64,000 nt of DNA from IMG/VR virus record IMGVR_UViG_3300045988_142085, positions 96,001-160,000 of that record; one strand, given 5' to 3'. Source of the DNA: a virus. Below the pieces are notes generated by a model. That model searched no databases and had not been told where the DNA came from. It saw nothing but the letters and a program-made list of their open reading frames with translations. The position numbers and the translations under genes are program-made. Below, one piece after another: positions 1 to 64,000 of this stretch. The number at the start of each line of letters is the position of its first letter. Positions within the stretch are counted from its first letter, which is position 1.

Positions 1-262
1 TACGTACTAATGTACTAACGATATAATATACATTATTTTGAGGATCCGGTAAGTTTTCAACGCTAGGTTCGCCATAAGCATATTCTACTTGAAATGGGCC
101 GACCATACCGTTATGCATTTTATAATGATCTTTTACACGAACCGGAGGTACGTTATTCTTAGGAATAATAATAATTGTTATACCGTTATCATAAGTGATA
201 TCATGCGGTGTTAAATTAATAATTGTATCGCCATTTAAACTAATAGACTTAAATTTATTCAT
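1..262 (-). CDS. hypothetical protein, N-terminal part (gene starts at 262 and runs off the window start)
   Basis: ATG complement at 260-262 preceded by AAAGGA ribosome-binding site; reading frame open to position 1 on the minus strand. Confidence 0.4.
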   Translation of the reverse strand, partial: MNKFKSISLNGDTIINLTPHDITYDNGITIIIIPKNNVPPVRVKDHYKMHNGMVGPFQVEYAYGEPSVENLPDPQNNVYYIVSTLVR

Positions 263-264
263 TG

Positions 265-687
265 TTATTTATCCTTTCTACGACCATCGATATATCTTTC
301 TTTATATTCGTTAATTAAATGATTATAACATAATGGTAAAAACATACTGAGATCTTTAAAATAATCCTTATCGGTATCGATTTTTACAGTGCCATAAAGA
401 TTGCCATAGCTTTTAGTTTCACGTCTATCTTTAGGAATAACTAAAATATCGTTAATCTTATTATATACTGTATTGTAACAAACCTTTAAAAATATTGTTA
501 ATTGATATCGTTTATTGTTTTTAAATAATGTTAAATAATAGTTACGTTGAATATCGACGCCATTAGCATATTCTTCGACATATGCCGGAGCAGTTAATAT
601 TTGAATAGTAAGCTGTAAATCTTCATCGACATATATATAACTTAAATTAGACCGTTCTGTCTCATATACTAATTCTTCTGACTCCAT
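265..687 (-). CDS. hypothetical protein (140 aa)
   Basis: ORF-track ORF, minus-strand operon context. Confidence 0.5.
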   Translation of the reverse strand: MESEELVYETERSNLSYIYVDEDLQLTIQILTAPAYVEEYANGVDIQRNYYLTLFKNNKRYQLTIFLKVCYNTVYNKINDILVIPKDRRETKSYGNLYGTVKIDTDKDYFKDLSMFLPLCYNHLINEYKERYIDGRRKDK

Positions 688-704
688 TTACAACTCCTTT
701 CTAA

Positions 705-1121
705 TCATAAAAAATTACTATTTTTAATTTTTTTTAACACATGATTAATTAATATAGTAACACGATTTTCCTCATCGAGCATATTAGCTACTCCTACTGT
801 TTCAATTTGAGAGTCACCGATAATTAATTTTTTAGAATCAGGATAATAATAATATACTTGATCTTTTTCTTCTGTCGAACAATAAAAGCACATTACTCCA
901 TATTCAGATGGAACATTTTCTTCTGGTGAAACATGATATCTTCTTTTAAAAGAAAAAACATATTTTTTATTTTTATTCTTTAATTTTACAGGACTAATAC
1001 TTTTATCGTCGACAAAATAATCTATAGGTCCATAACAACTAGGCTCATCTAATGTCTTAACAAAAGTATACTTCGTTACGCCAAATTTTTCTTTCAATTC
1101 TTCTAGTTTCTGATTAATCAT
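705..1121 (-). CDS. hypothetical protein (138 aa)
   Basis: ORF-track ORF, operon context. Confidence 0.5.
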   Translation of the reverse strand: MINQKLEELKEKFGVTKYTFVKTLDEPSCYGPIDYFVDDKSISPVKLKNKNKKYVFSFKRRYHVSPEENVPSEYGVMCFYCSTEEKDQVYYYYPDSKKLIIGDSQIETVGVANMLDEENRVTILINHVLKKIKNSNFL

Positions 1122-1133
1122 ATTTTATTTTCT

Positions 1134-1535
1134 TTATAGAATTTTAGAATAAGAAAAGTTATCTAACTTTTTCTTGAGCTTAATTCTATCCTCTAATGTA
1201 GTTATTAACATATTAACACAAAGATAAGCATAATGTTTATTAAAATAATCTTTTATTTGATCTTCATTAGGATAGCCTGGCCTGTCATCATTAATATAAA
1301 TATCTCTAAACTTTATAATATAAATATTATTTTGATAAGGTTTATGTATTAAAGTAACAGACACAGTTAATTCATAGTCAAAAGACTTGCCGTTTATAGG
1401 CTTATCTAATTTTTTAACAAAGCTAAAAATACAGTTAAGTTGGCAATCTAAACCAAGAGATTCAAAGATTATAAAATTATCTGTATTCATACAAAGCTCT
1501 TCTTTATTGCGATCAAATGAATAAGTTAACTTCAA
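1134..1535 (-). CDS. hypothetical protein (133 aa)
   Basis: ORF-track ORF, operon context. Confidence 0.5.
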   Translation of the reverse strand: MKLTYSFDRNKEELCMNTDNFIIFESLGLDCQLNCIFSFVKKLDKPINGKSFDYELTVSVTLIHKPYQNNIYIIKFRDIYINDDRPGYPNEDQIKDYFNKHYAYLCVNMLITTLEDRIKLKKKLDNFSYSKIL

Positions 1536-1650
1536 ACAGACGCCACCTTTCTTTATTTAACTTTCTATTATAACATAAATAGTCTTTTTTAGCAACAAAA
1601 CCTGCTATTATTTTAAATAAATATTTCTTCTATAAAGCGAACGTTCGTTC

Positions 1651-1812
1651 CTATTTTAAATCGCTCAGCATCCAGTTATACACTTTTTCGACTTGAAAAT
1701 GCTCGAGCTTGCGTAATTTTTTATCGGGATAATATCGATTCATATAATAGTTTAACTTATGAGTTACTTTATTTAAACGATATATCTCCGAAATCAATTC
1801 TTTTCTTTTCAT
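1651..1812 (-). CDS. small basic hypothetical protein (53 aa; MKRKELISEIYRLNKVTHKL...)
   Basis: hand-translated ORF below the track size cut-off; its ATG overlaps the stop of the upstream small ORF (TAATG). Confidence 0.3.
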   Translation of the reverse strand: MKRKELISEIYRLNKVTHKLNYYMNRYYPDKKLRKLEHFQVEKVYNWMLSDLK

Positions 1813-1937
1813 TATTTATTTTTTTTCTTTTTAATTTTCTGTTTTCTATCATGTTTTTTAACAAAACGTTCCCAATCTTTTTGCGATGTTTTATCTAGTT
1901 CTTCAAACATGGTTTTCCAGAAGTCTTGAGTGTCCAT
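1812..1937 (-). CDS. small Lys-rich hypothetical protein (41 aa)
   Basis: hand-translated; its ATG overlaps the stop of gene 1937..2269 (coupled TAATG arrangement). Confidence 0.3.
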   Translation of the reverse strand: MDTQDFWKTMFEELDKTSQKDWERFVKKHDRKQKIKKKKNK

Positions 1938-2269
1938 TAATAATACTCTCTATCGATAAAATACCAGCTACATTTTTCCAAAGATTCTTCTGTTAAATAA
2001 AGACAATATGCACCAAGGTTTTCAATTTGTTCGCCGTCTTCGAAGACTACCGTAATATTCTTAATATTAGACCATTTTCCGTCTTGGCTCCATTCATAGT
2101 CTGTTATTTTACATTGGCGCCCATCTAGATAATAAAAATCGAGATTTTCAAATTCAAAATCATCGATATCGTAATCATCGAAATTATACATTTTATCGTC
2201 AAGACAATATCTTTCATTGATAATTTTGTCGAAAATATCCTGATATTTTAAAATTAAATCGTTGTTCAT
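1937..2269 (-). CDS. hypothetical protein (110 aa)
   Basis: ORF track. Confidence 0.5.
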   Translation of the reverse strand: MNNDLILKYQDIFDKIINERYCLDDKMYNFDDYDIDDFEFENLDFYYLDGRQCKITDYEWSQDGKWSNIKNITVVFEDGEQIENLGAYCLYLTEESLEKCSWYFIDREYY

Positions 2270-2279
2270 ATTTTACTCC

Positions 2280-2741
2280 TTATAAATTATCTAAATCTTC
2301 TAATAAGCAATGAATTTCTTTAAAATAATATTCCAGCTCCATTGCGCTATAATCATTTTCTTTAGTGTATACTCCATATTCTTTCCGAATAGGAATAACA
2401 TCTTTTACTTCTTGACTGAGATCTTTATAATTGAACTTATAATCGAAGTTCCGCAAGAAGCAGTTGAGCATTTGTAAATCAGAATCGAAGTCGCCAGAAT
2501 CTAAATCATATAGCATCTGGTAAAACATATTTAATTTAAATAAAATGCCGTCTTTATAAATAATTTTCTTATCTTTAAATTCAACGACTAATTCTTTTTT
2601 ATGGCGATTATATCCAAGTTTATTGTTAATCAAAGCCAAATCTTTAAAAGATTGATTTCTATCGGTAATTATACAATCGATATTGCCAAGAATTTCGTCA
2701 ATCTTTTTCATGTTTTTATAAGTCATAGTCATATCCTTCAT
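2280..2741 (-). CDS. hypothetical protein (153 aa)
   Basis: ORF track. Confidence 0.5.
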   Translation of the reverse strand: MKDMTMTYKNMKKIDEILGNIDCIITDRNQSFKDLALINNKLGYNRHKKELVVEFKDKKIIYKDGILFKLNMFYQMLYDLDSGDFDSDLQMLNCFLRNFDYKFNYKDLSQEVKDVIPIRKEYGVYTKENDYSAMELEYYFKEIHCLLEDLDNL

Positions 2742-2746
2742 TCTTA

Positions 2747-3244
2747 CTATCTTAATTCTTCTAATAGTTTTTGAATATTGTTTAATCGATCTTGTAAACT
2801 ATAAATATACTGTTCTAGACAATCAATATTGTCATCGTTGTTGCTAGAATATCCTTTCCTTATATTCATATAACTATATAGATCATCATGTAAATCATCT
2901 ATATCAGAGTCAGTATATTCAATATAATTTTGGATTATTCTTAATCCTTTATTTTCTTTAGCTAAGTTTTCTATTAAATATCTTAAATAAACTAATTTGA
3001 ATATAACATCTGTAAATCTATCAGAAGAACCACCATATTCATAAGTCTTATAAATAAATGAAATTGTTTCATCTTCTGGATTAAATTTTACTAACCAAGA
3101 ATTGAAAGTAGTTAATGAATAAAGATGGCCAATAGCGCCATTTAATTCATTAGTAATTTTATCGTTAATTTTCGTTACGTTATTAATCTTTTCATAGAAA
3201 TCAAGATTATCTTTTAATATTCCATAATCCATAATGGGCGCCAA
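2747..3244 (-). CDS. hypothetical protein (165 aa)
   Basis: ORF track. Confidence 0.5.
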   Translation of the reverse strand: MAPIMDYGILKDNLDFYEKINNVTKINDKITNELNGAIGHLYSLTTFNSWLVKFNPEDETISFIYKTYEYGGSSDRFTDVIFKLVYLRYLIENLAKENKGLRIIQNYIEYTDSDIDDLHDDLYSYMNIRKGYSSNNDDNIDCLEQYIYSLQDRLNNIQKLLEELR

Positions 3245-3254
3245 CTTTCTTTAT

Positions 3255-3539
3255 TTAAAACTCTAATAATAATTCACTAATAGGATACATAATAAATGAT
3301 ATATCTTTATAATTAAAATATTCATTTAAACATTCAATTTTAATTTCTCTATTAGATAAGTCTATACTATATTCTTTTTCTTCTTCTTCGTATCTTAATG
3401 TAAACTTAAAACAATAATTATCTTCTTCTTTAAAAGAAGCAATATAATATGAACTAATCATATCTTTAAAGATTATTTGTTTTAAATAACGATATATTTC
3501 CTTCGCTTCGTCGTACGATCTAAATTCAAGTGTTATCAT
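3255..3539 (-). CDS. hypothetical protein (94 aa)
   Basis: ORF track. Confidence 0.45.
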   Translation of the reverse strand: MITLEFRSYDEAKEIYRYLKQIIFKDMISSYYIASFKEEDNYCFKFTLRYEEEEKEYSIDLSNREIKIECLNEYFNYKDISFIMYPISELLLEF

Positions 3540-3855
3540 ATTTTTCTCTTCTAAAATCTTCTAACCATTTTCTTATATCGCATTCTTCAATGGTTCTTTG
3601 TAATACATCTGAAGTACGATAATATGGATCTCTAAAATCCATTCCAATATTTTCTAAATAAACTAACGTCTTAGCTTCTATTATCGCTATATAATATGTT
3701 CTTTTAGTTAATATACATTCGCAATAAGCTGTTTGTATTAAATAAATAAAATTATTATTTTCTGAAAAAACATCGTAATGAAAATGACCGTGATCATAAT
3801 GATAGCGTACTAATACAAAATCCTTATCTTTATTTAATTCGAATATTTTACTCAT
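3526..3855 (-). CDS. hypothetical protein (109 aa)
   Basis: ORF track; overlaps the downstream gene by 14 nt. Confidence 0.45.
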   Translation of the reverse strand: MSKIFELNKDKDFVLVRYHYDHGHFHYDVFSENNNFIYLIQTAYCECILTKRTYYIAIIEAKTLVYLENIGMDFRDPYYRTSDVLQRTIEECDIRKWLEDFRREKYDNT

Positions 3856-3893
3856 AATATTATCTTTTTAACGTAATTTTATTTTGATCCACA

Positions 3894-4166
3894 TTATTTA
3901 AATTTTATATAGTCTTTCTTTCTAATATCTTCCCAGAGATATTCATACATTTTCTCGACAGCATTTGTAGTATATTTCATTCTTTCTATTGATTCTTCTA
4001 TTTCTTTTGGAACAGGCATATTGAGATTATATTCGACGGCAATAGTCTTCTTGTCATAATAATATATTAAATGAGCGAATAGATAGTTAAATATATCGGA
4101 CTTAAATTTTAAATATAAACAAAAGCTTTTAATAAAATATGATTCTCTTTTCCATGTTCTATCCAT
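3894..4166 (-). CDS. hypothetical protein (90 aa)
   Basis: ORF track. Confidence 0.45.
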   Translation of the reverse strand: MDRTWKRESYFIKSFCLYLKFKSDIFNYLFAHLIYYYDKKTIAVEYNLNMPVPKEIEESIERMKYTTNAVEKMYEYLWEDIRKKDYIKFK

Positions 4167-4210
4167 TTGAGATATATGTATTTCACAGTTGCTGTCTTTA
4201 TATAAATAAT

Positions 4211-4227
4211 CGCTCGCTATCGCTCGC
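4211..4227. repeat. CGCTCGCTatCGCTCGCC iteron-like motif (extra copy of the family clustered at 8.0-8.4 kb)
   Basis: GC-rich doubled 8-mer in an AT-rich intergenic gap; same motif at 8025, 8115, 8249, 8384. Confidence 0.5.
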
Positions 4228-4270
4228 CGCCCCTTTCATTATTTAACAATAATATTATTCTAAGACCATA

Positions 4271-4630
4271 TTATCCACCATGGCACGCTAAAACATGTCT
4301 TTTTTTAATAATATTAACATCTTTTAAATTAGTTTTCCATAATTTTTTAGCCGTCACATCTTTAGTTAATTTGCCAAATTCATATGTACTCATTAGTGGC
4401 CACAAATTATCTTCGCCAAATTCATTTAACAAATCTTTTTCCATATAAAAAACATATCCGTCTTTTATTAATATAGCATAAAATGTAATAAAACCATTTT
4501 TATCTTTTTTGCGAACTAATTCAGTATCGGTAGTAAATTTATGAGCAGGAAGTCTCATAATTTCTTTTTTCATTCTTCTATAAATTCTATTTTCTTCTGA
4601 AGAAAATAAATCTAATATAGTATCAAACAT
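4271..4630 (-). CDS. hypothetical protein (start moved to internal Met, MFDTILDLF...)
   Basis: ORF track; the internal ATG overlaps the stop of 4623..4958 by 8 nt, typical coupling. Confidence 0.4.
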   Translation of the reverse strand: MFDTILDLFSSEENRIYRRMKKEIMRLPAHKFTTDTELVRKKDKNGFITFYAILIKDGYVFYMEKDLLNEFGEDNLWPLMSTYEFGKLTKDVTAKKLWKTNLKDVNIIKKRHVLACHGG

Positions 4631-4958
4631 AATTCGTTTCCTCGTTAATAAATGTATAACAGAAAATATCACCAATCATATCTTTGTATTCTTCTTTGAA
4701 TTCATCATAATCTTCAAATTTTACTTCGATGATTTCATAAAGATCTTTATTATTTTTTTGATAATAAATATATAATGTTAATTGATGTTCATTATTTTTG
4801 TCGAATTCGATGCGTTCAATTACTTCTAATTTAACCATTATTTTATTAAGATATAGAAGCATACTACCGCAATTACATTGAGATATCAATACTTCTAATT
4901 TTGATATACGATCATATTTTTCTTTGTCGAATTTTTCTTTACAATATAAATGTTTCAT
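4623..4958 (-). CDS. hypothetical protein (111 aa)
   Basis: ORF track. Confidence 0.45.
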   Translation of the reverse strand: MKHLYCKEKFDKEKYDRISKLEVLISQCNCGSMLLYLNKIMVKLEVIERIEFDKNNEHQLTLYIYYQKNNKDLYEIIEVKFEDYDEFKEEYKDMIGDIFCYTFINEETNYV

Positions 4959-4974
4959 ATGCGTCCTTTCTTCA

Positions 4975-5196
4975 TTAATTTTTTAGTTCAGATTTTCTAA
5001 CATTACCATCTAAATCGACTACAAATCCTTTTGGAATAATCCATTGATCTTTTGGAGCAATCGGTAAAATACCGATTTCGTCGATATATTTAAACTCATC
5101 TTCGGTTAATCCTTTACCGGTCATAATTTGATAATGAGAAATTAATTTTCCGCCCGGTAATATTTTATTTTTAATTACATGGTTATAGTTTTTCAT
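4975..5196 (-). CDS. hypothetical protein (73 aa)
   Basis: ORF track; first gene of the leftward operon, followed by an AT-rich promoter region. Confidence 0.45.
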   Translation of the reverse strand: MKNYNHVIKNKILPGGKLISHYQIMTGKGLTEDEFKYIDEIGILPIAPKDQWIIPKGFVVDLDGNVRKSELKN

Positions 5197-6380
5197 TTTG
5201 TTTACTCCTTTATGATATAATAATATAATTAATTATGTTTGAATTTAAAATAATAAAATCGAGCCGCTATTACACATCTCTTTATTTAACTCTTAATATA
5301 TATTTAATTATAACTACCTATATAATAATAATATAATACTCTATACATTTATTATACTATGATTAATTTACTATTATACTAGTAATATTTATATAATTGT
5401 TTATGTTATATGTTATTATAATAATATATTAGCGTAACTGGTCGGCTTTAGCCGAACTGTTGCTGTCAATTATATTAAATAAGGTTTGAAGTATTGTAGC
5501 TAGTTTATTTTAAAAACAATACGAAAACAAATGAATTAGGTAAGTAGAGATATGTTTCAATATATTAATTAAAATATTAAAATTAACCAAAAACACTTGA
5601 AATAGAACGGTTGTAGAGTGTTTCTGCCCCTCTTTGTCTCAAAAAATAGAAAACACTCAAAAATATCAATAATAAGCAGGGTTTGAAGTATTATAGTAGA
5701 TTAAATGCTTAAAATATTAAAATGAGTAAAAAATATGCAATTAAGGTAGATGTGAGAGTGTTATATATATAGTCTAAAACTTAAAATAGCCTAATATTGC
5801 TTTAAAAACGGTGTGAGATAAGTGTTTCCTACCCTCCTCCCCCACCCAGCAAGCAATACTACACTTGCAGGATGTTGTCGTCGGGGCGCTCGTGAGGCGA
5901 CAGCGGGCTTTATTATTTTTTTTATTTATTATATATATAGTATATATAGCCTAAGTTATATAATAGTATAAGCTACGCAATAATTAAAGGCGGTGCCTCT
6001 AAGACTCTTGTTATTTAAAAGGCATTAATCTGTGTTATAGTATTATATAGACAGCCTTAATATTATATTATATATATGTTAAATAATAATATATCAGTCT
6101 ATATACGAGGCGCCAAGTCCTCTCTTAACACACGGGAATTGGCTCAATCAGGTGACGGTTATTTAAGAAATAATCTATACTTAATAATTATACAACAAAT
6201 GTATAATCCATTTAGGTTATCCTATTATATACTATAGATATAATAAATTAATACTAAGATTAAAAAAGGTTAGATAAAATCTACATTTTTAGCGACGATA
6301 TTTTTTGATAAAAAAATACCAAAAAATATCACGAATTTCTATTATACAAAAATAATGTATAAATAATTATTTTAATATTT

Positions 6381-6505
6381 TTAACCCGCTACACAACCAT
6401 AGATTGTAATATACCGGTGTAACAAGTTACACCGCTCCGCAATTTTTAATATAAAATAATATAACCAAGGCCCCCTGAAATAAATTCAGCAGGGTCTTTT
6501 CTTTA
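6381..6505 (+). ncRNA. candidate small-RNA unit 1: motif TTAACCCGC-N-TGTAATATA, perfect hairpin GGTGTAAC/GTTACACC, then intrinsic terminator
   Basis: conserved 9-mer plus -10-like TGTAATATA shared with units 2 and 3; downstream hairpin 6473-6494 followed by a T-run. Confidence 0.35.
6473..6505 (+). terminator. intrinsic terminator (CCCTGAA..TTCAGCAGGG plus TCTTTTCTTT)
   Basis: hairpin followed by T-rich tract on the plus strand. Confidence 0.45.
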
Positions 6506-6569
6506 TATTATTATATATATAATATAATAAACACTAACAATTAAAATAAAAAAATTATTTTTATTTTTT

Positions 6570-6682
6570 TTAACCCGCGGTGCTAACTTAACATGTAATA
6601 TACCGGTGAACGACAGTTCACCGCTTCCACTCACTTAAATATATAATAATCCTCAGAATAAAATCTGAGGATATTTTTTTTG
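6570..6682 (+). ncRNA. candidate small-RNA unit 2: same promoter-like motif, hairpin GGTGAAC/GTTCACC, terminator CCTCAGA-loop-TCTGAGG plus T8
   Basis: motif identity with unit 1; covarying hairpin; clean rho-independent terminator 6651-6682. Confidence 0.4.
6651..6682 (+). terminator. intrinsic terminator (7-bp GC-containing stem plus T8)
   Basis: perfect stem CCTCAGA/TCTGAGG, loop ATAAAA, then ATATTTTTTTT. Confidence 0.6.
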
Positions 6683-6689
6683 GAATTAA

Positions 6690-6786
6690 TTAACCCGCTT
6701 CGCTAATATACTACGTAATATACTAGTGGACGCAGTCCACTACTTCAGAACCTAAGCATCCTGACCTAACGGCCAGGATTTTTTCA
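6690..6786 (+). ncRNA. candidate small-RNA unit 3: same motif (CGTAATATA variant), hairpin AGTGGAC/GTCCACT, terminator ATCCTGacc..ggCCAGGAT plus T6
   Basis: motif identity; covarying hairpin; terminator 6758-6786. Confidence 0.35.
6758..6786 (+). terminator. intrinsic terminator
   Basis: stem ATCCTG.CC/GG.CAGGAT followed by TTTTTT. Confidence 0.5.
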
Positions 6787-7960
6787 TTATTAAGCATAAA
6801 CAAAGTTGGCCCATTTTAAAAATGCTCCAAACCCTTACTCACGTAATCTGCTGTGAAGATAAACAACTCGCAGAGGATCGTACACGAATAACCGTTTAAC
6901 GTATTCGGGCCTTAGCCCTCGATACTACTTTATATATAATATATATATAATTATTCTAATATTATTTAAAGATTTAAATAAGCGTCACTATTATTATCTA
7001 AATATAATAATTTATTTTAATATAATTAAAAAACCGTTCGCCTAAAATATTCGGTGTTCATTCTCTCTATCCATAACACCTAGTAAAAGAGGTAACAGTA
7101 TAACGCCGGAACCAGAGCAATAAAATTCCAGCTAACTGGTTAGAGCTTTCAAACTCTAACAACTTGGAATGATTAGTACTCGATAATAATTGTATCCTAA
7201 TAATTAATATTAATTATTATAAATTAATCTCGCACTAAGCAGAGCCTTCGTCACGAACTATAACACAGAAAATTGTAATTACGCTACGCTAATACAACCA
7301 GCCAACTTCGCTGCGCTATCTTTCTCTGGATCGGATCAAGACATTCTTTTATAATATATATAATTTAATAAAAGAATCAAAAGGGATTCGCCACCTAATA
7401 TAACCTTCGCCCCTAAATTAAATCCGGGGTCTCAGAACATATATTCCTTCGGAAATAGCCGGCGGCTCAAAATAATTGAATTATTTAAATCCAATTATAA
7501 TCACTGTTGCTCACCTAATTGAATAACTAGCAATAGTGTCCTATATAATATATATACTAATACTTAATTAATAATATACTTCATATATTATTATTAATAA
7601 CTAACATTACTTTTAAATAAAAAGTAATACAAAATACATATGGGGGGCGAAAAATATTCGAAATTTTATAACCTAAAGTTTCAGATTTTTCAGCCCGGAT
7701 TTTCGCTTTTATATATAGTACGACATAGTATACCGCTCACGGTCGTCCTCGCTAACGCTCGTTCCTTACCTACAGCTCAGTCGCAAGCTCCTTTCGCTTT
7801 CGGGATGCGTTTGCTATACGGCCCTCCGGGCCTCCATTATACTATACATATAGATAGCTTAAGGCAGGCGCTTTAATCGGTCGCTCCCGCTCCCTCTTCG
7901 CTTCTTTATCTAACCTATCTATATCCTTACGGATCGTAGCTAAAAGCTTAATACTAATAA

Positions 7961-8324
7961 CTTACTTCTCTTAATAAGAGAAGATAACAAGAGAACTTAA
8001 TATACTATATACATATATAATAAACGCTCGCTACCGCTCGCTTCTAATATAAATATAATATATATAATAATAAATACTTACTTTCTTAGGAAGAAAGATA
8101 ACAAAGAAGATATACGCTCGCTTCGCTCGCTCTTAATATAAATAATAAATACACACTTACTCTCTTAGAAAGAGAGTAACAGAGAACTCTAATAATAAAT
8201 AATAAACTGCTTACTTCTCTAAAGAGAAGATAACAAGAGACACATATACGGCTCGCTTATGCTCGCCTTGTTAAATAAATAAAATGAATATGCTTACTCT
8301 CTTAACAAGAGAGATAACAGAGAA
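7961..8324. repeat. array of 5 covarying hairpin repeats: CTTAC-[pyrimidine tract]-loop-[purine tract]-(G)ATAACA-[purine tract]
   Basis: copies at 7961-7994, 8077-8110, 8156-8186, 8210-8240, 8293-8324; flanks conserved, stems differ with compensatory changes (TTCTCTT/AAGAGAA, TTTCTT/AAGAAA, CTCTCTT/AAGAGAG ...), and the 3' purine tail covaries too. Confidence 0.7.
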
Positions 8325-8410
8325 TATTATAACGGCCGGCTCACGTGCGTTCGCACGGCCTACTATACAAAATAAGAGATCTACGCTCAGCTCGCATTCG
8401 CTCGCTTCGC
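8025..8410. repeat. CGCTCGCT-nn-CGCTCGC iteron-like motifs (4 copies) interleaved with the hairpin repeats
   Basis: copies at 8025-8043, 8115-8132, 8249-8267, 8384-8410; related CGCTC-rich tract at 7747-7765; GC-rich direct repeats in an AT-rich noncoding region. Confidence 0.55.
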
Positions 8411-8531
8411 TTATAGAGCGCTCGTGTGGCTTTATTAAGCAGTAACAACTTCACGCTATAAGTAATCATAGCCACCCAATTAAATATCATATACTGACGC
8501 ATATGATATTCAAAAAAAATAATTTTAGTAC

Positions 8532-8575
8532 ATACATATATATTGGATTAAAACCATACTCCAATATATATGTAT
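8532..8575. repeat. perfect 16-bp AT-rich inverted repeat (8532-8547 / 8560-8575) with a 12-nt spacer
   Basis: ATACATATATATTGGA ... TCCAATATATATGTAT, read directly. Confidence 0.7.
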
Positions 8576-8672
8576 ATATTAAATAAATTTTAAAAGAGCA
8601 AGCCGTCCTTTATATATACAGGACACCGCATCAAAAAAATATAGCTTTAGTCGGGAGCCATATTAATATTAT

Positions 8673-8745
8673 TTATTTAAATAAAAATAAGGTTTAGATA
8701 ACAGATGCGACCCACTCCCGTGTGCTTTTCCATTATCTAAACCTT
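8673..8745 (-). terminator. terminator of the rightward-encoded minus operon: 13-bp inverted repeat AAGGTTTAGATAA/TTATCTAAACCTT then a U-rich tract on the minus strand
   Basis: perfect 13-bp inverted repeat 8689-8701 / 8733-8745 just downstream of the stop of 8752..9234; the loop is long (31 nt), hence moderate confidence. Confidence 0.45.
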
Positions 8746-8751
8746 TAATAA

Positions 8752-9234
8752 CTAGCCTTCAGCTTGAGCTTCTTTAGCTTGGTTAGATACCATAACGATA
8801 TCATCGCTACCATCACCAGTAGAACCGAAAGATTTCTTAATAGAACGAATTTCATCGCTCTTAGTTAATTCGCCCCAGGATGCTTTTGCTTCGTCTACGA
8901 TGACACTAGTGCCACCAATTCCAAGCTCAGCAACCTTTTTAAGGCCACCAAAGAGACCTTTGGATACAACTTTAATACCGCCAATGCCAGCATCTTTAGT
9001 AATGCCAGCAACGATACCTAATTTCTTTCCGCCCCAGTTCACAATGCCACCAGTAGTAGCTTTGAATTTTGCCATTTTGTAGGCAGAAAGAATATCTTCT
9101 ACGACTGCATCGTCGCATTCTACTGTAAGAACTGTGCCATCTTGTGTGACACTTGCGTTGAATTCTTCAGTAGCTTTTTCATTGATATAATTAAGGATTT
9201 CTAAGTTTTCGTTTGTAATCTTAAATTGAGCCAT
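8752..9234 (-). CDS. Gly-rich hypothetical protein (160 aa)
   Basis: ORF track; strong ribosome-binding site; GC-richer codon usage than the flanks. Confidence 0.55.
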   Translation of the reverse strand: MAQFKITNENLEILNYINEKATEEFNASVTQDGTVLTVECDDAVVEDILSAYKMAKFKATTGGIVNWGGKKLGIVAGITKDAGIGGIKVVSKGLFGGLKKVAELGIGGTSVIVDEAKASWGELTKSDEIRSIKKSFGSTGDGSDDIVMVSNQAKEAQAEG

Positions 9235-9290
9235 GATGAGCCCTCCTCTTATTTAATAAAAAATAAGGGAGCCATGTGGCCCCCTTTAGA

Positions 9291-9980
9291 TTAAAATACA
9301 CCAGACACGTCTTCAACTTTCTTATTCGGGATTTCACGAACAAGATTAAATGTTTTGCTAGCCAAAGCATTAATTGCACGGCTAGAAGCACTTTCTGGAC
9401 GTTTAGCATACAAGTCACCATTGTGACGAGTAGCTACAGGGTAAGAGTAGTTACCCTTCATACCATTGGCGAATTTCACGCCATCTTCTGTAATACCATC
9501 TTTGAATACCAGCATTTGACCTTCTTCAAGTGCAACGCCTTCAGGCACTACTAGGTCAAAACCAGATAATTCAGATTGACGTGTGATTCGAAGATTAATG
9601 CCAGCTTCTTTGCTAGCTTCAAGAGCTTCTGCTAAACGAGTATAAGCAGTTGTATGCTCAGGAGTGTCATATTCGCTAGTAGCGAGTTCTGCACTTTCTT
9701 CAGGAGTATTGCCTTTAGCCAACAAGCCCATCAACTGATAAGTCTTGATAGCAACAGAATCAGGCAATACCATTTGTGCTGTCATATTGTCATATTCAGC
9801 ACGACGAGAAACAAAAAGATTTACTGCATCAGCAGTATGAAGAATTGCTACCGGCACAAACGCACCTTCGCGTTTCGCCAATTTAGCAACGTTTTCTTTG
9901 CCCCATGCTTGGAATGCACGAGCAAATCCGCCAAGTTTTGTACCAGCGATAACAGATGTAATGATAATGTTTTTAGCCAT
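9291..9980 (-). CDS. hypothetical protein (229 aa), compositionally GC-richer, possibly abundant virion or early protein
   Basis: ORF track; AAGGAGG ribosome-binding site; plus-strand ORFs overlapping it are spurious. Confidence 0.55.
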   Translation of the reverse strand: MAKNIIITSVIAGTKLGGFARAFQAWGKENVAKLAKREGAFVPVAILHTADAVNLFVSRRAEYDNMTAQMVLPDSVAIKTYQLMGLLAKGNTPEESAELATSEYDTPEHTTAYTRLAEALEASKEAGINLRITRQSELSGFDLVVPEGVALEEGQMLVFKDGITEDGVKFANGMKGNYSYPVATRHNGDLYAKRPESASSRAINALASKTFNLVREIPNKKVEDVSGVF

Positions 9981-10028
9981 GATAATAGCCTCCTTAATTA
10001 AAAAATCCGATGAGGGCCGGATATCCCA

Positions 10029-10040
10029 TTATTTAAATAA
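10029..10040. promoter_or_regulatory. palindromic TTATTTAAATAA motif upstream of gene 9291..9980 (also at 8673 and 10973)
   Basis: exact 12-mer palindrome found 3 times, all intergenic in the 8.6-11 kb region. Confidence 0.3.
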
Positions 10041-10416
10041 AATTACTGCCTCCCTTATAAGACAGTATCCAATATACTAATATATATAATATATATTAAT
10101 ATACTCGATACTGCCGTCGTCTAGTTTTCACCGACGACAGTATTGTAGTAGAGAGGAGGAGAACCAAGCTTTACAGCCTGGATAAATGATACAGTCCTAG
10201 GCTAGGATTGTTTGTACATAGGAGTTCAGAAAGAGGTTTTTTGAGAACCCAAGACTATACCATTTATCCAAACGGTAAACCCGCGAAAAAGATTTCGTGG
10301 CGGAGCCGACCGAATGTCGGAAGGTGCTCTGCCGTGAATTACGCGAAAAAGAAATAGTGATAAAGGAAGAAGCGATATGATATGATATCGGCTTCTCCCT
10401 CGCCACACTGAATTAA

Positions 10417-10542
10417 TTATTTTCTTAATGCTCTGTTAGCTAAATCTGTAATCATATAACCTAGAGCAAAGAACATAATTCTAAAATACCAAGGACGTTC
10501 TTGGTAAAATTTTTCTAAAGATACTACTAAATTGTCTAACAT
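10417..10542 (-). CDS. tiny hydrophobic peptide (41 aa; ...ERPWYFRIMFFALGYMITD...)
   Basis: hand-translated; AGGAGG 8 nt upstream; paralog of the adjacent 36-aa peptide. Confidence 0.4.
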   Translation of the reverse strand: MLDNLVVSLEKFYQERPWYFRIMFFALGYMITDLANRALRK

Positions 10543-10554
10543 AATGAATTCCTC

Positions 10555-10665
10555 CTATGCTATGAATAAACTAACTAAAGAATAACCTAGAGCAAAGAAT
10601 GCAATTCTATAGCTCCATGGAGATACTTGATACCAAAGATTTAAATAATTTTTAACTGCAGACAT
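10555..10665 (-). CDS. tiny hydrophobic peptide (36 aa; ...VSPWSYRIAFFALGYSLVS...)
   Basis: hand-translated; GGAGGA ribosome-binding site; tandem paralog of 10417..10542. Confidence 0.4.
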   Translation of the reverse strand: MSAVKNYLNLWYQVSPWSYRIAFFALGYSLVSLFIA

Positions 10666-10695
10666 GATGTGTCCTCCTTTTAGACAAAATGATGC

Positions 10696-10725
10696 GGGCG
10701 TTAAATATTTATTTATCTAACGCCC
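10696..10725 (-). terminator. hairpin GGGCGTTA-14nt-TAACGCCC, terminator-like
   Basis: 8-bp stem between small genes; weak U-tract on the minus strand. Confidence 0.3.
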
Positions 10726-10732
10726 TTAAATA

Positions 10733-10891
10733 CTAATCAGCAATTATAGTTTTATAGCCATACTCATTACGAGATACAAACTGAGCACCTGGATGCTCTT
10801 TTAAAACAGAGAATACGCTATCATCAGATAGCAAAGATACATATTGGCCGTCAGCCATTTTTAATACATAATTGTAAACCATAGTAATCAT
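10733..10891 (-). CDS. small hypothetical protein (52 aa)
   Basis: hand-translated; GGAGG ribosome-binding site; preceded by conserved leader copy A. Confidence 0.4.
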   Translation of the reverse strand: MITMVYNYVLKMADGQYVSLLSDDSVFSVLKEHPGAQFVSRNEYGYKTIIAD

Positions 10892-10927
10892 TTTTAATTC
10901 CTCCTGTGATTACATATTGAATTGAGA

Positions 10928-10970
10928 TGAGAGGGAAAGCCCCTCAAATAAGATTTCGGGCCGGAGGCCC
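10928..10970 (-). promoter_or_regulatory. conserved 5' leader motif copy A (GC mini-hairpin, CGAAATnTTAT, GAGGG..CCCTC hairpin)
   Basis: 4 related copies (10928, 11287, 11915, 12306), each 30-60 nt upstream of the ribosome-binding site of a small minus-strand gene. Confidence 0.45.
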
Positions 10971-10972
10971 CT

Positions 10973-11257
10973 TTATTTAAATAAATTAATAAAACTTTGG
11001 GGAAGCTTTTTATAATCTTCTTCCTCACATATAAACATAGGATGTCTTTCATAAGAGAAGAAACTCTCTTCTTCTTCGTCCCAAATCTCGGCCCAAGCCG
11101 ATATTTCTATAAATTCTATACCGGAAGTTTGTGTCATACAACCAGCACAAACACAATCAGTATAAAATTGATTAATTATTTTATCGTAAGCCTCTTTGTA
11201 AGAGCCGGCCTCGATAATGACATCTTTATATAACTCACCGAAGAATACGTACTTCAT
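10973..11257 (-). CDS. acidic hypothetical protein (94 aa)
   Basis: ORF track; AGGAGG ribosome-binding site; leader copy B upstream. Confidence 0.5.
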   Translation of the reverse strand: MKYVFFGELYKDVIIEAGSYKEAYDKIINQFYTDCVCAGCMTQTSGIEFIEISAWAEIWDEEEESFFSYERHPMFICEEEDYKKLPQSFINLFK

Positions 11258-11286
11258 AATAATTCCTCCTCATAAGAATAAAGTAC

Positions 11287-11329
11287 TGAGAGAAAGATTC
11301 CCTCATATAAAATTTCGCCCCGGCGGGGC
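11287..11329 (-). promoter_or_regulatory. conserved 5' leader motif copy B
   Basis: TGAGAGAAAGATTCCCTCATATAAAATTTCG plus CCCCGGCGGGG hairpin. Confidence 0.45.
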
Positions 11330-11605
11330 AAGGTCACACTAGTAAACTGATACCGCCGGATTGAATAAATTAAATTAATAAAATAAGTTTAGATAAAAAA
11401 TGTATTAAGGACTACGCCGTAATCCAGAATAAGGTGACAGTCGAATATTTGACGACCAGAGACGAAATGATGCGGGCCACACCCCAATATCATGAGCGTC
11501 GGAAGTCAAATATGGTCCCGTGTGCGGGCGACTGCCACCGTTCTTTATTTAAAAAAATTAAGCTTTAGCTACAAGATATATATCTCATAACTAAAGCTTT
11601 AAATG

Positions 11606-11857
11606 TTATGCTTCGCAATTATAATGATTTACTACTTTCACGTGTTCATTATAAATGCTTTTTCTGTTGTGTGGCCAGAAGTCTGCATGCTCCCAATTTC
11701 CGGAAGCCAAATAAAATTCCACCATATCCTCATATTGTGCTTCGAGTTCTTTTAGTCTGGTGTAAGCCACATTACAGCTGTTTGTGTCTACGACCTCGAA
11801 GCAATCGATGATATAAGAATTTTCAGTAAGTTGTTGAATGCCGATAATAGAAATCAT
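11606..11857 (-). CDS. hypothetical protein (83 aa; start moved to internal Met MISIIGIQQ...)
   Basis: ORF-track ORF trimmed: the internal ATG has an AGGAGA ribosome-binding site and sits downstream of leader copy C, which would otherwise lie inside the ORF. Confidence 0.45.
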   Translation of the reverse strand: MISIIGIQQLTENSYIIDCFEVVDTNSCNVAYTRLKELEAQYEDMVEFYLASGNWEHADFWPHNRKSIYNEHVKVVNHYNCEA

Positions 11858-11914
11858 GATAGTCTCCTCTGCCGGATTATAGTGGTCGGTCGCACTTAAT
11901 ATTAAATAATATAA

Positions 11915-11957
11915 TGAGAGAAAATTTCCCTCATAATAAATTTCGCTCCGGAGGAGC
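11915..11957 (-). promoter_or_regulatory. conserved 5' leader motif copy C
   Basis: TGAGAGAAAATTTCCCTCATAATAAATTTCG plus CTCCGGAG palindrome. Confidence 0.45.
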
Positions 11958-12005
11958 CTTCTATTTTTGTAGAATGCTTGTTCCAGAGCGAAAGTATTCG
12001 GGAAG

Positions 12006-12275
12006 CTATGCTTCCCGAACAAGAATATCATCTGGGACGCACCCAGACGCAAAATGTAGGTAGGTTACGTCTCCGACAATGAAGCCGGGCGCTAACCCAA
12101 CTCCATTATCTAAATTCATAACTACAGGTATACTACCTGTAACATCAATGCCAATAGAAGCATAAGCTTCTTTAACATCATAAACAGAAGAACATGGTTC
12201 TACTGCTTTTAATTCAGCGGAACCTTTAAATACAAAACCCTCGGCATAAGCGCCGTAAATAACGATAGTGTTCAT
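12006..12275 (-). CDS. hypothetical protein (89 aa; start moved to MNTIVIYGAYAEG...)
   Basis: internal ATG with AGGAGG ribosome-binding site; leader copy D upstream. Confidence 0.45.
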   Translation of the reverse strand: MNTIVIYGAYAEGFVFKGSAELKAVEPCSSVYDVKEAYASIGIDVTGSIPVVMNLDNGVGLAPGFIVGDVTYLHFASGCVPDDILVREA

Positions 12276-12305
12276 GATTAAACCTCCTATGAACAACAAC
12301 AATAC

Positions 12306-12347
12306 TGAGGGCAAATTTACCCTCATATAAAATTTCGTAGCGGAGCG
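12306..12347 (-). promoter_or_regulatory. conserved 5' leader motif copy D
   Basis: TGAGGGCAAATTTACCCTCATATAAAATTTCG... Confidence 0.45.
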
Positions 12348-12469
12348 TTTGCTTTCTCTTTAGCTGTGCTCTACTACTAATAAGAAATGGGGCGTATCCG
12401 TTATGGACTAAGGAAAGAACGTTGGATATTCTTTGCCTTAATCCCTAACGGGCCCCGAAGGGGAATCTG

Positions 12470-13531
12470 TTAATCCAATACTGTAAGCATCAAAGCCACA
12501 GATTTGATTTCTTTTCCTCCTTTCTCGAACTGATTAAAGCACATATTATCCACATGTACTCTAACCTTAACAGATCCGTAAAGCTTTGTAATCATTTCAC
12601 GGATTTCGCCTGAAAGAGATAGACCGCACAATTGTACATAGCCTTCACCTTTTAAGCTTTTGACATATAGACCATCAGATGGAGCTTTGCCATCTAAACC
12701 TTTACAAATGTGAAGGTCTTTATTTTTGGCAACAGAACCATCCATTAATATAAACTCTTCATAGCGAGTTACTTCGCCATTAGAATTTTCATTTCGATAA
12801 CCTTGAGCCATCGCAATATTTTTAGCAGCATTAGCAAAGTCTGCAGATTTTACTAACAACTGTTTTTTAGGACGGTCTAATTCCATACCGTCTAATGGAG
12901 TAACAATGATATACAGAGATCTGTTCTCTCTAATGAATAACTCATATGACCCATTTACTGTAGGGTCACAGAATAAATATTCATCAGAGCTAAGGCCCTT
13001 ATTGAAGAAGACGTATTCGCCTTCTTCTTCGTCAAGACCTGTTGCAGGACGATACGCATCTGCAGCGCCCTTAAATCTTGGAGTCACTTCTACTATACGA
13101 AGAGACTCTAGTTGCTTCTCTTCACTAGCATGTTCCCATGCATAGTGAACAAGGTCTTTTTTAAGGCATACACTGCCATAAATAAAACCTTGTTTACGAG
13201 CTTCTTCATAAACATTTGTTTCGTCTGGATTAATGCCCATGCCCCAGATAAGCATGTTGCGAACATAATTCGCAATCTTGGACATTGGAGAGCTCATTAG
13301 CTCTCCTTTAATGTTCTCATTGGAGGACTTTCTAATGTCCTCAATGAGTTCATTTACATAACCAGTAAGGCCTTTAGCGTTACTGGTTTCTTTTTTTAGA
13401 TTGATGCCGTATGCATTTACAACATCTTTAAGTTGCTCAAGAGCTACTTGAGCAACCTCATTTTGAATTTTGTATAATCCAGAAGAAATACCTAAACTTT
13501 TCACTTGTTGGTTATTTTTTACTAATTTCAT
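12470..13531 (-). CDS. hypothetical protein (353 aa), GC-richer block
   Basis: ORF track; overlaps the upstream gene by 4 nt (ATGA); no motif recognised. Confidence 0.55.
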   Translation of the reverse strand: MKLVKNNQQVKSLGISSGLYKIQNEVAQVALEQLKDVVNAYGINLKKETSNAKGLTGYVNELIEDIRKSSNENIKGELMSSPMSKIANYVRNMLIWGMGINPDETNVYEEARKQGFIYGSVCLKKDLVHYAWEHASEEKQLESLRIVEVTPRFKGAADAYRPATGLDEEEGEYVFFNKGLSSDEYLFCDPTVNGSYELFIRENRSLYIIVTPLDGMELDRPKKQLLVKSADFANAAKNIAMAQGYRNENSNGEVTRYEEFILMDGSVAKNKDLHICKGLDGKAPSDGLYVKSLKGEGYVQLCGLSLSGEIREMITKLYGSVKVRVHVDNMCFNQFEKGGKEIKSVALMLTVLD

Positions 13532-14928
13532 TTTGTTTCTCCTTTTAGGTACTCGCGACCAATTTTTACTGCGTCGCTTAATGTTAAAGTACCTTCTTCT
13601 AAATTAAAATCAATACATGCGTATTGTTTTCTACGCATAGAGTGAATACCTTTAAGCATATCGCCCAAAGGATCGAAAGCTGTGCCAGGACCAGCTTTGG
13701 CCATATCAATGATATGACCAATGATACTTGGCGCGATAATTAATACGTCGACCAAGTAATTTAATATGGATTTATCATCCATATTAGAAGCCAAGAAATC
13801 TTCATACATGGCTTTAACTTTATCTGTACAACATTCATCTTCATGAATATCGACATTAGCCATATAATGACGTTGATATTCTGGCTTGGATACATCCACT
13901 TTGAGATCAAGATTCTTGCGAATAATGTCGCAAGACTGATGGAACACGATTGTTCCTCGTGTTCCAACTATTTCAAGAACGAGGGAAGATTTGTTTACAT
14001 ATTTTCCCACATTCATGTCGGTCAAGCCAGACACAAATACGTTCTCGATAAATTCAGCATAACTAGCTGCTTCAAGTAAGCCTTGAGCAGCTACCTCGCT
14101 TTTAATGCCTACCATATAATGGACCTTGCCATCATATAGATCAGCATCAGAACCGACCAACCACAGATGTTTATCTGTGTCATGATCGGAACCGCCTTGA
14201 GACATTTTAAAGTACTCAGAGCCTGTGCAGATGAAACCAGAAATCGGAATCATCTTCAATTCGTCAGCTGCAGCATTAACTAAACCTTGAGCTAACTTTT
14301 CAAGGTTTTTTACCACGCCTTTGGACGCTAAATATTTCATGGCGTCCTTAACGTATTCGTCATATCTGTTATTTAACAGATTAACGAAATGCTGTGCAGG
14401 TAAAATCACAGCGTTGTAAGATTCTCCAGCATGTGGGAATCTTATACCTTCAGCCTTAATACCAAGACCAAGGTTTAGACAAAGTTCCATAAGTTCTTTG
14501 TCATTTTTTGCAGCAATAAGTTCTGCTTTAATTTCGTCAGAAACTTCATTGCCTACAACATCAATGGCACGATATCCGCACTTTCTTAAAGTACGGATAA
14601 ACTTAGTATTAGAAACACCGATTTGGTGTTCCTCTACTAAGCGTGTCAGAGAAAATTTTAATATAGGATCTACCTCTGCAGTAGCCATAAAGCTGCCACA
14701 GTTAGAGTCCCACTTAGAGTCCTCAAACATCTTGTTTAAGGCCTCAACTATATTCTTCACGAAAGATATCCCAATTTGGGAATCTTCTTGAAGTATTTGA
14801 GGCATAAGAGCTACAGCTCTATCTACCTCAGATCCATGAAAGTTGCCATTGAAATGAGCATTAATTTTTGCTGCCACTTCTTTTTTAGCCACTTGAGCGA
14901 TGTACGCTCTATTTAACTTTTTATTCAT
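13528..14928 (-). CDS. hypothetical protein (466 aa), Cys-containing and enzyme-like; function not identifiable from sequence
   Basis: ORF track; GGAGAAAA ribosome-binding site; visibly GC-richer than the phage background. Confidence 0.55.
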   Translation of the reverse strand: MNKKLNRAYIAQVAKKEVAAKINAHFNGNFHGSEVDRAVALMPQILQEDSQIGISFVKNIVEALNKMFEDSKWDSNCGSFMATAEVDPILKFSLTRLVEEHQIGVSNTKFIRTLRKCGYRAIDVVGNEVSDEIKAELIAAKNDKELMELCLNLGLGIKAEGIRFPHAGESYNAVILPAQHFVNLLNNRYDEYVKDAMKYLASKGVVKNLEKLAQGLVNAAADELKMIPISGFICTGSEYFKMSQGGSDHDTDKHLWLVGSDADLYDGKVHYMVGIKSEVAAQGLLEAASYAEFIENVFVSGLTDMNVGKYVNKSSLVLEIVGTRGTIVFHQSCDIIRKNLDLKVDVSKPEYQRHYMANVDIHEDECCTDKVKAMYEDFLASNMDDKSILNYLVDVLIIAPSIIGHIIDMAKAGPGTAFDPLGDMLKGIHSMRRKQYACIDFNLEEGTLTLSDAVKIGREYLKGETK

Positions 14929-14958
14929 TATTTTTTCTCCTCTTTCTGAACAAAGCTC

Positions 14959-16068
14959 CTACACAACATATTGGCAATGTTGCGTGGAGATCCTCCCACG
15001 AGTCTCGTGGAAGAATTGTAAAATACGCCACTCCCATGCTTTAGGAGATGGCGCCAATTCAGGTGTACGTTTCATGCCATTCTCATCAGTAATTGCTAAA
15101 AGCTTACCAGAAGGATTACCAAAGATGGCAACATTATAATTACCTTTCTTATAATAATCACTAAAATGTTCGGCATGGATCACACCATATTCCATACCGT
15201 AAACCATAACTTTGTCCATGGCCAAGAAGGCTTGTTTCCAAGCTTCCATAGACTTAGCATGGAGTGGCTGAGAACCAACCTTAATTGATAAGGCTGTAAT
15301 TCTCATTTGATGGTAGCTAGGTTTACTAGCCGGCATGCCATATGTATCACAAAACCACTCGTGGTTGTGATACGCCATGCCATCATAGCTATCACCAAAC
15401 TCGGTCGAATCGAGCTTAGGTACGATTGCAATGCAATCTTTGTTTAAGTCGATTCCAATAGTTTGTGATGGAGCTGCAAATAGCCCAATATAAGTGTTGA
15501 GCTTTTGCGCTTTACCAGGCGTTAGTGCAATGGCATGGAAGCCTTGTGCACATAACGCTTGTACACGAGCCTCGAACTTTTCACGTTCGGACTCGAATAC
15601 CATTACTACCATCAATTGCCGAATCATTGATGGTGATAATTGTAGTGCATTTAAATAACGAAGCAATGGATGTTTCTTCGTCATTTCAAGCATTGCAATA
15701 ACATCTTGAACTTCTCTTAAGTGAGAAAAGTCCAATTTCGCTATCCCTGGGATATAAGCATTCGTGTCAACGAATACTTTATTTTCCCATCTTACACCAT
15801 CGGATGGGCCATCTAAACAGATGACACCAGTAGCAATACTGGCACGAATTGTATCCCCATGCTCGAGAATACCAGAAACTGGAAGACTGGAAATGCTAGC
15901 ATGCGCTAATGGCACACGAGCCTTTCCCTTCAACTCAAACGTGAAGCTAGACACATTTGCAGTTTCAAACTGCTGTAATGCGCCTAGATCTTCCATATGG
16001 TTATGGAAGACTTGTTTTACTGCCTCTTGAGTAGCACGTTGTTTTCTTAGTGATTTAATTTTATCCAT
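14959..16068 (-). CDS. hypothetical protein (369 aa), GC-richer block
   Basis: ORF track; AGGAG ribosome-binding site. Confidence 0.55.
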   Translation of the reverse strand: MDKIKSLRKQRATQEAVKQVFHNHMEDLGALQQFETANVSSFTFELKGKARVPLAHASISSLPVSGILEHGDTIRASIATGVICLDGPSDGVRWENKVFVDTNAYIPGIAKLDFSHLREVQDVIAMLEMTKKHPLLRYLNALQLSPSMIRQLMVVMVFESEREKFEARVQALCAQGFHAIALTPGKAQKLNTYIGLFAAPSQTIGIDLNKDCIAIVPKLDSTEFGDSYDGMAYHNHEWFCDTYGMPASKPSYHQMRITALSIKVGSQPLHAKSMEAWKQAFLAMDKVMVYGMEYGVIHAEHFSDYYKKGNYNVAIFGNPSGKLLAITDENGMKRTPELAPSPKAWEWRILQFFHETRGRISTQHCQYVV

Positions 16069-16144
16069 ATTTTTATTACTCCTCTTATAAATAAAACAAA
16101 TAAAAATAGTTTAACGTCATTTCGGACAAATGGCATTAACAGAT

Positions 16145-16651
16145 CTACTTAATTTGTTTAAGATCTGTATAGCCTTCAAAAGTTTTGGATGGAGCATGAT
16201 TCTCTCTCATCCATGTTTTAGCTTCCTCTAAGCCATTGAAACCTTTATATTTGGCGCTTTTGCCATTAGTAAGCTCTTTGCATCGAGCCCACTTCAAAAC
16301 AAAACCTGTGAACTCTTTGCTAATAATAGCATAAAAGTTCTTGTTTTGACCTTCCGGTCTTACAAATTCACCGTTGGCTTCTTCAACTTCTTTTTTTATG
16401 GTCGTATGTTTAGACCAGAAAAACTCATTCTTTTCTGGTCCAGCAACGGCCATTAGCTTATCGTTTTTAGAAGAAAATACTCCGCAGAAACGCGGATCTT
16501 TTTTAGAGACTCTCACTTCCGTTTCTATGCCTTTGCTAGCATAGTATTCGGAAGCATCTAAGCAGAACTTCTCTGCAGAACGACTGCTTGTTTCAACTAC
16601 TTTACGATAAGAACCATTAGATAATACTTCGATAAAAATAACGTTAGTCAT
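16145..16651 (-). CDS. protein with a C-terminal RNase H1-type hybrid-binding (HBD/Cauli_VI-like) domain and no recognisable RNase H catalytic domain (168 aa; start moved to MTNVIFIEV...)
   Basis: C-terminus FYAIISKEFTGFVLKWARCKELTNGKSAKYKGFNGLEEAKTWM resembles the HBD consensus; AGGAGG ribosome-binding site 9 nt before the internal ATG. Confidence 0.45.
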   Translation of the reverse strand: MTNVIFIEVLSNGSYRKVVETSSRSAEKFCLDASEYYASKGIETEVRVSKKDPRFCGVFSSKNDKLMAVAGPEKNEFFWSKHTTIKKEVEEANGEFVRPEGQNKNFYAIISKEFTGFVLKWARCKELTNGKSAKYKGFNGLEEAKTWMRENHAPSKTFEGYTDLKQIK

Positions 16652-17102
16652 GACTTTTTCCTCCTCATCATGAATAAAATAAATAAAAATAAAGGGCATA
16701 ATATATCCCTTATATAAGAGCTACATATTGTATATTTTTATATAGCTCTTATATAAAGAATGAGTTAGTATTTATATAGCGTCCTAACTCACGACGCTTA
16801 AACATCTTTCATAATGTTCACCTCCAGATGGCAGCTTTCGATCCTCCAGGAGTTTGCTATATCTTTGTATAGCAATACCGCTGCCACACCTTGTTGCTCA
16901 ATAGATAGATATTTCCTTATGGATATCTATTAAGCCAGAATATGACATCATAGGGGCAGAGTCCTTCTCTGCATCCACCTCCGCCATATTAAAGCCATCT
17001 TTTGCTGTTAATAGCCAGGCAGGTCTTTCCTAGGTAGTTCATAAGGTACCAGCTTTTACATGCATCCATAATAGCATCACCTCCTCATATATGGATACTA
17101 TA

Positions 17103-17489
17103 TTATTTAAAATGATGCCATATTGTCATGGCAGAATCACGACTGGATTCGTGATCCCATACCAAACGATAGGCGTCATTTTTCTTCAAGTATCTTTTAA
17201 ACTTACGGAATCCGTAAGTGTGGAATGATACTTGAAGTTTCTGACCGTTTACTCTGCATGTGAAGTAAACGATCAGGTTTTCATCATTATCGACAACTCT
17301 ATATCGGAAGGAACTGTTCCGATCAGAAACGATCAAGTTCAAAGCCTTCTCGATATAGTTATCTTTTATATCATATCCTTGATACCATGCACTCTTGTTC
17401 ATATGCATGATCTCACGAATACCTTTTCCGCCATCTGATGCTACTTGAGCATCCAATATGGCTTTCGCAACAATACGATCTCTGTTCAT
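17103..17489 (-). CDS. hypothetical protein (128 aa)
   Basis: ORF track; AGGAGG ribosome-binding site. Confidence 0.5.
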   Translation of the reverse strand: MNRDRIVAKAILDAQVASDGGKGIREIMHMNKSAWYQGYDIKDNYIEKALNLIVSDRNSSFRYRVVDNDENLIVYFTCRVNGQKLQVSFHTYGFRKFKRYLKKNDAYRLVWDHESSRDSAMTIWHHFK

Positions 17490-17564
17490 TTACTTCACCT
17501 CCTTTATCTAAACGAACAGAACAACTTAGCTATAGTTTATAGTCATACAGCTGGACTATGTTGT

Positions 17565-17855
17565 TTAGCGATAGATTGGTACTGCAACTCTATCGCCAGG
17601 TTTGATAGAACGAGATGTTGCACCTCCTTCCATCTTCTTGCTTTCAGCTACTGCTGTTGCTGTAGCTTCCCTGATGTCATAATTGACACTAGAGTTAGTA
17701 TTAGCATCATTGATGATGCTCTCAATGCTTTCACCATAAGAAACGGTATGAATCACATACCGCTCTGGTTGTGTTGGTGTTGCAACATAAACTGTTGCTC
17801 CACCTAATACTGCTGTTGCTAATAAAATTGTTGTGAATTGTTTTTTCATGCTCAT
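17565..17855 (-). CDS. secreted LysM-like protein (signal peptide MSMKKQFTTILLATAVLGGATVYVA; start moved to 17855)
   Basis: hydrophobic N-terminus; Y.V..V..GES...I and IKPGDRVAVP segments are LysM-like; AGGAGG at 17864-17869 fits the 17855 start, not the track start. Confidence 0.45.
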   Translation of the reverse strand: MSMKKQFTTILLATAVLGGATVYVATPTQPERYVIHTVSYGESIESIINDANTNSSVNYDIREATATAVAESKKMEGGATSRSIKPGDRVAVPIYR

Positions 17856-18221
17856 TGTCTTTTCCTCCTTGAACATAAAGAAAGCATCAACTCTTTTGTT
17901 GAAGCTATAAATTAAAAAGCAGACATCGTTATGTATGCCTGCACGGTCTCGAGGCCAAGCTCTCCCTCAAATAACACCCTGAATCAAAGCAGGGGGGGCG
18001 AACTTTAGCTCCGAGACCACTTATATATAAAACACTTACCCCTTCGATCCGAAACCAATTTTTAGCTCTATATAGGTCATTCTCAATTAGTAAAACAAAA
18101 ATGAGAAAAGAAATAAAAAACGTATCGTCACACAAACTCTTCAGTGCACAAAATTTAATCTTAAAAATATGCGCACAAAAAATTTCCCTTATATAGCGAA
18201 CATATGTACGCCAAAATAATA

Positions 18222-18264
18222 TAAAAAAATACCCGTGGCTCCTTAGAGTAAGGGTCGCCACGGG
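18222..18264 (-). terminator. intrinsic terminator (CCCGTGGC-loop-GCCACGGG plus U-run) ending the 5-paralog operon
   Basis: 8-bp GC stem directly after the stop of 18265..18609, followed on the minus strand by ATTTTTTTAT. Confidence 0.6.
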
Positions 18265-18609
18265 CTATTTAGAAAATAATATTTTGCTTCGTTTAGTAAT
18301 TGCATTAACAAGCGGGAACAAGAAACTATAATCTTTTTGATGATAGTAAAAAGAAATTAAATTAATAAGCATACGATACCTACGGGGCAAAACGTATTTT
18401 GTATTTTCTTGTAATAAAAGACTTACTTTGATATAACCAAGATTATTTAAAATATGATGGCCAGGCGATAATTTTTTTACGACATCTCTATATATAGAAT
18501 AAATAACAAGCATATTATTGTCGTAAGAACCAATCATATATTTAATTCTATTAGACTCTATAGAGTTTATATATTTAAGTATAGCTATCGTTCTCTTTTC
18601 AGGGCTCAT
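18265..18609 (-). CDS. small-paralog family member (114 aa)
   Basis: ORF track; shares the R(I/M)K(F/Y)..(V/I)(V/I)V.S..Y......L block with neighbours. Confidence 0.5.
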   Translation of the reverse strand: MSPEKRTIAILKYINSIESNRIKYMIGSYDNNMLVIYSIYRDVVKKLSPGHHILNNLGYIKVSLLLQENTKYVLPRRYRMLINLISFYYHQKDYSFLFPLVNAITKRSKILFSK

Positions 18610-18967
18610 ATTTACCTTCTCGTATTATACTACAAATCTTATCTGATAAGCGCCATAGTATTAAAGTATCTGATAATAACTGAGTATATAAAAAATATAC
18701 GATACAAATATAGCGAAGTGCTTCTTTATCGCAAAACAACGAAACATTTGTCTCGTCTAAAATATTAGATATATCTCGTATATTTATATCGAAAAGATTT
18801 GCATAGCGAGGATCAACGTGCTCAGATAATACGTCGAGAAGAATCTTATAAAGATCTGATACAACAACAATCGTTGTTGGTGCGTCGAATTTAATTCGCC
18901 AACGATCATGAGATATTAAATTATTTAAATAGTGTATTAAAGATCTCGTCGTTTCATAATAATCCAT
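18599..18967 (-). CDS. small-paralog family member (122 aa)
   Basis: ORF track; HDRWRIKFDAPTTIVVVSDLYKILL block. Confidence 0.5.
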   Translation of the reverse strand: MDYYETTRSLIHYLNNLISHDRWRIKFDAPTTIVVVSDLYKILLDVLSEHVDPRYANLFDINIRDISNILDETNVSLFCDKEALRYICIVYFLYTQLLSDTLILWRLSDKICSIIREGKYEP

Positions 18968-19329
18968 TATTTAACACTCCATACTTTTAACGCTTCTTTA
19001 AAGAATACTTTAGTTGCGCTACGTCTCATTATATCTTCCTTCTGGTTATATGCATAAAATGCTTGATGTATAATTCGTTTTTCCTCTTTTTTGATCGGGT
19101 ACGAATATTCACTTCGCTCATATTGTTCTAATTGAGTCGACGTAAGTTCGCTCATTTCGGTCTTAGGATGAACCGTTCTTAATAACTTTACATATAAGTT
19201 ATATGTCGCATATACAACGAAATTAGTATTCGTTAAATATTTTCGATATTTCAAATTATACAATACGATATCGCGAATATAATTAATCGTGGATAAAAAT
19301 CGTTTTCTATTCATAGAGCCTCTCCTCAT
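18967..19329 (-). CDS. small-paralog family member (120 aa)
   Basis: ORF track; NLKYRKYLTNTNFVVYATYNLYVKLL block. Confidence 0.5.
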   Translation of the reverse strand: MRRGSMNRKRFLSTINYIRDIVLYNLKYRKYLTNTNFVVYATYNLYVKLLRTVHPKTEMSELTSTQLEQYERSEYSYPIKKEEKRIIHQAFYAYNQKEDIMRRSATKVFFKEALKVWSVK

Positions 19330-19737
19330 TTATCTAAATTTTACCTCGTCGGCAAATTCGCACATCGCTTTAAATACGTTATCATATACTTCGAGAAAAT
19401 GAGTTCCCTCTCCGCATTTAAAATAATATAATATAACGATATTAATAAAAGTCTTGATATCGTTATCTAACGGTATTCTATATTTAAAAAATGTCGTATA
19501 TTCACTAACTTCGACAAAACTAGCATTGTCTAAATTAAAATACCAACCGTCTTTAAAATCGTATAGAAGACGGTGTGCTATATTATATACAACAGAAACT
19601 ATAACATAATGATCTTCAGAGTATTTCATTCTCCATGCATTGCGACGAAGAACACGATCGATATAAAGAATCATATCTTCTTTTAGCTTCGCGCATTGCA
19701 TATCATATTCTTCTTCATTCATACTTTTTTTTAACAT
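19330..19737 (-). CDS. small-paralog family member (135 aa)
   Basis: ORF track; NAWRMKYSEDHYVIVSVVYNIAHRLL block. Confidence 0.5.
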   Translation of the reverse strand: MLKKSMNEEEYDMQCAKLKEDMILYIDRVLRRNAWRMKYSEDHYVIVSVVYNIAHRLLYDFKDGWYFNLDNASFVEVSEYTTFFKYRIPLDNDIKTFINIVILYYFKCGEGTHFLEVYDNVFKAMCEFADEVKFR

Positions 19738-19739
19738 TG

Positions 19740-20183
19740 CTATACTATCCTCGTATTATTTAAAAATATATTCCTTCCCATAACGACACTATCGAAATAA
19801 CCGTTAACTTTATTAAAATTAATATTAAATACTTTCGACTTATAACGATCGAAAGAATTACTATCGCATAAATAACATCCATCCATAAAGAGAGAATGAA
19901 TAATCATAATTATAAAAGCTTTTTCTCGATTGTTTAAAGTAGTATAATCGGGTTCCCGTCCCTCGAACTCTTTTTGTAATCGCCAAGATTTCATATAAGT
20001 CTCTAATTCCATAAAATAATTACGATTATCTTTTTTAGCTTCGCTTACTAGAATATCGATGGCTATATAATTTAAAGTGCCGACGTCGACAGTGCCTCTA
20101 ACATAAGGCAGCATTAATGCTATATAATATCGTATAAATTTTAACGATGCATGTGCTTTCTCATACATAAAAATATCCTCCAT
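19740..20183 (-). CDS. small-paralog family member, divergent (147 aa)
   Basis: ORF track; first gene of the operon. Confidence 0.45.
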   Translation of the reverse strand: MEDIFMYEKAHASLKFIRYYIALMLPYVRGTVDVGTLNYIAIDILVSEAKKDNRNYFMELETYMKSWRLQKEFEGREPDYTTLNNREKAFIIMIIHSLFMDGCYLCDSNSFDRYKSKVFNINFNKVNGYFDSVVMGRNIFLNNTRIV

Positions 20184-20231
20184 ATAATATAATAATTTAT
20201 ATAATATATTATATCATATGGAGGATTAAAA

Positions 20232-21410
20232 TTAAAGTTTATAAACCGAAACATCGTCGCCATTGTGAGCGATGCCACGTAGATACAAAGTATTGTCTTC
20301 GGCTACAAAAATTTTCGGAATATTAGCTCCATCTTTTGCCGCAACAACATCTGTTTTTTGTCCTTTAACCAGGATAGCAAAGCAGTTCGTATTTACAATT
20401 CCGACCAAAGTATCTTGTTCGATCGTAGAATAAACAATAATCTGTTCCCAGTCGCTAGGTAAATCACATATTTTAATTTTGCCATAATTACGACCAGCAG
20501 GTCCTCGGTTATAAACGTGACCACTCCAAATTTTATTAGCCGAGATCTTAGCAAATGTAGTACTACCGCCGCCACCTTTAGGAAGATTGTTTACTTTGTT
20601 ATTCAAAGATTCTATTTCTTCCCGAAGTGCAAACTGTTTAACTTCTTTTGTCGTAGCATTAAACCAGCCTGGACGACTTACACAACATAAATTAGTTTCG
20701 TAAGTATTGCCGTCGTAATCACCTAAATCGAGATGGGCATTACCTGCCGCAATTTCCTCTAAAGTAGAACCGGCGCCAATGCGATGATATTTGCCGGTAC
20801 CTGGGCCTGTTTCCATAAGAATCGGATTGCTATAAGCAAATTTAAGAGGGCCAGCAATAGTATCACCATTTTTATTTAACTTATTATTTAACTCCTGAGA
20901 TAAACTGTCGGCGAGTTTTTCTTTTGTCACAGAACGATCGCGTAGTTTTCGAGTCGTAACACTAGCATCAGGATGATCGATTTCATCTAAAGTGCGATGT
21001 TTAGATAGCTCACTCTTTAAATCGTTTAGTTTTTTAAGTGCTCCACTTCCGGCATCGTCTAAAGAAGATTTCAATTCATTCTTCAAATTATTTAACATCG
21101 CATCAATCTGATCTTTTAAATAATATTTAGCGATAAGATCGCCTAATAAGCCATCAATTTGTTCTTTCGTATAATGGTCTTTTAATAGCCCAGCCTTAGA
21201 CGGGAATAATTTATTTAACAGAAAAGCACTTAATGCTTTATCCTCGCTAAATCCGGATTCGCCTTCGACATATTCATCGGAAGAAATTACTTCTTTTTTA
21301 TCGACATGCTGTACTCGATCTTTCAATCGATTAAGCATCTCAGCTCGTTTAGGTTCGCTTTCTCGAACACTAAATTCGTAATTGTATATCGTATTATTTT
21401 CTTGTGTCAT
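20232..21410 (-). CDS. tail fibre-like protein with N-terminal coiled coil (392 aa)
   Basis: heptad-rich N-terminal half, Gly-rich linker, beta-rich C-terminus; sits in the tail-fibre neighbourhood. Confidence 0.4.
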   Translation of the reverse strand: MTQENNTIYNYEFSVRESEPKRAEMLNRLKDRVQHVDKKEVISSDEYVEGESGFSEDKALSAFLLNKLFPSKAGLLKDHYTKEQIDGLLGDLIAKYYLKDQIDAMLNNLKNELKSSLDDAGSGALKKLNDLKSELSKHRTLDEIDHPDASVTTRKLRDRSVTKEKLADSLSQELNNKLNKNGDTIAGPLKFAYSNPILMETGPGTGKYHRIGAGSTLEEIAAGNAHLDLGDYDGNTYETNLCCVSRPGWFNATTKEVKQFALREEIESLNNKVNNLPKGGGGSTTFAKISANKIWSGHVYNRGPAGRNYGKIKICDLPSDWEQIIVYSTIEQDTLVGIVNTNCFAILVKGQKTDVVAAKDGANIPKIFVAEDNTLYLRGIAHNGDDVSVYKL

Positions 21411-21454
21411 AAGAATATCCTTTATTAATTATTATTAGTATAAGATACTGTTAT

Positions 21455-21489
21455 ATTACAGAAAAAATCCCCGCACATAGTACGGGGAT
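21455..21489 (-). terminator. intrinsic terminator (ATCCCCG-loop-CGGGGAT plus U6)
   Basis: 7-bp stem just after the stop of 21499..24603, followed by an A-run on the plus strand (U-run on minus). Confidence 0.6.
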
Positions 21490-21498
21490 ATATATTTA

Positions 21499-24400
21499 TT
21501 ATAAATGATCGTTAGGTTGTAACGTTACCATTCGCCAAGAGCCAAGGTCGGTGGATTCTGCAATATATAGTGTATTGTTAAGAATAGCCATTTGACCTGC
21601 GAAAGCGGGAGGTTGAGTTACGTCGGTCGTAAAGATTTTATCGATACGAACATATTCTTTTAACTTTTCACCGACATCACTAGCGCTAACAACCCATTTA
21701 GTACCGTTCCAGAATACCGGCATTTCGAGTGTCGTATCGAAATACTGTTGACCGACAACTAAATGTTCAGTCGGACGATTTTCTGTCGGGCCAGAATGAA
21801 TAACCGGAATTGTTTCGTATGTCATATTAGACATAATATTAAGACCGGATTCAGGTTTAAAGTAGATTTCCATATTGAAATCTTCTGGCGCCTTAACGAC
21901 GTCGGCTTTATAAACTTCAGGGATACTAAGCTTCATTGTCTTAGCAGTAGGATCGGCTTCCACGATGGGAAAATTACCTTTACCTAACGCTTCCATAGAC
22001 GCACCGGCTTCGACTGGTTTACCGGCATGAGAACCGTTTTGCCATACTGGATATACGTCGAATCCGACTGTCATAGTTCTGTCGCCATGATTCACGACGG
22101 AAGTCGGTTTATCGTGAACGTACTCTGTTTCAGTCGTATATTTATATGTCGATACATAACCTAAATGACCGGTTGCCTTCGGATCTGATTCGATATATAA
22201 ATCGCCGGAAACACCAGCTGCATAACGGCTATAATCATTATCTTTAACGTCGGTCACTGGCGTTCCCTTAGCGTTAAAGTAGATAGCCGAACCTTCCTCT
22301 TGGAAAAGTTGATTTTTTCTATTATGGCCATCATCGGCATTACGGATAGTACGATCTCGACCGACGAAAACTCTTGTCTTGGCATCTTCTTCGGCACGAA
22401 CTTCGAACCTACGATTTAGATAACCTTTAGCTCCGTATTCATCGGTAGAACCTAAGTTAGTAAATAATTTTAATTTATCGTATTCTTCGACGTTGTTAGG
22501 AGCAATCGAAAATTCAGGAGAGTCGATCCAAGAGAATAAGTATCGATCAGTAAGAGCTGCAAAGTTCTGGGCGAAGTTCGGGAACTTCAATCCATTAATC
22601 TTAATCTCAGCTTTATCGTCGTTAGGAGAATCAAGTTTAATAAATGGAGTCGGATATTCTTCGGCTGGTAAATATTCTTTTTCGCCAGAATGAGTAACAT
22701 CCAAGTGAATATTATTTAACTCGGTCGAAGCGATTGCATTTACATTAAGAAGATTAGTCGCTAAATTCCAACGACCTGTTAATTTAAGATTATTTATTTT
22801 ATTAGCGTAGAAAGTAACGCCCGATAGATTAACTAGATCGATATTATCATCATAGTGAATTAATACGTTATTAATATCGACATAAGAATAAGAACAAATA
22901 CCAAAAGTACAGTTATTAGAAATAACGTTACTGATCTTAGTATTTGATCCTTCTACTTCGATGTATATAGCATATTGACCATAATTAGCTTCGATATTGT
23001 CGATTACGGAGTTATTTAACGGTTTGTCAAAATCGATAATTTGGCCTTGAGCATCTTTTGTGTTAGTCGCTTTAATATTTCTAACGATAAAGTTATAGTA
23101 GTTAGCATTAAGGTCGCCATCATTGCCAATAAATTTAATATAACTACCGTTCATATCTTCTCGTGCTACTTTAAAAGAGAACCCTTCAATAGTCGTATTG
23201 TAAATATCATGATAGTCACTATTGCCATCATCAACACAGCTAAGAATAAAACCGATCGTGCTAACACTAGAATCAGATTCATCGTGGTCACAATTGATTA
23301 CGGCACCATATAATGTTTCAGATTTAACAGTTAAATAACGATTACGATCTAATGGACACAAGATTTTAACTTTGTTGCTAATCTTATAAATACCGTCCGG
23401 GAAGATAACTTCATCATATTTTTCGGCGTTGGCCTTAACGAAAATTTCGTTTAACTTAGCTGTTACGTCGGTAGCACCTGTATTGTCGACACCTTCTGTG
23501 ACTACGTTAAGAGATTTTTTACCACCGGCTAAGGCCGAGATTTCGGCTTTCTTAACAAAGAGTTCATCGGTCTTAGTTTTATTATAAATCGCTTTATCGT
23601 AGTGATAAGTCGTAAGTACCGTATAAGAATTAGTACCATTATAGTGTTTAAATTCTTTGCCCAAGATGGTCGTTAAATTACGTTTGTCGCCGACTTCTAA
23701 ATTGTTATTAGCATTAATTTTAGCCATAACATAGTTAGTAGCTTTATCGACAGATTGACCATGATAACCGACTTGATTGCCGACTACGATACCGTTATTT
23801 AAAAAGTCGTTATTAATATTATTATAATAGCTTCTAGCAAAATCATATTTATAGATACGAATATAATCGTGGCTATTAGCCGCCATATAGATAGCACCGT
23901 CGACTAAAGCAAAGTCTTCGATTTCGGCCTTCGGTTCGAATTCGAGCTCTCTAACAATAGTGGCCGTATTATCGCCAATTTCGACTTCGACGATGCGTCT
24001 CATTAGACTGAATATAACTTTATTACCGACGAACAAAGCACCGTTAGAATCGTTATTTTTCTCATTCACGGTAATGATATATTCTTTACCGTCGGTTAAA
24101 TCGCTGTTAGCGTAGATTTTAATTTTACGAGTGCTATTATCTTCGCCCGGTAAAATACTAACATATTGACCGGTAACATTATTATAACCTACATTATAGA
24201 AACGATCGGTATAATTTTTATATTCACCTGCATTTAAATTATCATCGATCGCGTAAATACGATTACCGTTAGCTGCACCATTAGTAGCTCGTAGTTTGCC
24301 GTCGAAGAATAAAGTATTACAGTGGCCAAGTTTGTCGGCACCTGTGTTTTCTACACTTCGCGCGACAGTAAAATCTTTATTTAACTCATAAAGAATTTGT

Positions 24401-24603
24401 ATCGTGCTATCGGCATTAATACAAGCTACGATAAATTTTTCTGTCTGAGGGTTATATGTAAACCCCTGACACTGATTTACCTTTTCTTTATCGAAAGGGA
24501 CTTCGGCAACGAGAGCGATATTTTCAGCATATTGCATAACAGGCTTTTGGTTTTTCTTGAGGATAGAACTAAGACCTTGAGCAATTTCAGAAATAATAGA
24601 CAT
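21499..24603 (-). CDS. large tail fibre / tailspike-like structural protein (1034 aa)
   Basis: ORF track; Asn/Gly/Thr-rich, beta-rich composition typical of phage fibre or spike proteins; adjacent to the amidase. Confidence 0.45.
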   Translation of the reverse strand: MSIISEIAQGLSSILKKNQKPVMQYAENIALVAEVPFDKEKVNQCQGFTYNPQTEKFIVACINADSTIQILYELNKDFTVARSVENTGADKLGHCNTLFFDGKLRATNGAANGNRIYAIDDNLNAGEYKNYTDRFYNVGYNNVTGQYVSILPGEDNSTRKIKIYANSDLTDGKEYIITVNEKNNDSNGALFVGNKVIFSLMRRIVEVEIGDNTATIVRELEFEPKAEIEDFALVDGAIYMAANSHDYIRIYKYDFARSYYNNINNDFLNNGIVVGNQVGYHGQSVDKATNYVMAKINANNNLEVGDKRNLTTILGKEFKHYNGTNSYTVLTTYHYDKAIYNKTKTDELFVKKAEISALAGGKKSLNVVTEGVDNTGATDVTAKLNEIFVKANAEKYDEVIFPDGIYKISNKVKILCPLDRNRYLTVKSETLYGAVINCDHDESDSSVSTIGFILSCVDDGNSDYHDIYNTTIEGFSFKVAREDMNGSYIKFIGNDGDLNANYYNFIVRNIKATNTKDAQGQIIDFDKPLNNSVIDNIEANYGQYAIYIEVEGSNTKISNVISNNCTFGICSYSYVDINNVLIHYDDNIDLVNLSGVTFYANKINNLKLTGRWNLATNLLNVNAIASTELNNIHLDVTHSGEKEYLPAEEYPTPFIKLDSPNDDKAEIKINGLKFPNFAQNFAALTDRYLFSWIDSPEFSIAPNNVEEYDKLKLFTNLGSTDEYGAKGYLNRRFEVRAEEDAKTRVFVGRDRTIRNADDGHNRKNQLFQEEGSAIYFNAKGTPVTDVKDNDYSRYAAGVSGDLYIESDPKATGHLGYVSTYKYTTETEYVHDKPTSVVNHGDRTMTVGFDVYPVWQNGSHAGKPVEAGASMEALGKGNFPIVEADPTAKTMKLSIPEVYKADVVKAPEDFNMEIYFKPESGLNIMSNMTYETIPVIHSGPTENRPTEHLVVGQQYFDTTLEMPVFWNGTKWVVSASDVGEKLKEYVRIDKIFTTDVTQPPAFAGQMAILNNTLYIAESTDLGSWRMVTLQPNDHL

Positions 24604-24615
24604 AGTGTCTCCTTA

Positions 24616-25209
24616 TTACAAATAATTAATTCCGTTCATTTTAGCAATTTCTCGAGCACGATTACGAATCCAGTTACCACCTGCAGTATGTAAACCGTCT
24701 TCGGTGCGAGTATGACATTCAGGTACAAGAATATCGAGATCCCAACGTTCTGCCGGGTAATCGTATAAGTCTTGACGTGCTAAGCAACGTTCGCCATGAG
24801 TAAATACTTTGCTTAATGGTAAGCCCCAAGATACACAGCATAAATAAATGACAGTCGCCATAGCTTCAAGTTGTAAAGCATTAACGGGCTCCGGCCCCGG
24901 AGCGTAAGTCGAATATCCAGTGAATCCATCACCGTTTAATTCGGAGCTATAATTAGAACATGCCGAGATACCGAAATTGTTTGTATTTTCTCGGTAGCAA
25001 TGGCTCGCTCTATTATCTAAATCTTGCATTACATGCACGTTACCAGATCCATCGATACACATATGATAGTCATCGAACAACTGGTCATAATGACCAGCTG
25101 TCCAATGTAAAGTAATCATGGTGTTCGAAGAACCTTGTTGTTGAATAGTCGGATAAATATTTTTAATTACATTATCACGAACTTGTTTTAACTGTTCTTC
25201 GTATGTCAC
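24616..25209 (-). CDS. N-acetylmuramoyl-L-alanine amidase (amidase_2 / T7-lysozyme-PGRP type) endolysin, no cell-wall-binding domain
   Basis: ITLHWTAG ... YHMCIDGSGNV ... NRASHCYRENTNNFGIS ... THGERC aligns with the T7 lysozyme zinc-amidase motifs. Confidence 0.75.
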   Translation of the reverse strand: MTYEEQLKQVRDNVIKNIYPTIQQQGSSNTMITLHWTAGHYDQLFDDYHMCIDGSGNVHVMQDLDNRASHCYRENTNNFGISACSNYSSELNGDGFTGYSTYAPGPEPVNALQLEAMATVIYLCCVSWGLPLSKVFTHGERCLARQDLYDYPAERWDLDILVPECHTRTEDGLHTAGGNWIRNRAREIAKMNGINYL

Positions 25210-25211
25210 TA

Positions 25212-26303
25212 TTATTCTCCTAAATCAAAAATCATAAAACCATTATCCATGCCACTGTTTTCAATATATTTCTTTTTACCTGTAGAGTCATACAAATATG
25301 TCTCTAACCTGGACGGACATTGATAAGCAGTAATATCTTTAAGATCTTCTGTGGTCACTTGACCACTTGTTATGTAATGTCTATCGGTGTCGACTTTATA
25401 ATATTTAATAGGATTATTGTTTTTAAATTCAATGGGCTTTTTAAAATTAATTTTAGAACTATTATCATTTTTAAGAACAGAATCTTTATCAAAATATAAT
25501 CCATCTTGATTATAATCTTTTGTTTGATTAAATAATTCAATAAATTTTTGACTTATAGAAGAAACAAAATCAGATGGAAAAATATATGAATTGTTAGCTA
25601 ATGTTTTATTGCTCCAATCGCGAATATATCCAAAATAAGTATCACTACTAGTTAATAAATTTTTAACAGTAAGAGGCACTTTTATCGTGGATTTTTTTTC
25701 GATCTTATGACCGTTAACATAAATATCGAATGGCGCCGTATTCTTAATAATAATTTTATTATTTAAAAATTCTGCTTTAAGAATATTTGACAAGTCATCA
25801 TTATATATTTTTTTAGAAATTAAAAATTTGTACAATCTATCTTCTTGTTCATAAGAAAGATCAAATGTTTTATTTTCAATATTTTTTTCTTCAGAAAAAG
25901 TATCGAAAGCTAAAGATGTATCTTTTTCTGCTTTAAATGGCGTAGATTGAATTAATAAATTTAAGAAAACTCCACCTTGAGGAGTTACTTTAGCATTTTT
26001 TAACGTAACGGTAGCTATACCATTATTATCAAAATTAGCATCTTTACCATTAATATTTGCATATGATTTAAATGGGCCAGATAATTTAACTATAATATCA
26101 GGACCATTAAAATCATAAGAAATAACTTCGATATTAGGGATACTTAAAACGCTATTAAATAGTCGTTGTACGTATAAATCTGTTTGGTTCGCAAACGGAA
26201 TATTTTTATCGGCTAAAAATTTCTCGAACTCAGGCTTAAAGCTTTTAGAGAATAAGCTAGCGATTAATTCAGAAATTTCTTGAATTTGATTGTTTTCAGG
26301 CAT
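25212..26303 (-). CDS. receptor-binding / tail fibre-like paralog 1 (363 aa)
   Basis: N-terminus (NNQIQEISELI..KNIPF..LSGPFKSYANINGK) is paralogous to 26321.. and 27951..; C-termini diverge. Confidence 0.45.
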   Translation of the reverse strand: MPENNQIQEISELIASLFSKSFKPEFEKFLADKNIPFANQTDLYVQRLFNSVLSIPNIEVISYDFNGPDIIVKLSGPFKSYANINGKDANFDNNGIATVTLKNAKVTPQGGVFLNLLIQSTPFKAEKDTSLAFDTFSEEKNIENKTFDLSYEQEDRLYKFLISKKIYNDDLSNILKAEFLNNKIIIKNTAPFDIYVNGHKIEKKSTIKVPLTVKNLLTSSDTYFGYIRDWSNKTLANNSYIFPSDFVSSISQKFIELFNQTKDYNQDGLYFDKDSVLKNDNSSKINFKKPIEFKNNNPIKYYKVDTDRHYITSGQVTTEDLKDITAYQCPSRLETYLYDSTGKKKYIENSGMDNGFMIFDLGE

Positions 26304-26320
26304 ATTAAATTATCCTTATA

Positions 26321-27937
26321 TTATAATGAATCAAAATTTGTATCTGTTATAACGAAACCAGCGGCAGCTTCAAGCGTAAAATCATCAATAAAATCACTAT
26401 GCTCGCCAATTTTAAATATCAAATTATCTTGCGTTTCAGTATTATAGTTTATAATAAGATGATATGATCCATTCTTTTTATATACTTTAATAGAATTTGT
26501 CGATTTAATTTTATCGGAACCATTAATAATATTATAGTTATAAGCCGTTGTATATTGTTTATTTTGAGCGAATGGTACAATTCGTAATCCATTAGTATTT
26601 TTTGGTAAGTTTTGAGAACTTATTAAGTCGACAGCGCCAGACTCATCAGTTTCTTCTAATGTCTTAAAAACATTATCGATAACATATACATATTTACTTA
26701 TTTCAGTATTGTATCCATAGTCATTTTTTTGAAGGTTTACTTTGTTGCCATCAAAACCGAATTCTTTTAATTCGTCAAATGTATACCATTGATAAAAAAT
26801 ATCGTCGTTGTTAAATAATTGTTGAATACAATCTTTACTAAGTATTGTATTACTCCGATCATGTCGTTGTTCTTTCATCCAAGGATATTTGAAGTTATTT
26901 TTAATTTTTACTTTTACTTCTGTAGTCCCAGGCTTAATTTTAGACAACATACTTCCACGAATTTTATCGTCAAATTCCATTGATTTTTGCCCGACAGGAA
27001 TCGTAAAAGTTTCACCTAAATATTCTATTTCTAATGGTTCATAATATCGATTAACAATATGATGTGAATAACTAGGATTAGAACTAGAAAACAGTGATTG
27101 ATTTATAAAGAAATATCGCCCAAAAACACTCGGCACAGTATATATTGTTGAACCATCATTAGGAACTGGAATATTCTTTGTAGAATGAAGAGCGTCTTTA
27201 AATTTACCTTTATAGTCGGATACGACATCAATAGTTTCTTTTAATTCATCAAATGTTTCTGCTAATCGAACACCGTCTTCGATCGTTGCAATACCGCCGC
27301 TATCAGCAGTAAATTTTACGCCGTTAATTTCATATTTTTTATTCGGAAGCAATCCACTAACTTTAAGAATTTTAGGATCATCTTGATCAGGATATATAGA
27401 AACATTGTCAGAGAATAAAAGTCCTGATGGCTCTTCATAAAAAATATATCCAAATTTGACATAGTTTTTATTTCTATGTTCACTATCATCTGCTAAAGGA
27501 TAAGTAAAATTTTTAGAACAATTTTCTAGATATTTACTTTCTTCAGGTTTTTCATAGCCTTCAGGAAGATTTTTGTTCATAGGAACCCATAAAATTTTAG
27601 CATACGGGAAAGGATTTTCTGCATCTTGTCTTACTGTAATAGTTAAAGTACCAGATTCAGGAAATCTATACACAGTATCGTTGATTTCGATATAGCTAAA
27701 TGGTTGGCCACTGAACGTTAGAATATAATTATCATCTTGTTCAGTTACAATACCAATATTTACACCAATACCATAAGCGACACCAGCATTATTAAATATT
27801 CTTTTTAAATAATATTTTGTTTCTTCTGGGAATGGAGCATTAATATCTTCTAAAGCAGCTTTAACTAAAGAAAGAGTTGTATATGGTTTATAAGCCGTAA
27901 TTTCGTCAGCTATATTTTGTATTTTATTATCAGACAT
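26321..27937 (-). CDS. receptor-binding / tail fibre-like paralog 2 (538 aa)
   Basis: shared N-terminal module DNKIQNIADEI..APFPEE..FSGQPFSYIEIND. Confidence 0.45.
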   Translation of the reverse strand: MSDNKIQNIADEITAYKPYTTLSLVKAALEDINAPFPEETKYYLKRIFNNAGVAYGIGVNIGIVTEQDDNYILTFSGQPFSYIEINDTVYRFPESGTLTITVRQDAENPFPYAKILWVPMNKNLPEGYEKPEESKYLENCSKNFTYPLADDSEHRNKNYVKFGYIFYEEPSGLLFSDNVSIYPDQDDPKILKVSGLLPNKKYEINGVKFTADSGGIATIEDGVRLAETFDELKETIDVVSDYKGKFKDALHSTKNIPVPNDGSTIYTVPSVFGRYFFINQSLFSSSNPSYSHHIVNRYYEPLEIEYLGETFTIPVGQKSMEFDDKIRGSMLSKIKPGTTEVKVKIKNNFKYPWMKEQRHDRSNTILSKDCIQQLFNNDDIFYQWYTFDELKEFGFDGNKVNLQKNDYGYNTEISKYVYVIDNVFKTLEETDESGAVDLISSQNLPKNTNGLRIVPFAQNKQYTTAYNYNIINGSDKIKSTNSIKVYKKNGSYHLIINYNTETQDNLIFKIGEHSDFIDDFTLEAAAGFVITDTNFDSL

Positions 27938-27950
27938 GTATACTCCTTAT

Positions 27951-29075
27951 TTATCTAATTGATGCTTTTATTAATTTTACGTTATTAGTAACGAAGATTG
28001 TCGGAGTAATTGATTTACCGATCATATTTCCGTCTTTATCGCAAACGAATAATGTTTTATTGTTTTCATCCATAGCAAGAACTTCAGCTTTGGATACAGG
28101 AACACCTAGAACAGCTTCAGTTTGAGGCGGTATTTTTATAACGGAGCTCATGAAATTAATATAATATCCGGCTGCGCCAAAGAAATTAAGATTAACAAGA
28201 TTTGGTCTAATTTTTGCTGGGAACTCTTTATCACTAGTTCTTTCGATATTGGTATTTATACCTAGTCGAACATTATTTAACTCATCTTGAGTTAAAAGAT
28301 TTGCAACAGTAACAGTCGATACATCTGTTCCTTCTGAATTTTTTATAACGGCTTGATTATAGTTAGAATTTTTATAAACCTTTAAAAATTCATCTAAATC
28401 AAATGGTACGTCAACATGATTATTTTCTACGACAATATGCTCTTGAGCATTAAATACTATTTTTACCGGTACATTAGAACTATTTGTAAATCTAATAAAT
28501 CTTTTAATAGTATTATTTTGAGTATCTTTTTCACTTACCCATTGAGCATTAACATTATATTCAGCAACAATGTTATTAATATGTTTCAATACGCCAATAA
28601 CAGGCTCTTCAATCATATCGTAAGTTCTTAATGATTCAGAAATTTCTACAGTATCGATAATATTTTGAGCTGTTTTACTGTTTGTATAACTAGTAGGTTT
28701 TTCTTTTTTATAAGGGAAATTAACTACAGAAAGATAAAAATTAAGAATATCGTCTGCTTTATTTAATGCTGGTACATTAAAATTAATTATTTTACCTTCG
28801 CTATTAAAATGAGTCGGAGTACCATTAATTTCGATATAGCTATCGAATGGACCTGTTAACGATACAATATATTCATTATTTTCTTTTCTAATAGAATTTA
28901 ATGTAACTTCATTAGGTTTTATTAATTCATATGGAAATAATAAATCTAAATAATGAGTAACGTTCTCAGGAAACGGTGCTTTCTTTTCTCTTAAAAAATC
29001 ACTAAAAATTTTAAAGAAAAATTTATTTTTATATTCTAGAATTTCATCAGAAATATTTTGTATTTGCTCGGACAT
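27951..29075 (-). CDS. receptor-binding / tail fibre-like paralog 3 (374 aa)
   Basis: shared N-terminal module SEQIQNISDEI..APFPEN..LTGPFDSYIEING. Confidence 0.45.
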   Translation of the reverse strand: MSEQIQNISDEILEYKNKFFFKIFSDFLREKKAPFPENVTHYLDLLFPYELIKPNEVTLNSIRKENNEYIVSLTGPFDSYIEINGTPTHFNSEGKIINFNVPALNKADDILNFYLSVVNFPYKKEKPTSYTNSKTAQNIIDTVEISESLRTYDMIEEPVIGVLKHINNIVAEYNVNAQWVSEKDTQNNTIKRFIRFTNSSNVPVKIVFNAQEHIVVENNHVDVPFDLDEFLKVYKNSNYNQAVIKNSEGTDVSTVTVANLLTQDELNNVRLGINTNIERTSDKEFPAKIRPNLVNLNFFGAAGYYINFMSSVIKIPPQTEAVLGVPVSKAEVLAMDENNKTLFVCDKDGNMIGKSITPTIFVTNNVKLIKASIR

Positions 29076-29085
29076 ATATATCTCC

Positions 29086-30279
29086 TTAACTTATACGTTT
29101 CCACATATTAACGACGATATATGGAGGCATATTATTATGTGGTTGATTTTTACCGGACGGCAAGAAATTATGAGTATGAGCTCCGCTTTCACTTGTTTCA
29201 CCAGTCCAAGATTTAGAGGCTTTAAACCATACTCTTTGACGTGGGTCTCCTTTGTTGCCAGCCGGACCAATTGTCTCATGTCGTTCATGATAGAATGCAC
29301 CATGAACACCATAATCAAAGTTACTTTGCAGTGCTCCTACAAAATCACCAGTGATATCCATTGTACCACGAGTATGAGTATGGCCACCAGCCATTTCTCC
29401 AGCGCCATGGTTATGAGAAGCTAATTCGTCTTCAGTTAGACGATGTTCTTTTTCGCCGCCAACTTCGTTAAGGTTAAAACCATCGCCGCTGTTAACAAGC
29501 ATACGACCTGCCGGCATTCTTTCCCATGTACCACCAAAAATAGCAGCTGGATCGACATTATTAATATTCATATAAATAGAACCGACCGGATATAATTGAC
29601 CAGCTAATCGGTTTAATTGATCCAAAGCTGAGCTTAATTTTTTATTTAACTGTCCGACAGTTACCACATCGTTAGCTTCGACTCCGTCGGCTACATTACT
29701 AATAATACGTTTAACTTCAGTGTTACCGACCGATATTTGATTAGCAAGCGCAGCAACCGAGTCTGCACCTAACGCAACACTGTTGTCACCAGTTGCCGAA
29801 GCATTAACGCCAACGGAAGTGCCACGACCCAAAATAGAATTACCGATAGACATTGCTTTATCTCGGAGCTTGTACGCAATTGTCGTAGCGATTTTTGGGC
29901 GACCGCTCTCATTAGATATAGAAATATTGTCGCCAGCAATAATGCCATTAATACCTGTTCTTTCATCGATCTCCTCTTTAGTATACGTTTCGTCACGGCC
30001 CATAAATAATTTAGCTGTTTGCGTCTTCGTATAATAAGGACTTAAATCGACTTCGGCACTAATTTCGTTATTACTATTAATGCTAATAGAGTTACCTGCT
30101 TTAAGTTTATTTTGTTTAGATTCTTTTAAATTTTGAATATCTTCAAAATTCTGAATCATCTCGTCGGGATCTTGAATATAGATCTCGCTTTTATTATATT
30201 TATTATTACTCTTAGCAGTCTTTAATTGCAAAGCACTTAAAATATTGACTTTAAGAGATTCAACTTTTAATTTATTCAC
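29086..30279 (-). CDS. tail fibre protein with phage tail-collar-like domain and His-rich (HxH) C-terminal tip (397 aa)
   Basis: LYPVGSIYMNINNVDPAAIFGGTWERMPAGRMLV resembles the tail-collar domain; HNHGAGEMAGGHTHTRG and AHTHNF are HxH motifs as in T4-type fibre tips. Confidence 0.55.
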   Translation of the reverse strand: MNKLKVESLKVNILSALQLKTAKSNNKYNKSEIYIQDPDEMIQNFEDIQNLKESKQNKLKAGNSISINSNNEISAEVDLSPYYTKTQTAKLFMGRDETYTKEEIDERTGINGIIAGDNISISNESGRPKIATTIAYKLRDKAMSIGNSILGRGTSVGVNASATGDNSVALGADSVAALANQISVGNTEVKRIISNVADGVEANDVVTVGQLNKKLSSALDQLNRLAGQLYPVGSIYMNINNVDPAAIFGGTWERMPAGRMLVNSGDGFNLNEVGGEKEHRLTEDELASHNHGAGEMAGGHTHTRGTMDITGDFVGALQSNFDYGVHGAFYHERHETIGPAGNKGDPRQRVWFKASKSWTGETSESGAHTHNFLPSGKNQPHNNMPPYIVVNMWKRIS

Positions 30280-30321
30280 GCTATAATCCTTTCATTAGTC
30301 GATATACATTATATTACAACA

Positions 30322-30972
30322 TTATTTAACTAATCTAAAGAAATTAATGCGATTTGCTAACATACAACGAGATGGATTCTTATAATTATTTAATCCTCTA
30401 AACTTATATCCTAAGTAAATACTTTTTTTAAATAATCGGCACCATCTGCGGTCATCTTTAATACAGAAAATTTTATTTTTCATGTCGACAGCAACATAAT
30501 AATCTTCTTGGTCGACATATACTTTAACGTCTCGAGGATGAACATGCATACCGAATATATAGTAAGCAAAGCCATATCCACAGTTTCGATATAACCAAGC
30601 ACATCGACATACATATCGTTGCCACCATTCTTTACGAGTAAAGTTAGCATCGATTACGTCGACATATCCCGGAATCATATATCCGTCGCCCTTATTTTCG
30701 AAATGGTATAAATAATGTTTATTAAAATCGTATTGAGCGAATTTCGGTACATTATTTTCATAGATCATCCAAGCCACATCGAGACAGTTATCATACGTTT
30801 GCCATAATTTAAAAATCTTAGGAAGATTACCTTTATTGTCGGCAAACAATACGACGAACCAGTTCGTTAAATAACATAGCATCATGCAGAGCAAATTTGC
30901 TCCGCACAACACTAACCATTTTAAATAATACTTATTCAGCATCATTTTTTTCCTTGTATGTACCAACTTCAC
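30322..30972 (-). CDS. Trp/Tyr/Cys-rich membrane-anchored hypothetical protein (216 aa)
   Basis: ORF track; hydrophobic N-terminal segment. Confidence 0.45.
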   Translation of the reverse strand: MKLVHTRKKMMLNKYYLKWLVLCGANLLCMMLCYLTNWFVVLFADNKGNLPKIFKLWQTYDNCLDVAWMIYENNVPKFAQYDFNKHYLYHFENKGDGYMIPGYVDVIDANFTRKEWWQRYVCRCAWLYRNCGYGFAYYIFGMHVHPRDVKVYVDQEDYYVAVDMKNKIFCIKDDRRWCRLFKKSIYLGYKFRGLNNYKNPSRCMLANRINFFRLVK

Positions 30973-31189
30973 TATTATATTTACTATTAATAAATTTATT
31001 AGCGATTTGGGTGGCAGCAGAACCGCCGCCAGTTAAACTAGCGAGAGTTTCATAATGTTGCCAGTTGTGACCGGTAGCAACTAAATATAAAGTTACTCCG
31101 ATCAACAAAAGCAACAAAGAGAAAGAGATGACGCGAGTATAACTTAATTGTTCGTTTTCAAATAACATCATTTTAAATATTTTAGTCAT
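30932..31189 (-). CDS. small membrane protein (85 aa, one transmembrane segment), holin-like or antiholin candidate
   Basis: hydrophobic core SFSLLLLLIGVTLYLVA with charged C-terminus. Confidence 0.4.
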   Translation of the reverse strand: MTKIFKMMLFENEQLSYTRVISFSLLLLLIGVTLYLVATGHNWQHYETLASLTGGGSAATQIANKFINSKYNSEVGTYKEKNDAE

Positions 31190-31703
31190 CTTTTTTTTCC
31201 CTCAATTTTAATTTTAATTCGCCAAAAGATACACTTTCAAATTTATCTAACACAGATTTATCGAGCTTAGAAATAATATCGTGATTATATTTAATCAGCA
31301 TATAGTTTTCTTTAAAGCTCCATAGCTCTGTAAGAACGATTGCAAGATAACACATAATAGATATAGCATCCATTAATTGTCCGAATCCGTTATGAACAGT
31401 GACCGGTATCTTTATAACATCGATACCGAAGGCAAATAAACATAATAAAGAATATTCAAACAACTTAAAAACAAAGCCGCGATAAAACACGCGGCTTGAT
31501 TTTTGTTGGCCCCATCCACCCCAGAACACATTAATTATTGTTTTATAGTGCCATAAGCTATGCTTCGTAACTGTTAAACTAAACAGTTTCATTATCGTAT
31601 CGATAATGATTAAAACAAACGTAATACAAAAAAACATAATTAAGCGTTCTACGGCGTCTGGAGCATAATTGTTTAAGAATATAAAGAAATTAAATAATTG
31701 CAT
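31182..31703 (-). CDS. multi-pass membrane protein (173 aa), putative holin (TcdE / Phage_holin_4_1-like)
   Basis: 3-4 hydrophobic segments and a charged C-terminal tail; loose similarity to Clostridium TcdE-type holins; follows the 1322-aa gene. Confidence 0.35.
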   Translation of the reverse strand: MQLFNFFIFLNNYAPDAVERLIMFFCITFVLIIIDTIMKLFSLTVTKHSLWHYKTIINVFWGGWGQQKSSRVFYRGFVFKLFEYSLLCLFAFGIDVIKIPVTVHNGFGQLMDAISIMCYLAIVLTELWSFKENYMLIKYNHDIISKLDKSVLDKFESVSFGELKLKLREKKDD

Positions 31704-31763
31704 ATTCTTTTCCTTAAGTCTTTAGCGAGAGAAGATTATGAAACCTTAAGGAAAGATTTTAAA

Positions 31764-34700
31764 TTATTCACCCTTCAATGCTTTAATAGCATCGAGAATA
31801 GGTTGCAAGTCGGCTTGAGTAATGAAGCCTTTTTCTTTTAACTTAGTTTCGATATCTTCAAGTTTTAAGAATTTAGTTTCAGCTTCTAATTTAGTTTCGT
31901 ATGGAGTTAAATCGACTGCATGATCTTCGGCAACAATTCTAAGTTTAGATTTATTACCGTCAGCTGCATCTTCGAAAGATTGAACTGTAATGCCTTGACC
32001 GCCAACGATACCGTTAAAGATTTGTTCTTCGAAAGCATCTTTTGTAACGCGTGCTTCGATAGCTGTATCGATAGCAGCTACTTTAGTATCGTAATCGGAT
32101 TTAGTAACAGTTTCTGCTTTCTTAGCATAAGGAGTTAAATCGACAGAAACGCCAGAAGCTGTAACAGTTTTAGTACCTTCGTCATAAGACAAGCCAGAAC
32201 CGAATGTTAATTTATCTTGTTTACCGGCAATAGTCGGATCAGCTTCGATAATATCGGTTACACCTTGAGCTGTTACGTAAGTACCTTTTGGAGCATAAAT
32301 ACCGTCTGCAGTTTCACGATCCAAGAAAGATTTTGCCGTAATTGCATTATTGATAGCATTTGTGAAAGCAGGGCTAGTAGCAACATTATCTAAATCGCCA
32401 CGAGTCATGTAATCACCACGAGCTTGGAATACGTTTTGAGCTGCAGTTAAATCAAGTTTACCGGCCAATGCCGTATTGATTTCGTCGAACTTAGTTTTAT
32501 TTTTACCGATTTGATCGTCGACATATTCGATAGTAGCATAGTTGCCTACGCCTTGATACAAGCGATCAGATTCGTCTTTAGTGATATAACCATCTTTAAG
32601 AGTTTTAGTTAACTCTTCTTTAGTAACGTAGTTACCTTTAAGTTGGAAAATACCTTTAAGAGTTTCCAAATTAGTCGCAAGTTTTGCATCGATAGCAGCA
32701 TCTGTTTCTTGAGCTGTCATCATGTCGTCTTTGATACGAGCAATTTCTGTGCCGTATGTATCACGAGCCCAGTTAGCAAATTCTACTTTAGTTTGGTAAG
32801 CAGCAGCAGCTTCTTCAGATTTGTCGTTAACTAATTTTTCTAATGCAGTTTTAGCAGCAGCTAATGCGTTTTCTTGTGCAGTAATAGCTGTGTTAAGAGT
32901 TTGTTTTGCATCTTCAAAATCGGTAGTAGATACCTTACCAGCAACTTCGTCTTTAGTAGCTTTCTTAGCCAATTCAGCAAGAATAGATTCTACGGAAGAT
33001 TTGTTATCGTTAACGCCAGATTGGATATTAGCGATAGTTTGAACGGCATCTTTAATAGCGCCTAATTTGTTATCGACAATACCTTCGACTTGAGTTTGAG
33101 TCAAGCCAGAACCGCCGGCAGCAATAGTTGCATTATCTAACTGTTGTTTTGTCGCGAATGTATCGTCGGCATATTTTTTAAGTTCAGTAGCTTTTGTACC
33201 GATTTCTGTCGTTACTTCAGCTTTTTTAGCGTAAACATCAGCATCGGCTTTTGCTACGTATACATCGCCAAGACCGGCAACAGCTGCAGAAATATCTTCT
33301 GTTACTTTAGCAGATTTAGCATATGGTTCAAGATCGGCAGTATGTACTAAAGTATTTTTATCGAGACCTTCGATAGCAGCTTTGTTAGCATCGGCGATAT
33401 CTTTAACTTCAGTAAGTTTTTCAGCTGTAGCATATTCACCTTTAGGTTGGTAATCACGATCAGCCGCTTCTTTAGTTACGTATTCGCCTTTTTCTTGATA
33501 ACCAGCGAGTTTAGCAGTAAGTTTAGTATCGATTAAATTAGGAACAGTAGCAGTTTCTAATGTATTTAATTTATTATCGATTTCGGTTGCTTTAGCTTCG
33601 AATACTGTTTTATCAGCTTTGTCAGCAAGAGCAGTTACGTCGGCTTTACCTAACAAGTCTGCAGCAGCTTTATCGGCTTTAGCTTGAACAGCAGTTAATG
33701 CGCTTACGTCAGCTTTATCAGCAAGTTTTTCGTTAAGTTTAGCTTCGCCTACGAATTTTTCTTGAGCTACGATAGCATCGACAACTTCTTTAACTTTATC
33801 GGCTACAGCTTGTGCATCCAGGCTAGCGCCTGTGCCAGTACCGCCGTTAAGAGCAAGGTCGTTAACTTTAGTTGTTAATTTACCGAGGTCTTCGATAGCT
33901 TTTTCGACTTTAGTTTTAGCGTCTTCAAGACCTGCAGCGTTTTCAGTCGCTTTAGCTTTAGCTTGTTGAGCAGTCGTATTTACTTCACGAACAGCAGCAT
34001 CGGCAACAGCTTTAGCAGCTTCGATATCTTCAGCTACTTGTACTTTATCAGCTTTATCTTTAAGTTTAGATGTAACGTCGTTTTTCTCTGCATATTCTTC
34101 AAGAGCAGTTACGTCGGCTTTTGTCGCTAATTTTTCGTTAACTTCGTCTTTAGTAAATACTTTATTTAACTTATCGAGTACGGCAGTTAAATCAGCGTGA
34201 CCAGCTAATTGTTGAGCGAGATCTTTAAGAGATTGCAATGTAGTCGGATCTAAAGAACCAATAGCTTGTACTTCAGCTTTAGTAGCATATTCGCCTTTAG
34301 GTTGATATGCTTCATTGGCTACAGCTTTAGTTACATAATTAACGAGAGCAGCCTCTACTTCTTTAGCTTTAGCATCGGCTTCAGCAGCTTTAGTTTTAGC
34401 TTCAGTTACAGCTTCGCCAGTTTTAGCTTCGGCTTTTGCTTCAGCAGCAGCAGATTTAGCAGCTTCGACAGCTTGAGCTAATTCATCTTTAGCTGCTTTC
34501 AAAGCTTCTTTAGTTGCTAATGGTTCAAGTGCAGTAGCGTCAGCTTTACCTTCCAATGCAGTATTAGCTTTTGCAGCTTCTTTTGCAGCATCGGTCGCAG
34601 CTTGTTTAGCGTCTGCAACATCGGCTACGCTAGCTTTACCTTCGAGTGCTGTATTAACAGCTTCTTGGTCCGCCTTGCGGCTTAACGCTTTTTCATTTTC

Positions 34701-35732
34701 TACTTTAGCTTGAGCCGCATCAATTTTCAATTTAGATACGTCATCAGAGATACCTTTTACTTTGGCATCGTTAAGAGTATCGGCAGCTTTACGTTCAGCA
34801 GTTTCTGCAGTTACGGCAGCTTTATTCGCATCGGCTTCTGCTTTAAGATTATCCAAAGCAGCTTTATCAGCTTTAGTAGCAAGAGCAGTAGCATCGGCTT
34901 TGCTAGCCAACTCTTCTTTAGTAGCTAAAGGAGTTAAATCGCTAGCGTTAGCTTTTTTAGCAAGCTCAGTATCGATAGCAGCTTTATCGGCTTTATCGGC
35001 AAGATCAGATTTTTTAGCATATGTAGCTTCTACTTCGGCAGCTTTAGCAAACGGAGTTAAATCGACAATGGCTTTAACTTTTTCAGTAAGTTCAGCTGCT
35101 TTAACTACGTCGTCGGCAGTAGCCGCTTTAGCAATAGCTTTTTCAAGGTCAGTATCTTTATCGTTAAGTTTTTTAATTAACTTATCGATAGCTTCTTTAT
35201 CGTATACTTTATCTTTATCTGCTTTTTTAGCAATTTCGGCAATGCTATCAGGATTATCGCGAAGCAATTCGATAGCATCTCTAAGTGTTTTAAGGTCTTG
35301 AGCAGATACGCCACCAGTTGCTGTTTCGAGTTCGGCTTTAGTCGCGAATTTAGCATCGGCGGCTTGATCAGCTTTACCTTGAGCTTCAGTAATTTTTTCA
35401 GCTACTTTAGCATCGGTGATGTATTCACCTTTTGGTTGATATTGAGCAGCAGCTTCAACTTTCGTTAAGAAAGTAATAACGTCTTGAGCTTGTTTAGCAG
35501 CAAGATCGGCAGCTACTTTAGCAACGGCAGCTTTATTAGCTTCGGCCAACGCCTTATTAGCAGCAGATGCTTCTTTGTTTGCACTAGCTTGTTTCGTTAC
35601 GTCTTCAACAGCTTTGTTATCGACTGGAGTAGTGGAACCACCTTGATTACCAGAACCACCAATTTCGATACCTTTATCACGTCTTGGATCATATAAACCG
35701 AAATGAGCCTTACCTACAAATTTTTTGGACAT
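31764..35732 (-). CDS. Ala/Lys/Asp/Glu-rich coiled-coil fibrous protein (1322 aa) with internal repeats (DLTPY..K motif)
   Basis: AAGGAG ribosome-binding site; extreme A/K/E/D/T composition with no hydrophobic segments; recurring DLTPYAK / DLTPLATK units. Confidence 0.6.
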   Translation of the reverse strand: MSKKFVGKAHFGLYDPRRDKGIEIGGSGNQGGSTTPVDNKAVEDVTKQASANKEASAANKALAEANKAAVAKVAADLAAKQAQDVITFLTKVEAAAQYQPKGEYITDAKVAEKITEAQGKADQAADAKFATKAELETATGGVSAQDLKTLRDAIELLRDNPDSIAEIAKKADKDKVYDKEAIDKLIKKLNDKDTDLEKAIAKAATADDVVKAAELTEKVKAIVDLTPFAKAAEVEATYAKKSDLADKADKAAIDTELAKKANASDLTPLATKEELASKADATALATKADKAALDNLKAEADANKAAVTAETAERKAADTLNDAKVKGISDDVSKLKIDAAQAKVENEKALSRKADQEAVNTALEGKASVADVADAKQAATDAAKEAAKANTALEGKADATALEPLATKEALKAAKDELAQAVEAAKSAAAEAKAEAKTGEAVTEAKTKAAEADAKAKEVEAALVNYVTKAVANEAYQPKGEYATKAEVQAIGSLDPTTLQSLKDLAQQLAGHADLTAVLDKLNKVFTKDEVNEKLATKADVTALEEYAEKNDVTSKLKDKADKVQVAEDIEAAKAVADAAVREVNTTAQQAKAKATENAAGLEDAKTKVEKAIEDLGKLTTKVNDLALNGGTGTGASLDAQAVADKVKEVVDAIVAQEKFVGEAKLNEKLADKADVSALTAVQAKADKAAADLLGKADVTALADKADKTVFEAKATEIDNKLNTLETATVPNLIDTKLTAKLAGYQEKGEYVTKEAADRDYQPKGEYATAEKLTEVKDIADANKAAIEGLDKNTLVHTADLEPYAKSAKVTEDISAAVAGLGDVYVAKADADVYAKKAEVTTEIGTKATELKKYADDTFATKQQLDNATIAAGGSGLTQTQVEGIVDNKLGAIKDAVQTIANIQSGVNDNKSSVESILAELAKKATKDEVAGKVSTTDFEDAKQTLNTAITAQENALAAAKTALEKLVNDKSEEAAAAYQTKVEFANWARDTYGTEIARIKDDMMTAQETDAAIDAKLATNLETLKGIFQLKGNYVTKEELTKTLKDGYITKDESDRLYQGVGNYATIEYVDDQIGKNKTKFDEINTALAGKLDLTAAQNVFQARGDYMTRGDLDNVATSPAFTNAINNAITAKSFLDRETADGIYAPKGTYVTAQGVTDIIEADPTIAGKQDKLTFGSGLSYDEGTKTVTASGVSVDLTPYAKKAETVTKSDYDTKVAAIDTAIEARVTKDAFEEQIFNGIVGGQGITVQSFEDAADGNKSKLRIVAEDHAVDLTPYETKLEAETKFLKLEDIETKLKEKGFITQADLQPILDAIKALKGE

Positions 35733-35747
35733 AGAATATTATCTCCT

Positions 35748-36167
35748 TTAATTCCAATAAATTAATTCAGCACTAAGTCTGTTTTTCAAATCATTGATAG
35801 ATTTATTTAAATAATCGTCGACTTGTGCATGAATATATTCTTGCAATGCGTCGCCAATTATTCTTAACAACTGGTCTAATGTTGGTTGATAGATACGTTG
35901 ATTCATTTGGTCGACAAATTTTGTTAACTCATCACGAACAGTATCTCGTACCTGATTAAAATCAGGTTTCTTTTTAAGGGCTTCCATTAAATCTGTATAG
36001 GTATTAATAGAGCCATCTTTTTCGAATTGCTTTAACGTATCAGCCCAGTATTCTAAATCATGAATATCTGGTTTATTATTAACGACACGAATAACTTCAT
36101 TTAATTTATAAACCAGGTATTGAATACTCGTTTCATCTAACGAGGCTTGATCGATAAAATGTTTCAT
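35748..36167 (-). CDS. hypothetical protein (139 aa), fibre-associated (possible chaperone or assembly factor)
   Basis: ORF track. Confidence 0.45.
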   Translation of the reverse strand: MKHFIDQASLDETSIQYLVYKLNEVIRVVNNKPDIHDLEYWADTLKQFEKDGSINTYTDLMEALKKKPDFNQVRDTVRDELTKFVDQMNQRIYQPTLDQLLRIIGDALQEYIHAQVDDYLNKSINDLKNRLSAELIYWN

Positions 36168-36171
36168 TCTC

Positions 36172-36747
36172 TTACCTCATAATTACGTTCGTAATAACTG
36201 ACTGTTGATTTCCTGGTTCAATCGAACATTCGTCATCAGTACATTTAATAAGAACTGCAAAATTTCCGTTACCAACAGTAGTGGTCGAGTTCTTCTCTAA
36301 AATAGATACCGGAATAATTAAATCACCGATATTCGATTCTTGATATAAACCAGAAATAACGATTTCAGATTTATTGCTTAATAAGTATGCAGAATAAACA
36401 CCTTCATAACATGAAGTAGAGCAGGTATCATTTTCCAATAATACCTGCTCATCATTCACTAACAATTCATCTGATAAAGATAATGAATTAGAGCCATAAG
36501 AGATTACATCTCCGTCTAATAAATTTTTACCGTTTAGTTTTAATTCTTTTACGAATAAATTGTTAACCATTATCTTATCGTTACGTTGGTTTTTATTAAG
36601 ATACTCGCTATTTATATTACTCAAAGTAATACCATTTTGGTCTAAATGTTCATTAATTTGAGTATGCACTTGATTAATAATTTCGGCCACATTATGATTT
36701 AAACTCATAAGTGAATCATTAATAGCACTTAATGAAATTTCATTCAT
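36172..36747 (-). CDS. small fibre-like protein (191 aa)
   Basis: Asn/Ser-rich; member of the fibre cassette. Confidence 0.45.
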   Translation of the reverse strand: MNEISLSAINDSLMSLNHNVAEIINQVHTQINEHLDQNGITLSNINSEYLNKNQRNDKIMVNNLFVKELKLNGKNLLDGDVISYGSNSLSLSDELLVNDEQVLLENDTCSTSCYEGVYSAYLLSNKSEIVISGLYQESNIGDLIIPVSILEKNSTTTVGNGNFAVLIKCTDDECSIEPGNQQSVITNVIMR

Positions 36748-36761
36748 TGAATAGCATCCTT

Positions 36762-37298
36762 TTATCTTATAAAAATGTTAGAAACCTTTTCGATATTATC
36801 GATAATCAAGTTATTTTCTAGAATAGATACTATAATTGTTTGATCGATATCCTTATAGATACCAGAATTTTTTACGATAAATAAACTAGAGAATTTATTA
36901 TTATTTTTAAAAACAATATTAATTTCATGAGCATGAGATAAATCTATGTTTTGTTTGACAGGGATTTCGACCCAATCATAAGAATTATCGCTTGCGCTCA
37001 ATAATTTTATTCCGTTATATAATTTACCGGACAATTCTCTACCGTTAAGTTCGATAGCATTTTCGTCGATATTTATATTCCCGACAATCTTTTGAGTATC
37101 TAAAGTATCGACAGAATAATCATATCGCTTAGTTTTTTTATAATACTGATTATCGTCGATCGTATAGTTTTCAATATTAAGAAAAACCATATTATCGACA
37201 ATATCATTTTTTCTAGTATTTAAATAATCTTGAATTTCGATAATTTTATTTTGCAAATCGGCAAGGTTAACAGAATCATCATTTATTAAACTAATCAT
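36762..37298 (-). CDS. small fibre-like protein (178 aa)
   Basis: ORF track. Confidence 0.45.
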   Translation of the reverse strand: MISLINDDSVNLADLQNKIIEIQDYLNTRKNDIVDNMVFLNIENYTIDDNQYYKKTKRYDYSVDTLDTQKIVGNINIDENAIELNGRELSGKLYNGIKLLSASDNSYDWVEIPVKQNIDLSHAHEINIVFKNNNKFSSLFIVKNSGIYKDIDQTIIVSILENNLIIDNIEKVSNIFIR

Positions 37299-37301
37299 AT
37301 G

Positions 37302-37796
37302 TTACCTTTTATATACCTTAAATTCTTTATCAGACGTAATAACGTTATCTTTTATTGCAATAAGATCGTTCTTAAAATCTTTTCCGCAATAATTAACAAT
37401 TAGCGGTACGGAATATCCGCCAATGTTAACCAGAATATAATAGTCACCTTTTTCCAAAGTGGAAGAAGTATATTCTTTATATTCTGGCAATGCCATGTCA
37501 TAATTATTTTTAACGGATCGATTATTGTAAGATAATTGTTTGTCGAACGATAATGATTTGTTGCCGACTACTATTTCACTGGCGCCAATCTTATCGTTAT
37601 TTAAAAATATAGTTCCAGCAACATCGACAGTATCAATCGATAAATTATTCAACATTTCATTTGTCGAAATAAAGTTGTCGTAAAAATCTAAAGCATTAAC
37701 ATATTGATCATTGCTAATAATAGTGGATTCTAAATTATTAATCTTGGAGATAAGACTATTAATCTCAATTCTTAGTGTATTAATATCTATCGACAT
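37302..37796 (-). CDS. small fibre-like protein (164 aa) with N-terminal coiled coil
   Basis: ORF track. Confidence 0.45.
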   Translation of the reverse strand: MSIDINTLRIEINSLISKINNLESTIISNDQYVNALDFYDNFISTNEMLNNLSIDTVDVAGTIFLNNDKIGASEIVVGNKSLSFDKQLSYNNRSVKNNYDMALPEYKEYTSSTLEKGDYYILVNIGGYSVPLIVNYCGKDFKNDLIAIKDNVITSDKEFKVYKR

Positions 37797-38680
37797 TTAA
37801 TAATATATCCTCCTAAATCATCCCAATAATCACTATAGCTACTATGATGTTTTTTACGTTGACGCCATATTTCGTGAAGCTCAAATTTCCAATTCCATGG
37901 ATTTTGATCGATACGAGAAATTGTTTGATAGTTCTTATCGCCACCATAATAGTTTTGAAACGATACGGACATATTCGTCATCGGGCTTGAACTATCATTA
38001 ACTTCATATGGATTATATTTTCGTTTATATGCATCTTTGATCATAAAGAATACAGTATGGTAATCATTTTGATATGGATTATATGCAAATACTTCAGACC
38101 AATCATTCTTATTTTGTTCACCGATAAAGTTACCATCTTTCCATTGTGGAAGCTTAATAAATTTACGATAGTTATTCTTCGTAATAATAGTCTTATCAGT
38201 AGCCAATCCATTATTATTTATTTCTAAATACTTATTATTGTCTTTTGCAATAATAAAAGGCCATACAGAAATATCGACACCATCGATCGTAAATAATACG
38301 CCATTAGATTTATTAAATTTAACGGCTGGTTGATCCCCAGAATCAATCGTTAAATTACCGTTAAGATTTAAATCGTCATAACGAAGATAATCGCCGACAT
38401 TATTTTTATTTAAAAACTTATTGTCAGACTCTTGTTTCGTATAATATCCAGAAAGCTTATTATTAATTAAACTTAGTAGATCATCGATAAACGACGGAAC
38501 AGTATTCGTTAAATAATCTTTCATTTGATTAATACGATTAGTATACTGATTAATCAAACCATTGACACCAGTACCTTCAGCAATATCTCTAAAAGATTTT
38601 ATAGCGTCAATTATTTCATTTATTTTTCTTACTTGTAAGAACGTAGTCGTTCTACTTTTTAAATGTTCTATCATCGCCAT
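37787..38680 (-). CDS. tail fibre paralog (297 aa) with shared N-terminal YYTKQESDNKFL module
   Basis: N-terminal about 100 aa alignable with 38671.. and 39544..; divergent C-terminus. Confidence 0.5.
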   Translation of the reverse strand: MAMIEHLKSRTTTFLQVRKINEIIDAIKSFRDIAEGTGVNGLINQYTNRINQMKDYLTNTVPSFIDDLLSLINNKLSGYYTKQESDNKFLNKNNVGDYLRYDDLNLNGNLTIDSGDQPAVKFNKSNGVLFTIDGVDISVWPFIIAKDNNKYLEINNNGLATDKTIITKNNYRKFIKLPQWKDGNFIGEQNKNDWSEVFAYNPYQNDYHTVFFMIKDAYKRKYNPYEVNDSSSPMTNMSVSFQNYYGGDKNYQTISRIDQNPWNWKFELHEIWRQRKKHHSSYSDYWDDLGGYIIKCR

Positions 38681-39534
38681 AACACCTTCATAACATTGCC
38701 GTTATTACGGCTTTGATTATACCCAGTAAACACAGGTCCAGTTTTTTGAGTTAACTTAACATAAGATGCTGTTACTTCGACACCGACCGTAGAATACGGA
38801 GTTAAGAATTTAATCGGAACTTCGGCTCTACACATATATACATAAGCTGGTGCAATACGATGATCGTTTTGTAAATCGTGACCACCTTCATGGTATGTAT
38901 TATCGACAATAAGGACTAAGTCGTTCCATTTTGCCGGTAGCTGAACTGTATCGCCTACATTATTAATAGAGCTATTCGGAATTTCGTTCCAAGCAGCCGG
39001 AATATATTTACGTTCTTTAAGCTGAAAAATATCTTCGCCTAAAGAACGTTGAGTTCCGGTATTAATATTTCTAGAATATAATTCAGATCCATCAGGATTA
39101 ATTAATTTAAGCCAGTCGCCATCGATAATTAATTTAACGCCGTTAAGAGTCATCAATGTATTACCATCTTTATGACCCGTAACTTTATTGTCGCCAGTAA
39201 CTGTAAGCTTATGTTGGTAATCTAAATTTTGATTCTTTAAGATTGCATTATTTAAACTATCTTTCGTTAAATAACGATCATCTTGTTCTTGTTTATTAAA
39301 ATAAGATTTAATAGTTTCATTAAATCCATTTTTAATATTATCTAAAGATTCAGAAAAACTTTTTCTAGCGTTATTATAGATTAAATTAATCTTATTAAAT
39401 TCTTTAATAAAGTCGTTTGTCGAAATCGTCTTATTAGAAGTATCTTTAATAATATCTTTTAAACTATCTATAATTTTATTAATTTCTTGTGTCGCTTTAT
39501 ATGACACAGAAAATTTTTCCATTCGTTTTGCCAT
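38671..39534 (-). CDS. tail fibre paralog (287 aa)
   Basis: shared N-terminal module (SYFNKQEQDDRYLTKDSL). Confidence 0.5.
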   Translation of the reverse strand: MAKRMEKFSVSYKATQEINKIIDSLKDIIKDTSNKTISTNDFIKEFNKINLIYNNARKSFSESLDNIKNGFNETIKSYFNKQEQDDRYLTKDSLNNAILKNQNLDYQHKLTVTGDNKVTGHKDGNTLMTLNGVKLIIDGDWLKLINPDGSELYSRNINTGTQRSLGEDIFQLKERKYIPAAWNEIPNSSINNVGDTVQLPAKWNDLVLIVDNTYHEGGHDLQNDHRIAPAYVYMCRAEVPIKFLTPYSTVGVEVTASYVKLTQKTGPVFTGYNQSRNNGNVMKVLWR

Positions 39535-39543
39535 ATAAAACTC

Positions 39544-40341
39544 CTATCGATAATAAACTGTTTTTATAATACCGTTAAATCCTTCTTTAGTCCAATCAAG
39601 ATTAATGACGCCATTTTGTAAATTAATCGTACAATCTGCATCTCGATAATATGGTTGACCTAAACTTAGTTCAATCAATATATGATTAATGTATAAATGT
39701 CCATTATTATTACCGTCATGATATTGATATACGATTAACATTTGATTAGCGTCATCACCGTAAACTCGAGAATAATTCACGTTTCGAGTATTTTGGCTTC
39801 CTGGTAATTCTACCCATTCGCCAGGTGAAATATAACTAACACCGGTTACAATTTCTTGACCATTGACATAAGTAACGCCGTTTCTAATTTCGATCGGAAC
39901 ATTTCCGTCTGGAGAAATCATTTTAAAATAACCTGGACGAACTTCCCAGCTGCCACTGCCAAATTGAATGATTGGACCGCTAGTGTTATTTAAATTAATC
40001 GTACCGTTAACATTAAAATTATTGTTAACAGTTTCGTCACGATCTTTACGTAAATAATTATTAGCCGTGCTTGCTGAAGCAAATAAATCGTTACTATTAG
40101 CTTTCGTATAATAGTTAGATAATTTATTGGCGATCGTATTTCGAAGATCATTCAATCTACTTTGTAAACTTTGAATTGAATCTTCGATTATTTTTTTATT
40201 AGTATTAATAAAATCTAATAAAGTCTGTTTCGTAACAGTCGTACCAGAAATACGTTTAAGATCTTCGATCTCGGTATCGAATTCGTTGATCTTCGCATTA
40301 ATTTCGCGAAGACCAACAAGCTCTTTTAACTTTTGAATCAT
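39544..40341 (-). CDS. tail fibre paralog (265 aa)
   Basis: shared N-terminal module (NYYTKANSNDLFAS). Confidence 0.5.
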   Translation of the reverse strand: MIQKLKELVGLREINAKINEFDTEIEDLKRISGTTVTKQTLLDFINTNKKIIEDSIQSLQSRLNDLRNTIANKLSNYYTKANSNDLFASASTANNYLRKDRDETVNNNFNVNGTINLNNTSGPIIQFGSGSWEVRPGYFKMISPDGNVPIEIRNGVTYVNGQEIVTGVSYISPGEWVELPGSQNTRNVNYSRVYGDDANQMLIVYQYHDGNNNGHLYINHILIELSLGQPYYRDADCTINLQNGVINLDWTKEGFNGIIKTVYYR

Positions 40342-41078
40342 ACAGAATCACCGTAATTCAATACATCATTTTGTTGAGTATAATATAGAATATATCCACG
40401 TTCTGGGAATACACTATGAAGAATTACTTTATTTGCATTATATTCAGGAGTAATCGTACTAAGTTTCTTAGAAATACCGTCATAAATTACGACCTGAATA
40501 ACTTCAGCATTCGGAATATCCAAGGATAATTCATAATTATCTTCACCTTGTTTAATCCATTTATTAGTGCCGAATTCTAGTTTTTGAATAATAATGCTTT
40601 GATTAATTTTATCAACAACATTATTAGGAAGAACACTCTTACCATTTCTTACTAAGATCTCCCAATCTGTTCCATTGAATCGATATAGAGAACCAGCGGT
40701 GTCTCCACCGTTCACAGCCACAACGTTGCCGATAGTAGCATCAGGATATGTAGTGTATAATTCCGTTACAGAGCCTACACTATTTTTCCAATCGTTATTA
40801 TCGTTAGCTTTAATAATAGCTGCATATAATTCATCACGCAATAAAAAATCTTCGATAGGATGGCCCATGAATTTACGAGTATCTTCGCTAAGGTCACTTC
40901 TATCTGCAGTACCGGCACGATCAGAGAGTAAAGCATGATCGACAATTAAGCGTCGGAATTTTTCTTCTAACGTTTCACCATCGCTAAACATAACTTGATC
41001 GGCCGTAGTTTTTCCGTAAAACGGATCCTTGCCACCTGCGCCATTGTCGACAAGGATATTACCTTTAATATCTGCCAT
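40338..41078 (-). CDS. fibre or baseplate-associated protein (246 aa)
   Basis: ORF track; first gene after the polymerase terminator. Confidence 0.45.
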   Translation of the reverse strand: MADIKGNILVDNGAGGKDPFYGKTTADQVMFSDGETLEEKFRRLIVDHALLSDRAGTADRSDLSEDTRKFMGHPIEDFLLRDELYAAIIKANDNNDWKNSVGSVTELYTTYPDATIGNVVAVNGGDTAGSLYRFNGTDWEILVRNGKSVLPNNVVDKINQSIIIQKLEFGTNKWIKQGEDNYELSLDIPNAEVIQVVIYDGISKKLSTITPEYNANKVILHSVFPERGYILYYTQQNDVLNYGDSV

Positions 41079-41124
41079 TTTATATTATCCTTTTCATAGG
41101 GTTTAAATAACATCGATTACAGAA

Positions 41125-41159
41125 TTATATTACAAAGAAAGCCTGTCTTATGACAGGCT
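41125..41159 (-). terminator. terminator hairpin AGCCTGTC-TTAT-GACAGGCT overlapping the dnaE stop
   Basis: 8-bp perfect stem with the stop codon in the loop; U-rich tract follows on the minus strand. Confidence 0.45.
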
Positions 41160-43100
41160 AACTTTCTTAACAATCATCTTAGAATCAGATTCTTTTTTGC
41201 CAGATAAATAGACTGTTTCGCCATACTTAATATAAGGCAAATTATTTAAATAAATAGAACTGAATACGATCAAATCAATTTCGACGCCGCCACCAACATC
41301 GCCTTTACAAAATGCCATAAGATTGCCGGACTTATCTTTTCGTTCATCGACTTTGGTGATTCTAACTTTAACGTTTTCTACTTCTGTTTTATCTTCCATA
41401 GAAAACCATTCTGGTGTATATGTTACCGGGCAATTTAATGTGTCCATTTCAAAGCTCATAATAAGTTCCTTTCCATAATTATCATTATTTAAACGTTCAT
41501 CTTTATCTTTTCTTAAATCATAAAACTGATTCATTAATTTTAAACGATTACTTTCGATATTAGAGAAAGCACCCGACTTAATTAAAGATGAACCAACACG
41601 TTTATTAAACGCTTTTTTACCAATTTTATTCATAGCATCTTCTAAAGAAGTGTAAGGTCGATGTTCAATTATGGCAGGTATGGAAGATAGACCCACGCCC
41701 TTAATGGACCCAAGACCAAATAAGATAGTGTTTCCATTAGGAGTAAAATCGAGATTTGATACATTAATGTCCGGAACTTCAACGTCGATCCCTTCCTTTC
41801 TAACCAATGGAATATAACGAACTAAATCTTCTAAAGATTGCATCGATAAATATGCAGCAAAGAATTCTACTGGATGATACAATTTAAGCCAAGTAGTAAG
41901 CATACTGGTAAATGAGTAGGCTACAGCATGAGATTTGTTAAATAAATAATTTGAATATCCTTGTATTGTTTCAAAATAATCTTCCATTTCTTTCTCAGTA
42001 TAACCATTAGCAAGAGCACCTTTAATTTCAGGACCATATTTACCTTTAGGGTCATACCAAGGAGCTTTATCGTCTTGTTCCCAACCTTCTGGACCTTCAC
42101 AATTTTTCTTGCCATAAATATGACAACGTTTAAGCATAGGCATTTTATCTGCTTTTTTCTTGGCCAGAATTTTTCTAGAAAGTGAATCTGCTTGGTTATC
42201 ATCAAAGCCAGAAACTTGTTTAGAGATCATCATAATCTGCTCTTGATACGGGATTACAGAATATGTATTACTTAAAATATTATCGATACCGCGTAAAGGA
42301 GCAGTTAATTCCTCTTTACCTTGTTTACGCTTAGCATATTGATGGTGCATATTTGCACTTAATGGGCCCGGTCTCAAAAGTGCCGTGGTTGCCGCAATAT
42401 CGTCGAAGCAAGTTGGCTTCATCTCTTTTAAATAATCTTTAAACATATCAGATTCTAATTGGAACACGCAATCTGATTTAGCTTGTGCCAATAATTTATA
42501 TAATTTTTTATCTTCGATATCGAAGCTATCATATAACCATTGAACATCTTTATTTAAATGTCTTAATGTTGTTTCTATTATGGATAATGTTTTAAGACCG
42601 AGGATGTCGAGTTTTGCTGTACCTAGTTCTTCACATTCAGTACCTGTAAATAACGTAATTGTTACGCCGTCAGCATCAGTACGTGTCGGAAAATAATCAT
42701 CGACACGACAAGGCATTGCTAGAATACCAGAAGCATGAACACCGAAGTTACGTTTAAGACCTTCGAATGCACGAGCCAATCTAAATAATTCTTTATTGTC
42801 GACTTCTAATTTCTGCCATTTAGTATATAAAGATTTTTCTGTTTCGTTGCCATCTTTTAATGCATCATAATGTTTAAACTTTGGTTGAGGAGGTACGACA
42901 TCTTTAAAGTCGTCAATAATTTTAGATAATGCATTCATTTTATCGAATGGAATTTTAAGTGCGCGACCAATATCTTTTAGGCCAGATTTAACGCCCATTT
43001 GAGAATATGTACCAATATGCGCTACGTTACTTTCGCCGTATAAATCTTTAATATGTTCAATAACTTTGTCTCGACCAAAGTAGCTAAAATCTGAATCTAT
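41148..43100 (-). CDS. dnaE: DNA polymerase III alpha (DnaE-like) exon 2; true 5' end at 43100, upstream of the ORF-track Met
   Basis: Aligns to the E. coli DnaE palm and fingers (FQLES, RPGP, NKSHA motifs). The in-frame stretch upstream of the ORF-track ATG reads IDSDFSYFGRDKVIEHIKDLYG, matching E. coli [23 protein letters not shown]. A stop codon lies just beyond 43103. Confidence 0.75.
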   Translation of the reverse strand: MDSDFSYFGRDKVIEHIKDLYGESNVAHIGTYSQMGVKSGLKDIGRALKIPFDKMNALSKIIDDFKDVVPPQPKFKHYDALKDGNETEKSLYTKWQKLEVDNKELFRLARAFEGLKRNFGVHASGILAMPCRVDDYFPTRTDADGVTITLFTGTECEELGTAKLDILGLKTLSIIETTLRHLNKDVQWLYDSFDIEDKKLYKLLAQAKSDCVFQLESDMFKDYLKEMKPTCFDDIAATTALLRPGPLSANMHHQYAKRKQGKEELTAPLRGIDNILSNTYSVIPYQEQIMMISKQVSGFDDNQADSLSRKILAKKKADKMPMLKRCHIYGKKNCEGPEGWEQDDKAPWYDPKGKYGPEIKGALANGYTEKEMEDYFETIQGYSNYLFNKSHAVAYSFTSMLTTWLKLYHPVEFFAAYLSMQSLEDLVRYIPLVRKEGIDVEVPDINVSNLDFTPNGNTILFGLGSIKGVGLSSIPAIIEHRPYTSLEDAMNKIGKKAFNKRVGSSLIKSGAFSNIESNRLKLMNQFYDLRKDKDERLNNDNYGKELIMSFEMDTLNCPVTYTPEWFSMEDKTEVENVKVRITKVDERKDKSGNLMAFCKGDVGGGVEIDLIVFSSIYLNNLPYIKYGETVYLSGKKESDSKMIVKKVSLS

Positions 43101-44294
43101 CTTTTACACCCTAGCTTTCGCTATATTTATTAAGGAATAGACCATATCTTCACCATATTTTTATTTTTAAAATAAAAACTTAGGTTGCTCCATTTCGGGC
43201 TTATCACCCTACGTCCCTTTGGACTGGCCGTTGAACGTTCCCCTATTCGAGGCTTCGCTGCTGATTTTCCAATCTTGTCTTTTTTTAGCATATCACACTT
43301 TTGCTTATTTCATCAATATGTTGTAGCAAGACAAGCTCTAAGGATGTTCCAGCAATTTAGAGCTCTTTAAACTTTAGATTTCTCTAAAGCACGACTATTG
43401 TTTAAATTGCATAAATCTAAATATCTTTGATATTTTCTATTCAAATATATCGTTGCATTTTTATATAATAGATCTAAAATTTTTTGTGTTTTTAAGTTTC
43501 CACCAAATTCTAAAGACATAACTTCTTGATAATCTTTTCTTTTATAATATTTATTAGCAGAAAAGCCAAGTTTTTCTTCTATATAATTATTAACAAAATC
43601 AAGAAATTTTTTAGTTGAAACTAATTTAAAAGCATAACTGTTACTTAATTCTGTGTTGGTGTGAGCAATAGAACCATTCCCATCAAAATATCCTCGTATA
43701 AAATCTGATACATAATTTTCTAATAAAGATATGTCTGGAGGAATTAAAATATTTGTTTTGTGTTCTACTAAGTTATATTTTAATAAATCATTAAACATAA
43801 TTTCAGAATAATATATTATTCTACTATAGCTATTTTTAGAATAAGAGTTTTTAGTTGCTTCATATGTTTTAATGGGATGATTACTCTCTAAACTTTTATT
43901 TAATTTTTCTAAATGAGTATAATCACAAGTAGACAATGTAAGACCTACTTTGTATGAATTATTATTTTTAGAAATATATCCATCAGCCATTAAAAAACCT
44001 AACCAATATGCTTTTTCTTCTGTGTCTATTTTATTGAAAAATTTTTCATTAAAATGATAGCGTGAATTAGCTTCTCTATGAGATCTAGGCGTTAAATTTT
44101 TCTTAATAAAGTATGAAACTTTTCCAGTACTAATACCTAATTCTTTTGCTATATATGGTGATCCATGTTTTTTATTATATAAATCTACAATTTTATTTTG
44201 AATTTCTTTTGATAATTTTGACATATATGTTACCTCATATTTATATTGATTTATAAATATTATAACATATATAATTATCTTATGCAATCATATA
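43101..44294 (-). mobile_element. group I intron (about 1194 nt) in dnaE carrying a LAGLIDADG homing endonuclease gene
   Basis: Exon 1 ends in U (GAU, Asp of LPD) and the intron ends in G, the classic group I boundaries. Joining the exons restores PD-IDSDF in frame. The 3' 266 nt is GC-richer and hairpin-rich (ribozyme-core-like). The nuclease has its own ribosome-binding site. Confidence 0.6.
43367..44224 (-). CDS. LAGLIDADG homing endonuclease (double-motif, about 286 aa) with N-terminal HTH
   Basis: motifs WLGFLMADGYIS and IRGYFDGNGSI; GAGGT ribosome-binding site before the Met at 44224; lies between the dnaE exons. Confidence 0.7.
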   Translation of the reverse strand: MSKLSKEIQNKIVDLYNKKHGSPYIAKELGISTGKVSYFIKKNLTPRSHREANSRYHFNEKFFNKIDTEEKAYWLGFLMADGYISKNNNSYKVGLTLSTCDYTHLEKLNKSLESNHPIKTYEATKNSYSKNSYSRIIYYSEIMFNDLLKYNLVEHKTNILIPPDISLLENYVSDFIRGYFDGNGSIAHTNTELSNSYAFKLVSTKKFLDFVNNYIEEKLGFSANKYYKRKDYQEVMSLEFGGNLKTQKILDLLYKNATIYLNRKYQRYLDLCNLNNSRALEKSKV

Positions 44295-45686
44295 ATCTGG
44301 CAAGCCTGTTCTGTCGATAGTCAAAAAACGACCGAACAGTAAATCATATTTAATAGGATCGATATTTTTAGTGATGCCAATACACCATAATACTAAACTA
44401 CCTGCAGCGCTCCCGCGTCCAGGACCAGTCATTACACCATTATTATCGGCCCAGTTAATATATTCACGAACGATAAGCATATAATCAGCGAAATCTTTAT
44501 AGTTAATAATGTTAAGTTCATACGCTAAACGTTGTTCATATCGTCTAATATCGTTAGCGATATAATCATATCTTTTTGCTAACTCATATAAACCTTTGTA
44601 AGCTAGTTCACGCAATTTACGTTTAGTATTTTTAACGCCAGGAAGTTTAGGCATTAATGGTACATCACTGCCTAATTTATATTCGCCGACTTTATTTGCG
44701 ATTTCTTGAGTATTATGCATTGCTTCTAAATATAAAGCATATTTTTCACGAGCAACACTTACTTCAGTTTCAGACGTATTAATTAAATATTTAAATCCGT
44801 CTTGCATTTCTTCTTCGTTTTTAAGCCAGAAGTTATGATCGTATTTCATACGGTTAGGATTATAAATATCGGTGCCAGTGCCGACACATACTAATACATC
44901 ATGATCTTTATTATCCTCTTTGAGGACATAATGTACATCGCTTGTCGCAACGAGTTTAATATTATGCTTCGTCGACATTGTTAAATAAAAATTATTTACT
45001 TTGACTTGGTCGTCGAATGCATTAGGTTGAACTTCGAGATAGAAGTCGTCACCGAAAATATCTTTATATTCTAAGATAAGTTCTTCGGCTTTTTCTAAAT
45101 CGTCTTTACGAACACGACTTGCTACCATATTCGCAACACATGCTGTCGTACAAATAACGCCTTCGCTATATTTACGAAGCATCGGCATATCGAACAAAAA
45201 GCGCCCGTTGTATGTACATACTTTAGCAGATTCACTTTGTAATTTAATTAAATTATTTAACCCTGTTTGATTTTTAGCTAATAAGATTAAATGATATTGT
45301 CTTGTGTCGTACATATGTTTTTCTGCACGAGCCTTAATATCTTTAATGCCTTTAACGCCTTTTTTGCCGGACGCTAAATCTTCAGCTTCTTTTTCTGTTA
45401 AGTCTCCGGCTTCTTTCGCCTTCAAAGCCGCATCGGCCCAGCGTTCTTCAACAGGTTTAGATAATGAAAGAGTGTCCCATGTTTGATATCCTTCATAACC
45501 TAAGATAGGCTTAACACCTTGTTTTTTACATTCTTGTAAAAATTCATAAATACCGCCCATATGATTATGGTCTGTGATGGCTAAACTTTCCATACCGAGT
45601 TCTTTAGCACGGCTAACTAACTTCGGTATATGACAATAGCCATCTAAAAAGCTATATGATGTATGTACATGTAAATGCGTAAACAT
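44295..45686 (-). CDS. dnaE: DNA polymerase III alpha (DnaE-like) exon 1: PHP domain and N-terminal palm up to GPGRGSAAGSLV...GLPD
   Basis: MFTHLHVHTSYSFLDG PHP motif; GPGRGSAAGSLVLWCIGIT..DP..LLFGRFL matches the DnaE signature; the ORF stops 4 codons into the intron (YMIA*). Confidence 0.75.
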
Positions 45687-45748
45687 TTTATTATTCCTCC
45701 TTATAAAAAATATAATTGTTTATCAACAAATATATAATATTATGTATA

Positions 45749-46987
45749 CTATTCTAACCAATAAATTTTATTAAATTTCCAAATTAATTTACATTTTTGT
45801 GCGTTTACTTTTTTACAGTGTTTAGTTTTTGATTGAAAATTCAAAACTAATTGTTCTGGGTATAAAGCTGTAACATAGCCTGTGTGAATCTCTCCATTTT
45901 TATACGTATAAGAAACTAAATCTCTATGCTTAATCCCTAGTACATTATTAGTTTTTGCTTTTGATTTTCTCCTCATTGGTTTAATAGTCCATTCTTTTAT
46001 ATTGCAAGAATCTGGAATGTCATTTGTAATACATATAGCATCATTACTATGAGATTTTTCTATATTCCATTCAATTCTTTTATTCGCAGTTGCGCCGCCA
46101 TTAGTCAAATGCAATAATCCTAATTCAGATATTTTATTTCGTAAATAATTTTTACCTTGCATAACATGCATTGCATAATCGAATCGTTTAGGCTTAGAAT
46201 TAATTATTTTAAAATATTTATCTTCAAAATCTTTTTCTTTACCTTTTGTTTTGTCATGACATTTGAAACAAAGAGTAATTAAATTTCCAATAGTATCTGC
46301 TCCATGATATTTTCTTGCTCTTATGTGATGTACTTCTAATTTGCAATTAGATTTTCCACATTCTTGACATTTATAGTTATCACGAATAATAGTTGCTTTT
46401 CTAAGATTTTCATCTAAACGATTAGATTTTTGATATTGCCATTTATAAGGTTTATAATCGTCTGTCATTGCACGAATATCAATACAAACATCTTCAAGAT
46501 AATATTCTTTAATATTTATCCATTTATTTAGTTGATATAATACTCTTAAAATAGCATCTTTCTTTTGTTTAATAGTTGGTGTTAATCTACCGACTTTTTT
46601 GGAAGATGAGCGATTATTAAACCTCATTGGTCTATGTCTTTTATGGTAACGATGATATTGTCTATATCTACGTCTAGTATCCATCAAATGTTTCACATCT
46701 TGACGTTGTTCAATAATCCCTTTAAATACTACTTTATTTTTAGTAGAACATTTCTGAACAATAGCTATACCAACATGTATAGAACCATCGTCTATACCAC
46801 AAATTATATAACTTTTATCATTTTCATTAAATTCAACTTTTTTATTTAGTTGAATTACCATTGGGTATTTAGATTTTAATTTTGCTCTGCCTTTTCTAAT
46901 TAGATACCAGCCTTTATTCACTTTTGTTGGCGCTAATGGTTTATTATCTTTATCAATTACAAAGCAATATTCAATTTTATTTTCCAT
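45749..46987 (-). CDS. iscB: IscB RNA-guided nuclease (PLMP, RuvC-I, Arg-rich bridge helix, RuvC-II, HNH, RuvC-III, TID), 412 aa from Met [12 protein letters not shown]
   Basis: Motifs seen: KPLAP with [12 protein letters not shown] (PLMP domain), [16 protein letters not shown] (RuvC-I) and [16 protein letters not shown] (bridge helix). Also YLEDV (RuvC-II), CQECG..HHI..N..LCFKCH (HNH) and HSNDAI (RuvC-III). GGAAGG ribosome-binding site 9 nt upstream of this Met. Confidence 0.75.
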
Positions 46988-47280
46988 TTCTGGAAACCTT
47001 CCTTTCGGAGTATTTTTCGTCTTGCCAATGTCGTGGATGGTGCATGTGTTTCTCTGTTGTCTATACAGGACGTTAGTATAGTTTCTTGATTGGCACTCAC
47101 AGAGCTTCAGACTGACGAGCACATCTAAAGGTGTGTCTTTAACCTTTTCCATAACGTAGTTCATATCTGCAGCATATCTTTCGATAGCAGCAATCACTAA
47201 GGCTAGAAACCTATTATCAAGCAAATACAAATAAGAAATATAATATATATTCGCCCACTTTTTCGTATTTTTATTTATAA
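46988..47280 (-). ncRNA. putative omega-RNA scaffold (plus guide) of the IscB element; coincides with the ORF-track N-terminal extension
   Basis: about 230 nt of markedly GC-richer, stem-forming sequence immediately upstream of and abutting the iscB start, the canonical omega-RNA position; exact ends unknown. Confidence 0.4.
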
Positions 47281-47297
47281 AATAAATTACTTAATAA

Positions 47298-48962
47298 TTA
47301 GTCCTTAATTATACTTTTTACATTTAAAGTATATAGCCTAGGCTTCATGAAGTTTTTCTCGATATCGCCACACATCGTAATTCTATCGCCAACTTTAATT
47401 CCGAGATCTCCTAATCTCCATGCCCAGATACTTAATTTTGTTTTTCCGTCGAATACTGTATACAATATATTATCAGGATTATTTCCGCTCGGTTTAATAT
47501 CGAGAACACTTAAATCTTTTATTCTAACTTGTGGTTTCGTAAAAGTTAAATTGTCGAACGAGAATAAATTAAATGATTTATAAGATTCAACTGTTAAATC
47601 AGACAATTTAAGATCGATATATTCAGGTTCTTTAATCTCGATAGTAACTTCTTCAGGTGGCACATAGGATGCGATTTTTGCGCTCAGAGCGAGTTTAAAC
47701 TCGTTTTGCATATCTTTATATATCGTAAAGCCACAAGCGGCAGCATGGCCACCATATGAAGCTACAGAAGGTTCATTAAACAACAACCAATCTAATGGAT
47801 ACGTATTACTTCGAGCAGAACCATGAACTACTTCACTATCCGACAATCCAACAAAACTAGGTTTGCCGCTATATTCTTGTAAGCGTCCTGCAAGTATACC
47901 GATAATACCGACCGGTATTTCATCGTTAACGACAAGAGCTATTTCGCTATCATCGTCTTGCTTATCGTATTGTTTAATAATCCTTTCGCTAAAATCTTTA
48001 GTCAATTCTTTGCGTCGAGTATTATATTCTTCGACAGTATTACATGTTTCGATCGGTTCTTCACTTACATCGAATAATTTAATAGAAGCACCGATATCGA
48101 ATAATCGAGAACATGCATTTAACCGAGGAGCAATTTGCCAAGATACAAGATCAGCCGTAATAGCTTCCTTAGTTAGCATATCCAAGAATACTCGTAATGT
48201 GTTCGGTATTTGTTTTTTCTGAATCTGATTAAAACCTTTACGAACGATAGCTTGATTAATGTAACTGCTTAACGGCATTACGTCGGCAATAGTACCGATA
48301 GCCGTTAAATAAAGTAATTTATCGCTTTCATAATGATTATAGCCTAATTCATTTTCTATCGCTCTGCAGAAATAATAAGCGACACCAGCGCCGCATATTG
48401 CTTTTGCCCAGTGATCGCTTTCGGTTATATGTTGGTCAACGATAATTGTATCTGGTAAAATTTCTTGCGGTAAATGATGGTCAGTAATAAGAACCGGAAT
48501 ATTGTATTTCTTACAAAGTTCGACTTCTTCGACTTTAGTTATACCGTTATCGACAGTCATAATAAGCGGTTTAATTCGTCGCTCATATTTTTTATTAACG
48601 TCTTCGATAAACTTAACACTTAAACCATATCCATCGCTTCGTTCTGGAAAATATACTTCGCTATGAGTCGGAACAATTTTATTTAAAAACTTTTTCATAA
48701 TCGTTCCGCTTGTCATTCCATCGACATCATAATCGGCATATACATAAATATCTCGACCTTCTTTAAAGCATTGCACTAAAAACTTAGCTGCTTTATCGAT
48801 ATTTACAATCGGTTCTGTTTCATCGATGTTGAGTATCTTATCTTGGTCGTATAGAATATTATATGCTACGTCTAATGGAATTTGTTTTAGGGCGAGTATT
48901 TGCGCCACTAAATCGTTAACTTTTAAAGTTAACCTGTACTTATCTTTATCTATCATAAGCAA
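47298..48962 (-). CDS. recJ: RecJ-like single-stranded-DNA exonuclease (DHH/DHHA1 family)
   Basis: YADYDVDGMTSG (DHH motif I), VLITDHHLP (DHH motif III), C-terminal DHHA1-like region. Confidence 0.65.
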   Translation of the reverse strand: MLMIDKDKYRLTLKVNDLVAQILALKQIPLDVAYNILYDQDKILNIDETEPIVNIDKAAKFLVQCFKEGRDIYVYADYDVDGMTSGTIMKKFLNKIVPTHSEVYFPERSDGYGLSVKFIEDVNKKYERRIKPLIMTVDNGITKVEEVELCKKYNIPVLITDHHLPQEILPDTIIVDQHITESDHWAKAICGAGVAYYFCRAIENELGYNHYESDKLLYLTAIGTIADVMPLSSYINQAIVRKGFNQIQKKQIPNTLRVFLDMLTKEAITADLVSWQIAPRLNACSRLFDIGASIKLFDVSEEPIETCNTVEEYNTRRKELTKDFSERIIKQYDKQDDDSEIALVVNDEIPVGIIGILAGRLQEYSGKPSFVGLSDSEVVHGSARSNTYPLDWLLFNEPSVASYGGHAAACGFTIYKDMQNEFKLALSAKIASYVPPEEVTIEIKEPEYIDLKLSDLTVESYKSFNLFSFDNLTFTKPQVRIKDLSVLDIKPSGNNPDNILYTVFDGKTKLSIWAWRLGDLGIKVGDRITMCGDIEKNFMKPRLYTLNVKSIIKD

Positions 48963-49009
48963 CCGCCTTTCTCATATATTATAACATATAAATAAGAAAA
49001 AGGCGAGCA

Positions 49010-49840
49010 TTATTCGCTCGCCTTCAAAGGTTTTAAATATTTAGTTTTTAAGCCGGTAGCTTTTTCTAATTTTGTTAAAGCTAGTCGTCTATGCTTTCTA
49101 TATTTCGCTTCAGATATTCCTAATTCTTGTTGAATTTCTTTAGGACGTTTAGTCTGTACAAATATCTTAACAATGATATTTCGTTCAAGCTCATTAAGTT
49201 CATCGAATACATCGGAACAAGTTAATCCAGATAACCAGGAATCACTGAAGTTTCCGTTATCATCGATCGTAACTTGATCTTCGATATTCATATGATGCAT
49301 TGAATTGTAACCGTTAAGATTAACTTCTTCAAATGCAGTTCTATCATAGCCGTTATTAATTCGATCACGTAAAAATTTAGAAATGAAATGGAATAAGCGA
49401 TACTTAAAAACATACGTTACAAATGTATTGAAACTACGATTAGTCTTCTTATACGTCAATACCATTTGCGTAAATACATAATGAAGATCAGTCATTACGT
49501 CATTATTTTTACCGTAATTATCTCGAATAAGAGACAAAGATCGATTTACTTCGTTGAATTCAGTTTTAGATAACCGAGTATTCTTAAAGATTTTAAATCG
49601 TAAATTTTTATCGGCAATATATAGACAGATAAAATCACGAGAGACTTTATTATTTAAATATGTCTTTTCGTTAACTAAAAGATCGTAGAACATATTAATA
49701 AATGGCTCGAATCTAATGATTAATTCTTGCAATAACTCATCTTTTCTCTTATTATATTTAGTTTGTTGACACTCTAATACGATTGCGTCAATTTCCTCCC
49801 AAGCTTCTTTTTGTCCTTCGAGAACTTTATAGTCAGACAT
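49010..49840 (-). CDS. phage sigma-70-family RNA polymerase sigma factor (276 aa)
   Basis: C-terminal region-4 HTH (LNELERNIIVKIFVQTKRPKEIQQELGISEAKYRKHRRLALTKLEK); region-2-like segment TDLHYVFTQMVLTY..FNTFVTYVFKYRLFHFI. Confidence 0.55.
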   Translation of the reverse strand: MSDYKVLEGQKEAWEEIDAIVLECQQTKYNKRKDELLQELIIRFEPFINMFYDLLVNEKTYLNNKVSRDFICLYIADKNLRFKIFKNTRLSKTEFNEVNRSLSLIRDNYGKNNDVMTDLHYVFTQMVLTYKKTNRSFNTFVTYVFKYRLFHFISKFLRDRINNGYDRTAFEEVNLNGYNSMHHMNIEDQVTIDDNGNFSDSWLSGLTCSDVFDELNELERNIIVKIFVQTKRPKEIQQELGISEAKYRKHRRLALTKLEKATGLKTKYLKPLKASE

Positions 49841-50370
49841 TATTTTTTCTTGGTTTTCCTTTTTAATTTTTTAACGTCGTCTAGCTGCATCCATTGACCA
49901 TCGTGAAATTGAATGCATTCTAGAGTGAGTTCGGGGAATTTATATTCGAATAATTTTTTCTTAAGATTAAAGTCGACCGTAGTCTTACCTTTAATATCGA
50001 TGACACGAATACTTTTATCTAAATTCTTTACGACAAAGTCTGCCACGTAATTAATAGCCCGAATCGTTTTTTTGTTCTTTTTAAAACTTGGTTGTAATTC
50101 GTAATTAACTTGTCGTTCAAATCCAGAGATCAATTTATCTTTAAGCTGTTGTTTTAAATAAATATAGTAACTAGCTTCCATTAAACTATCGAATTTAATA
50201 TCGTCGACAATAGGCTTATAAGAGAAGTATCGACTTTTCTTAATTCGATCTTTAACTTGAGGAAGTTCGAATGATTTAATTAATTTTTTCTTTTTATACT
50301 CTTTCCATAGAATATGAGTATCTTTTAAGGCTTTAGTCTTATAGACGCAGCCATCTATTTCATAAGGCAT
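49840..50370 (-). CDS. DUF1064-family phage protein (nuclease-like fold)
   Basis: FDSLMEASYYIYL..ERQVNYEL..INYVADFVV..IRVIDIKG..DFNLKKKLF matches the DUF1064 pattern. Confidence 0.5.
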   Translation of the reverse strand: MPYEIDGCVYKTKALKDTHILWKEYKKKKLIKSFELPQVKDRIKKSRYFSYKPIVDDIKFDSLMEASYYIYLKQQLKDKLISGFERQVNYELQPSFKKNKKTIRAINYVADFVVKNLDKSIRVIDIKGKTTVDFNLKKKLFEYKFPELTLECIQFHDGQWMQLDDVKKLKRKTKKK

Positions 50371-50372
50371 TA

Positions 50373-51071
50373 TTATTTTCCCGTAAATGTTCTAGATAAT
50401 TCTGGAATAAATCGACTCTTAGAAGATTCTTCTCGAACCGGGAAGAATATCTTTTGATCGATCCCCCGCAAAACATTATTAGCGATAAAGTTTAATCGCT
50501 CTATCGAGCTTATATCACGATATGCAATAAATGTTTTTCTAGTTTTGGCATAATAAAACATAACGCCGCTTAACTGAAAATCGAATGCATCGTATGCTGC
50601 TTTCCAATGGAGAGTGCAATTAATATTGCTATCACATTCTTCTTGACTGAATGTGTGAGAAAATACTGGATAAAATAAGAAATATTTTCCATTACGATAT
50701 GCGATAGGTCCGATATCGACTTCAATTTCTCCGTGATCAAACTCTAATACATGAGAATGACCGATAGAAATAATATTAAGTTGTTCCTCACTGCAGTATT
50801 CATAAAGACTAGAAAGATAATTAATACCTTTTAATACATCTTTATTATTGATACGATGAGGGGCAGTATTTAAATAATTATCTAACATTTGAGTCATTTC
50901 AGGAATGCCGATAATTTCTTTTTGATAAATACTGCCGAGAAAAGCGTATGCTATATCATGCAAAAACGAGCGTAAGGTACGCTCGTCTGTCGGTATTGGA
51001 GTATTATATTTTATGTTATAGTACCAAGGACTATCGAGATAGTCTAGGAATTGTTCATTAGTTATTTTCAT
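50373..51071 (-). CDS. hypothetical protein (232 aa); GHSH motif hints at a degenerate calcineurin-like phosphoesterase
   Basis: ORF track; IGHSHV resembles the metallophosphoesterase GHxH motif, other motifs not found. Confidence 0.4.
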   Translation of the reverse strand: MKITNEQFLDYLDSPWYYNIKYNTPIPTDERTLRSFLHDIAYAFLGSIYQKEIIGIPEMTQMLDNYLNTAPHRINNKDVLKGINYLSSLYEYCSEEQLNIISIGHSHVLEFDHGEIEVDIGPIAYRNGKYFLFYPVFSHTFSQEECDSNINCTLHWKAAYDAFDFQLSGVMFYYAKTRKTFIAYRDISSIERLNFIANNVLRGIDQKIFFPVREESSKSRFIPELSRTFTGK

Positions 51072-51534
51072 ATAATTGAGTAATGCAACGAGCTACTTCA
51101 TAAGATTCGGCAAATAAAGCATCTGGAGTATTTAGATTAGGACGTAACTGAGGAATTTCAGTTTTTTGACCTAATACAGATTCAGCAGATTGAGCAATCT
51201 TTAATTTAAGATCTTCGATAAGAGCATTGCCTTCAGCAATTTCTTCATCGCTTAATGCGAGAGCAAGATCTTTATTTAAATAATCGCGCACTTTAAATAT
51301 ATCTAAAGTATTATCTACTTCACTATTTAAATCTAGCACCAAGGTGGATACATATTTAGCCGTTAACTTAAGAACGTCGAACACTACAGGAGCTGTAGGA
51401 AAACGTTCATTAGTTAAACCTTTAATAACCGTAATCCAGATACCTAAGAAATTAGATTTCTCAGTAGTCGTAGCTGGAAAACTATTTAATAGGCTTTCAG
51501 AAAATGCTTCGTAGACTTTTTCGTAAATAGTCAT
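51058..51534 (-). CDS. hypothetical protein (158 aa)
   Basis: ORF track. Confidence 0.45.
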   Translation of the reverse strand: MTIYEKVYEAFSESLLNSFPATTTEKSNFLGIWITVIKGLTNERFPTAPVVFDVLKLTAKYVSTLVLDLNSEVDNTLDIFKVRDYLNKDLALALSDEEIAEGNALIEDLKLKIAQSAESVLGQKTEIPQLRPNLNTPDALFAESYEVARCITQLYENN

Positions 51535-51536
51535 AT

Positions 51537-52565
51537 TTAACCTCGAATAATATTATTGAAACGTTCAGTATCTTGTTGATTAGCTTCTGTAGCATAAGAG
51601 AACTCAGGTACAAAATAGAAGAAGCTTCTACCTTTAAATTCACTTCGTTTATTCTTAGCCCAGTCTAATTCTATGACAGGCTGAATGTCGGCATGACCTT
51701 CTCTGTTATAGAATACTTTTGCATTATTTTTGTTTTTGCTTACGTCGTTATGAACAAGGAATACAACGCTCGCATCATATTGATATCGGACTGACTCCTT
51801 AAGATCGTCAAGAGATGGTCGGCCATTATGATTTAATTTTCTTAAATGGGCCGTACCAAATACCGGAATTTGTAAATCGACGTTAGCCAATTTTTTAAGT
51901 TCTTCAGATAATGCCTCATGACGTTCTTGCGGCTTATTAAACGTTCTGTTTTTAAAACGCAAGTCAGATAAGGAGTCAATACCGATAATGATATTATTTT
52001 CCGGATCAATCGATTTGACAAATTCTTGAGCTCGTTTTGCGTGTTCGCAAATATCTTCGAAAGATTGAACTCGAGTTCCGTCGGTCATCATGAATTGATG
52101 ACTCTGCTCCTTTAATAATTGAATACCGTCTTTGCGACGTTGAAGCTGAGCTTTAATTCTTTGAAAATACTCATCTTCTTCTTGGCATCGAGGAGTAATC
52201 GACGATATTTTTTCATAGCGTTTTGGTTTACCGGCAATCGCAATCGGGATTTGTTGATCCATCGCAATAATACGAGGAATAACTTCTCCGACAGTATCGT
52301 CTAGCGTATAGTAAATAGCTAATAATTTATTATCGGGATTCGTTCCCAAATCCTTTAATAAATTAGACATAATAGCTGTTTTACCGCCGTTAGATTCGCC
52401 GGCGAAAATATATAAGCCTTTTGTTAAGCCACTTAGGTTCTTATTGAATGATGGGAACCGTAATGTGTCATAACCTTCTTCTTCGTCTTTTTCGCTCTCT
52501 ATTTCGTATTCTTCATAGATTGTTAAAGACTCTTTATAAAAATCAATACTCATATTTAACTCCAT
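51537..52565 (-). CDS. DnaB-family replicative helicase, RecA-like C-terminal domain only (342 aa)
   Basis: Walker A GESNGGKT inside LYIFAGESNGGKTAIMSNL; Walker B-like IIIGIDSLS; RHEALSEELKKLANVDLQIPVFGTAHLRK resembles DnaB motifs H3/H4. Confidence 0.5.
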   Translation of the reverse strand: MELNMSIDFYKESLTIYEEYEIESEKDEEEGYDTLRFPSFNKNLSGLTKGLYIFAGESNGGKTAIMSNLLKDLGTNPDNKLLAIYYTLDDTVGEVIPRIIAMDQQIPIAIAGKPKRYEKISSITPRCQEEDEYFQRIKAQLQRRKDGIQLLKEQSHQFMMTDGTRVQSFEDICEHAKRAQEFVKSIDPENNIIIGIDSLSDLRFKNRTFNKPQERHEALSEELKKLANVDLQIPVFGTAHLRKLNHNGRPSLDDLKESVRYQYDASVVFLVHNDVSKNKNNAKVFYNREGHADIQPVIELDWAKNKRSEFKGRSFFYFVPEFSYATEANQQDTERFNNIIRG

Positions 52566-53191
52566 CTGTAGAAAACTTTATCTAAACCAGCTCTATGGTT
52601 ATCCCAATAAATAGATTCAACTTTTTCAAGCGTATCTACTTCATAATTAGTTAGGTTAAGTAAAGAACTAACTTCGTATGCATGATCATCGATTAGATAA
52701 AGCAGAATATCTAATGAATCCATAAGTTGACGATTATATCGATTTAGAAGATAGTCAATGGCGCCAACATCTCGTTTTGCATCTCGTATCGTTAAAGGAT
52801 TAGCCTTTTTATAATAATAAGATAGCAACTGTTCTTTAGTGTAAGAAATTTTCATTTCTTTAAAAAACTTAACTTCCTCAACTTGAATATCGAGTCCAAT
52901 ATTAAGCTTAGGTGGTCGTGATAAAATTTGTAATTCTGGATGAAAATAATAAGTATCTCTTTTTATAAGCCCGTTCCAAAGAGAAGATGGCAGATCACAA
53001 TATTTAATATATTCTTTACGAAACGTGGACAAAATTTTTACAATATCGTTTGTACTGTAAAAATTATCGTATAAGTAATCTATCGTATATTGTGTAACAT
53101 ACGTTTTATCTGTTGTATGGCCTAGTATATTTTCTTCGTACCATAATCCACTAACCATAAAATATCCTCCGATTAAAAATAATATCTTCAT
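52556..53191 (-). CDS. hypothetical protein (211 aa), possible helicase partner or loader
   Basis: ORF track; overlaps the helicase gene by 10 nt. Confidence 0.4.
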   Translation of the reverse strand: MKILFLIGGYFMVSGLWYEENILGHTTDKTYVTQYTIDYLYDNFYSTNDIVKILSTFRKEYIKYCDLPSSLWNGLIKRDTYYFHPELQILSRPPKLNIGLDIQVEEVKFFKEMKISYTKEQLLSYYYKKANPLTIRDAKRDVGAIDYLLNRYNRQLMDSLDILLYLIDDHAYEVSSLLNLTNYEVDTLEKVESIYWDNHRAGLDKVFYRWS

Positions 53192-53211
53192 AAACTATTA
53201 TAGCATAAGAA

Positions 53212-53244
53212 TTCAAAAAAGAAAAGGCCCGGACACTAAGTCCG
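53212..53244 (-). terminator. intrinsic terminator (CGGAC-loop-GTCCG plus GGCC, then U-run)
   Basis: hairpin after the stop of 53236..54378; plus-strand A-run 53214-53226. Confidence 0.5.
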
Positions 53245-54378
53245 AACCTTTAAAAATTCTATACTATACATTGCTTTTTTAACCGGGATGTCGGCATAGA
53301 ACACTTTTGTATTTCGAGAAATTTGATTAACGATATCTCGAGCATGAGTTTCGATAGGATATAATAAATTACCGTTAGATAAATAACTGTATAGTTTAAT
53401 ATTCATTTCGCTGCATGTCGTATTATGCTTACTGTATCGATTACCGACTTCATCGGCTGATTGATCAGAAATAATAATGTTATCGTTGATATATTTAATT
53501 AAATTTTTATATTCATTTTTAATAACGATATTACTATTCTTCGTATCGAAGTTTGCATTATATAAATAAATATGACGTAATCCGAATGGATACATACCGA
53601 GATTATTTACGAACGTTAGTTTGAAATTAAGAACCATCGTTTTAATACTATATGTATTATCGAATAGAATTCGCGTATCTTCTAACGGTTGATCATAATC
53701 GATAACGATAGCTTTATTACTCAATTGTGTCCCCGGTGTCGTAATAACCGTAATGTTTTTTAAAATAGATGCACCAGCTAAGAACGGAGAAATTTCGATT
53801 GCGTTACAGGTCGCAGAACCAACGATAGGATTGTCGGGAAATTCGATAGTCAATGTAACAGTATCAGAAGAATACTGATGAAATGTCGGCATCTTATTTA
53901 AAATTGTATCATGTTTTAATACGTCGATATATTCTTCTTTAACTTCTTCATTAATAGAAACCGTTGCTGAATTTTTAAAAATATATCCGGCAGCAGAATT
54001 AAAGTTAAGAAGATTATCTAAATTCCCTACAATCTTAGGATGAATACAATTGCCATATTTTTCGTAATTAGAATTTGCTTCTAATACTTTATTTGTGTCG
54101 GCAAATAAAATCTTATTAGAATTATAAATATTCTTTTTAAGTACTGTTTCACCATCGAAAATAGTTTCGTTGATTCGGTTCCCATCTTTAAGAGAATCGA
54201 TATAGCGAGACATCTGATTATTTAAATAATTGCTATATTCTAATACAGCATTCATAATTTCTAATTTTTTATCGTAAGAATTATGTTGTTTAATAATCGA
54301 CGTTTCTAAATTATTATATTCTTGTTGCATAGACTCAACAAGTTCTGTAAAATACTTAGACGTATTTTTTATTTCCAT
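53236..54378 (-). CDS. structural-like hypothetical protein (380 aa)
   Basis: ORF track. Confidence 0.5.
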   Translation of the reverse strand: MEIKNTSKYFTELVESMQQEYNNLETSIIKQHNSYDKKLEIMNAVLEYSNYLNNQMSRYIDSLKDGNRINETIFDGETVLKKNIYNSNKILFADTNKVLEANSNYEKYGNCIHPKIVGNLDNLLNFNSAAGYIFKNSATVSINEEVKEEYIDVLKHDTILNKMPTFHQYSSDTVTLTIEFPDNPIVGSATCNAIEISPFLAGASILKNITVITTPGTQLSNKAIVIDYDQPLEDTRILFDNTYSIKTMVLNFKLTFVNNLGMYPFGLRHIYLYNANFDTKNSNIVIKNEYKNLIKYINDNIIISDQSADEVGNRYSKHNTTCSEMNIKLYSYLSNGNLLYPIETHARDIVNQISRNTKVFYADIPVKKAMYSIEFLKVRT

Positions 54379-54388
54379 GCCATACCTC

Positions 54389-54604
54389 TTAATAGAAATT
54401 AGAATACTGACGATATGTATTTGATAAGATATTAGACTCTACTAACTTTTTGTAAACATCGTCGATCGATTTATTTTGAGATTCTAATTTTAATAATTTT
54501 TCTTTAAGCAATTTAATTTCGTTAGCTAAATTATAATAATTTAAAACGAACTTATCATACTCCCAAGAACCATTAAATCTGATGTTATATTTGATCATAT
54601 TCAT
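54389..54604 (-). CDS. small coiled-coil protein (71 aa)
   Basis: ORF track. Confidence 0.4.
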   Translation of the reverse strand: MNMIKYNIRFNGSWEYDKFVLNYYNLANEIKLLKEKLLKLESQNKSIDDVYKKLVESNILSNTYRQYSNFY

Positions 54605-55748
54605 TATACCTATTCTGTTTGATTACTAAAGAATTAATTTTAACGTTACCGCCAGAAGGATTATCGATTACGGCAACTGGATTATCGTAATTAACTTCTT
54701 TATCGTAAGTAATGATTTCTAACATATTATCATAAGCACCTTCGTAAAACGTTCTAGAATAAATATGATTATCTTTTATAATGCAATTGTCGACAGCCGC
54801 AAAAATAATGCCGTCAGTATTAAAAGATATTTGACCATAAGGCGGCATTCTAAATTTAAAGTACTGTACTTTATCGGTAATTGTAACTAAATGATTGTTA
54901 ATATTAGTTTTAATAGGATCGAGCGTAAAGCTAAAATCGATATGTGTACCCTTATAAATATAAAATTCTACGTCGTGTTCGAAAGGATTTTGAACGTTGT
55001 TATATTGACTTAACTCAACACATTTATTGTCGACCTTAATCATATTATGTCCAGAGTATAAATAATACTGAGACTTATAAGTATTTTCAAATTTCTGTGG
55101 CAACTGATAGCTGCCAAAATATTTATTACCAGAATCTAATGAGAAAAATTCTGTTTTAGTTGTCGGTTCACCAGGCACTTGATACAATGATTCATTAGAT
55201 TCATAGTTAAGGATGTTTTCTGTCGGTGATAACTCTAATACTACGCTTGCATTATTATCTTCGACATTCGCTAAGAAAGCTAATGTCGATCCAGCATATG
55301 TCGTAAATGCAGGAAGCTTAACATAAGTTTTTCCGTCTTTATTTTGCATGTCGAAGTTATTAGATTGGAATACTAATGTATCGCCGAAAATTGCAATCGT
55401 TTCGAGCTTAGATCGATTATAATACTGATTAGCGATGCGCTCTAAATTATTTAACTTAATATTTACTAAGTCTTTAGTATTATTAAATTCTTCGACTGTT
55501 AATTCATATACAGATCGATATAATATCAATAGATCATTATATAAAACAGATAATTCATTATTAAATTCAGATACGTTTAGTTTAGAACCTTCTTGAATAT
55601 AACGATGTTTAAATAATGCTAATTGTGTATCATATTCTTCTAGCGCAGATTCTAAAGCACTATCGCTAATATATTCGCCAGATTTTAATGCTTGATCGAT
55701 TAATCGTTGGCGATAATATTCTAATTTATAAATCTGATCTTTATACAT
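54585..55748 (-). CDS. structural-like hypothetical protein (387 aa)
   Basis: ORF track. Confidence 0.5.
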   Translation of the reverse strand: MYKDQIYKLEYYRQRLIDQALKSGEYISDSALESALEEYDTQLALFKHRYIQEGSKLNVSEFNNELSVLYNDLLILYRSVYELTVEEFNNTKDLVNIKLNNLERIANQYYNRSKLETIAIFGDTLVFQSNNFDMQNKDGKTYVKLPAFTTYAGSTLAFLANVEDNNASVVLELSPTENILNYESNESLYQVPGEPTTKTEFFSLDSGNKYFGSYQLPQKFENTYKSQYYLYSGHNMIKVDNKCVELSQYNNVQNPFEHDVEFYIYKGTHIDFSFTLDPIKTNINNHLVTITDKVQYFKFRMPPYGQISFNTDGIIFAAVDNCIIKDNHIYSRTFYEGAYDNMLEIITYDKEVNYDNPVAVIDNPSGGNVKINSLVIKQNRYNEYDQI

Positions 55749-57117
55749 TAGATACCTGCTTTCCTAAACATAATTTTAAATTAGCAATATACGGAGAATA
55801 ATCATAAGCGACGGGAACCGATAAAGCAATTTGGAGAGTCGTAATAGGCTCATCGATATATTCTACATATTTTTCTTTAATAGGATTCTTAGAATACTTA
55901 ATTAACTTAATACCTTTTTTGTCACTATTAACAGGAACAACGTTATATGCAATGCCATTAACGATTAGTTGGTATCCTATGTCTTGACGTAAAGCATCTT
56001 GTATAAAATCTGGGATATATTCATTACAGAATATACCAGCACATACTGCCTTACCTGACGTTATAATATTCTGAGTCGTACCGACACCTTCTTTAAATGA
56101 ATTGCGTCGAGCTTGCATCGCATCGATACGAACAAACTTACGATATACTCCGTCTTTTATCTGATCGTTAATTTTTATTTTCTTAGAATCGACAGCATTG
56201 CTATACATCGTAATTCTTAACAGTTGAGTAACTGGGAACACTAATGCGCCGCTGCCATAGATATATGTAAAATCAGAATAGCTATGATCTTGTTTATTAG
56301 GCTGAACATCGCCAGTAAATACTGTACGCCATTCTACATTATTATCGGAAACTTCGACTTTCGTGATATGAGTCGATGCATCATCGTCGAATATAAGTTC
56401 ATTGAAGCCATCTTCAAATTGAGACTCTAACGTAATTTGAACGGTAGCTGGAATATCGTCGATATTAATTAAATCGCTTTTATTAACTGCGTCATAGCTA
56501 AATAATCGGCTATATTCCCAAGCACTATTTTTAACGCCATCAAATACATTTTGCGTATTAGAAGTATCGAATAATTCTTTCTGCAATACATCATGTTGTT
56601 CAGATACAACATAGTCATTACCGGAATAACCGTTACCATTAATATTTACGATCTTAATCGGAATATTTTTTTCGTAGGTCTTACTCGAAGTAATACAATT
56701 TCTATATTGATATAGATTAGATTTAATAGAAAAATGGTTAGACGTAATTGGAATAATAGAATTAAAATCAGAGATATTGCCACAGATCATATTAATATCT
56801 TTTACGCGTTCATCTTCAGCATCTATCTTCTCTTGGATAGAAGCAATTTTTAAATCGACCTCAGATAATAAGTTTTCGATATCGTATGCAGAATCGATGC
56901 AGTTAAAACTTAAATTCATAATATCGAAAATAGATTCTAATGTATTTTGATGTACTTCAGTATACTTTGGTTCATCTTCTTCACTAAGATAGTTAGGTTT
57001 AAATAAAGGGCTTCGGGGATCTTGCAAGCTTTTCTCTTTAAACTTGTCCATGAGCCCTTCATCAGCTAATGCTTGAAGGTACGCATTTTTAACTGTCGTA
57101 TTCTTTAAATCTTCCAA
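55741..57117 (-). CDS. structural-like hypothetical protein (458 aa)
   Basis: ORF track. Confidence 0.5.
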   Translation of the reverse strand: MEDLKNTTVKNAYLQALADEGLMDKFKEKSLQDPRSPLFKPNYLSEEDEPKYTEVHQNTLESIFDIMNLSFNCIDSAYDIENLLSEVDLKIASIQEKIDAEDERVKDINMICGNISDFNSIIPITSNHFSIKSNLYQYRNCITSSKTYEKNIPIKIVNINGNGYSGNDYVVSEQHDVLQKELFDTSNTQNVFDGVKNSAWEYSRLFSYDAVNKSDLINIDDIPATVQITLESQFEDGFNELIFDDDASTHITKVEVSDNNVEWRTVFTGDVQPNKQDHSYSDFTYIYGSGALVFPVTQLLRITMYSNAVDSKKIKINDQIKDGVYRKFVRIDAMQARRNSFKEGVGTTQNIITSGKAVCAGIFCNEYIPDFIQDALRQDIGYQLIVNGIAYNVVPVNSDKKGIKLIKYSKNPIKEKYVEYIDEPITTLQIALSVPVAYDYSPYIANLKLCLGKQVSNV

Positions 57118-57821
57118 TTTAATTTTCCTCCATGAGCATTAATAATAATATTATCTATTTTAATCGGATTTTTACCGAAGTAAATTCTCTTAATTAATTT
57201 TACTGCGATACGATTATCGATCGGCTTAATTCTCTTAGCATCGAACGGAATATAACTAATAACCAATTCTTTGGACTTTTCTTTAAGAATATTATTTAAA
57301 GAATTAATATTCGTAAGATATTCATCGTAATTAGCATATGTATTATATAAGACTAAACCGTCTTTTGTTTTTTCATGAATCGTAATCTGATAGTTTTTAT
57401 TAATTTTAAATCGAGTTTCGAGATTATAGAATAATTTTTCATACAATACTTGAGTTTGGTTATATGGTAAAATCGGAACTTCTTTATTGTTATCCAATAA
57501 GTAAAACTCTAAAGAATATTGTTCATCTTTAGTTTGCTCTTTTAATGAAGTTAATAACGTTAAATAATCGCAGTTTTCTATCGTAATAAACTTAGAAACA
57601 GTACCGCTCACATCAGTCGCATTGTTATAAGAGAACTTAATATTATTTATACCGAAATTATAAGAAACAACAGTAGAATCTAATTGAACATTTTTAATCT
57701 CGTCACGTCGAGGGATTGGTCGAGCAGTCGTACTAATTGTATCTTTATCGTCGAGTACGATACCGATATCTTTAACGGTTAAAGACCTACTTATTTTTGT
57801 TTCTTCTGCCATTAGCTTCAC
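57105..57821 (-). CDS. hypothetical protein (238 aa)
   Basis: ORF track. Confidence 0.5.
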   Translation of the reverse strand: MKLMAEETKISRSLTVKDIGIVLDDKDTISTTARPIPRRDEIKNVQLDSTVVSYNFGINNIKFSYNNATDVSGTVSKFITIENCDYLTLLTSLKEQTKDEQYSLEFYLLDNNKEVPILPYNQTQVLYEKLFYNLETRFKINKNYQITIHEKTKDGLVLYNTYANYDEYLTNINSLNNILKEKSKELVISYIPFDAKRIKPIDNRIAVKLIKRIYFGKNPIKIDNIIINAHGGKLNWKI

Positions 57822-58668
57822 CTATATATTTCGTGACATCATTTTCGTAATAAATTTTAGCCATACGCTCTTCTTCTGTCTTTTCACTACCTTTATCAAA
57901 GTAGGCAATTCCAGCATAAGCGTTGTCCATAAATCCTTTAGATTTTGCATATAATACCTTCTTTTGTTTAACTTCAGGATTGCTAGAATTCAAAGTGACA
58001 ACAATTAAAGATATTTCTTGTGGGTCAAAATAAGAGTTAAAAGAATACTGATTAATACTATTATTAATCGTAAATGAGCCAGTACAGTTTACTAAATCAC
58101 AAGATATATAATTTAACGTGATTGGCTCGCTTAATTTAATCATAAATGTAGCAGTCTTTTTATTTAACTCTGTAACCATATTACGTTCAAAAGATATAAC
58201 TGCAGATCCATGATCTTTATCTATATTAACAGAATAAGCCTTTGTCGAAGAAATATTTTTAAATAAATCTATTTTACCTTCTTGTTGAACGACATAATCG
58301 ACCTGAGATATCTGAGTTCCGTCTCGGTCATAAACAACTTTTGTATCGTCGAAATCTGGAGAATAAGAAATAAAATTTTTATTTTGATATAAAGAATAAT
58401 TATTTTCTAATGCAATTAATTTATCGTTTAATTCTTTATATTTCTTATCGACTATGTCGTTAACATACGTAATCATATATTGATTACAATCTTCTAACGA
58501 TCGTATCATTCCAGTTAAATCGTTAAGAGATTTTTCTATGTCGGCATAATAATTATTATATTCTTCAGAATCCATAATTTTAGAGATATCGTATGCCGGA
58601 ATAGTAATCCCCTGTTTAATTACGTTAAGTTGTTCTAAAAAATCTTTATGATCTATAATCATAGTCAA
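57787..58668 (-). CDS. hypothetical protein (293 aa; true start may be internal)
   Basis: ORF track; overlaps the downstream gene by 35 nt. Confidence 0.45.
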   Translation of the reverse strand: MTMIIDHKDFLEQLNVIKQGITIPAYDISKIMDSEEYNNYYADIEKSLNDLTGMIRSLEDCNQYMITYVNDIVDKKYKELNDKLIALENNYSLYQNKNFISYSPDFDDTKVVYDRDGTQISQVDYVVQQEGKIDLFKNISSTKAYSVNIDKDHGSAVISFERNMVTELNKKTATFMIKLSEPITLNYISCDLVNCTGSFTINNSINQYSFNSYFDPQEISLIVVTLNSSNPEVKQKKVLYAKSKGFMDNAYAGIAYFDKGSEKTEEERMAKIYYENDVTKYIGEANGRRNKNK

Positions 58669-58671
58669 TCC

Positions 58672-58708
58672 TTTAAAATAAAAAAGCCGAGAGCTTTCGC
58701 CCCCGGCT
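58672..58708 (-). terminator. intrinsic terminator (AGCCG-loop-CGGCT plus U-run)
   Basis: hairpin 58685-58708 after the stop of 58720..60777; plus-strand A-run 58675-58685. Confidence 0.45.
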
Positions 58709-58719
58709 ATAACAGTTCG

Positions 58720-60777
58720 TTATTCGAAATCAGAAGCAAAGCTTACTGTAATTTCTTTTAGGGAACCCATTTGTTCTTGTTTGGTGATAGAGCTATCACT
58801 TAATTCAGGATTTTCCCAATATACTTGAACTTCGAAATCATTATAGTCAACGACTTCTTGTCCTTCTTCATATAAAGGTGTTTCAAAGATCAAACGATCG
58901 CTAACGCCATCCATATAGCTATGAACGTCTTTAACGACTTCAGTAAGCGGAACAATGAATCGTTTAAACTGACCTTTAGTAATGATACCGTCTTTAAATT
59001 TATATTCACGTGCTTTAATGGCTACTACGTAGCCAACACGATACACAGGATCATTATCGTTAACCAATACTGGATTAATTGTCGTTACAGATTCCGTATT
59101 GAAACCTTTTACTTTAGTAATGTTTTCACCGATAATAACATCGACAGGCATAGAAATATCGGATGGATCACCACGACGTAATTCCATTGGTTTATTAATT
59201 TCAGTTTTTAAACCTAATTCATGTACTGAATTAATTGTACCATTTTTTGGATTTCTTTTCAAGGTAATTGCTTCAGTCGTGAACAAAGATGGAGAACTTA
59301 ATGTGCTGGCTTCATATAAGCCTTCACGTTTAATTCTTAATTCTACACGAGCTTTAGAAGCACGTTGTAATCTACGATTATAAATATGAGCAGAATATAA
59401 ACCTTCATTTACAGGACTAGGTTGATTTGTTAACTTTTGTTGTGTTTTAAATTGGAAATAAAGATCACGTTTTTTAGTTTCGTCTGTTTCTGTTAACGCA
59501 TGAGCAACAGCAACATCGGATTTACGTTCATAATCATAAAAGATATTATTTAATTGAAGATCGGATTTATTATGATTAATCAATTCGATTTCATAGTAGT
59601 TATCTGTATTAACTTCCATGAATTCTACGATCAAGCAATAACGTGTAGGATCTTGATAATAATTATCTGGGATAATAGGATATTTACCGTCTTGTTGGAA
59701 GCTAAATTTTACATACTGACGTTCAACAGTAGCGCTTACTGCTTTAGGCTGTGTCTTAGCAAAGAATTTAAATTTATCATCTTTATTAGCTTGAGAAGAC
59801 TTATAAGCAGCTTCAGCTTGTTGACCGTTTTTAAATAAATCGACATCTCGTGCGTCGATTAAATAACAATTAACTGGGCCTGGGTTACCGTAAGCCTTTA
59901 GGCAAAGCTCGACAGTTTTTAAATAACCAGTTTTGCCTTCGCTAAATTTTAAAGTAGTCGCATAGCCAAAACCTGGCTTCATCATTTTAACAAACTCACG
60001 ACTAGTATCGTCAGTTTCGCCAGATGCATATTCTTCATCGCCCATTACTGTTTCTAAAGGACGAGCAAATAAGAAATCGCCATTATAAATAGCACCATAA
60101 GATTTATATACTTGATAGTATTCTGCATTTTGAAGAATAACGCTATTTGCAATATTGCGATCTAACGTTAATTTAAAATTAGCCTTATCGACAGCTGCTA
60201 CTTGACGAATACATTCTAAACCAGTATTGCTATTTACAACAGCAATGAAATCATACTGAGAAAATTGATCCATATTAGTATTCGCTGGGAATACTAAAGA
60301 TTTTCTATCGAGCTGAACTGTATTTTTAGTGTTAGCTAATTCTTTATTTAAATGAACTTGGTTAAATTCATGGAAACAATCATAATATCCGTCATAATAA
60401 CCGATATCTTTTACGTAACCATTCTTAGCTAATTGGCCACGAAGTTGATATAATTCATCTCGTAATGCTAAGATATCACTACCAAATTTAGATTTAATAT
60501 TTTCAGTTCTTTTATTAAGACTATTACCGGTCGTAGTAGTCATATAATCAGAAGCTAATTTGCCCCCAAGCTTTAAAGAGTTGGGAACTGTTTCACGATC
60601 ACCGTCGATACTTACAGCGATGTGGTCGGCAGCAATGCCGCCGACTTTATCTACATCTTCTGCTTTAGTATCACTATGATCTCTACGGTATACCAAATTA
60701 CCTTTTGCGATGACTGTTTCAGTAACAGCATCCATATCGATTTGGTTTATTGTAACTTTAGTAAAGTCTTGTGCCAT
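58720..60777 (-). CDS. large virion-type protein (685 aa; baseplate or tail component candidate)
   Basis: ORF track; GGAG ribosome-binding site. Confidence 0.5.
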   Translation of the reverse strand: MAQDFTKVTINQIDMDAVTETVIAKGNLVYRRDHSDTKAEDVDKVGGIAADHIAVSIDGDRETVPNSLKLGGKLASDYMTTTTGNSLNKRTENIKSKFGSDILALRDELYQLRGQLAKNGYVKDIGYYDGYYDCFHEFNQVHLNKELANTKNTVQLDRKSLVFPANTNMDQFSQYDFIAVVNSNTGLECIRQVAAVDKANFKLTLDRNIANSVILQNAEYYQVYKSYGAIYNGDFLFARPLETVMGDEEYASGETDDTSREFVKMMKPGFGYATTLKFSEGKTGYLKTVELCLKAYGNPGPVNCYLIDARDVDLFKNGQQAEAAYKSSQANKDDKFKFFAKTQPKAVSATVERQYVKFSFQQDGKYPIIPDNYYQDPTRYCLIVEFMEVNTDNYYEIELINHNKSDLQLNNIFYDYERKSDVAVAHALTETDETKKRDLYFQFKTQQKLTNQPSPVNEGLYSAHIYNRRLQRASKARVELRIKREGLYEASTLSSPSLFTTEAITLKRNPKNGTINSVHELGLKTEINKPMELRRGDPSDISMPVDVIIGENITKVKGFNTESVTTINPVLVNDNDPVYRVGYVVAIKAREYKFKDGIITKGQFKRFIVPLTEVVKDVHSYMDGVSDRLIFETPLYEEGQEVVDYNDFEVQVYWENPELSDSSITKQEQMGSLKEITVSFASDFE

Positions 60778-60791
60778 TAAAATCTCCTGCG

Positions 60792-63700
60792 TTATACGCG
60801 ATAATCATAAGTGATATAATGTTTTATACTTGTTGTATATTCTGATTTTCCAGTACGCTTTTTCCATGCTTCCATCTTTTCAGGATTTTCATATAAATCA
60901 ATATATAATGGATCATTGGCTAATAACGCAGCGACTTTTCTATCAGTAAACGTAATACAGCTTTTATATTTATTTAAAACATATCCATTTACTATATTAC
61001 GACTCAAACCAGTAAATAGACCATTTATATAGAATAAAACTTCGTCTTTAGATTCGAGAACTTGAGGATCGATTTTATAATCATTAATCGGGAATTCAGG
61101 AACACGATTATATCGCATTTTGAATGTTTCTTCTTTACGTTTATAATCTTGACGAATTTCGATCGTAATTCTATCTGGTTGATGATGATGCACAGTATAA
61201 GAAGTATCTGTTTCTTTTTTATAGAAGGATTCGTTAGGATAATTACTTGCTGTCGTACCGATATAAGGGCGATCAGAATTAATAATCTGAATTGTTTTAT
61301 TGCCGATCAAAGTCCAATCTTCTTTAGGTAAACGAACGCCGTTACGATATACGACCAATCGACCTGGATATAAATATAATTCAGTTTGAGCCGGAATTTC
61401 GTATACATTGGTACCGATAGAATTAGTATTATCTAAAGTAATAACGTCCATTACTTTAGAAGCACCAGTTTCTAGTTGTTCGATAGTATAATGAATCTTT
61501 TCACCAGGTTTAATATCGTTAGCAGGGCCTAAGAATTTAATAGAGGCACCATCTTCATTTTCGACATAATCGATATCGAGAATTTGACGAACGCCGTTAC
61601 GGAACACTGTTAATGCATTTACACGAGGAGAATATTTATCGTATTGCATATAGAAAGAACGATTTGTCGGATCAGTAGAATCCATAATGAAATCACCAAT
61701 CTTAATTGCGTTTTCACTATCGCCAGCAAATTTATATGCAAAAATATCGATGCTATCTTCTGGTAAAACCGGGATATTCATCTTAACTGCCGATACAGTA
61801 TTTTCATAAGACGTACAAATAGTTTTAATATCCTTAAGTTCTTTATCGGTAGCAAGTCTCCAGATCTTTTTATAATCGTCGTAAATTTGAACGGTTGCAG
61901 CATCTGTTAAGTCATCAGGCATAAATAATACGACTTCACCATCTGCAGTACTTTGTTCACGTTCTTTAGGAGATACTGGAGAAATTAATGGTTGTTGGTT
62001 ACATAATAATTTACCGTTATGATAAACTAAACTGTCGCTTAATGCACCAGTAAAATATGTATCCATAGCACTAGCGCCATCGAATAATCGATCGTCAGGA
62101 TCTCGCAATAATAAATATTGTTGACCTGGGAATAAACCATCTTTTAATGTTAAATAATGGTAATCTTTATTCCATTCAATATTCTTAGGATTAATTAACA
62201 TACCGTCTAAGAATAAAATAATTTCATCGGTATTCGTAATTACACGAGGATCGTAATAAATTACGTTTTGTCCGCTGTGGCCGATTTGACCTTGTTGAAC
62301 GATAAGAGAATGTTCACCGTTATTATACAAGGCAGTCGCATCGATATTTGGTGTGCCAGTTTCAGTTGCTAGAGTACGGTTAGTACCAGCAATAATATTA
62401 TTATCAAAGTTTACAGTACCGGCGGCATAAGCATTTTCTTCGCCCGGAATATATGCTTCAATTACTGTCCATGGCATATTAACTTTAGCACGAGGAACGA
62501 AAATTTTATCGTCACGGAAAATTAAACCACCAAATAATGGATGAATTAATTCACCGGCTACGAATACTAATGGAGATTTAAATTTCTTATGTAAATAAAT
62601 AACGCCTTGATTATCGAGGTTAGTTTCTACGATATAACCAGAGTCTTTAATATAATTTTTAAAGACGTGCACTTCATCTTCTTTATAAATCTTATCTTCG
62701 AGTTTTACGAGTTGATTTTTAACGTCGACATCGTAAAACTGTTCTTCGAGCATTAAGCCATCGAAGAATAGATTAATAGATTCTGGAAGATCTGGAATAT
62801 GGAAGCCTTCGAATAGATTGCCATTATTTAACTTCTTTAAAGAACCAGTATAATTAATCCAGTTAAAATCATAAGTAACTGCTAAGATATAATCATAATT
62901 TTGAACGGTACGATAATTCAAAGAAATTTTCTTATGCAAGATAACATAATCGCCGAAACGATTATCTGGGTCATCTTTCATAGAAATATCTCGACGCATT
63001 GTTCTGTTGTCAACAGTTACCTTATCTGGCTTATTATAATTAATTCCAGGATTTAATTGTGCATTAATTTTATCGACACCTGGAACACCTGACGTATTAT
63101 CTAAAGCTCTTGCTGTACTATGTGTTAATCCTGTTTCTACTTTTTCGTAATAAGGATATAAATGATCGCCTTTATTCTCGCCAGCTCTAAAACCATAGAA
63201 CTCAGTATTATTAGGATTAATATCGATAATAGCATTCGTATTGCTATCGTCTTTATTAATTTTAAATAAACGCTTAGTAATATTAGATAATTTTTGAGCG
63301 TTAATATGTAATGCACTTAAATTCTTATTCTGAGCTTTTACAGTCGGATATTGGAAACAAACAGTATTTACTTTTTCATAATCATTAAGTAAACTGTTCT
63401 CCATAAAGATTCTATCATGATTAACGTTAGGAATAACGTATTGTGTTCTATGATTAGGATCGACTAATTTATCATGAGTCGGAGCCGTAAACGGATCTTC
63501 CCATTCAAAGTCGAATGTATCGACTTCTTCGACAGCATTCTTTTTAGAACGTTGATATCCAGTCTTTAATTCGTTTTCATAGCGTTTAGAATCGCCGTCT
63601 TGTAAACTCGGTACAGTAACATGTCCGACAGAAAGTAACGGGCTAACGAGAGCGAAATCGGCAAACGCTGCTTCATTAAATTGTGCGTCGTCAGCCGGAA

Positions 63701-64000
63701 TCGATTTAATCGGCTTCCATTCTCTGCCGTCGAAATATAACATGATACCGTTATAAATCCATAACTGACCTTTAACAGGATTTACCGGAGTCGTTTCTTC
63801 GGTCAAATGTTCGATAATTTGAAATTTATTATCGAATACATTAACCCATTGTTTCTTGACGCCATCATAATATTTTAATTCATTAGTTCTATCTTTACGC
63901 CATAAAGAACCATGAATATTATTGTCAGGAACTGCATTAGCTCCGACAACTTTTTCTTGCTCGGTGATATCTGGGTTAATATCTTTGACAGCAGTAAAGA
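60792..64000 (-). CDS. very large structural-like protein, 5'-partial (more than 1069 aa; continues beyond the window end)
   Basis: The ORF-track start at 63806 is an internal TTG. The same frame stays open, with plausible sequence (...KDRTNELKYYDGVKKQWVNVFDNKFQIIEHLTEETTPV...), up to position 64000. Confidence 0.55.
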   Translation of the reverse strand, partial: FTAVKDINPDITEQEKVVGANAVPDNNIHGSLWRKDRTNELKYYDGVKKQWVNVFDNKFQIIEHLTEETTPVNPVKGQLWIYNGIMLYFDGREWKPIKSIPADDAQFNEAAFADFALVSPLLSVGHVTVPSLQDGDSKRYENELKTGYQRSKKNAVEEVDTFDFEWEDPFTAPTHDKLVDPNHRTQYVIPNVNHDRIFMENSLLNDYEKVNTVCFQYPTVKAQNKNLSALHINAQKLSNITKRLFKINKDDSNTNAIIDINPNNTEFYGFRAGENKGDHLYPYYEKVETGLTHSTARALDNTSGVPGVDKINAQLNPGINYNKPDKVTVDNRTMRRDISMKDDPDNRFGDYVILHKKISLNYRTVQNYDYILAVTYDFNWINYTGSLKKLNNGNLFEGFHIPDLPESINLFFDGLMLEEQFYDVDVKNQLVKLEDKIYKEDEVHVFKNYIKDSGYIVETNLDNQGVIYLHKKFKSPLVFVAGELIHPLFGGLIFRDDKIFVPRAKVNMPWTVIEAYIPGEENAYAAGTVNFDNNIIAGTNRTLATETGTPNIDATALYNNGEHSLIVQQGQIGHSGQNVIYYDPRVITNTDEIILFLDGMLINPKNIEWNKDYHYLTLKDGLFPGQQYLLLRDPDDRLFDGASAMDTYFTGALSDSLVYHNGKLLCNQQPLISPVSPKEREQSTADGEVVLFMPDDLTDAATVQIYDDYKKIWRLATDKELKDIKTICTSYENTVSAVKMNIPVLPEDSIDIFAYKFAGDSENAIKIGDFIMDSTDPTNRSFYMQYDKYSPRVNALTVFRNGVRQILDIDYVENEDGASIKFLGPANDIKPGEKIHYTIEQLETGASKVMDVITLDNTNSIGTNVYEIPAQTELYLYPGRLVVYRNGVRLPKEDWTLIGNKTIQIINSDRPYIGTTASNYPNESFYKKETDTSYTVHHHQPDRITIEIRQDYKRKEETFKMRYNRVPEFPINDYKIDPQVLESKDEVLFYINGLFTGLSRNIVNGYVLNKYKSCITFTDRKVAALLANDPLYIDLYENPEKMEAWKKRTGKSEYTTSIKHYITYDYRV

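Follow-up and report, generated by a model that had tools for sequence, protein, structure and literature searches.

Candidate Genes for Short Non-Coding RNAs, Each Built around a Perfect Hairpin, Face the OTKONC RNA Gene in an Uncultured Phage

The Locus and Its Genomic Setting

The DNA analysed here, called the window throughout, is a stretch of 64,000 nucleotides (positions 96,001 to 160,000 of the IMG/VR virus record IMGVR_UViG_3300045988_142085) and belongs to an uncultured phage of low GC content (about 30%). Its 160-aa protein is encoded exactly by the ENA contig ERZ27263288 k119_70580, which measures 236,270 nt, and several related IMG/VR contigs are 228-236 kb long. The recognisable genes of the window specify a split DnaE-like polymerase, a RecJ-like nuclease, HNH endonucleases, tail and virion proteins, and a weak sigma-70-like protein. 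The identity of the DnaE-like polymerase to known phages is at most 33%, so that the phage is only distantly related to them. This group of phages of about 230 kb is one which we take, from sample identifiers and the Rfam entry, to be apparently human-associated, with oral samples as the probable source.

In the window, every ORF of at least 150 aa that is free of overlap with a larger one is encoded on the minus strand. Two minus-strand gene blocks flank an AT-rich, gene-free island of 3.5 kb (5197-8751), and several repeat families are found in this island. A nucleotide search of the island against cultured phages gave no match. Two kinds of non-coding features lie within it. The first is a gene for the OTKONC RNA (Rfam RF03053) on the minus strand at 6792-6962, a full-length match with 170.3 bits against a gathering score of 141.4 and an E value of about 1e-29. 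The second is an array of three tandem units on the plus strand (6381-6504, 6570-6681, and 6690-6784), in each of which a promoter-like box is followed by a perfect hairpin, a linker, and an intrinsic terminator. No plus-strand ORF and no further convincing unit on this strand was seen in the window.

Anatomy of the Three Units

Each unit begins with the 9-mer TTAACCCGC, which has three exact copies in the 64 kb (at 6381, 6570, and 6690), all on the plus strand. It is followed by 15 variable nucleotides, then by T, T, and C in units 1, 2, and 3, respectively, and then by the 8-mer GTAATATA at 6406, 6595, and 6715. An earlier description of this DNA, made from its letters and termed here the sequence-only reading, had correctly recognised the T or C before GTAATATA; the spacer that it gave as 15-16 nt measures 15 nt in all three units. 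A gap of 1 nt separates GTAATATA from the hairpin in units 1-3, and the linker from hairpin to terminator measures 15-34 nt. The composite pattern TTAAC-N16-21-GTAATATA-NNN-GTG is matched three times in the window against 0.01 expected, and 0 of 100 shuffles reached three matches.

The promoter-like region of unit 1 (6381-6413, plus strand) comprises TTAACCCGC at 6381-6389, the 15-nt spacer with its T, and GTAATATA at 6406-6413; an AT-rich tract lies upstream of it. The perfect hairpin, or palindrome, at 6415-6434 reads CGGTGTAA-CAAG-TTACACCG, can also be drawn with 9 bp around an AA centre, and is followed by CT. The terminator (6469-6504) consists of a stem-loop at 6469-6496, which includes a G-U pair and a bulge, and of TTTTCTTT, with the T-run at 6497-6504. 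Unit 2 has its promoter-like region at 6570-6602 (TTAACCCGC at 6570-6578, GTAATATA at 6595-6602) and its perfect hairpin, CGGTGAAC-GACA-GTTCACCG, at 6604-6623. Its terminator at 6649-6681 is built of ATCCTCAGA-ATAAAA-TCTGAGGAT (6649-6672), an A, and eight T (6674-6681). In unit 3 the promoter-like region spans 6690-6722 (TTAACCCGC at 6690-6698, GTAATATA at 6715-6722), the perfect hairpin TAGTGGAC-GCA-GTCCACTA spans 6724-6742, and the terminator at 6758-6784 is formed by ATCCTGACCTAACGGCCAGGAT (6758-6779) with a T-run at 6779-6784. All these elements lie on the plus strand. The perfect hairpin that had been claimed for each unit is present, and each stem is one pair longer than it had been written.

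RNAs drawn from the base after GTAATATA through the T-run would measure 64-90 nt. They are predicted to fold, as had been proposed, into two hairpins, with an open linker; z scores against dinucleotide shuffles range from -3.5 to -6.8 (-4.3, -6.8, and -3.5). A scan of 6381-6786 with the Rfam 15 covariance models, at E values up to 10, returned spurious sub-threshold matches only. No credible small ORF overlaps the units, and a reading of the units as small-peptide or type I toxin genes was rejected for this lack of credible ORFs. A Logan/metatranscriptome look-up through the sole ORF overlapping the units found nothing on record.

Conservation across Three Lineages

The sequence-only reading had proposed a search for the motif in related phages and had named unconserved hairpins as an observation that would speak against it. 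Homologous arrays of 2-3 units are in fact kept in about 29 related IMG/VR contigs from three lineages, and the hairpins are perfect in all units. In the window's own lineage, an IMG/VR motif scan and flanking-protein searches located 15 contigs with the array, with 2-3 units in the same order. A search with the 353-aa protein at 12470-13531 revealed a second lineage, represented by 12 contigs with arrays of 2-3 units, and further loci from the same search form a third lineage of two contigs with three units each. The DNA around the arrays is only about 70-85% identical to the window. The copy number of the array shifts through fusion between units, so that some genomes have two units and some retain a remnant third.

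Three elements are constant in all units, namely, GTAATATA, a perfect hairpin 0-1 nt downstream of it, and a CT that follows the hairpin, where the RNA would read CUYC directly 3' of the stem. Indeed, GTAATATA is invariant in 66 of the 66 distinct unit cores, and the hairpin sequence of unit 1 recurs identically in the first unit of 14 related loci. The spacer, the linker, and the terminator stems are replaced freely among the relatives. Conservation is lowest in the linkers, which differ in sequence and range in length from about 10 to more than 50 nt. The 9-mer that had been singled out as identical does have three exact copies in the window but is not a conserved element, as the relatives carry variants such as TTACCGCG, TTAACGCAA, TTAACT, and ATAACT.

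Terminators and the Direction of Transcription

The clean intrinsic terminators described earlier were borne out, all three window units having a GC-rich stem-loop followed by a T-run. In the units of the window and its relatives, 41 distinct terminator stems were found, all with a 3' T-run on the plus strand. G-U pairs account for 50 of their 461 pairs (11%); these would be C-A on the opposite strand and so can form on the plus strand only. Because the stem and the plus-strand T-run are always kept and the G-U pairs can form on this strand alone, the terminators are genuine plus-sense RNA structures under selection. The three successive terminators of the window lie 120-190 nt apart, which implies that transcripts start within each interval.

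These terminators also bear on a reading of the units as part of a replication origin or priming site, whose short transcripts would open or prime AT-rich DNA as at the origins of T7 and T4. Promoters beside AT-rich DNA are typical of phage origins, and the 3.5 kb AT-rich non-coding island with its several repeat families would suit such a role. However, efficient terminators directly follow each promoter, neither a gene strand switch nor a skew inflection occurs at the site, and no initiator-binding repeats are associated with the units. An origin function is therefore considered highly improbable.

The Promoter-Like Box

The 8-mer GTAATATA is not enriched overall in the 64 kb, with eight copies against nine expected. 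The exact sequence TGTAATATA has five copies in the 64 kb, all of them intergenic, and the three that lie outside the array are found 30-47 nt upstream of minus-strand genes and in the orientation of those genes. One of these copies, upstream of a tail-protein gene, takes the form TTTAGA-17-TAATAT, and this site is kept in 22 of 41 relatives despite differing downstream flanks. In the units of the second lineage, the arrangement is TTAACT/ATAACT-16-TAATAT. From these observations we infer that GTAATATA, with its TAATAT, is probably a working promoter element in the phage. Other genes carry TGnTATAAT boxes.

The kind of promoter is less easily assigned. The earlier description of the promoter box, with its -10-like element, is only partly right: TAATAT is invariant, and the -35-like TTAAC box is fixed neither in sequence nor in spacing. 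Sigma-70 promoters place the -35 and -10 elements 16-18 bp apart. Between TTAAC and TAATAT, the window's lineage has 20 nt and the second lineage 16 nt, and the third shows no regular spacing. A start of the sigma-70 type, about 7 nt after TAATAT at an ideal T-1/G+1, would place +1 within the 5' arm of the hairpin. An RNA begun there would lack the outer pairs of the stem, which nevertheless covary. The promoters of some phage-encoded polymerases have a conserved motif that abuts +1; if the conserved 8-mer did the same here, by analogy the RNA would begin exactly with the hairpin. The sigma-like protein of the phage (49010-49840) has only weak region-4 similarity, below curated cut-offs, which is too little to derive a promoter specificity from; the box may be read by this protein or by the host sigma factor.

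The Array and the Convergent OTKONC Gene

A distance of 7 nt separates the terminator of unit 3 from the 3' end of the OTKONC gene, which is convergent with the array; owing to this proximity, the terminator is probably shared by the two. The arrangement is constant. Every array with enough flanking sequence faces OTKONC, and in all three lineages only a few bases separate its last unit from the OTKONC 3' end. The array is probably tied functionally to this convergent gene, with the last terminator probably serving both. The two features are found in the same phage group and in the same non-coding island, where OTKONC always adjoins the array, but OTKONC is a separate RNA encoded on the opposite strand, and the units fall outside its Rfam model and belong to no Rfam family. 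The literature on OTKONC and on the TATATTAC motif proved uninformative. With the array, the orphan motif OTKONC gains a constant genomic partner beside its 3' end, and the two can be studied as a testable two-component locus.

The same layout could be read as that of a transcriptional insulator or cis-antisense device, which would stop or collide with minus-strand read-through from OTKONC, and from genes upstream of it, into the cluster of small genes at 5196-265. The unit RNAs would then pair with the read-through RNA, as lambda OOP RNA pairs with the cII mRNA. The convergence of array and OTKONC in three lineages, where a few bases separate the last terminator from the 3' end of the RNA gene, agrees with such a device, as does the position of the array between two minus-strand gene blocks in the 3.5 kb non-coding island; unconserved linkers would be allowed as well, since the target of a cis-antisense RNA is the opposite strand. 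Nevertheless, the strict conservation of hairpin sequence and pairing is left unexplained, and so are the two to three distinct hairpin types that keep their order across lineages. A minus-strand transcript across the array is only supposed, and the downstream operon has a promoter-like site of its own at 5249-5220. The insulator reading is accordingly judged decidedly unlikely as the main function of the units. A role in cis linked to the adjacent OTKONC gene is a possibility; it could involve the terminator that the two probably share, shielding against read-through, or antisense pairing.

The comparison with lambda is instructive also for the architecture of the units. OOP is a 77-nt antisense RNA with its own promoter and terminator, and it shares with the units the form of a short autonomous stretch from promoter to terminator, transcribed in the direction opposite to that of the genes around it. 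It is single and overlaps the coding gene cII, whereas the array has 2-3 tandem paralogues in non-coding DNA. The units have an invariant hairpin at the putative start site, and any overlap with another non-coding RNA is limited to the 3' end of the latter.

Pairing and Loops of the Hairpin

The hairpin is the most tightly constrained part of the units. A comparison of 35 distinct cores showed pairing in 280 of 280 cells, with four of the eight pairs changed on both sides. Across all lineages, 22 hairpin variants with 187 base pairs are exclusively Watson-Crick, with no G-U pair, no mismatch, and no near-perfect copy. Double-sided changes affect six stem positions; they include CGGTG/CACCG to TAGTG/CACTA, CGATG/CATCG, or TCGTTG/CAACGA, as well as GAAC/GTTC to GGAC/GTCC or TGAC/GTCA, and paired insertions of T:A or A:T. 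Within the window, the hairpin of unit 3 differs from those of units 1 and 2 in two basal pairs altered on both arms (CG/GC to TA/AT) and in an additional, window-specific change of A:T to G:C. The closing C:G pair is invariant. The loops are mostly GAA, GCA, and GTA, and GACA, ACA, TAC, and AA also occur. Such purine-rich loops are strand-asymmetric and therefore point to a plus-strand or plus-sense molecule.

Within one genome, the spacing of the conserved half-sites of the palindrome varies, with 9, 10, or 11 bp between the outer ones and 2-4 bp between the inner ones. This variation speaks against the binding of a dimeric protein to double-stranded DNA and in favour of an intrastrand hairpin, and an operator of this type was rejected; on the available comparisons it appears unlikely. 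The sequence-only reading had argued from the compensatory stem changes that selection acts on structure and not on a protein operator. The argument stands insofar as pairing is kept through changes in both arms and the half-site spacing varies. It does not extend to RNA as the selected molecule, since none of the 22 variants has a G-U pair and the stem abuts GTAATATA.

An absence of wobble pairs (0 of 187 pairs are G-U, against 11% in the terminators) is expected more of DNA that forms a palindrome or cruciform, or of a palindrome corrected at replication, than of an RNA stem. Taken together with the position of the stem 0-1 nt after GTAATATA, it fits a DNA hairpin better than an RNA hairpin. 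Perfect palindromes can be kept perfect by template switching during replication, which makes the compensatory changes a weaker proof of selection. A wobble-free hairpin that touches a promoter box thus poses a clear question, that is, whether the hairpin acts in RNA or in DNA.

A DNA Hairpin of the N4 Type

The best-known hairpins in phage promoters are those of the N4 early promoters P1-P3, which are extruded from the DNA and recognised by the virion RNA polymerase (PMC4496689, PMC3715699). According to the rules worked out for them, the stem is short, its variable positions need pairing only, and a 3-nt loop with a 5' G and a 3' A is closed by C:G (PMC4496689). The palindrome of the units could in a similar manner be a DNA-level hairpin or cruciform, either as part of an N4-like promoter or as a supercoil-sensing gate on a sigma-type promoter, in which case the short RNAs would be secondary. 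If the plus strand were the template of such a promoter, transcription would run leftward, in the direction of the genes, toward the cluster of small ORFs at 5196-265.

The likeness to N4 is considerable. As laid down in the published rules (PMC4496689), there are three tandem promoter-like elements with a short, perfect stem that combines conserved and variable positions. The loops are mostly GAA, GCA, or GTA (or GACA) and are closed by the invariant C:G, conserved bases flank the stem, which abuts the conserved 8-mer, and its 187 pairs are Watson-Crick only, unlike those of the terminators. The differences are equally specific. The units carry in addition a sigma-type -10-like box and an intrinsic terminator, their stems measure 8-9 bp against 5-7 bp in N4, and no plus-strand genes lie downstream of them. 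Moreover, terminators on the plus strand require plus-sense transcripts. For these the GNA loop belongs to the non-template strand, whereas in N4 the stable GNA hairpin is on the template strand. The box GTAATATA also precedes three genes that have no hairpin.

The proteins of the phage do not favour an N4-like system either. A sigma-like protein is encoded. A search of the 64 kb, out of about 236 kb, yielded neither a giant virion RNA polymerase nor another phage RNA polymerase; the largest ORF has 1322 aa, and the large ORFs are without Pfam, PHROG, or PDB matches. The DFDGD motif is absent from the window and from the related loci. A DNA-level hairpin that makes the short RNAs secondary is on balance regarded as possible but fairly unlikely. 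Its more specific form, in which the palindrome at the start site would be an extrudable hairpin needed or sensed by the transcription machinery and would represent an N4-like promoter class outside the N4 family, fused to the GTAATATA box and employed by the phage for the synthesis of short RNAs beside OTKONC, is put forward as an unlikely, speculative proposal. Were the DNA reading true, hairpin-dependent promoters would not be confined to N4-like phages.

Candidate Genes for Short Structured RNAs

The interpretation that we favour, with moderate confidence, is that the units are autonomous plus-strand genes for short non-coding RNAs in a conserved locus shared with OTKONC. The predicted RNAs would measure about 55-116 nt per unit, and 64-90 nt in the window. 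Their synthesis would begin with the firing of a promoter whose only universal element is GTAATATA, and transcription would start at or just inside the abutting perfect hairpin. The polymerase would then cross a linker that is free in sequence and length and would stop at the intrinsic terminator. Two to three slightly different tandem copies would each supply such an RNA.

Selection seems to act on GTAATATA, on the hairpin, and on the following CT, whereas in the linker and the terminator it seems to act on their presence and not on their sequence. This distribution suggests that the active part is the hairpin module at the start site and not a base-pairing seed. The RNAs would most likely act as structured RNAs with a 5' hairpin, for example, as a protein-binding or decoy module or as a stabilised RNA.

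In this regard, the alternative that the units encode trans-acting base-pairing small RNAs was also weighed. Their architecture, with a 5' hairpin, a single-stranded linker rich in C, U, and A, and a terminator, is that expected of such RNAs, and the CUYC directly after the hairpin in all units could belong to a C/U-rich linker (CUUCC, CUCCC) that pairs with the Shine-Dalgarno sequences of phage or host mRNAs. However, the linkers are precisely the part that is least conserved in sequence and length, their duplexes with 68 gene start regions of the window are no better than those of shuffled linkers, and the pairing of the unit RNAs with OTKONC is not significant when compared with shuffles. 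A base-pairing function of this kind is very doubtful. The proposal of candidate small RNA genes made by the sequence-only reading is consequently upheld in part, in that the units are non-random, conserved, and equipped with genuine plus-strand terminators, but they have no conserved seed and no complementarity to targets above that of shuffles.

For the structured RNAs preferred here, a partial parallel is offered by Racrs (RNA anti-CRISPRs) and solitary repeat units, which are small non-coding RNAs of phages that mimic the CRISPR repeat of the host (PMC10651486). They likewise have their own promoter and a conserved core that is a short hairpin and not a seed. They are defined, however, by mimicry of the host CRISPR repeat, and no such repeat is known for the units. 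As short RNA genes, the units would represent a hitherto undescribed family of non-coding transcription units in a widespread group of uncultured phages of about 230 kb.

Occurrence of the Unit 1 Hairpin Sequence in Another Contig

A scan of genome contigs with the pattern GGTGAACN{3,4}GTTCACC gave, among the matches listed, scattered single sites with no more than two in any locus and nothing resembling an array; the pattern is too unspecific. An unrelated viral contig (82.7 kb, 52% GC) contains the complete 18-mer of the unit 1 hairpin, GGTGTAACAAGTTACACC, in four exact copies, and in a fifth whose centre is TT. The five copies are confined to 7 kb, and each abuts the stop codon of one gene, 8-29 nt before the next ribosome-binding site. 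This recurrence upstream of genes would agree with an N4-like promoter. An assignment of the contig to the N4-like phages was not established, as one ATPase resembles those of N4-like phages but other proteins point to unrelated siphophages. No protein is common to this contig and the window, and the shared 18-mer may reflect convergence on a common binding partner, or chance.

The Gene-Free Island

The unit array, which consists of three tandem plus-strand units of promoter-like region, hairpin, and terminator, lies in an AT-rich island of 3.5 kb without genes (5197-8751), while the rest of the genome is densely occupied by minus-strand ORFs. In related viruses, the synteny of this island is kept at an identity of 70-85%. 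The array is accompanied by an OTKONC RNA gene, a full-length match to Rfam RF03053 (6792-6962, minus strand, 170 bits), which is convergent with it, and the terminator of unit 3 is only 7 nt from the end of this gene. The convergent layout of array and OTKONC is identical in all three phage lineages. A box of the TAATAT type overlaps the 5′ end of the OTKONC Rfam model.

Other repeats are found in the island. A second hairpin repeat, CTTACTYTCTTA..AGAGARGATAACARAGAA, is present in five copies (7958-8330), whose arms vary from copy to copy with their complementarity kept, and it alternates with GC-rich CGCTCGCTTCGCTCGCT boxes; related loci likewise carry it in multiple copies. Another two-copy unit of the island is composed of GGTTTGAAGTATTRTAG (5484-5500 and 5680-5696) and its downstream elements, namely, AACGGT..GAG.GTGTTTC.. 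and a C-rich tract, located ~120 nt after each copy. The island contains additional GC-rich islands and terminator-like hairpins on the minus strand (7167-7128, 5846-5810, and 8632-8596), and it may therefore hold more small RNA genes.

Array Elements Elsewhere

Five copies of GGTGTAAC(AA/TT)GTTACACC, which is identical to the unit-1 hairpin, occur at L207 965-7650, a locus of the viral contig IMGVR_UViG_3300035150_000037 (82.7 kb, 52% GC), which is unrelated to the window phage. There, each copy directly adjoins a stop codon and is followed by a GGAG ribosome-binding site after 8-29 nt and by an ATG after 19-40 nt.

Exact copies of TGTAATATA, probably a phage promoter box, precede three minus-strand genes of the window, one of which encodes a tail protein, at a distance of 30-47 nt (21452-21460, 30310-30318, and 41126-41134, minus strand). 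TGnTATAAT is found at other window genes, for example, at 1567, 48978, and 53197.

In some genomes, a strong palindrome is located within the “variable” spacer between the -35-like TTAAC and GTAATATA, as in L012 and L014 (third unit), L003, L219, and L226; examples are CCGTGCAC-TT-GTGCACGG, CGATAT-TAAC-ATATCG, and CGTGTC-AAA-GACACG.

Split Polymerase and Mosaicism

A DnaE-like DNA polymerase is encoded by two minus-strand ORFs (44280-45686 and 41148-42998), between which a 306-aa ORF and 368 nt of noncoding sequence are located. An HNH endonuclease ORF (45749-47230, minus strand) lies just upstream. The split may reflect the insertion of an intron or a homing element; no Rfam intron match was found in this region (41148-47230).

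Comparison of 12470-16068 with loci L001-L039 indicates that the window is a mosaic: the unit array and OTKONC are similar to those of one lineage, and the genes at ~12.4-16 kb, which are missing from the first locus set, are shared with a different lineage at a protein identity of 76-85%.

Follow-up and report, generated by a model that had tools for sequence, protein, structure and literature searches.

The closest known kind of element to the units described here is the PIT/BoxC/TMECO 'intrastrand triplex' element (Hoyne/Maher 2000; Holder et al., 2015, PMC4666352). As in the phage units, a pyrimidine tract, a purine tract and a second purine tract are present on one strand of these extragenic, multi-copy elements with short loops between them, the second purine tract follows the triplex code, and the complementary strand automatically belongs to the pyrimidine-motif class. 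Whether prokaryotic intrastrand triplexes have a biological role at all has been a standing question since PIT/BoxC was described, the earlier evidence consisting of occurrence statistics and the in vitro folding of one G/C-rich motif. In the ITxF study, tracts of at least 8 nt were needed to exceed chance; a length of 6-7 triples lies at the lower limit, where A/T-rich genomes yield such motifs by chance too (Holder et al., PMC4666352). In RNA, intrastrand triplexes of the pyrimidine type form, while purine-type ones reportedly do not (Holder et al., 2015, PMC4666352). TMECO is built from G/C-rich 9-nt tracts (CCCTCNCCC..GGGNGAGGG..GGGNGAGGG), is dispersed in enterobacterial and cyanobacterial chromosomes and is linked to genome instability, and neither function nor covariation has been demonstrated for it. 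The phage units, in contrast, have A/T-rich tracts of 6-7 nt and, in addition, a 4-bp lower stem that covaries and a linker of one nucleotide; they are diverged paralogues arrayed in synteny, and the evidence for them is phylogenetic three-way covariation.

Major-groove triple helices in RNA are known from the 3' ends of MALAT1 and MEN-beta, viral ENE with poly(A), telomerase, and the SAM-II and preQ1-II pseudoknots. Their likeness to the phage units lies in the use of U.A-U triples with occasional C+.G-C, and in a chain order of Hoogsteen pyrimidine strand, Watson-Crick pyrimidine strand and purine strand, in which the strand lying 5' of a helix crosses the deep groove of that helix. The triple helices of MALAT1 and ENE protect an RNA end. 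They differ in that they belong to eukaryotic, eukaryote-viral or riboswitch RNAs with extra helices or a poly(A) partner, whereas the RNA nature and the strand of the phage units are putative; to our knowledge, no such RNA triplex is a bare hairpin with a 5' tail, and none is known from a phage.

The DNA analyzed here, referred to as the window, is a stretch of 64,000 nucleotides from an uncultivated virus (positions 96,001 to 160,000 of IMG/VR record IMGVR_UViG_3300045988_142085). The strict pattern CTTAC-Y6-N(1-6)-R7-TAAC-R6 matched five times in the window, always on the plus strand, and 0 times in dinucleotide shuffles of it, and all five units proposed by an initial annotation of the sequence were present (Table 1). 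Each unit combines a hairpin of 10-11 bp with a third purine tract, which starts 1 nt past the hairpin foot. The lower stem of the hairpin has 4 bp (TTAC/G(A)TAA); in its upper stem, of 6-7 bp, a pyrimidine-only arm faces a purine-only arm. The GATAACA sequence noted earlier was found, but it is more than a spacer, as G(A)TAA pairs with TTAC and extends the hairpin to its full 10-11 bp. Start-to-start distances are 116, 79, 54 and 83 nt; the last three agree with the earlier description, while the first had been given as 132. The hairpins are A/U-rich and weak (-4 to -11 kcal/mol, with -10.8 kcal/mol for unit C, according to folding software that treats secondary structure only). Unit A is the sole unit among the five whose third tract (AAGAGAA) is its own mirror. 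The possible sixth member takes the form TTTTTT-NNN-AAAAAA-A[TC]AC[CT]-AAAAAATA in relatives.

Table 1. Positions of the hairpin units, GC-rich elements and inverted repeat in the window
Feature	Position	Strand	Sequence	Remarks
Unit A	7961-7994 (pattern match); 7961..7995 (unit)	+	CTTAC-TTCTCTT-AAT-AAGAGAA-GATAAC-AAGAGAA	Hairpin and third tract
Unit B	8077-8108	+	CTTAC-TTTCTT-AGG-AAGAAA-GATAAC-AAAGAA	
Unit C	8156-8186	+	CTTAC-TCTCTT-AGA-AAGAGA-GTAAC-AGAGAA	Without bulge; without GC element after the unit
Unit D	8210-8240	+	CTTAC-TTCTCT-AA-AGAGAA-GATAAC-AAGAGA	
Unit E	8293-8324	+	CTTAC-TCTCTT-AAC-AAGAGA-GATAAC-AGAGAA	
Possible sixth, low-complexity member	6297..6330		T6-GAT-A7-TACC-A6TA	Hairpin and A-tract tail; mirror rule not applicable
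GC element after unit A	8025..8042	+	CGCTCGCT-AC-CGCTCGCT	Position conserved, sequence variable among relatives
GC element after unit B	8115..8131	+	CGCTCGCT-T-CGCTCGCT	6 nt past third tract
GC element after unit D	8249..8267	+	CGGC-TCGCTTATGCTC-GCC	Short stem closing 12-nt motif loop
GC hairpin after unit E	8333..8360	+	CGGCCGGCTCACGTGCGTTCGCACGGCC	
GC-rich run, right edge of array	8384..8411	+	CGCTCAGCTCGCATTCGCTCGCTTCGCT	
Outlying GC motif	4211..4228	+	CGCTCGCT-AT-CGCTCGC	Between two minus-strand ORFs; orientation as in array
Perfect 16-bp inverted repeat	8532-8547/8560-8575			

The initial annotation had suggested looking for the repeats in related phages, and the same ordered array was found in the syntenic noncoding block at 49 related loci; these belong to an uncultivated phage clade whose contigs measure approximately 222-242 kb. 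The INPHARED phages searched included no close relatives. A 230-kb contig labelled 'Christensenella' (L157) was considered as a clue to the host and discarded, having no similarity to the window. In the hairpin, 99.3% of cells are paired and 7 of 10 pairs show compensatory changes, which 0 of 500 shuffles equalled, in strong agreement with the earlier proposal that concerted tract changes reflect selection on a folded structure. The lower stem covaries among relatives too, CTTAC occurring with GATAAC, CTTGC with GACAAC, and CCTAC or TCTAC with GATAGC; this variation is carried by slot E. As for the tracts, slot A reads TTCTCTT or TTCTCT/AGAGAA/AAGAGA, slot E changes to TTCTCTT/AAGAGAA/AAGAGAA in some relatives, and slot D becomes TTTCTT/AAGAAA/AAAGAA in L003, L011, L014, L025 and others while neighbouring slots are unchanged. 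Pairing of the third tract of one unit with the pyrimidine tract of the next would fit units C, D and E in the window, but was rejected as slot D or E switches alone in relatives. The swaps between slots resemble conversion among units.

The third tract does change in concert with the hairpin, as had been noted, but it is the reverse (mirror) of the first purine tract and not a second copy of it. Because the search patterns left the third tract unspecified, save for its first base in one pattern, the mirror test is unbiased. Perfect mirrors at offset 0 were found in 124/134 distinct units and 98.4% of positions matched; the best tail shuffle reached 56/134, and a chance origin was rejected on this and on the absence of the pattern from shuffles. 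A direct repeat of the purine arm was likewise dismissed, with 0/110 asymmetric units carrying a copy at offset 0. Mirror pairs in the window are AAGAAA/AAAGAA, AAGAGA/AGAGAA and AGAGAA/AAGAGA. Parallel complementarity of the third tract to the pyrimidine arm holds in 100% and 98.8% of cells, and the third tract covaries at 5/6 positions, with a covariation score attained by 0 of 500 shuffles. In slot B of one relative (L027), TTTCTT/AAGAAA/AAAGAA has become TTTCTC/GAGAAA/AAAGAG, a coordinated change at three mirror-related positions.

The rule matches A to A:T pairs and G to G:C pairs (T.A.A, C.G.G), corresponding to U.A-U and C+.G-C on the complementary strand; at the level of sequence, then, the three tracts obey the canonical triplex code in mirror register. 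An intramolecular triplex of mirror repeats, one of the options listed in the initial annotation, agrees strongly with this covariation. The option of two alternative hairpins fails, because a mirror tract is unable to form Watson-Crick pairs with the pyrimidine tract, as the triple TTTCTC/GAGAAA/AAAGAG makes explicit. A low-complexity (CT)n artefact was also considered; slides of +/-2 score partly high owing to CT periodicity, but register 0 is the only one to fit at all six positions, and tracts without such periodicity follow the rule as well. A minor-groove reading of the tail was discarded, since A-minor interactions prefer G:C pairs, the opposite of the observed placing of A with A:U and G with G:C, which is the major-groove code. 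In the terms of the PIT/ITxF classes II and IV, all five units and 134 distinct relatives show three tracts, with Watson-Crick pairing of the pyrimidine and purine tracts and a mirror third tract. Loops measure 2-3 nt and 5-6 nt, where 1-6 nt are asked for, and tracts 6-7 nt, where at least 6 nt are asked for but at least 8 nt exceed chance. Tracts of 6-7 nt are in the range that Holder et al. regard as often fortuitous; the case for a triplex rests on covariation and not on occurrence or length. We conclude that the five units are most plausibly paralogues under selection to fold, as single-stranded nucleic acid, into a hairpin joined by a third strand.

The explanation we favor overall is a triple helix built within one strand from 6-7 base triples, which would most likely form in gene-sense RNA and would not mark an origin; we give it a probability of somewhat less than one half (about 0.45). 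Our best guess is a minus-strand RNA of the form 5'-Y1-G-[UUA(U)C-Y2-loop-R-GUAA]-G-3', whose 5' pyrimidine tail Y1 would lie in the deep groove of the hairpin, parallel to the purine arm R, in the 'class IV' Hoogsteen-pyrimidine-purine order, as in MALAT1 and in RNA triple helices of the telomerase type. The spacer carrying the strand across the groove would consist of the 4-bp lower stem and the single G. According to an A-form cylinder model, which is an estimate, the 5' end of a helix strand lies ~10 Å from the opposite strand across the deep groove at 5-6 levels up (12.7 Å at 4), so that a 4-bp lower stem with one linker nucleotide would let the tail meet the tract's first purine. We also count in favor of gene-sense RNA that the tracts are A/U-rich and no tract type has adjacent C, that the minus strand carries all flanking genes and the OTKONC RNA, and that the GC motif is found, in addition, where an intergenic gap separates minus-strand genes. 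The triple helix may reinforce otherwise weak A/U-rich hairpins, which could then give short transcripts compact end caps that resist nucleases or helicases, and the GC-rich (GAGCG)n motif adjoining 4/5 units may be a promoter or binding motif.

The same covariation would fit equally well if it were the plus (CTTAC-first) strand that folds, as ssDNA or RNA, with Y-loop-R1 and an antiparallel 3' purine tract R2 in a 'class II' purine motif. The triples would be A.A-T and G.G-C, as proposed for BoxC/TMECO elements, and GATAAC would be a loop in the triplex state and part of the lower stem in an alternative extended-hairpin state. We regard this as unlikely, though far from negligible. In its favor, no class is commoner in bacterial genomes than class II. 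Plus-sense small RNAs with terminators occur in the same block, as does an invariant TATAAT-like ATATAATATATATAA block in plus sense, fixed 9-10 nt upstream of unit B; these count for the plus strand and against minus-strand RNA, and the need of C+.G-C triples for cytosine protonation also counts against the latter. Wobble intermediates, which like the terminator scans do not decide the strand, point both ways, two of G.T type favoring the plus strand (CTTGC/GATAAC, and a single T.G of an upper stem), and CTTAC/GACAAC and one C.A favoring the minus strand. With the covarying lower stem closed, however, the 3' purine tail would be unable to reach the major groove via one nucleotide, as a single C would have to lift it four pairs. 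Moreover, triplexes of the purine motif reportedly do not form in RNA, and even in DNA a purine third strand rich in A is weak; a ~230-kb dsDNA phage, besides, has no known source of ssDNA.

Look-alikes from unrelated bacterial contigs also bear on the choice of strand. In these, G occupies the mirror position in 15/21 internal sites, against a background of 3.5%. Their loop bases complement those just after the tail (CTTGAT/ATCAAG, CTTGAA/TTCAAG, ATGC/GCAT, ATTC/GAAT), a pairing that, on topological reasoning, would be workable only if the CTTAC-first strand folds. If homologous to the phage units, the look-alikes would thus point to the plus strand, but homology is unproven, the ACTTAC and GTAACA flanks having been fixed by the search pattern. 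No conserved gene was found next to the look-alikes, and no Rfam covariance model matched them at gathering score.

It is also conceivable, but in our view improbable, that the units are ordinary hairpin signals lacking a triple helix, either weak intrinsic terminators or promoters of the kind used by the N4 virion RNA polymerase, with the tracts kept in step by gene conversion of whole units between slots. In N4, noncoding DNA ahead of early genes contains several small hairpins (stems of 5-7 bp, loops of 3 nt), and their stems vary between copies while complementarity is kept; unlike the phage units, they are not known to have a third tract or a homopurine/homopyrimidine rule. The hairpin shape found here is compatible with such a promoter (5-7 bp stem, 3-nt loop), and the small hairpins, with purine-rich loops of 2-3 nt, lie upstream in gene sense of a run of small ORFs, so that with the plus strand as template they would fire leftward toward small early-like genes. 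Yet promoter and terminator hairpins need no strict homopurine/homopyrimidine stem, and no N4-like polymerase was found among the large ORFs of the window, which covers 64 of ~230 kb. A terminator-like site lies downstream of 27/124 phage units in gene sense, against 0 in the other sense, but the stems have no adjacent U-tracts; only unit C (1/5) passed the intrinsic terminator test, on the minus strand, the tails reading GUAAGU followed by mixed A/U. Conversion between slots, which the swaps resemble, could not initially create five distinct mirror triples, and it leaves unexplained the triple change in slot B of L027 and the recurrence of the rule in unrelated bacteria.

Concerning the GC-rich repeats, CGCTCGCT was counted 6 times where 1.06 occurrences would be expected (4211, 8025, 8035, 8115, 8124 and 8399, all on the plus strand). 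Of the sites reported earlier, those at 8025, 8115 and 4211 were recovered, while 8249 (CGGCTCGCTTATGCTCGCC) and 8384 (CGCTCAGCTCGCATTCGCTCGCTTCGCT) are only variants; TCGCT-N(1-2)-YGCTC is the core common to the repeats. In relatives the motif is often the 12-nt loop of a hairpin whose covarying stem reads GGCC/GGCC, GGC/GCC or GCC/GGC; the stem of the element after unit D covaries between GGC..GCC and GCC..GGC, and at the place of the hairpin after unit E relatives carry GGCC-TCGCTACCGCTC-GGCC. The repeats had been taken for iterons, but they are 8-nt motifs lying partly in hairpin loops, not repeats of 17-22 bp, and they are interleaved with structured units. The perfect 16-bp inverted repeat described earlier was present. 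The headline of the initial annotation was a DNA-level origin or packaging site with iterons and an unwinding element; on such a reading CGCTCGCT would bind an initiator or small terminase, the A/T-rich spacers would melt, and the hairpins and mirror repeats would be extruded as a cruciform or H-DNA. We consider this very improbable: although iteron origins and pac sites likewise combine short direct repeats with A/T-rich noncoding DNA, the block is A/T-rich, repeat-rich and kept in all relatives, the GC direct repeats are 9-10 bp apart on the same helix face, and the R1-GATAAC-R2 mirror repeat has the sequence that H-DNA requires, such a role is unsupported, given that the 5200-8750 block has no DnaA-box match, that cumulative GC skew is monotonic without a turn and the gene strand is unchanged there, that no recognisable initiator or terminase gene is adjacent, that in relatives the array does not lie where contigs end, that arms of 6-7 bp are far too short for extrusion of H-DNA or a cruciform in vivo, that H-DNA needs the mirror repeat alone while the extra complementary pyrimidine tract and covarying lower stem point to single-strand folding, that the GC motif often sits in a hairpin loop with a covarying stem, and that bona fide RNA genes lie in the block.

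The long ORFs on either side of the block are all on one strand, and the flanking ORFs gave no family matches. Gene callers leave a gap of ~3.2-3.4 kb at the place of the array in relatives, which bears out the earlier description of the block as noncoding. A coding or pseudogene remnant, raised by the initial annotation as a possible refutation, was rejected, as relatives show non-triplet indels and no genes called at the block. Rfam 15 covariance models gave no match over 7700-8450 at E<=1, and no tRNA or known RNA family was found at the array. A CRISPR array and type III antitoxin repeats were also discarded, as the units differ, their spacing is irregular and no cas or toxin genes are adjacent. 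The block holds the curated Rfam family OTKONC together with small repeats that carry intrinsic terminators, and so has the look of a small-RNA gene island.

Covariation is standard evidence for RNA helices but is hardly ever at hand for a triplex; what is added here is the keeping in step of three tracts, by the triplex code, in five paralogues that have diverged, in dozens of relatives and in elements of unrelated bacteria, rare evolutionary evidence of natural selection for single-strand triple helices. The units are natural sequences of ~35 nt with built-in compensatory variants, fit for direct biophysics, and they suggest a search rule of hairpin, 4-bp spacer stem, one linker and mirror tail. 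It is possible, although we lean against it, that the hairpin with mirror tail is a natural and widespread minimal triple helix, serving as a compact stabilising or blocking module in phages and several bacterial phyla (Bacteroidota, Clostridia, Patescibacteria and others), through an RNA whose 5' pyrimidine tail is clamped into the deep groove of the hairpin that it belongs to, or through the ssDNA purine equivalent. The phage array would then be the first intrastrand triplex certified by evolution, through three-way covariation, as a selected structure. Finally, if the folded molecule is RNA, end-protecting triple helices would extend from eukaryotic nuclear RNAs to phages.

The strict pattern CTTAC-Y6-N(1-6)-R7-TAAC-R6 returned exactly five matches in the 64 kb and none in shuffled sequences, which confirms and sharpens the observation of five repeated units in the initial annotation. 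Each unit (A-E) comprises CTTAC, a pyrimidine arm, a loop, a purine arm, GATAAC or GTAAC and a third purine tract. The earlier reading of the 'GATAACA' box has to be corrected: its G(A)TAA is complementary to the TTAC of CTTAC, and the hairpin is therefore 10-11 bp long with an optional bulge, the third tract beginning one nucleotide past the hairpin foot. Hairpin-only energies are weak, ranging from -4.3 to -10.8 kcal/mol. In addition, the GC-rich direct repeat CGCTCGCT (GC motif) occurs six times versus 1.06 expected, always in + orientation, five copies lying within the array. In relatives, a short covarying stem often presents the motif as a 12-nt loop (TCGCT-NN-CGCTC).

For comparison, IMG/VR was scanned with CTTACT-Y5-N(2-6)-R5-AGATAACA and JGI metagenomes with a looser pattern, and further contigs were fetched via the neighbouring protein of the array. 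The third tract was left unspecified in all search patterns, except for its first base (A) in the looser one. The same ordered array (slots A-E) was found at 49 loci (217 units, 134 distinct), with the block alignable end to end. The tract types, given as pyrimidine arm/purine arm/third tract, are TTCTCTT/AAGAGAA/AAGAGAA, TTTCTT/AAGAAA/AAAGAA, TCTCTT/AAGAGA/AGAGAA, TTCTCT/AGAGAA/AAGAGA and TTTCTC/GAGAAA/AAAGAG. A second correction to the initial annotation concerns the downstream purine tract, which mirrors the purine arm of the stem instead of repeating it: of 134 distinct units, 124 have the mirror directly behind the linker C (98.4% of positions match), while a direct copy was seen in none of the 110 units with a non-self-mirror tract. 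Shuffling the tails among units gave a maximum of 56 perfect units.

In a base-anchored alignment of 43 distinct units, 99.3% of hairpin cells were paired, with compensatory changes in 7/10 pairs. Read in parallel, the pyrimidine arm and the third tract were complementary in 100% and 98.8% of cells and covaried at 5/6 positions, a covariation score reached by 0/500 shuffles. Slides of +/-2 scored partly high owing to the CT periodicity of two types, and all six positions fit in register 0 only. Covariation extends to the lower stem (CTTAC/GATAAC, CTTGC/GACAAC, CCTAC or TCTAC/GATAGC), and both kinds of single-step intermediate are present (CTTGC/GATAAC and CTTAC/GACAAC).

In the rule observed, A faces an A:T pair and G a G:C pair, with the third tract antiparallel to the purine arm. 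These are the canonical triplets of the purine motif; the other strand reads as the canonical triplets of the pyrimidine motif (U.A-U and C+.G-C, with the third tract parallel to the purine arm). Class II intrastrand triplexes are ordered Y-R-reverse-Hoogsteen and class IV Hoogsteen-Y-R (Holder et al., 2015, PMC4666352); judged by its sequence, the unit architecture would be class II on one strand and class IV on the other. With all three tracts on the same strand and a covarying lower stem, selection apparently acts on a folded single strand and not on duplex H-DNA. The strong three-way covariation favors the triplex among the structures initially proposed, and we give a triplex-type fold of the units a probability of about 0.7. 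They may best be filed as an A/T-rich, hairpin-anchored new variant of the known intrastrand triplex.

The looser pattern also matched many unrelated contigs in JGI metagenomes and GTDB genomes, among them Saprospiraceae and other Bacteroidota, Ignavibacteria, Clostridia and Patescibacteria. Bacterial contigs with ACTTAC-Yn-loop-Rn-GTAAC-mirror(Rn) include the loci L158, L150, L187, L211, L223, L184, L205, L230 and L194, among others. Their flank conservation is an ascertainment effect, as ACTTAC and GTAACA are imposed by the pattern, which imposes neither stem complementarity nor tail. Among 51 distinct non-phage instances with a stem of at least 6 bp, G occupied the mirror position at 15/21 internal sites versus a 3.5% background, and in shifted registers at 1/21 and 3/21. 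Examples are TTTTTCTT/AAGAAAAA/AAAAAGAA, TTTCTTTT/AAAAGAAA/AAAGAAAA and TTTTCT/AGAAAA/AAAAGA. In many Bacteroidota versions the 6-nt hairpin loop pairs, with covariation, with bases just past the tail, and such pairing also occurs in Ignavibacteria and Patescibacteria (CTTGAT/ATCAAG and so on); in all three groups a conserved long hairpin of about 150 nt follows (..AAACUC-[stem-loop]-UCAAACA..GUCGG). In clostridial versions the tail is followed by a G+C hairpin, UUGGGG..CCCCAA. No Rfam family covers these look-alikes, no neighbouring gene is conserved and some genomes, e.g., Saprospiraceae MAGs, carry several copies; they thus appear to behave like extragenic repeat elements, as do BoxC/TMECO.

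Regarding the folding molecule, we tentatively favor RNA in gene sense (minus strand of the window), at slightly worse than even odds. If the covarying 4-bp lower stem is closed, only a 5' tail would reach the major groove via a one-nucleotide linker. By a cylinder estimate for A-form geometry, the 5' end of a strand is separated across the deep groove by about 10 Å from its partner strand 5-6 pairs higher (12.7 Å at four pairs); the first purine of the tract occupies level 5. For a purine tail on the 3' side, the path would run up four pairs of its own strand. The same deep-groove principle allows H-type pseudoknots to cross a stem with loop 1. Furthermore, cytosines are never adjacent in any tract type and A/U predominates, both of which suit pyrimidine-motif triplexes. 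In RNA, pyrimidine-type intrastrand triplexes form, while purine-type ones were reported not to (Holder et al., 2015, PMC4666352). The constant orientation of the GC motif, recurring at 4211 between two minus-strand genes, is also counted for gene-sense RNA, as are the minus-sense neighbouring genes and OTKONC. The + (CTTAC-first) strand is favored by the + sense small RNAs of the noncoding block, by a TATAAT-like element that is invariant and lies at a constant 9-10 nt upstream of unit B in + sense, and by the bacterial look-alikes. Wobble intermediates are split between strands, which counts against gene-sense RNA.

Other explanations of the third tract were rejected. Pairing of the tail with the pyrimidine arm of the next unit would fit units C, D, and E of the window, but fails in relatives whose slot D or E switched type with neighbours unchanged. 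A Watson-Crick hairpin of the third tract with the pyrimidine arm is impossible given the mirror sequence, and the variant at locus L027 allows no pairing in a shifted register. Protein dimers bind inverted or direct repeats, not mirror repeats. The replication origin or packaging site headlined in the initial annotation is not supported: positive evidence is absent, no DnaA box (up to 1 mismatch) occurs in the noncoding block, cumulative GC skew falls monotonically through it, gene orientation is unchanged across it, the array does not coincide with contig ends in relatives and the GC repeats are 8-nt motifs.

Features of the window, by position
Feature	Position	Strand	Remarks
GC motif, isolated copy, CGCTCGCT-AT-CGCTCGC	4211-4228	+	between two minus-strand genes; in gene sense followed by TTATTTATATAA, about 45 nt upstream of the ATG of minus-strand ORF 3894-4166
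Noncoding block	about 5200-8750		about 3.5 kb; contains the array
ATAAGNNGGTTTGAAGTATTNTAG, two copies	5472-5499 and 5669-5696		about 197 nt apart
TTATATATATAGTA, four copies	5761, 5929, 6511, 7707	+	93-100% identity; ahead of G+C-richer islands
Hairpin with A-tract tail, T6-GAT-A7-TACC-A6TA	6297-6330		layout as five units, linker differs; conserved in relatives
Three diverged copies, TTAACCCGC..GTAATATACCGGTG-hairpin	6381-6790	+	unit of about 120-190 nt
Hairpin and T-run after each copy	6470, 6649-6680, 6750-6790	+	intrinsic terminators
Bidirectional-looking terminator	about 6750-6790		abuts OTKONC 3' end
OTKONC (Rfam, RF03053)	6792-6962	minus	full-length match, 170 bits vs gathering score 141; inside noncoding block
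TATAC(A/T)ATATA(G/T)A block	e.g., 7839-7860		related to TTATATATATAGTA; invariant in relatives
Units A-E	7961, 8077, 8156, 8210, 8293	+	strict-pattern matches
Imperfect palindrome, 35-nt	8516-8591		core is perfect 16-bp A/T inverted repeat (8532-8547/8560-8575)
13-bp stem AAGGTTTAGATAA..TTATCTAAACCTT	8690-8745		directly past stop codon of 160-aa gene; conserved 31-nt loop CAGATGCGACCCACTCCCGTGTGC..; T-run next in gene sense
Protein beside array	8752-9234	minus	161 homologues
Split DnaE-type polymerase	within 41148-47230	minus	PHP/N-terminal part 44280-45686; finger/HHH part 41148-42998
306-aa ORF	43367-44287		between the two polymerase parts
RRXRR + HNH protein, 493 aa	45749-47230	minus	directly upstream of split DnaE

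With 27-40% GC, the window is A/T-rich and resembles a segment of a phage genome, with all long ORFs on the minus strand; among the recognisable genes are those for the split polymerase, a baseplate protein and a RecJ-like nuclease. The RRXRR + HNH protein has an IscB-like or homing-endonuclease architecture; the window gave no match to HEARO/omega-RNA. The INPHARED phage collection held no sequence resembling the window. Many homologues of the protein beside the array are on 222-242 kb contigs and one is labelled 'Caudoviricetes sp.'; the window is therefore placed in an abundant uncultivated jumbo-phage clade.

Gene callers leave the noncoding block empty in relatives too, and no tRNAs were found in it. 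Among its features are many short conserved G+C-richer islands separated by TATA-rich spacers. The three diverged copies, whose repeated units had no match in Rfam, are probably paralogous + sense small RNAs. On the left of the block, each ATAAGNNGGTTTGAAGTATTNTAG copy precedes similar sequence (..GTGTTTC(T/C)..CCC(T)C..), making up a small repeated noncoding unit. The TTATATATATAGTA motif and the related blocks are candidate phage-specific promoter boxes, and the isolated GC motif may be a promoter or regulatory site that it shares with the array. The hairpin with the A-tract tail is too low in complexity for the mirror rule to be assessed. The perfect inverted repeat noted initially is present, and the palindrome around it is only partly kept in relatives. 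The stem past the 160-aa gene is a terminator whose loop is unusually large and conserved in sequence.

Four of the five units are arranged, in gene sense, as GC element, T(T)ATA(T), 0-30 nt, pyrimidine tail, G, hairpin and GUAAGU plus A/U-rich sequence. We conjecture that the module resembles short transcription units in tandem, or a single repetitive RNA. The (GAGCG)n motif could then act as a promoter, or as an element that binds protein or RNA; with TATA after a GC-rich block, the module may recall promoters of single-subunit polymerases. Unit C alone among the five passed a terminator scan, and in relatives a terminator-like site lies downstream of 27/124 units in gene sense and of none in the other sense. 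The triplex hairpin might conceivably serve as a cap for end protection or termination, and the likeness of the units to RNA end-protecting triple helices lies in this possible mode of action. A clamped third strand would matter for the stability of such weak hairpins.

Follow-up and report, generated by a model that had tools for sequence, protein, structure and literature searches.

In an uncultivated large phage, the gene for a DnaE-type replicative polymerase appears in two pieces with a foreign reading frame between them, which raises the question of whether the polymerase is truly split or is encoded by one gene interrupted by a mobile element. The window, i.e. the whole 64,000-nt stretch of DNA that was analysed (positions 96,001 to 160,000 of IMG/VR record IMGVR_UViG_3300045988_142085), carries this locus on its minus strand. 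It is very probable that 43101–44294 is a mobile group I intron of subgroup IA, lying in dnaE at LPD^IDSDF (here and below, a caret marks the junction). An earlier sequence-only reading had proposed a group I intron here, and its coordinates for the exons, the stops and the insert were all verified on the minus strand. The parts of the interrupted gene are as follows.

44295 to 45686, minus strand: dnaE exon 1, 464 codons, with the PHP domain and the beginning of the Pol III alpha catalytic domain (PF02811, PF07733)
43101 to 44294, minus strand: probable group I intron of 1194 nt, running from U (44294) to G (43101, omega-G), placed by RF00028, absence in relatives and covariation
44233 to 44236, minus strand: GAGG ribosome-binding site of the intron ORF, 8 nt upstream of its ATG, kept in 6/6 alleles that contain the endonuclease gene (HEG)
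43367 to 44224, minus strand: intron ORF, 285 aa, in the P1 loop, with a helix-turn-helix (HTH)-like N-terminal region and a monomeric double LAGLIDADG domain
41148 to 43100, minus strand: dnaE exon 2, 650 codons plus stop, beginning IDSDF (PF07733, finger, HHH_6)

Exon 1 ends in ...TGLPD on the codon GAT, with its final base T at 44295, and past this point the frame continues for four codons, YMIA, before it meets a TAA stop. From position 43100 onwards the exon-2 frame is IDSDFSYFGRDKVIEHIKDLYG, and upstream it is blocked by a TAA at 43106–43104, followed by AAG, the G at 43101 being the final intron base. These frame breaks, and the boundary U and G that had been pointed to as group I hallmarks, were confirmed. 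The PF07733 (DNA_pol3_alpha) profile is matched from 2 to 103 at the end of exon 1 and from 104 to 260 at the start of exon 2, and the two dnaE pieces are therefore contiguous. Their domain order of PHP, Pol III alpha catalytic, finger and HhH is that of DnaE, a C-family polymerase (PF02811, PF07733, PF17657, PF14579). Further, the reconstituted protein aligns with the Taq and E. coli Pol III alpha structures (E 3e-42) without a gap at the junction, which bears out the proposed D^I join at the catalytic motif: LPD^IDSDF aligns with MPDFDVDF of solved DnaE structures, and the PDxDxD catalytic motif is present. In the structure-sequence alignment the last Asp of exon 1 falls on E. coli D401 and Taq D463, and the insert follows the codon that corresponds to E. 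coli D401 and precedes the one for F402. The intron thus separates D401 and D403, which we take to be the catalytic aspartates of DnaE. The predicted ligated exon junction is ...CCAGAU^AUAGAU... (in longer form ...GGCTTGCCAGAT^ATAGATTCAGATTTT), and the spliced product would have 1114 aa from 1114 codons.

An insert of this kind could also be an intein, as DnaE is a classic intein host, the LAGLIDADG_3 family also occurs in inteins and JGI labels some relatives 'intein-encoded DNA endonuclease-like protein', or it could be a group II intron. However, the insert is out of frame: it meets a stop after four codons, its ORF is free-standing and preceded by a ribosome-binding site of its own, and another stop comes 3 nt ahead of exon 2, the same grounds on which the sequence-only reading had chosen an intron over an intein. 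A group II intron is opposed by the lack of an encoded reverse transcriptase, the intron ORF being LAGLIDADG only, and an Rfam search within 42900–44500 returned no match to group II RNA families at E up to 10. Both readings are refuted by the sequence already and have a practically negligible probability.

Related viruses show what the gene looks like when it is whole. The comparison set comprised 35 related IMG/VR viral contigs, or 36 alleles with the window. Exon 1 abuts exon 2 at this exact point, with zero bases between, in 28 of the 35 relatives; intron-less homologues, which had been suggested as a check, thus exist and fix the insertion site exactly. In 24 of these 28, dnaE is one ORF of 1114–1115 aa, and in the remaining four it is interrupted further downstream. 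The spliced window product is 72–95% identical end to end to the 24 uninterrupted ORFs (91–95% in its own clade). The caveat that the two ORFs might be separate subunits fails on this evidence, as they form one gene in the intron-less relatives. In this phage itself the gene might still be truly split, with a free-standing homing endonuclease between DnaE halves that are translated separately and come together with no RNA splicing, the structured RNA being a relic. A stop does close the exon-1 frame four codons past the junction, and a precedent is offered by fractured genes that have endonucleases between their parts, which are known from metagenomes (PMC2677866). Against this, exon 2 has no start codon in its first 34 codons and no ribosome-binding site at the junction, and its first Met, 34 codons in, would delete the second catalytic Asp. 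In addition, split-intein sequences are absent, the RNA structure is conserved with compensatory changes, and ORF-less versions of 304–313 nt make sense only as introns. A truly split gene is very improbable.

The group I intron reading finds further support in the RNA. The Infernal search, also suggested earlier as a check, gave a match to the full model RF00028 (1–253) at 43414–43119, minus strand, with 59.4 bits against a gathering score of 50 under relaxed filters (E = 4e-14 locally and 1.6e-12 when the whole window was searched). A whole-window Rfam gathering search with default filters did not detect the intron, although the score exceeds gathering. The ORF-less introns of 304 and 313 nt also score over the RF00028 gathering value. 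The predicted ribozyme is laid out as follows.

44292 to 44297, minus strand: P1 5' strand GAU^UAU (three exon and three intron bases), with the splice-site U 44295 in a G.U wobble
44280 to 44288, minus strand: P1 extension 5' strand AUUGCAUAA, including the UAA that stops the exon-1 frame (cofolding)
43406 to 43414, minus strand: P1 extension 3' strand UUAUGCAAU, within the ORF (cofolding)
43393 to 43398, minus strand: internal guide sequence AUAGUC (P1 3' strand), within the ORF, codons N-S-R
43371 to 43390, minus strand: P2 hairpin with a GAAA loop, ending one base ahead of the ORF stop codon; compensatory changes in 6/8 pairs
43101 to 43366, minus strand: catalytic core past the ORF (covariation; z = -2.05)
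43363 to 43359 with 43191 to 43187, minus strand: P3
43354 to 43349 with 43264 to 43259, minus strand: P4, invariant
43344 to 43268, minus strand: P5 and extensions
43258 to 43235, minus strand: P6
43229 to 43225 with 43144 to 43140, minus strand: P7
43224 to 43213, minus strand: P7.1, with compensatory changes
43209 to 43197, minus strand: P7.2, with compensatory changes, 91% paired
43185 to 43152, minus strand: P8
43123 to 43112, minus strand: P9 with a GAAA loop

The sequence-only reading had taken the 266 nt of GC-richer sequence past the ORF for the ribozyme core. The core does lie there, and GC content is 37.6% in this segment, 22.8% in the HEG and 34–35% in the exons, but the ribozyme is not limited to these 266 nt: the guide sequence and the whole of P2 (43390–43371) are encoded in the last 11 codons of the endonuclease ORF. 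By cofolding, 44280–44288 pairs with 43414–43406 as a P1 extension in all HEG-containing alleles. When a hand-drawn P1–P9 structure with the P3/P7 pseudoknot and P7.1/P7.2 was applied to 10 aligned homologous introns, 96.6% of the cells were paired (96.6–97.2% over two evaluations). Both-side changes occurred in 29–31 pairs (31/75 in the 10-intron alignment) versus 2–8 in slid controls, and none of 500 shuffles attained the observed values. P3 and P7 of the pseudoknot have one compensatory pair each, the G-C, A-U and splice-site U.G pairs of P1 are invariant in all 10 introns, and the terminal G is present in the 13/13 introns examined. A non-native P3/P7 alternative from RNAalifold was replaced by the pseudoknot, which scores better, and its pairing of exon-1 positions -8 to -5 (UGCC) with GGGU past P9 was rejected as the changes were one-sided only. 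For P10, the pairing of the guide region with exon 2, no persuasive helix emerged: a weak candidate (CAAU/UAAU with exon-2 A/GUA/UG), read by eye, would have 3–4 bp, with 3/4 pairs at best and a mismatch in most alleles. A sigma-70 promoter scan returned 16 sites versus 19.1 expected by chance, and TGTTATAAT upstream of the intron ORF was discarded as a promoter for its deficient -35 element. The extra hairpins P7.1 and P7.2 sit between P7 and the 3' strand of P3; as the two together are the hallmark of subgroup IA, the intron is assigned to this subgroup.

The intron protein belongs to the LAGLIDADG family, in line with the double-motif ORF recognized at the outset. PF14528 (LAGLIDADG_3) matches two stretches of it (44.2 bits versus a cut-off of 22.5), the motifs read LGFLMADGY and IRGYFDGNG, and phrog_4645 is matched at E 8e-62. 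A single-sequence PDB search with the endonuclease gave no match, but profile and fold searches did find relatives. The structure predicted from an alignment of database homologues (AlphaFold pLDDT 92) has a pseudo-dimeric alpha-beta-beta-alpha-beta-beta-alpha fold, and Foldseek matched it to I-AniI, bI3 maturase, I-OnuI and I-Tsp061I (E 2e-10 to 1e-8). I-AniI (PDB 1p8k) and bI3 maturase (2ab5), at ranks 2–5 with E 4e-10 to 8e-10, are likewise monomers with a double LAGLIDADG motif whose genes lie in group I introns, with sequence identities of only 15–19%. Unlike them, the window protein has an additional N-terminal HTH-like region, and Asn in place of Glu at the second catalytic site. The 285-aa ORF is intact in 6/6 alleles with a dN/dS of 0.05–0.23, and the protein is under purifying selection.

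Of the acidic metal-binding residues, one per LAGLIDADG helix, that of motif 1 is present (D81, invariant in 53/53 sampled family members), while that of motif 2, which reads FDGNGS, is absent. Asn183 aligns with I-AniI E148 and the Asp of I-Tsp061I, and the position is Asn in 15/53 and Asp in 38/53 sampled members. Canonical two-strand cleavage is therefore not assured; Asn183 weakens the claim of canonical double-strand cleavage and leaves fold membership unaffected. It is possible, though on balance unlikely, that the group I RNA is splicing-competent and that the protein acts as a strand-specific nickase and/or a splicing maturase without making double-strand breaks. Such a function would fit the position of Asn183 in the alignment and its recurrence in the wider family, as well as its retention, under purifying selection, in 6/6 alleles whose HEG regions have diverged by 8–18% in nucleotides. 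It would also fit the bifunctional I-AniI and bI3 maturase among the best structural matches, and the short, one-sided co-conversion tract described below. Nick-initiated homing has reportedly been described for I-HmuI of SPO1, and mutant studies of PI-SceI, I-CreI and I-AniI offer a lead towards the idea that Asn here may prevent cleavage of one strand. The clear footprints of horizontal spread, on the other hand, mean that some mobility function is active, with which a nickase is compatible. A bolder proposal, which we consider doubtful, joins a natural LAGLIDADG nickase and nick-initiated homing of the dnaE intron to a translation–splicing switch between polymerase and endonuclease expression. 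Since the guide and P2 lie inside the last 11 ORF codons, translation and P1/P2 formation, hence splicing, would in this proposal be mutually exclusive on each transcript. Asn183, the residue proposed to make the nickase, is kept by the lineage under purifying selection, and about a quarter of the wider family has it too; the overlap of guide and ORF would, if the proposal is true, amount to a built-in expression switch.

The population shows footprints of horizontal movement, namely presence/absence polymorphism, ORF-less variants, co-conversion and introns more alike than their host genes. The intron is present in both host clades, and in the two ORF-less variants (L012 and L019) the guide element lies 11–22 nt from the 5' splice site. 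Between the window and the intron-bearing relative L023, the exons are 76–78% identical, the HEG region 92% and the core 97.6%, with a dS of 0.41 in the HEG and 1.08 in the exon. Between alleles, the HEG region is 82–92% identical versus 96–98% for the core; the HEG being more diverged than the core, spread has not been recent throughout, and there may have been recombination inside the intron. The flanks shown for L023 and for the intron-less L024 are identical save six synonymous changes, all of them within the final 13 nt of exon 1 and all to states found in other intron-bearing alleles. This 13-nt stretch of L023 is a co-conversion tract and, as such, a sign of homing. Also, every intron-containing allele (13/13) has T at base -1, where 27/28 intron-less alleles have C. 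The intron-less site in L024 reads ..ACGGGACTTCCTGAC^GTAGACGCAGAT.., and an example of a predicted intron-less endonuclease target is ...ACGGGACTTCCTGAC^GTAGACGCAGATTTT...

From these observations we infer splicing and the enzymatic activity of the protein along the following lines. Once transcribed, the intron would adopt the P1–P9 ribozyme fold, and the last exon-1 bases GAU would pair with the guide AUAGUC, setting the splice-site U in a G.U wobble. Free guanosine would then attack the 5' splice site, and the released exon 1 would attack past the terminal G, yielding a single 1114-codon dnaE mRNA. During mixed infections, the 285-aa protein may cut or nick intron-less dnaE at the insertion site, and the intron would then spread when the intron-containing copy serves as the template for repair.

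Comparable elements exist in cultivated phages. A megablast search with the whole gene against GenBank phages returned no match, the lineage of this phage being absent from that collection. By protein-level searches, homologous endonucleases (36–41% identity) are found at the same dnaE codon in Bacillus phage 0305phi8-36, Lysinibacillus phage LC76P1 and Alicyclobacillus phage KKP_3916. In 0305phi8-36, a Bacillus thuringiensis phage unrelated to the window's phage at the DNA level, ORF240 is annotated 'DNA polymerase III alpha subunit; coding region interrupted by a mobile intron' and ORF036 'mobile intron protein'. It shares the gene and codon junction (..SPPD^IDVDF versus ..GLPD^IDSDF in the window), an exon 1 ending in GAT, an intron ending in G, a UAUAGUC guide element at the ORF end and a homologous LAGLIDADG protein (36% identity over 95% of the query). 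It differs in its shorter RNA core, in which P7.1 and P7.2 are absent by eye, and in having Asp, not Asn, in the second motif. Rfam gave no match on this dnaE intron in a 28-kb search (E cut-off 0.001) or a 1.2-kb search (E up to 1), and the likeness therefore rests on site, boundaries, guide element and protein, not on a group I model. KKP_3916 and LC76P1 have the same insertion site and a homologous endonuclease (38% and 41% identity), with Asp in motif 2, unlike the window's protein. The KKP_3916 core aligns with that of the window helix by helix (RF00028, 70.6 bits), and a second, weaker group I match of 41.7 bits, below the gathering score of 50, lies just downstream of the first. In both phages the introns are unannotated, GenBank listing exons and endonuclease individually as hypothetical proteins.

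The td, nrdB and nrdD (sunY) introns of phage T4 are subgroup IA2 introns with P7.1 and P7.2 in genes of nucleotide or DNA metabolism. They have a free-standing endonuclease ORF looped out of the ribozyme, homing with exon co-conversion and an early stop that ends the exon-1 frame. The window's intron resembles them in P7.1/P7.2, the looped-out free-standing ORF, the early stop and the apparent co-conversion. The T4 intron endonucleases are of GIY-YIG or HNH type, not LAGLIDADG, and it is P6 or P9, not P1, that carries the looped-out ORF. The introns of Bacillus phages SPO1 and SP82, encoding I-HmuI and I-HmuII, similarly lie in a phage DNA polymerase gene, and their homing is reportedly started by a nicking enzyme (PMC421625). 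They are group I introns too and serve as a model for the nickase reading of Asn183, with the differences that the host gene encodes a polymerase of family A and that the endonuclease is of the HNH type.

Though well supported, the dnaE intron is an ordinary new case of a familiar kind of selfish element, and current understanding is unchanged by it. Its insertion between the catalytic aspartates illustrates again the targeting of the least mutable sequence in essential genes. Gene callers break this essential polymerase into two 'proteins' and a 'WhiA-like regulator', the name that the identical intron protein bears in one public source, and recognition of the intron gives back one 1114-aa DnaE. 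The 36 alleles amount to a small natural cross-section of the homing-endonuclease life cycle as it plays out within a single phage population: sites that are empty, introns that carry the endonuclease or lack it, a co-conversion tract and two further dnaE interruptions in relatives. Should its activity be confirmed, the Asn variant may supply natural nicking meganucleases.

The polymerase gene dnaE is carried in two pieces on the minus strand:

45686..44280, minus strand: upstream dnaE ORF, protein ending ...GPGRGSAAGSLV...FLTIDRTGLPD-YMIA-stop
42998..41148, minus strand: downstream dnaE ORF, the frame before its first Met reading IDSDFSYFGRDKVIEHIKDLYG

The frame that enters the downstream ORF is closed by a TAA at 43106-43104, exon 1 (the upstream half) ends with the T at 44295, and the insert ends with the G at 43101. 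The DNA_pol3_alpha profile (Pfam PF07733) is divided between the halves: the first ORF closes with profile positions 2-103, and the second frame opens with 104-260. PHP precedes this region, and the finger and HhH domains come after it. The GC content is 22.8% in the intron ORF, 37.6% in the 266 nt past it and 34-35% in the exons. The sequence-only reading had pointed to the exon-1 end running through YMIA to a stop, the blocked exon-2 frame, the terminal U of exon 1, the terminal G of the insert and the GC-richer 266 nt after the ORF, and all of these are borne out on the minus strand.

Scanning exon 1 against IMG/VR yielded 35 related loci; their contigs reach ~236 kb, and by amino-acid identity the loci split into one group at 95-98% and another at 76-80%. 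The comparison with intron-less homologues that had been proposed is available in 28 of the 35, where zero bases separate the end of exon 1 from the start of exon 2 and the junction (^) reads ..CCTGAC^GTAGAC.. (PD^VD or PD^ID). At the same junction, five loci hold an insert of 1195-1197 nt and two (L012, L019) an ORF-less insert of 304 or 313 nt. A single dnaE ORF of 1114-1115 aa is found in 24 of the 28 intron-less loci, the other four being broken further downstream, and the predicted spliced 1114-aa product of the window aligns end to end with the uninterrupted ORFs (91-95% identity in its own clade). These intron-less alleles rule out the alternative in which relatives carry the two ORFs as separate subunits. 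Because the bases at the intron edges differ (T^T...G^A), the boundaries cannot slide; as judged from the aligned alleles, the intron occupies exactly 43101-44294, the interval first claimed.

Aligned to solved structures of Pol III alpha (Taq 3e0d/2hpi, E 3e-42; E. coli 2hnh, E 2e-37), the 160 residues around the junction show no gap where the two halves meet. LPD^IDSDF of the window lies on MPDIDTDF of Taq and MPDFDVDF of E. coli, so that the reconstituted protein regains a PDxDxDF-type motif, as had been expected. Counted along the alignment, the last exon-1 residue is E. coli D401/Taq D463 and the first Asp of exon 2 is D403/D465, which we take to be two members of the catalytic aspartate triad of Pol III alpha. 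As their equivalents flank the junction, the intron puts two catalytic aspartates on different exons.

The insert is almost certainly a group I intron with a LAGLIDADG gene. The suggested search with a group I model returned a full-model Rfam match to RF00028 at 43414..43119 (minus strand). It scores 59.4 bits, above the gathering cut-off of 50, with E = 4e-14 when 1.6 kb is searched and 1.6e-12 for the whole window. A default Rfam gathering run on the whole window did not detect the intron, a miss that presumably arose at the filter stage. Both ORF-less variants likewise exceed the gathering score (53.1 and 53.4 bits), and the homologue in Alicyclobacillus phage KKP_3916 scores 70.6 bits. About 460 nt downstream of its dnaE intron, that phage has a second, weaker group I match (L003 5708-5936), which falls short of gathering at 41.7 bits and suggests another intron in the same gene.

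ORF-deleted constructs of 10 homologous introns (the window, seven IMG/VR alleles, one ENA contig and KKP_3916) were aligned, and helices P1, P2, P3, P4, P5 with its extensions, P6, P7, P7.1, P7.2, P8 and P9 were drawn by hand. Standard pairs fill 96.6% of the 744 pair cells. Two-sided changes occur in 31 of 75 pairs, compared with 2-8 in controls whose 3' partners were slid by 1-3 columns, and none of 500 shuffles reached the observed pairing values. Compensatory pairs are frequent in P2 (6/8) and the P5 extension (7/8); the pseudoknot helices P3 and P7 have one each, and P4 is invariant. Having P7.1 and P7.2, the intron falls in subgroup IA, the assignment being made at the IA level. Further, the core is more stable than shuffles (z = -2.05), and the centroid fold recovers P2, P3, P4, P5, P6, P7.1, P7.2, P8 and P9. 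The covariation, the RF00028 match and the intron-less alleles uphold the earlier identification, both as observation and as reading. RNAalifold also pairs exon-1 bases -8..-5 (UGCC; 44302..44299) with GGGU right after P9 (43111..43108), a candidate pairing of alignment columns 1-4 with 339-342 that is supported by one-sided changes only.

The endonuclease gene and the 5' part of the ribozyme are interleaved:

44224..43367, minus strand: endonuclease ORF, 285 aa, with two LAGLIDADG_3 stretches (Pfam) and GAGG 8 nt before the ATG
44288..44280 with 43414..43406, minus strand: nine-base P1 extension, AUUGCAUAA paired with UUAUGCAAU on cofolding
43398..43393, minus strand: guide element (P1 3' strand), within the final endonuclease codons (..N-N-S-R-A-L-E-K-S-K-V-stop)
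43390..43371, minus strand: P2, ending one base ahead of the ORF stop codon

The ORF is free-standing, has both motifs and carries its own ribosome-binding site, as originally described. P1 consists of GAU^UAU paired with AUAGUC, and all ten introns keep the U.G wobble that the splice-site U forms. The ORF-less variants have the guide element AAUAGUCG at 11-22 nt from the 5' splice site, with P2 immediately after it. The P1 extension brackets the ORF in every endonuclease-containing allele cofolded; the loop of an extended P1 thus holds both the ORF and its ribosome-binding site. The 5' strand of this extension ends with the UAA that closes the exon-1 frame, and the ribozyme overlaps the endonuclease coding sequence by ~45 nt. 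A ribosome completing the ORF would unwind the guide and P2, and we infer that endonuclease translation and splicing would then be mutually exclusive in any one molecule.

The intron protein falls in an 'endonuclease' family of PHROGs (E 8e-62) and matches 4161 database proteins at E <= 1e-10. An identical protein occurs on 14 public contigs under the JGI name 'DNA-binding transcriptional regulator WhiA'; elsewhere in its 90% cluster the name given is 'mobile intron protein'. An AlphaFold model built with 53 homologues has a mean pLDDT of 92. In the PDB it most resembles I-AniI, bI3 maturase, I-OnuI-type meganucleases and I-Tsp061I (E 2e-10 to 1e-8), which makes the protein a monomeric double LAGLIDADG protein. 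Residues 1-55 fold into three helices that weakly resemble helix-turn-helix domains. Motif 1 carries the expected Asp (D81) in all 53 family members. Motif 2 reads FDGNGS, and its N183 (codon 43676..43678, minus strand) aligns with I-AniI E148 and with an Asp in I-Tsp061I. Asn is found here in all six alleles of the window's lineage, and the three Bacillales phage homologues have Asp; the 53 sampled family members divide into 15 with Asn and 38 with Asp. With an intact ORF in 6/6 alleles and a dN/dS of 0.05-0.23, the protein, Asn included, is under selection. It may cut both strands of DNA or nick one, and may also assist splicing.

Both host clades contain the intron, and likewise both endonuclease sub-types. 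Between the window and L023, an intron-bearing relative, identity is 78% and 76% in the exons, 92% in the endonuclease region and 97.6% in the core; dS agrees with this mismatch (0.41 for the endonuclease gene vs 1.08 for exon 1). Similarly, L009 and L016 are 89% and 86% identical in the exons and 98.9% in the endonuclease region (dS 0.03 vs 0.62 for exon 1). In the flanks shown, L023 and the intron-less L024 differ only by six synonymous sites in the last 13 nt of exon 1 (ACGGGACTTCCTGAC in L024, ACAGGTTTGCCGGAT in L023), all six matching states in other intron-bearing alleles; the first 60 nt of exon 2 are without difference. This pattern looks like a short, one-sided co-conversion tract. 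L023 and L022 are near-identical across 600 nt. The base at -1 is T in 13/13 intron-bearing alleles and C in 27/28 empty sites (Fisher p = 8e-10). L018 (junction 7392/7393) is the sole intron-less allele whose exon 1 ends in the intron-associated CCAGAT, and it is otherwise near L015, which has the intron. Either a precise loss of the intron or an ancestor that was never converted could account for it. Two ORF-less variants occupy the window's intron site:

L012 7393-7696: ORF-less intron, 304 nt
L019 3514-3826: ORF-less intron, 313 nt

Their cores are the most diverged (85-94% identity to others), which fits either vertical persistence after endonuclease loss or an origin predating endonuclease gain.

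Within the 64-kb window (GC 32.9%), neither the intron nor its protein occurs a second time, and a search found no tRNA genes. A different element lies directly upstream of dnaE:

46984..45749, minus strand: IscB protein, 411 aa (NCBIfam 'RNA-guided endonuclease IscB' equivalog, guided_IscB, 274 bits vs cut-off 175; Pfam RRXRR and HNH)
47218..47010, minus strand: sub-threshold HEARO/omega-RNA match preceding the IscB ORF (31 bits, E 3e-4)

This 1.6-kb block (45687-47297) sits between a recJ-like gene and dnaE. It is missing in 35/35 relatives, where the recJ-like gene runs straight into the dnaE ribosome-binding site, and is thus an insertion absent from all of them. Their empty site has the sequence ..AAGGA^GGAATAG..; in the window, AAGGA stands at both block edges. 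Elsewhere in the window, a full-length OTKONC RNA (RF03053; 170 bits vs gathering 141) lies at 6962..6792 (minus strand), a name not found in a literature search. Three consecutive ORFs of 287, 265 and 246 aa occupy 38671-41078 (minus strand); the first two resemble each other in a coiled N-terminal part and in their C-terminal pattern, in the manner of tail-fibre/receptor-binding paralogues.

The dnaE of some relatives is interrupted at further points that are continuous in the window. L010, L018 and L038 hold ~1.4 kb (about 8116-9517) after residue ~705 (..AATTAL^LRPGP), encoding a 350-aa ORF that ends ..AVEYDGPQHF. L037 holds ~1.24 kb (about 8263-9498) after residue 753 (..YQEQ^), with a LAGLIDADG ORF broken into 167 + 127 aa, and L049 has a second LAGLIDADG ORF within exon 2 (6130-7017). 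Rfam gave no group I match at E < 1e-3 in these further interruptions.

Megablast found no close relative of the window's dnaE region among deposited phage genomes. By tblastn, endonuclease homologues of 36-41% identity occur in three GenBank phages, Bacillus phage 0305phi8-36, Lysinibacillus phage LC76P1 and Alicyclobacillus phage KKP_3916. In each, the endonuclease gene splits dnaE at the window's codon (..PPD^IDVDF, ..LAD^IDIDF and ..VAD^VDIDM, respectively), and as in the window, exon 1 ends in the codon GAT and the insert in G. In the 0305phi8-36 record, the polymerase entry reads 'interrupted by a mobile intron' and the ORF is called 'mobile intron protein'; the LC76P1 and KKP_3916 records list hypothetical proteins. 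In further large phage contigs, the same dnaE site holds a 50%-identical endonuclease. A literature search found no paper describing this dnaE intron family in detail. Group I introns and homing in phage polymerase and nucleotide-metabolism genes are well established. Given this background and the 0305phi8-36 precedent, the window intron is therefore an additional, well-documented case of an already known kind of intron.
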